Of a stretch of 14,111 nt of DNA, positions 1 through 14,111 are shown in pieces. How positions within the stretch are numbered: the stretch's first letter is position 1; each line of letters starts with the position of its first letter. Made by a program: the position numbers and the translations under genes. The stretch covers positions 1 through 14,111 of the forward strand of contig CAYWJO010000066.1 of assembly GCA_964458565.1 (NCBI GenBank), written 5' to 3'. The stretch comes from an uncultured archaeon. Its GTDB lineage: Archaea > Asgardarchaeota > Thorarchaeia > Thorarchaeales > Thorarchaeaceae. The notes beneath the pieces are model-generated. The model made no database searches. It saw nothing but the letters and a program-made list of their open reading frames with translations, and was not told where the DNA came from.

Positions 1-90
1 ATTAGCTTCTGTAAGTTATGTTTTCACTTTCTATTTCTGTTTTGAATCATAAACTTTCAATCTCCATAATGTGGAATTAGCTTCTGTAAG
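1..90 (-). CRISPR. CRISPR array 1 (leader-proximal end; continues beyond left edge)
   Basis: Full 37-nt repeat at 54-90 (minus strand CTTACAGAAGCTAATTCCACATTATGGAGATTGAAAG) and an identical partial copy at 1-15, separated by a 38-nt spacer (16-53). The repeat has a TTCCA/TGGAG hairpin followed by the 8-nt tail ATTGAAAG, which fixes the minus orientation. Confidence 0.93.
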
Positions 91-253
91 TGGCCGAAAA
101 ACCACCTATTCTAGATGGTTAGAATCACCATAAGGCTGCTTTTTAGTATTGGTTTGTGGGAGTCATAATTCTGCACAACTCCTTATAAGGATGTACGCAA
201 TAAATCTTTTTTGAGGTCTATAACGACCAATTATCCCAGAGGGTGGGTATTGG
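91..253 (-). promoter_or_regulatory. Leader of array 1 / divergent intergenic region shared with cas1
   Basis: Non-coding, adjacent to the first repeat. The minus strand of 91-200 aligns without gaps to leader 2 (13866-13975). Contains the TATA-like palindrome TCCTTATAAGGA (180-191). Confidence 0.85.
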
Positions 254-1276
254 ATGCATACTATCATCTTAGAGGATTTTGGAACGTTCTTGGGTAAGAA
301 AGGCGACCGATTCGTCGTCAAGCAGAAGGGAAAGACACTTGGTGAGTTTCCGGTGTCACAGGTAGAGCGAATAATAATCTCCTCCTCCGGTTCCTCGTTG
401 AGTTCATCTGCCATCTACCTAGCAGTTGAGAACAGGATTCCCATAGCATTCACCTATACAGATGGGACCCCGTTTGGTTTCCTGACACCAACTCGTGGAC
501 ATGGTACTGTCCTCACTCGCAGAGCACAATATCTCCATGCAGCTTCGCCCTATGCAACACATCTTTCGAAGGGGTTCATAGATGGGAAGACAATGAACCA
601 GCGAAATCTACTGAATATGTGGGCAAAGAGTCGGACACGAACCAGTCCTGAAATTGCAAAACATCTCTATAATCTCTCATATGAGGTAGATACTATTCGG
701 AATGAGTTGGATCTAGTAGAAGGGTCGATGAACGTTGAAAAAAGGCAGAACTTGATGAATATTGAAGGGAGGATTGCAGCCCACTACTGGGAGGGTGTAG
801 GGCTTGTCATACCTAACTCCTTTGAATTCACAACAAGAAACACAAGAGGTGCAGTTGATCCCTTCAATATGCTTCTCAACTACGGTTATGGAATACTCTA
901 TTCAGAAGTGTGGTCTGCTGTGAGCACTGCTGGTCTTGACCCCTTTGCTGGTTTCCTCCATGTTGACAGACCTGGTCGTCCCTCACTGGTGCTTGACTTG
1001 ATAGAGGAGTTCAGACAACAGGTCGTCGATAGAATAATTGTTCGACTCACAATACAAAAGACGATAAAGCCCTCTGGAATTGTCGTGTCACAGGAGCTTA
1101 CCAAAGATGCGCGTTCAACCTTGGCATCAACTGTCATTGAACGACTTGCGCAGAAGGTGGATTATGAAGCTAAAAAGATATCTATCAAGAACATCATCGT
1201 GAGACAAGCCTGGGCCATTGCCAGGTATCTTAAGGACGAAACAAATCAATACAAGCCGTTCTATCAGAGGTGGTGA
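254..1276 (+). CDS. cas1: CRISPR-associated integrase Cas1
   Basis: 340 aa. N-terminal beta domain (GTFLGKKGDRFVV...FPVSQVERIII) and catalytic-region motifs NIEG, DPFNMLLNYGY, GLDPFAGFLH and SLVLDLIEEFR. Confidence 0.98.
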   Translation: MHTIILEDFGTFLGKKGDRFVVKQKGKTLGEFPVSQVERIIISSSGSSLSSSAIYLAVENRIPIAFTYTDGTPFGFLTPTRGHGTVLTRRAQYLHAASPYATHLSKGFIDGKTMNQRNLLNMWAKSRTRTSPEIAKHLYNLSYEVDTIRNELDLVEGSMNVEKRQNLMNIEGRIAAHYWEGVGLVIPNSFEFTTRNTRGAVDPFNMLLNYGYGILYSEVWSAVSTAGLDPFAGFLHVDRPGRPSLVLDLIEEFRQQVVDRIIVRLTIQKTIKPSGIVVSQELTKDARSTLASTVIERLAQKVDYEAKKISIKNIIVRQAWAIARYLKDETNQYKPFYQRW

Positions 1277-1572
1277 TGTTCTTGCACTGGCTGGTTGTCT
1301 ATGATATCACGGATGATAATCTCAGAGGGAAGGTTAGTGAACGCCTGAAAGACTACGGTCTAGAACGTATCCAGTATAGCGCATTTCTAGGGGAACTCCC
1401 CCGTTACTCATTGGCGTCTTTGAAAACTGACATGCGACGTTTGTTGAACGATGGTGAGGAAACAGACTCGATCATAATCTTTCCGCTGTGTAGCTCATGT
1501 TTCAAGAACCGAATTGTGATTGGGGAAGAACGGGAGATGGAGCGCGATGAACAAAAGGTCACGATATTCTAA
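1276..1572 (+). CDS. cas2: CRISPR-associated protein Cas2
   Basis: Motifs LVVYDITDD and LKDYGLERIQYSAF, plus C-terminal PLCSSC. The ATG at 1276 overlaps the cas1 stop (TGATG) and follows GAGGTG. The ORF track's GTG at 1270 is an alternative start. Confidence 0.97.
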   Translation: MFLHWLVVYDITDDNLRGKVSERLKDYGLERIQYSAFLGELPRYSLASLKTDMRRLLNDGEETDSIIIFPLCSSCFKNRIVIGEEREMERDEQKVTIF

Positions 1573-2185
1573 AATCACGGATGTTGAGGAGCAATACCTC
1601 ACTCCCACGGATATCAAGCAGTATGTTTTTTGTCCGCGTGTCACTTTCTTCAATAGAGTGATGAACCTGAAACCAGTGATGGGCTCGCAACAGGAGGCTG
1701 GACAGAAGACTCATGACCGATTATCACATCTCGAGAAGAAACGGCTCAGTGTTCTGAAAGCAGGTCTTGAACTGCAGGTTGAAACGAAGATGTTCGACAT
1801 TCCAGTTGTATCACACAACTTGGGAGTGCGTGGTAGATTGGACATGCTCTTGGTCACCTCTCAGAATGAGTATATCCCTGTGGAGTTCAAGGAGATGCGG
1901 AGTAACAAGGGGCAGGTTCGTCTGGACCATAAGTACCAACTAACCCTCTTGGGTCTAATGGTCGAAAATGCTTACGATACAATCGTGCGACGGGGGATTG
2001 TCCATTACACGCTGGAGGAGTTGACTATCGAGAAAGGTATCACAATGTCAATGAAGACTCGAACCAAGTCATATGTTGAACGAATCAACAGGATGATTGA
2101 GGATGGGTCGTTACCTTCACCTCGAGCACAATGCAGATTCGATCGCGTTGGATGTGGGTATGCCAATCAATGTGCTGACTTCTAG
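1547..2185 (+). CDS. cas4: CRISPR-associated exonuclease Cas4
   Basis: QYVFCPR (first Fe-S cysteine), RecB-like GRLD...PVEFK...QL, and three C-terminal cysteines. The ATG at 1547 follows GGAG. The ORF track extends to a TTG at 1520. Confidence 0.95.
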   Translation: MNKRSRYSKITDVEEQYLTPTDIKQYVFCPRVTFFNRVMNLKPVMGSQQEAGQKTHDRLSHLEKKRLSVLKAGLELQVETKMFDIPVVSHNLGVRGRLDMLLVTSQNEYIPVEFKEMRSNKGQVRLDHKYQLTLLGLMVENAYDTIVRRGIVHYTLEELTIEKGITMSMKTRTKSYVERINRMIEDGSLPSPRAQCRFDRVGCGYANQCADF

Positions 2186-2300
2186 TACGAACTCCCTATC
2201 AATTTACAGTCTTTTGTTTAAACAACATACTCTCACGTTCACCGAACTGTATTTGGGACACCCCTAGAATGCACTTCTGGTTTATCTCGTGGGTATACAC

Positions 2301-2340
2301 CAGTTTCAGATGTGATATATATAGTACAATTACGAAACTG
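2301..2340 (+). promoter_or_regulatory. Putative effector-operon promoter: TATA box flanked by an inverted repeat
   Basis: TATATATA at 2316-2323, about 45 nt upstream of the cas10d ATG, bracketed by CAGTTTC (2301-2307) and GAAACTG (2334-2340). Confidence 0.55.
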
Positions 2341-2368
2341 TGTTTGAGCACAGAATAGCGAATAATCA

Positions 2369-5020
2369 ATGAACGTGATTGAAGTGTTTAAGATAGACAT
2401 TGAAGAAGTTATGGACCAGTTAGAAGATGTCTTTGTAAGTATTGCTCTAAAAAGGGACTGGCATCATAAATATGCAAAGTTCGGGAAACAGACGCAATCG
2501 CTCTTTGTGCATTCAATGAACGCATTCTCCATCACTCGTGTGATTGGTAGACCCATGTTTGATCTAGACGATGATGAATTGCTTATTGCATGTACAGCAT
2601 CATTTCTTCACGACTATCAGAAAGCATACGACTCTTGGCAGGACGCAGCCCTTGCATTCATGGCTGGGCAAAGGCCAAAGAAGACTGTCTTCAGACATGA
2701 TTCAGGTATGGAGGAAGATTTGGAACATCTAAAGGGAATATTGACTGAAGTATCTGATAACCTTACATTTGATTATGATTTGGAACAACACGCCGCCCGT
2801 ATCCTCAATATGATTGTATACACTCATGATACTGAGAACAGGGCAGATGTGACTAGGAGGAAACGTATGGTTGGGTCTATTGACCCTCTTACACGAGTGG
2901 TTAGACTTGCAGATAGCATTGCAAGTATCAAGACCCTTGAGGACATCAAAAATAAGGAAAAGGATCCAGACATACCACCTGAAAAGAAGGTGTCCTTTGA
3001 CTATCACCAGATTTCTGTAGTGAGGGGTGTTGTTTCATGCTTTCTCAACGAGGCTATCGTGGAATTGATGAAAGAAGCTGGATACGTTCCACTCCTATTC
3101 TTTGGAAACGGAGCAACTTATCTTCGTGTTGGTGATGGTGTTCAAATTGATAATCCTAGAGAGAAAATACAGGACTTGATTGACAATCAATTCAGAGAGT
3201 TCAAGAATTCTAGTGTTTATTTGCAGGGAATGGCAAATGCTGTCATTGGTCCATTGACCCAGATGAAATGGCCTAGTATCCATCTGGTCAGAGAGCAGGA
3301 CGTACCTGATCTGGTCAGATACATTGCATCAATGCCTGCTACAAACAAGAAGACTGCTTTTGGAGATGGATATTATGAGGAACAGAGTAAGAAGAGTGAT
3401 GATTACAGGCAGGCCATGGATGACTTTGTCACACAGACTGGATCAACATCTCGTTCTGTGATACTAGCAGAGATGATATCTGACTTCAACATTCTTGTCT
3501 ATGTTTTCGACTTCATCAAGAGCTACAGAAAGCTGGTCGAAGATAACGAAACTGGTTCGAAATTCGAGAACGATGTAAATGAGTGGTTCCGTTCATCATC
3601 ACTGGGTGAATTCACATTTGATGGAATTAGTAGTATAACTCACACGTCTCCTGTTCATGATAGGGTGTCTATGGTAACCATACTTTGGAAGATAGGAGAT
3701 GAAAATCTACACACTTCAAAGGACCGACAGAAGACGATTGTGAATCGATGTATCAAACTCATGACTAACATAGTTAGAGAGTATGTAAAATATGCGCCTC
3801 GTGGTATCAGTGAGATTGTTAGTCAGCAACTTATTTCAGAGGTCCACTATATACCCGGAGAATTAGATTTGGTAGAAAAACTACGAGATCACTCAACTTC
3901 TATGTATATTAGATACTCAGATGGTAAGCAAGCGTCCAAACGTATTTGTGGTCTTTGTGGGTTACCAAGCTTTCACGAAGCACCTGCTGGATTGTTTGGG
4001 GACGGGTCAGAGAAGTTCTCTAACTTCATCCCGGGTGGTATTGAGATTGGTGGGACACGAAAGGCACAGGTCTGTCAATTATGTATGTTTGAAGCAACAT
4101 TACGAGGGTTCTACTTTCCCTCTGCTCCGTTTGGTACGTTCTTCCTTCTACCAGATATGTCGTTATCACCTTCTGTACTCCGATTGTGGTCAAATGCTAT
4201 CAATAATACCATCCGCTCAGAACAACTCGGTTTAGGACTTGGTAAGGTCTGGAATATGCTCGATGTCTACAAGCTTATAGCTAATGGTGAATCACTTGAT
4301 ACATCATCAAATCTGTTCAAGTATATCCGTCCAACGACGAATGAACTGAAAGACTTGGTAAGTTTCCTCTCAAATATGAGAGAAAACCCAAAAGATGTTG
4401 ATTTTGAAAATCCTGACAATCTGGATATTGAACATTCATTTGAGGAGATTGCACGATCTCATTTTCAAGGACTAGTAAGGATAGATCCTTATCTAATGAA
4501 GGAATATGTCCCAAGGACTGTTGTTCAGAGGTCATCACTCCTCACATCCAGCTATGCAATCACATTTCTAAGAAACGCTCCGAAAGATGATCCAAAAGAA
4601 GCCTCAAGCACCAGCGCTCTCAGAACATACCTTCTTGCTTTGATACTATCTGAGATATTTCATGCGAGAGTAGTATTTGTTGAGGGATATCAACCACTTG
4701 AGCAGTTTGAGGTAAAAGGAAGAGTCAATGTACAAATGCCAGGACCTGCAGAGAATGCATTACGAAATCAAGGAATTAACATGACAGTCGAGATTCATAA
4801 GGTTAAAGGCGTACTTCGTATACTGACATCGCATATGCTGATTTCAATGGGGGCTGTGAAAAACCTTGGAAAGGATAGACTTCTGCGACTTATGGCGATG
4901 AATAGAGGCGCAATTCTTCGTCGTGCTCAGATGGAACATGAGAGAAATCTCCCATCGTATTTGAAATTTGAACTATTGCATCTACTAGACAACCTGCCAC
5001 CAAAGGCAGGTGAATTATGA
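2369..5020 (+). CDS. cas10d: Type I-D large subunit Cas10d/Csc3 with N-terminal HD nuclease domain
   Basis: 883 aa. Cas3''-type HD motifs QSLFVH, FLHDYQK, YTH and VRLADSIAS; degenerate palm segment PLLFFGNGATYL; zinc finger CGLC...CQLC. Lies upstream of csc2, csc1 and cas3'. No GGDD motif. Confidence 0.92.
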   Translation: MNVIEVFKIDIEEVMDQLEDVFVSIALKRDWHHKYAKFGKQTQSLFVHSMNAFSITRVIGRPMFDLDDDELLIACTASFLHDYQKAYDSWQDAALAFMAGQRPKKTVFRHDSGMEEDLEHLKGILTEVSDNLTFDYDLEQHAARILNMIVYTHDTENRADVTRRKRMVGSIDPLTRVVRLADSIASIKTLEDIKNKEKDPDIPPEKKVSFDYHQISVVRGVVSCFLNEAIVELMKEAGYVPLLFFGNGATYLRVGDGVQIDNPREKIQDLIDNQFREFKNSSVYLQGMANAVIGPLTQMKWPSIHLVREQDVPDLVRYIASMPATNKKTAFGDGYYEEQSKKSDDYRQAMDDFVTQTGSTSRSVILAEMISDFNILVYVFDFIKSYRKLVEDNETGSKFENDVNEWFRSSSLGEFTFDGISSITHTSPVHDRVSMVTILWKIGDENLHTSKDRQKTIVNRCIKLMTNIVREYVKYAPRGISEIVSQQLISEVHYIPGELDLVEKLRDHSTSMYIRYSDGKQASKRICGLCGLPSFHEAPAGLFGDGSEKFSNFIPGGIEIGGTRKAQVCQLCMFEATLRGFYFPSAPFGTFFLLPDMSLSPSVLRLWSNAINNTIRSEQLGLGLGKVWNMLDVYKLIANGESLDTSSNLFKYIRPTTNELKDLVSFLSNMRENPKDVDFENPDNLDIEHSFEEIARSHFQGLVRIDPYLMKEYVPRTVVQRSSLLTSSYAITFLRNAPKDDPKEASSTSALRTYLLALILSEIFHARVVFVEGYQPLEQFEVKGRVNVQMPGPAENALRNQGINMTVEIHKVKGVLRILTSHMLISMGAVKNLGKDRLLRLMAMNRGAILRRAQMEHERNLPSYLKFELLHLLDNLPPKAGEL

Positions 5021-5041
5021 TCATCATTGAGGTGATATGAA

Positions 5042-5638
5042 TTGGTAATCCGAATGGAAAAAGAAGAAGAAAAATCAACTATCGAAGAGATTCGCAAAGT
5101 GCGGTCCGAGGCGGCAAAAGCACTCATTGCGTATCTTGACACATATCGGCCATCACAGGATCCCGGTGACTCGAAACACGCACTCATGGGTCCTGTTGGT
5201 AAGCTCCTCGTTCGAATAACCACGACAGGTGAAATAAACTGGGAAGCGACAAAGGGGTACGTTCTTAGTATCCACAAGAACCAACAGGCTCCTCGTGGAG
5301 TGACTCCTGATGCGGCAGAGCGTCTTGATGAAGCCATGAAGACCTTGAGTGAACTCAGAGATTTCCTTCCTCCCACAAAGTGGCTTAAGACTGTAGAGGA
5401 CCTCGATGATGAGGTGTTCTTTGGTCTGTTCAAGGATAAACTTGTGGGACAACGTAAGGGAATCCAGAAGAAATTCCATGAGTGGTTGAAAGCTAACTAC
5501 TCCATAGAGGAGATTAACAAACTCATTCCTCTGGAGGAGAATCAGTACGAATCGATTATGGCAATCGAAGATCCGTTTTCAGTTCGTCCAGAACTTGCTG
5601 ATTTGGTCAAGAGATTCTGGGAGGAGAGGAATAAGTAA
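5042..5638 (+). CDS. cas11: Stand-alone Cas11d-like small subunit with C-terminal extension
   Basis: 198 aa, helical-looking, between cas10d and csc2. It has its own RBS (GAGGTGA, 5029-5035) and TTG start. The segment Y-x8-SKHALMGPVGKLL resembles the S-x-H-A-[IL]-x-x-P segment I recall from the Cas11d region of cyanobacterial Cas10d. Confidence 0.72.
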   Translation: MVIRMEKEEEKSTIEEIRKVRSEAAKALIAYLDTYRPSQDPGDSKHALMGPVGKLLVRITTTGEINWEATKGYVLSIHKNQQAPRGVTPDAAERLDEAMKTLSELRDFLPPTKWLKTVEDLDDEVFFGLFKDKLVGQRKGIQKKFHEWLKANYSIEEINKLIPLEENQYESIMAIEDPFSVRPELADLVKRFWEERNK

Positions 5639-5653
5639 AGGGAGTGATAGAAA

Positions 5654-6592
5654 ATGGTAAGTCCAACAATTCCAAAGAGTTTTGCGAAGATAAGTGACTA
5701 TTTTGCAGAGAAGATATCTCCACTACTTGACTCAAGGGTTGTTCAAATCCTTCTCGTCAGGCAGACACATGACTATACGATATTAAGAACAGAAGAGAGT
5801 AGAGAGCTGAACACAGTGGTGATACCCGAGAGCATCGAGTCCAGCAAACCAACCGTTAAAGTAGCATTTCTGGCATCCAAACAGAAGGCTGTTGAGAGTC
5901 GAATGGCAGCTAAAATGCTGAGATCTGTGAGAGATGACTATGAATGTCGTCTGATGTTGAACCTATGTATGGAATGCCCGCGCTGTGCGCTCTTCGGAGC
6001 AGTCAATGTTTCAGGTGGACGAGAATATAACATCAAGCACAGGATTGAGTACTCCACTGGCTTCTCGATAGAGCGTTATGAAGACCTTCTGGAAACTATC
6101 ACGTTCAATGCTATCGATGATGCGAACCAGACCACTGGTCAGGCGCTGGGTATGACACATAATGTTCGACCATTAGCCACCTTCCCATGTGTCGTATCAT
6201 TGAATTCAGTAACTTGGCAGGAGCTCGTTCTCTATCTCAAGGCACTGATGGCATCTAAGTCATATGGTGCTGAAACCCGGGTAAAGGGTGATGTCAGGAA
6301 CACCATACTTGGTATCATCGCGGGTCATGAAGAAGTAATAACATCGCTTGAATACTCACTAGAGCTTGCTACTCGCTTTGAGGAGGACCTTCATGATGTC
6401 ACTGAAGAAATCCTGAAGAAGTACAAACAAATCAGTGCCTCCCGCTCTGATGTTGTAGTCCTCTCAGTAGAAGAGGTAAAACAACTGGTGAGTGATGTCC
6501 AAGACCTTTCAATCAGCAAGGAACTAACTGACACGATGTGGAAACAGGTTGAAGCATTTGTCAAGACTGCTAAAGCGACGAAGAAGAAATGA
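5654..6592 (+). CDS. csc2: Type I-D backbone subunit Cas7/Csc2
   Basis: 312 aa. Motifs VRQTHDYTILRTE, SKQKAVESR, Zn-site C-x6-CMECPRCALFG, TFNAID and YGAETRVKG. RBS GGAGTGA upstream. Confidence 0.93.
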   Translation: MVSPTIPKSFAKISDYFAEKISPLLDSRVVQILLVRQTHDYTILRTEESRELNTVVIPESIESSKPTVKVAFLASKQKAVESRMAAKMLRSVRDDYECRLMLNLCMECPRCALFGAVNVSGGREYNIKHRIEYSTGFSIERYEDLLETITFNAIDDANQTTGQALGMTHNVRPLATFPCVVSLNSVTWQELVLYLKALMASKSYGAETRVKGDVRNTILGIIAGHEEVITSLEYSLELATRFEEDLHDVTEEILKKYKQISASRSDVVVLSVEEVKQLVSDVQDLSISKELTDTMWKQVEAFVKTAKATKKK

Positions 6593-6619
6593 GTTGAAAA
6601 GACAAGAGGTTTGATTATT

Positions 6620-7357
6620 ATGGATTGCAATCTTGTTCATCTTACCTCTCATGATTTCTTCTTCTATGCCTCCCAGGACTATGGGGCATCTGCCCGTCCT
6701 GTGGGGTTGATAGGGAATTATGCTTTGATGTATGGCCTAAATCGATATACACCTAACGTCAGGAGAACAATCTCGTCAGGAAACAAACCTCACTATGATG
6801 AGGACCTACCAAGAATGTCTGTCTATGCAACACCAGCTGCTCCTACAAGCGATTTCTCAATAGATTGCCGTCCCAGAATTGGTGCGGATCGAATTAGCTT
6901 CGAGTCAGACTTGATACTAACTGAATTAACTTGGAACAGCACAGGATCATCTCTCTTGTGGACAATGCCAAAAGAGAAGATTAACATCCCCAAAACCGGT
7001 TCGTATCATAAATTCATCCCACTCACCACGTTTTACTTCTATACGGTAGGTGGAAAGCTCCCTGGAATCCTGCGCGTTGGAAAGAAGTACACCTCCGCAC
7101 GTCTTGAGATGATTCCCTTGGAGGTAGAGATGAAGGAGGGACGGTTTGTAGCAACATGTCCAGTTAATCTGATTGATCTCCCCGAAGAAACCGAGATACT
7201 ATCCGGCAGCTTGGTGAAGGTTCCACCTGCACCTCTCTTGTTGGATGCTGAACTCAAGGGGCGATATGTACAAGGGACTGATTTAGCTGGCGGAACGCAT
7301 CGATTTCCTGTACCAGATCAAGAACGATTCAAGAGCTCTTGGAATCAAGAGATGTGA
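6620..7357 (+). CDS. csc1: Type I-D Cas5/Csc1
   Basis: Motifs HDFFFYAS, IGNYALMYGL, YATPA, LPGILRVGKK and PVNLIDLP. The ATG at 6620 follows GAGGT. The ORF track starts at a TTG at 6611. Confidence 0.9.
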   Translation: MDCNLVHLTSHDFFFYASQDYGASARPVGLIGNYALMYGLNRYTPNVRRTISSGNKPHYDEDLPRMSVYATPAAPTSDFSIDCRPRIGADRISFESDLILTELTWNSTGSSLLWTMPKEKINIPKTGSYHKFIPLTTFYFYTVGGKLPGILRVGKKYTSARLEMIPLEVEMKEGRFVATCPVNLIDLPEETEILSGSLVKVPPAPLLLDAELKGRYVQGTDLAGGTHRFPVPDQERFKSSWNQEM

Positions 7358-9456
7358 TAGGTGTGGATGAGTCATTAGAGGTAGTCATAGGTGAGTCTTA
7401 CCTTGAGTACTCAGATGAAACCATATCTCCTGATTTCCATCTCTATAGACACCAAGCAGACACAGTTCATGCTGACAGGAGCGTTGTCGTTCTAGATGCT
7501 CCGACCGGAGCTGGAAAGACTCTGTCTGCATTGAAACGTGTCGTTGATAATAATACTCCTGCTATCTTCATCTACCCTACAAACGCACTAGTTCGAAACC
7601 AAGTCATCGCAATCACGGAACTGCTAGAAAAACAGTTGGGGAAAAAGGTGAATGTGATTGGATCGGATTCCGATATCAAGACTGTCACCTCCAACATGAA
7701 AAATACTGATGTGGAGCTGTTCCATTTGACTGGCGAGAGTCTTGAGGAATTAGCTGAAACTCAATCTACTGCGAAGGGAAAGATTCTCGATGCGTTATTG
7801 ACTGGAACTCATGTCGCAGGTCGAATGAGAATTCTCCTGACGAATCCTGATACCCTCTATCTTGCCTTCATTGGTCGATACATGAGATCAGGAAGAATAT
7901 GTGCACAGTTCGAAACTTTCAACACCCTAGTCCTCGATGAGTTTCATCTCTATTCAGGACCTATGTTGGCACGAATTATCTTCATGGTCAATGCCTCTCG
8001 TGTTTCAGATGAGGTCCCCATGATGGACCTCATTTTTCTGAGTGCAACGCACGGGGATATTCTTGACCTGCTCAAGAATACATACTCAGATCTCCAAATT
8101 ATAAAGGCAACACCTCTTGCTAAGTGTCCTCAGAAGGGACGTATGATAAGACATCGGACTCATTGTCATGTGAACACAATTACAGGTGTGCTTTCCACTG
8201 ACGATGAAGCTAAGGATGTAGCCACCAATCTTCTACAGTTCTATAATACTGACAGCAAGGCTGACAATGTCAAAGTGCTTGGCATCTTCTCCTCAGTTTC
8301 GTTTGCCGTGCGTGTTGTCAAGTCACTCCGTTCAATGATTCAGGGATGCGGACTCAATCCAAATGAAGTGGTCTACCAATTACATGGACTGGTTCCACAT
8401 AAGGTACGTTCTGGTCTTGTTGGGATGAAGAATGCCATTCTTGTTGGAACCTCTGCAATCGAGGTCGGAATAGACTTCAATGTGCCATACCTTGTCATGG
8501 AGGCTCACGATATTGGAAGCTTTCTCCAGAGATTTGGACGTGGTGGAAGGCATCAGGATTGCGAGGCTGCCCTCTATGTTCCAAGAGTTCTTGCAGATAG
8601 GCTCAACTCAAAGAATGAATGGGAATTTCCTGATTTCATCGATGAGGTTCATAAAGCACTTGTCGAACTCCCGTCCTACGCAGGGTTTCTCTGCAATTCA
8701 AAGATTCAGGAGATTCTGTGTGGAATGGCACTTGCAGCCAGTAGGCTACCATGGTCGCCTTATCACAAATCGGAGCGGTTCGATTATGATGCGGCTGTGG
8801 AGTTCTACTACGAGCTTGTACAGGCAAATGAAACTGTGTCAATAGGTGACAAGACCCTGAAAGAGGTTTTAGGTGATCAGGAGCCCGGGCTTGTACGTCA
8901 TTGTTTGAAGAACCGGGCAGTACAGACTATGGTGAAACACGGCTTTCTCAGGGGTGCTTCCAATACAGTCTTGGTAAAATATCCTGGACACCTATTTGGT
9001 ATCACAACTGACATCTTCAGCGAGTGTGATTTCTTCGAACTGTTCAGGATGCAAGGTAAAATCAAGACTGCTGAGGATTATTGGAGGAGTATTCCCCTCC
9101 AATTCAAGAGAAGGCTTACCAAGGAGACCCCTCTTTTTGTTGTGGAGGACCTGGGTCAACCAAGGTATCCAACTGTCTATCTTGCCTCAGATGCTTTTGT
9201 AAGAAACAGAACTGGAGTTTACAACGAACCTGATTGCCACCTCAAGTTCCGAGATCGATATCTATCCACCATAGGTCAAAAACTCCTCAGTGGGCGAAAT
9301 CTGGCCTTTCACTGGAAATCTATGACTCGTTATACTGACTATCGGATTCCAAAGGTCTTCGTAGAGAATGAGCCTGGTGGTCTAGTTATAGGCGAGTGGG
9401 CCTATGTTGCTGAATACCTTTTACAAAAACAGATGCAGGAGGACACCAGAGGATGA
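7339..9456 (+). CDS. cas3: Type I-D Cas3' SF2 helicase (no HD domain)
   Basis: Motifs APTGAGKT, YPTNAL, LTNPD, DEFH, SAT, GTSAIEVGIDF and QRFGRGGR. No HD domain, as expected when the HD is fused to Cas10d. The true start may be the GTG at 7354 or 7363. Confidence 0.96.
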   Translation: MESRDVIGVDESLEVVIGESYLEYSDETISPDFHLYRHQADTVHADRSVVVLDAPTGAGKTLSALKRVVDNNTPAIFIYPTNALVRNQVIAITELLEKQLGKKVNVIGSDSDIKTVTSNMKNTDVELFHLTGESLEELAETQSTAKGKILDALLTGTHVAGRMRILLTNPDTLYLAFIGRYMRSGRICAQFETFNTLVLDEFHLYSGPMLARIIFMVNASRVSDEVPMMDLIFLSATHGDILDLLKNTYSDLQIIKATPLAKCPQKGRMIRHRTHCHVNTITGVLSTDDEAKDVATNLLQFYNTDSKADNVKVLGIFSSVSFAVRVVKSLRSMIQGCGLNPNEVVYQLHGLVPHKVRSGLVGMKNAILVGTSAIEVGIDFNVPYLVMEAHDIGSFLQRFGRGGRHQDCEAALYVPRVLADRLNSKNEWEFPDFIDEVHKALVELPSYAGFLCNSKIQEILCGMALAASRLPWSPYHKSERFDYDAAVEFYYELVQANETVSIGDKTLKEVLGDQEPGLVRHCLKNRAVQTMVKHGFLRGASNTVLVKYPGHLFGITTDIFSECDFFELFRMQGKIKTAEDYWRSIPLQFKRRLTKETPLFVVEDLGQPRYPTVYLASDAFVRNRTGVYNEPDCHLKFRDRYLSTIGQKLLSGRNLAFHWKSMTRYTDYRIPKVFVENEPGGLVIGEWAYVAEYLLQKQMQEDTRG

Positions 9457-10268
9457 TTACACTACGTTTCCATCTGACAAGTCCGTTTTCAGGCACAATG
9501 GGATTCACTGGTGTACCACTAAGAGCCGCCTTTCTGAACTTGCTCCAACAGTATGACTCTCAATTGAGTGGTCAGGTACATGGAAAGGTAGGAGTACGCT
9601 CCTACTCACTTGATCCCTTTCCCTTCTCGGCCGGGTTCAGAACAGACTTTGATGAGGGCAAAGAGTATGAGTTTGGTGTGAATCTGTTTTCTAGTGAGAA
9701 GTACAACTCATTAATTCGGTCATTGGCCATGGTTCCCAAGGAAGAGGTGCGAATCCATCATCACTACTTCCCTCTAAAACGTGTTGACTTCACAACTCAT
9801 CAACCATCAATGCTGATGGACCAGTGGATTGAGAAGGATTGTTTGGAGGGATTAAGGCAGATTGGAATCCGAATGAGATTTCTTACCCCAACTCAGCTTT
9901 CTCAGTTTGGTAGTGATATGGCTTTCTTACTTCCTACTCCTGAGAAAGTCTTCTCTGGACTACTTAGGGTCTGGAACACTGCAGACAGGGCTTCAAAGGT
10001 CTACCATATCAGTGACTACAGAAAATGGGTTGAGCGGAATATCTACATCTCTAATCATCGGATTCGTACAATCCCAGTACCTCTCGGTCGTGGAAGGGCT
10101 GTAGTTGGATTTGTCGGCAGTGTTGACTATGTCGTACAGAATCTCGATAGCCCTTTTGGGCATTTATCAGTGGGTCTATCAAGATTCGCAGAGATGTCTA
10201 ATGTAGGAAAGAATCGCACAGCTGGTCTTGGAAAGGTTTCTGTGCTGCTAGAAACAGAGAAGGGGTGA
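9453..10268 (+). CDS. cas6: crRNA-processing endoribonuclease Cas6
   Basis: 271 aa. FLTPT, LPTPEKVFSGL, GFVG and the C-terminal glycine-rich loop VGKNRTAGLGKV. ATGA overlap with the cas3' stop. Confidence 0.95.
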   Translation: MITLRFHLTSPFSGTMGFTGVPLRAAFLNLLQQYDSQLSGQVHGKVGVRSYSLDPFPFSAGFRTDFDEGKEYEFGVNLFSSEKYNSLIRSLAMVPKEEVRIHHHYFPLKRVDFTTHQPSMLMDQWIEKDCLEGLRQIGIRMRFLTPTQLSQFGSDMAFLLPTPEKVFSGLLRVWNTADRASKVYHISDYRKWVERNIYISNHRIRTIPVPLGRGRAVVGFVGSVDYVVQNLDSPFGHLSVGLSRFAEMSNVGKNRTAGLGKVSVLLETEKG

Positions 10269-10280
10269 CAATGACTGTGA

Positions 10281-11237
10281 ATGGAGGGGTGTATGTTGTA
10301 CATTCTACCTGATGACGTCAAGCGAAGACTCCTGAGAAGGTACAGACGGCGATCACGAGAGATTGTGGTGGACGATCGCTTTCGTGGTTGGGCCTGGGAG
10401 GTTCCACCTCTGGATCCACCCTACGATTTTCATCTCTCTCTGAGTGAGATTACTGGTCGATACTGTGAGTCTATGCGCGACCTCTATCTCAGACATGTTG
10501 AGAAAAAACGAAAGCCAGTCAATATCAAGATGATTGTAGGAGGTCTTTATCATGCAATCATTGCATCTGTGATAGAGCATTCAAAGAAAACACTCTACAC
10601 GATAGGCAAGAATTCAATCGGTGAGTTTGGAATGTGTATGACCGATCTCAGGGATGAAATAATCAATGGTCTTATGGAAGGTGCTCGAAAACCAGAGGTG
10701 ATCACATCAACTTCTGTTAATATAGCAACAGTTCAGAACAACATGCTTTGGTTATGGGACTATGAGGTCAACCAGATAGTCGCCTCGATTGAACGTGTTG
10801 TGTCATCTCAACCATACATCGGTTTGGACTCGCTAGTTCACAATGCAATACCGATTGTTGTAGAGCAGAAGCTTGATGGTCGAAACCTAGGACTCAGTGG
10901 TTATTTGAGTGCAGATGCCTTTGGAGCTGAGGGCGTAGTTCTTGATATGAAGACTGGCGAACGACGACGTTTCCACCGACTAGCCACAACTGGATATGCA
11001 TTGGTCATTGAAAGTATTCACGAGTATCCAGTTGACATTGGCTGTATCGTCTATTGCTGGTTCAGGGAGAATGCTCTTCCTTCTATCGAGTACGATGTCC
11101 ATCAGATTGATGAACCTCTCCGGCAGGACTTCATCGAGCTGCGGGATACTGCGATGAAACTGATTTATGATGAGAAAGACCCTGGTCTCCCTTCGAAGTG
11201 TTACGAGGACTGCCCCTATTGGAACGAGTGTCACTAA
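10281..11237 (+). CDS. csa1: Cas4-like protein Csa1 (family usually associated with type I-A)
   Basis: Family signature RGWAWEVPPLDPP, YCESMRDLYL, LDGRNLGLSGYLSADA, DMKTG, GYALVIES and C-terminal C-x3-CPY-x3-C. The start may be the ATG at 10293, after GGAGGGGTG. Confidence 0.9.
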   Translation: MEGCMLYILPDDVKRRLLRRYRRRSREIVVDDRFRGWAWEVPPLDPPYDFHLSLSEITGRYCESMRDLYLRHVEKKRKPVNIKMIVGGLYHAIIASVIEHSKKTLYTIGKNSIGEFGMCMTDLRDEIINGLMEGARKPEVITSTSVNIATVQNNMLWLWDYEVNQIVASIERVVSSQPYIGLDSLVHNAIPIVVEQKLDGRNLGLSGYLSADAFGAEGVVLDMKTGERRRFHRLATTGYALVIESIHEYPVDIGCIVYCWFRENALPSIEYDVHQIDEPLRQDFIELRDTAMKLIYDEKDPGLPSKCYEDCPYWNECH

Positions 11238-11241
11238 GAAT

Positions 11242-11311
11242 AAAAAAGAGGAGAGTGTATCCCATTCTCTTAGAAATGGTCGCCGCCATCTCAGAGAGGA
11301 GATACACCCCC
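11242..11311 (-). terminator. Long minus-strand RNA hairpin followed by a U6 tract (terminator or 3' end of an unannotated RNA)
   Basis: The minus strand folds as GGGGGUGUAUCUC/GGGAUACACUCUC (13 bp), UCUCU/AGAGA and GAGAUGG/CCAUUUC with loop CGGCGA, followed by CUCUUUUUU. Four G-U pairs would be A-C mismatches on the plus strand. Confidence 0.55.
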
Positions 11312-11465
11312 ACGAATTATACTAGGCATCCTCAGGTCATGTTGATTGAGTCACCATGGCCATTCGGGCTCTTCCGGTGGACCACTCTTGTACACCATTT
11401 TTCATCGAGAATGAGTAGGAACAAGACACACAAGAGACAATGAGAAGAAAGTCCCACTTTGATTT

Positions 11466-11517
11466 TGCAAGTTGCATCCTGAATAGAAATGTTGCATTTC
11501 TAAACGAAACATAAAAG
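11466..11517 (+). promoter_or_regulatory. Palindromic operator(s) plus BRE/TATA-like element upstream of the csa3-like gene
   Basis: TGCAAgTTGCA (11466-11476) and TAGAAATGttgCATTTCTA (11484-11502), followed by CGAAA-CATAAAAG about 30 nt before the ATG at 11542, which has no obvious RBS (leaderless-type spacing). Confidence 0.55.
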
Positions 11518-11541
11518 GGCATCTATGCTTAATGGAATCCT

Positions 11542-12213
11542 ATGAGTAAAAAGATAGTCCAAATCGCAACGTTGGGAATCTACGCTAATGAACGTGTCCG
11601 GTATGTTAGCTTGAAACGACAAGCTGATGAGATAGTGCTTCTATATTCACCAGAGAATAAGGAGCAGATGGAGGAAATAGTGAGACTGTATAAGCAGGAT
11701 CGTCTGCCAATTGAGGTGGTTTGTGTGAAAGCATGGAAGTATGAATCTATATTGGCAGAGATTCTCGAATTAATCGTCAAGAAACAGAAGAAGAATCACA
11801 TATTTGAGTTCAACATATCTTGTGGAACGACTCCAATGCGAGTAGCATGCCATATGGCAGCAGTCCTTACTCATTCTCAGGTACACTTTGTAAGTGAAAA
11901 GGATGGAGATTTGGTTGGAGAATTGGAAACAGCACAACCCCTCTCATTCTCACAGTTGACGACTCCAAAGAAGAATATCTTGATGCATCTTGTGGATGAG
12001 GGTGGTTGCATTAAGTCACAGCGTGAACTTGGGTCTCGGGTGAACCTACATGCATCTTCAATTTCACGTCATGTGAAGGACCTTATGAAGTTCGGATATC
12101 TCACAACAATCACAAAAAGCGGGAAAAATATGATTCAAATCACTGATTTGGGTCGTGCAATCATTAGACTCAAGCAAGTACGGACTAAGATGAAAGAAGA
12201 AACCTTGAGTTGA
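11542..12213 (+). CDS. csa3: CARF + winged-HTH transcriptional regulator (Csa3-like)
   Basis: 223 aa. CARF Rossmann pattern IATLG...ADEIVLLYS...FNISCGTTPMRVACHMAA, and C-terminal wHTH (SQRELGSRVNLHASSISRHVKDLMKFGYL...IQITDLG). Confidence 0.82.
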   Translation: MSKKIVQIATLGIYANERVRYVSLKRQADEIVLLYSPENKEQMEEIVRLYKQDRLPIEVVCVKAWKYESILAEILELIVKKQKKNHIFEFNISCGTTPMRVACHMAAVLTHSQVHFVSEKDGDLVGELETAQPLSFSQLTTPKKNILMHLVDEGGCIKSQRELGSRVNLHASSISRHVKDLMKFGYLTTITKSGKNMIQITDLGRAIIRLKQVRTKMKEETLS

Positions 12214-12219
12214 TGAATA

Positions 12220-13827
12220 TTGTCAAATCAGAGTGAGATTCTATACTTCGTGCAGAAGACTTGGGAGCAGGCTCTTGAACGATTGCGGCAGTTTGGTGTA
12301 AAGATAGATAGAAATTGTCCCATTCACTCATTCACAGTTGAAGAAGAATGTGACCCTTTCAATGCAAGAATAGTGGATGGTTCTTTGTATATCAACAAAG
12401 AGTGCATCAAGAATCAATATCTGCTCTCAGGAGCAGTTGCTCGTGAATGCTTCAAATCGGTCTTTCCATCCAATAGAATCTGTGAGGAGTGTGTTGATGA
12501 TATTGCTACCGAATTTGCGAGGCAAACTCTTGAGGAAGGGAAACGTGATGAATGGGTGGAGCTTTGGAGGAGACACACTCCCTCTAGACATGTGATCGGT
12601 GTTCTTCATCACGATCCATCAAAATCATACCCTGCACTCTACAAGCTCGTGAGCACTCGAGGGCTCCAATCAATAGTGAATGATCTCTTAGCAACATCAA
12701 AATACCAGATACATCTTTCGCTGGAGGACTATCTCGAATACTTTGAAACACGCTACCAACGATTCTCAGCTGAATTGAGTAGAACAGAGCTTCGCATCGT
12801 TAACTACCTCCTCCGCGACCCGACAACGACCACTGATGACATTGCACAATATCTCGCCCTTTCTCCACAATGGGTTTCAACAGAAGTCACCGAGCTTCAG
12901 AAACGATACATCCTTCGAAAATTCGAGGTGGTCCGTTTCTCAAAGATTGGTATCAGGATGTTCCATCTATTGATAGGAACAGATAACCCTAATGAGTCAT
13001 CTCTGAACCTTCTAGACAAGTGTCCATTTGTCTATGGGATGAGACGGGTACTCTCAGGTCCATGGCAATTGCTTGCAACACTCACTATACCGGATAATCA
13101 AGAAAGTATTAGAGCAGTGGATGAGTTTATGAAAACAGTCAATCGATGGGATTTTCAGACCGTACTTACCGAGGTGGTTTCATCGGGTATACACTACTGC
13201 TTTGACTACTATTCTGTTGATACAGCTGGATGGGATATTCCTTGGGATCTTGAGCGAATTCAGGTTAGAAAAATCTATACTGATTCCCTCTCATCAGCCT
13301 TTCCAAGAATCGACCACCCTCGTGAGGGAATGCGTCTTGAGTTTGATGATCTGGATATGAAAATTCTTGACAGGGTATGGAACAGAGTGGGGTCTGTGGC
13401 AAAAATACGAAAGGAATTGCACGTCGGACAGGAGCGAGTAGCAACTAAATTACGACTATTGAGGGAAGAGGGAATTGTCAATGAGCAGTGGGAGATTCAC
13501 AACATCGGTCTTACAGAGAGCATTGCTTTATTCACATCAGATGTTGAGATTGGGAAAGCCATTGCCGCTTGGGCAAATCGACTTCCAAAGAGTATAGTTT
13601 CATTCGATCTCGATAATCAACTCATGATGATATCATCAGTCCCAGTCGGTGGCGGTTATGGGATGGGATGGGCGTTGGAGAGTCTATCGAAAGCTGTATC
13701 GGCCAATCTTCTGGGACCACCAATATACGGTCGATGGGGATTTCCTTTACATCTCTGGCGTTCAGATAGTCAGAGATGGACATTTCCTGATCAGCAAGTT
13801 GCTGAATGGTTCGAATCATTCCGATGA
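12220..13827 (+). CDS. Multi-domain putative regulator: uncharacterised N-terminal domain plus two tandem Lrp/AsnC-like (wHTH + RAM-like) modules
   Basis: 535 aa. Module 1: LSRTELRIVNYLLRDP...DIAQYLALSPQWV...FSKIGI...CPFVYGMRRVLSGPWQLL. Module 2: FDDLDMKILD...KIRKELHVGQERVATKLRLLREEGIV...NIGL. TTG start 6 nt after the csa3 stop. Confidence 0.7.
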   Translation: MSNQSEILYFVQKTWEQALERLRQFGVKIDRNCPIHSFTVEEECDPFNARIVDGSLYINKECIKNQYLLSGAVARECFKSVFPSNRICEECVDDIATEFARQTLEEGKRDEWVELWRRHTPSRHVIGVLHHDPSKSYPALYKLVSTRGLQSIVNDLLATSKYQIHLSLEDYLEYFETRYQRFSAELSRTELRIVNYLLRDPTTTTDDIAQYLALSPQWVSTEVTELQKRYILRKFEVVRFSKIGIRMFHLLIGTDNPNESSLNLLDKCPFVYGMRRVLSGPWQLLATLTIPDNQESIRAVDEFMKTVNRWDFQTVLTEVVSSGIHYCFDYYSVDTAGWDIPWDLERIQVRKIYTDSLSSAFPRIDHPREGMRLEFDDLDMKILDRVWNRVGSVAKIRKELHVGQERVATKLRLLREEGIVNEQWEIHNIGLTESIALFTSDVEIGKAIAAWANRLPKSIVSFDLDNQLMMISSVPVGGGYGMGWALESLSKAVSANLLGPPIYGRWGFPLHLWRSDSQRWTFPDQQVAEWFESFR

Positions 13828-13975
13828 TAGTTTATTAGAATTATTAACAACCACAAATTTCCTATTTGCGTACATCTTTATAAGAGACCTTTCAGAATTG
13901 TCATGTACACAACAACCACTACAAAATCAGGGTTATGAACACTGATTTTTGGAATTCCAGGTGATTTTGGCCCGT
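13828..13975 (+). promoter_or_regulatory. Leader of array 2
   Basis: AT-rich, non-coding, adjacent to the first repeat. TTGCGTACATCTTTATAAG (13866-13884) matches leader 1 at 18 of 19 positions, at the same distance from the repeat. Confidence 0.85.
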
Positions 13976-14111
13976 GTCGCACATGAAGATTCCACATTAT
14001 GGAGATTGAAAGCGTGTTGTCAATCGTTCGCCTTACCTCCTAACCGTGCTACTAGGTCGCACATGAAGATTCCACATTATGGAGATTGAAAGTAGGATGA
14101 ACTATGATGAC
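13976..14111 (+). CRISPR. CRISPR array 2 (leader-proximal end; continues beyond right edge)
   Basis: Two identical 37-nt repeats GTCGCACATGAAGATTCCACATTATGGAGATTGAAAG at 13976-14012 and 14056-14092, a 43-nt spacer at 14013-14055, and a partial spacer at 14093-14111. Confidence 0.96.

Follow-up and report, generated by a model that had tools for sequence, protein, structure and literature searches.

[quoted passage not shown] In Synechocystis sp. PCC 6803, Cas11d (7SBA chain J; Cas10d residues 830–975) is made by internal translation beginning at M830 of Cas10d (McBride 2020, bioRxiv). It is required for dsDNA binding, and the complex has the composition Cas10d1:Cas7d7:Cas5d1:Cas11d2. In the Sulfolobus islandicus system (6THH/6YES) and in some other Thorarchaeota (for example locus L043, positions 6322–8982, 886 aa), the large subunit carries Cas11d as its C-terminal domain, and no gene lies between cas10d and csc2. 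Here we analyze a 14,111-nucleotide contig of an uncultured thorarchaeon (hereafter, the window) with the subtype and gene order of these fused loci, but in which an open reading frame for a 198-aa protein stands between cas10d and csc2. With a probability of roughly 90%, we read this ORF as a separately encoded Cas11d, the type I-D small subunit, and place it in a large I-D lineage whose cas10d genes stop at the Cas10d/Cas11d domain boundary, with cas11d as a cistron of its own before cas7d. Large and small subunits also have separate cistrons in type III (Csm2/Cmr5), I-A (Csa5) and I-E (Cse2) systems; the best matches of the window's protein are to I-D Cas11d.

A small gene in a type I-D operon

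The window carries type I-D genes for a Cas10d whose N terminus bears an HD domain, Csc2 (Cas7d), Csc1 (Cas5d) and, as a protein of its own, the Cas3' helicase (NCBIfam TIGR03174, TIGR03157, TIGR03159 and TIGR03158, respectively), in the order cas10d, 198-aa ORF, csc2, csc1, cas3' (Table 1). Searches with the small protein recovered 62 cluster representatives at E ≤ 1e-3, which are free-standing proteins of 103–250 aa; the sole long match, of 2330 aa, is unrelated. Given these representatives, and because all loci examined keep the gene between cas10d and csc2, the 198-aa ORF is not a chance ORF.

Table 1 Features of the window (positions in nucleotides of the 14,111-nt stretch)
Feature	Positions	Strand	Basis
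Copy of the 3' 24 nt of the CRISPR repeat	54–77	-	
cas1	254–1276	+	Pfam/NCBIfam Cas1, 1.7e-75
cas2	1270–1572	+	Pfam/NCBIfam Cas2, 6.3e-18
cas4	1520–2185	+	TIGR00372, 7.6e-23
cas10d, 883 aa; HD (Cas3'') and Cas10-like core	2369–5020	+	TIGR03174, PADLOC, AF2 model
TGA stop of cas10d	5018–5020	+	Read from sequence
Shine–Dalgarno GAGGTGA	5029–5035	+	Read from sequence
Second in-frame TGA	5033–5035	+	Read from sequence
Probable cas11d, 198 aa, TTG start; free-standing small-subunit gene	5042–5638	+	AF2 model, PADLOC, hhalign
Cas11d helical-bundle core, residues 14–141	5081–5464	+	Aligned range versus Cas11d 1–146 and Cas10d 826–975
SKHALMGP motif, residues 44–51; family consensus SKHxxMGPVGK	5171–5194	+	
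Helical tail, residues ~130–198, resembling a GH42 beta-galactosidase helical segment	5429–5635	+	Profile, Pfam, VIA
cas7d/csc2	5654–6592	+	Pfam Csc2, 1.8e-42; TIGR03157
cas5d/csc1	6611–7357	+	TIGR03159, 2.9e-24
cas3' helicase	7339–9456	+	TIGR03158, 4.8e-44
cas6	9453–10268	+	Pfam CRISPR_Cas6, 1.7e-16
csa1	10281–11237	+	Pfam Csa1, 1.3e-76
CRISPR repeats, two 37-nt copies with a 43-nt spacer, at the contig end	13976–14092	+	

Identity of the 198-aa protein

The AF2 model of the 198-aa protein is all-helical (pLDDT 95.5), and in a VIA-align search of 48,161 PDB chains its top three matches are I-D Cas11d or Cas11d domains. Synechocystis Cas11d ranks first (7sba_J; 120 of 146 residues, rmsd 3.8) with a Z of 8.7, a modest value for a helical bundle and one for which VIA-align cautions that a common arrangement may be mirrored. 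The Cas11d domains of Cas10d in 7sbb_I (residues 826–975, Z 8.0) and 6thh_C (residues 681–844, Z 7.9) follow, and lower-ranked matches in this wide search include the Cas11-like parts of Cmr2, Csm1 and Cas7-11. Type III-like matches are weak (8bmw_C, Foldseek prob 0.35; 9x25_B and 6ifk_A, VIA-align Z 7.0 and 5.7), and Foldseek of the model against the PDB gave nothing at E ≤ 0.001, with Cas10d chains at prob 0.57–0.77 only. The top three chains show that the protein has the compact all-helical bundle of Cas11d, and short archaeal homologues of ~140–150 aa consist of this core only.

Sequence profiles point the same way. The PADLOC profile PDLC01194, labeled 'Cas11d; CAS-I-D; effector_SS', matches the protein over nearly its full length (residues 8–194 of 198; E 3.9e-19; profile of 202 positions), although the score of 68 bits compares with 321 bits (1.3e-96) for a Pelotomaculum propionicicum homologue, placing the Thorarchaeota branch as a distant member of PDLC01194. 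By hhalign, the family profile aligns with residues 762–877 of the fused Thorarchaeota Cas10d of L043 (prob 97%, E 1e-10), and the C-terminal ~120 residues of the fused Thorarchaeota and Sulfolobus large subunits are homologous to the window's protein. Similarity to the cyanobacterial Cas11d/Cas10d C terminus is a weak, motif-centered match (E 7.6e-4, prob 25%), and when Synechocystis Cas10d is compared with the family by hhalign as one lone sequence, the match is insignificant (prob 2.5%) yet falls on the right motif. That motif, SKHALMGP in the window, aligns with SSHAILLPLSKAL of cyanobacterial Cas11d and with GSSMHSILGPINAL of the fused Thorarchaeota Cas10d; K45, G50, P51 and K54 are nearly invariant among 59 homologues. 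Neither Pfam nor NCBIfam assigned the protein or these 59 homologues to a Cas family, the only matches being GH42-like ones in the tail; Pfam gave no sequence or profile match to Csm2/Cmr5, Csa5 or Cse2, and phmmer and profile searches of PDB sequences found no Cas11. Together, the fold of the AF2 model and the PADLOC match agree with the first-pass annotation, which had called this ORF Cas11d-like from its motif.

The tail has affinities of its own. Against GH42 chains, the family profile reaches 3.7e-4 at best (9ta3_A, residues 160–223); Pfam Glyco_hydro_42 is found in 13 of 59 family members (best 2.9e-5), the window's own protein giving no match to it; and residues 130–198 resemble 1kwk_A, 5xb7_A and 3tts_A with Z values of 5.7–6.2 (VIA). 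These matches, the lack of a Pfam or NCBIfam Cas family and the ease with which middling structural Z values arise by chance for helical bundles could suggest a helical accessory protein unlike Cas11 in function, such as a regulator or adaptor protein or a glycosidase fragment that has been domesticated, in an I-D variant devoid of a small subunit. We consider this very unlikely. The three best structures are all I-D Cas11d or Cas11d domains and the match spans the whole 146-residue chain, a curated Cas11d profile matches the protein, a fused Cas10d is homologous to it in its C-terminal domain, and the gene holds a fixed position within the effector operon. Moreover, the GH42-like part is a helical segment of about 60–65 residues with neither catalytic residues nor a TIM barrel, no such domain reaching the Pfam cut-off, and the short archaeal forms lack it.

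The protein shares with Synechocystis Cas11d the helical-bundle fold, an S-x-H...P...K motif where helix 2 begins or close by, and a coding position directly 5' of cas7d in an I-D operon, and by analogy its role in the minor filament is presumed to be the same. It differs in an extra C-terminal tail of ~65 residues and in sequence, with an identity of ~15%. Two further differences concern the way the subunit is encoded: the window's Cas10d has no Cas11d domain, and its cas11d has its own Shine–Dalgarno sequence and TTG start.

The boundary between cas10d and cas11d

The best PADLOC match of the window's Cas10d is to the short Cas10d profile PDLC01192 (847 positions; 6.7e-34), and TIGR03174 matches its N-terminal part at 57.7 bits, just below the 60-bit cut-off. 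In VIA-align comparisons of the AF2 model (pLDDT 86.3), residues 8–878 correspond to 14–825 of 7sbb_I (Z 20.8) and residues 8–882 to 14–827 of 7sba_I (Z 18.4). The model thus covers Synechocystis residues 14–827 and therefore stops where the canonical Cas11d, at M830, starts, with no Cas11 domain retained; the same conclusion follows from hhalign, which found no similarity between the Cas11d family and the split-type Cas10d family. The absence of a Cas11d segment proposed from a first reading of cas10d is thus borne out. Cas10d homologues at 18–77% identity share this end point, at 865–895 aa.

On re-reading the sequence, we find the junction as first annotated, with cas10d ending at 5020, TGA codons at 5018 and 5033, the GAGGTGA element and SKHALMGP at 5171–5194. 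GAGGTGA sits 6 nt 5' of the TTG at 5042, and this start is backed by homologues that share its (M)[VI]IRME N terminus, one of which (L012) has ATG there. A gap of 21 nt separates the two ORFs, which share a frame (5042 − 2369 = 2673 = 3 × 891). Homologous junctions likewise carry GGAGGTG-type Shine–Dalgarno sequences, and most have NTGA start/stop overlaps. The canonical route to Cas11d is internal in-frame translation from cas10d; in the window, the ORF is separate, lies behind two stops and has its own Shine–Dalgarno sequence, a difference in how the subunit is expressed rather than in its protein family.

The common frame, the short spacer and the use of TGA for both stops could instead hint at read-through or recoding, which would yield a Cas10d–Cas11d fusion beside free Cas11d and so mimic the canonical two-product arrangement; four other loci are same-frame like the window. 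However, the frame relation varies across 28 homologous junctions (20 are +2 with overlapping NTGA and three are +1), stop codons there include TAA and TAG, and the rest of the operon needs no TGA reassignment, making read-through an exceedingly improbable account. Because 23 of these 28 junctions place the small gene in a frame other than that of cas10d, the same-frame, two-TGA detail in the window is incidental. For the same reason, and given two stops with a dedicated Shine–Dalgarno sequence, a shared Cas10d end point among divergent homologues, a separate small gene in 34 of 34 recovered loci and a well-supported Cas7d clan of split loci spanning archaea and bacteria, it is scarcely conceivable that a once-fused cas10d–cas11d was interrupted by a recent local fission or by pseudogenization, or only seems so through a mistake in sequencing or assembly, even with two same-frame ORFs only 21 nt apart. 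The earlier inference that a single sequencing error does not explain the two stops holds, and we regard the junction as a true gene boundary.

Split and fused lineages

A separate cas11d is not peculiar to the window. The order cas10d, small gene, csc2 occurs in 34 of 34 genome loci recovered, which come from Asgard archaea, other archaea and at least eight bacterial phyla, and cas10d (~865–890 aa), small gene, csc2, csc1, cas3' is kept in all 39 loci when five metagenome loci are added to the 34. The loci were recovered with one peptide pattern from a 13-sequence subset, as the full 59-sequence alignment has no conserved stretch, and 34 is therefore a lower bound. A sample of 400 Asgard genomes yielded 21 I-D loci, with the small gene separate in 13 and fused to cas10d in five. 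On the Cas7d tree, the split loci group together in a single well-supported clan with archaeal and bacterial members, and the topology requires at least three to four switches between split and fused states, the tree being unrooted. Such a tree does not separate the two origins offered in the first-pass annotation, a fission and a pre-fusion state.

That annotation had presented the locus as an I-D variant with an uncoupled small subunit. The uncoupling stands, in that Cas11d appears as a separate gene beside a Cas10d devoid of the domain, whereas the novelty does not: the annotation had itself allowed that the split might prove common and already catalogued, and it is both, being found across many phyla and represented in PADLOC-DB by the stand-alone Cas11d profiles PDLC01194 and PDLC01499. 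With this layout common to many archaea and bacteria and covered by a curated profile, we regard the window as an ordinary representative of a lineage that has been too little described. The literature that we searched describes only internal translation, with no mention of a stand-alone I-D cas11 gene, and the PADLOC Cas11d profile was not traced to a publication.

There are several functional implications. First, cas11d would be translated from its own GAGGTGA and TTG start within a cas10d–cas11d–cas7d–cas5d–cas3' operon. Second, by analogy with Synechocystis, several Cas11d copies may line the belly of Cascade as a minor filament and stabilize the R-loop and non-target strand. Since Cas10d has no covalent Cas11 domain, a free Cas11d would fill the site beside the large subunit, and a complex of Synechocystis length is predicted to hold about three free Cas11d copies, versus two plus the C-terminal domain of Cas10d. 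Third, and speculatively, Cas11d may use its GH42-like tail to dock onto either Cas10d or a neighboring Cas11d. A fuller model, in which the minor filament is built entirely of free Cas11d, the tail docks in place of the covalent link and thereby sets nucleation and copy number, and split and fused forms interconvert repeatedly, is a tentative one that we judge rather unlikely as a whole; neither a free-subunit minor filament with a docking tail nor split/fused interconversion was described in the literature searched. If true, such interconversion would make type I-D a natural experiment on the control of small-subunit stoichiometry.

More broadly, a wide I-D lineage, including most sampled Asgard I-D loci and many bacterial ones, has cas11d as an ordinary separate gene. 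For heterologous reconstitution of split loci, engineering of an internal start site would be unnecessary, and models of evolution in which one fusion event leads from type III to type I must accommodate a split lineage. The accepted view of Cas11d function is unchanged, and because the family is already in a curated profile set, the advance is descriptive. In NCBI, the Pelotomaculum and two named archaeal Cas11d homologues that we looked up, as well as the Pelotomaculum Cas10d, bear the name 'hypothetical protein'.

Identity of the protein between cas10d and csc2

The window is an entire contig from the genome bin of a Thorarchaeota-like Asgard archaeon. Its type I-D CRISPR-Cas locus is complete (see table), and by fold and profile we assign the 198-aa protein of this locus with high confidence as a free-standing Cas11d, encoded by a gene with its own Shine-Dalgarno sequence and its own start. 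Re-reading the sequence confirmed every junction coordinate in the first-pass annotation, as well as its observation that the two genes share a reading frame: cas10d terminates at the TGA at 5018-5020, a further in-frame TGA follows at 5033-5035, and the Shine-Dalgarno GAGGTGA (5029-5035) lies 6 nt upstream of the TTG at 5042. This start agrees with the homologues, which have a common N-terminus, (M)[VI]IRME, and in one case ATG at that codon.

Features of the type I-D locus in the window and of comparison loci (L, other loci recovered)
Feature	Position or locus	Strand	Remark
cas1	254-1276
cas2	1270-1572
cas4	1520-2185
cas10d	2369-5020		883 aa
cas11d	5042-5638		198-aa ORF
csc2/cas7d	5654-6592
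csc1/cas5d	6611-7357
cas3'	7339-9456
cas6	9453-10268
csa1	10281-11237
Two winged-helix/CARF-like proteins	11542-12213, 12220-13827	+	downstream of csa1
CRISPR repeats, 37 nt, two copies	13976-14012, 14056-14092	+	3' contig end; 43-nt spacer between
Copy of the repeat's 3' 24 nt	54-77	-	5' contig end, opposite strand
Different small ORFs (Thermoproteota)	L055, L057, L059-L062, L064, L065		143-187 aa; between large-subunit gene and csc2
Fused Cas10d variant	L043:6322-8982	-	variant of ~873-895 aa (L043-L046); last ~120 residues Cas11d domain; csc2 directly after
Fused Cas10d variant	L044-L046		as L043

Pfam and NCBIfam scans of the 198-aa protein gave no match, and phmmer against the PDB found nothing. 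HMMER, run in full against 1.84 billion cluster representatives, returned 62 matches, of which 61 are free-standing proteins of 103-250 aa and one is a 2330-aa protein matched through short stretches only (E 2.4e-4); none of the related matches lies inside a long Cas10d. The aligned proteins (A1) share the motif SKHxxMGPVGK and come in two sizes, ~145 aa and ~200-220 aa, the longer with a C-terminal extension. The AlphaFold2 model built from A1 is all-helical and very confident (pLDDT 95.5). With this model, Foldseek gives no match at E<=0.001 and Cas10d chains only at probabilities of 0.57-0.77; an exhaustive VIA-align search of 48,161 PDB representatives ranks first Synechocystis Cas11d (7sba_J; Z 8.7, rmsd 3.8, 120 residues, model 14-141 on chain 1-146), second the Cas11d domain of Synechocystis Cas10d (7sbb_I 826-975, Z 8.0) and third the C-terminal domain of S. 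islandicus Cas10d (6thh_C 681-844, Z 7.9). For helical bundles, Z values of this order do not settle the matter; the identity of the three top rows, taken with the gene's position, does. Lower rows include Cas11-like parts of Cmr2, Csm1 and Cas7-11.

Profile comparisons, together with these fold matches, bear out the free-standing Cas11d proposed in the first-pass annotation. The PADLOC-DB profile PDLC01194 ('Cas11d; CAS-I-D; effector_SS', 202 positions) matches residues 8-194 at E 3.9e-19, and matches a bacterial homologue from Pelotomaculum propionicicum MGP (WP_134212667.1) at E 1.3e-96. By hhalign, the family profile aligns to residues 762-877 of a fused Thorarchaeon Cas10d of 886 aa (probability 97%, E 1e-10), an alignment that takes in the motif, there GSSMHSILGPINAL. 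A profile of cyanobacterial Cas10d C-termini gives a marginal match (E 7.6e-4), which nevertheless lies on this motif, there SSHAILLPLSKAL. The first-pass annotation's description of the window's SKHALMGP (residues 44-51, nt 5171-5194) as Cas11d-like therefore has substance.

The window's Cas10d, in turn, keeps no Cas11d domain. Its AlphaFold2 model (pLDDT 86.3) superposes on Synechocystis Cas10d over model residues 8-878 and chain residues 14-825 (Z 20.8) or, in a second alignment, over 8-882 and 14-827 (Z 18.4, 673 residues), and comparison of the Cas11d and Cas10d family profiles found nothing. In the 975-aa Synechocystis protein, the canonical Cas11d begins at M830 (McBride et al. 2020 bioRxiv); the gene boundary in the window is therefore the domain boundary.

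Two side features of the locus can be added. The protein at 11542-12213, with an HFX_2341-like/CARF-like N-terminal domain followed by a MarR-type HTH, is for that reason probably a Csa3-like regulator of the locus. Repeat copies stand at both contig ends, so the locus seems to have CRISPR arrays on either side.

Distribution and cataloguing of the split

The split had been put forward as novel, a claim that does not survive comparison with other loci and databases. Close untruncated Cas10d homologues are mostly 876-891 aa, with two outliers of 940 and 947 aa, and all those with a source name are from Thorarchaeota. Five metagenomic contexts retain the order cas10d, small gene, csc2 at Cas10d identities down to 18-22%. 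A pattern scan with one genome per species yielded 34 loci from archaea (Promethearchaeota/Thorarchaeota, Thermofilaceae, Thermoproteales, Nitrososphaerota, Bathyarchaeia, Methanosarcinales, Marsarchaeota) and bacteria (Bacillota, including the cultured P. propionicicum MGP, Acidobacteriota, Thermodesulfobacteriota, Melainabacteria, Binatia, Actinomycetota, Nitrospira, Spirochaetes). All 34 carry a Cas10d-family gene (865-895 aa when intact, a few copies being broken or truncated at the edge of the contig), then the small gene, then csc2; csc1 comes next wherever the contig extends far enough, usually followed by cas3'. Of 28 junctions, 20 place the small gene in frame +2 with respect to cas10d, typically through an ATGA/GTGA/TTGA overlap behind a GGAGGTG Shine-Dalgarno sequence; three place it in +1 and five in the same frame. 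The shared frame in the window is thus incidental, and read-through from cas10d into cas11d is not a conserved feature.

Among 400 Asgard species genomes, 21 contain csc2: 13 split, five with fused Cas10d-Cas11d and three divergent. The fused variant in the table is a second form of I-D, carried by genomes of the window's own family. In Thermoproteota (csc2 in 18 of 401 genomes), three loci show the split type seen in the window, in eight others a different small ORF takes that position, in six the upstream ORF is long and is read as fused, and one is a broken copy. One of the eight different ORFs matches PADLOC PDLC01499 ('Cas11d; CAS-I-D; effector_SS', E 5.8e-22); six form one family that has no PADLOC match and whose similarity to A1 is weak (hhalign E 3e-4) and concentrated around an S-x-H...TKEVR motif. 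These ORFs probably represent further, partly uncatalogued, free-standing Cas11d families.

The type I-D papers we found describe Cas11d solely as a product of internal translation within cas10d, and none mentions a separate cas11d gene. PADLOC-DB v2.0.0 (2023) includes short Cas10d profiles alongside two for a stand-alone 'CAS-I-D; effector_SS' protein, so the free-standing family is already catalogued, and the window's Cas11d belongs to a known but under-described kind. At NCBI, the Cas11d homologues looked up and the Pelotomaculum Cas10d are named 'hypothetical protein'. In P. propionicicum MGP (L037:2386-5615, RefSeq), the short Cas10d (WP_134212666.1) and its stand-alone Cas11d both bear that name, an annotation gap in a cultured organism despite the strong PADLOC match of the Cas11d.

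A ~140-aa paralogue of the free-standing family, lacking the SKHxxMG motif, occurs at L047:8796-9218 (-) and L048:8374-8790 (+) (hhalign probability 96.9%, E 1.9e-10), with similar weak matches in about 14 Asgard genomes, mostly of genera g8, g11 and g12 of the window's family. Its neighbourhood is conserved and housekeeping (M50 protease, TtuA-like PP-loop ATPase, nucleotidyltransferase, radical SAM, eRF1/Pelota-like, eIF2-gamma), with no cas gene among the scanned adjoining ORFs. The paralogue may represent recruitment of a Cas11d-like protein to a role outside CRISPR-Cas.

Split and fused states and the minor filament

On a Cas7d tree of 51 loci (quick IQ-TREE method), which is unrooted, has long branches and is to be read with care, the 32 loci that share the window's split type all lie to one side of a branch with good support (SH-aLRT 99); their neighbour is the fused Thorarchaeota clade, a placement that is weakly supported (80). 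Four changes between split and fused are needed, and branches with good support force at least three of these. The split can be said to be old, common to both domains and not of single origin within I-D; fission and a pre-fusion state are indistinguishable on an unrooted tree. Within the split clan, a bacterial branch and the Thorarchaeota branch that includes the window have the long form of Cas11d, and a mixed archaeal branch has the short form.

In Synechocystis, dsDNA binding depends on Cas11d, and the complex has the composition Cas10d1:Cas7d7:Cas5d1:Cas11d2; its minor filament begins with the C-terminus of Cas10d. By analogy, the window's minor filament would be built entirely from free Cas11d and, at equal length, would hold one free copy more than that of Synechocystis. 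An ordinary coupled cistron, rather than an internal start, would then set Cas11d expression.

The ~65-residue C-terminal tail of the window's Cas11d (~130-198; window 5429-5635) is similar to a helical stretch in GH42 beta-galactosidases (VIA Z about 6, identity 17-25%; profile match to 9ta3_A 160-223 at E 3.7e-4), and Pfam Glyco_hydro_42 is matched in 13 of 59 homologues. The tail is conserved: the bacterial and Thorarchaeota branches have it, and the short archaeal forms lack it; our guess is that it docks Cas11d to Cas10d or to an adjacent Cas11d.
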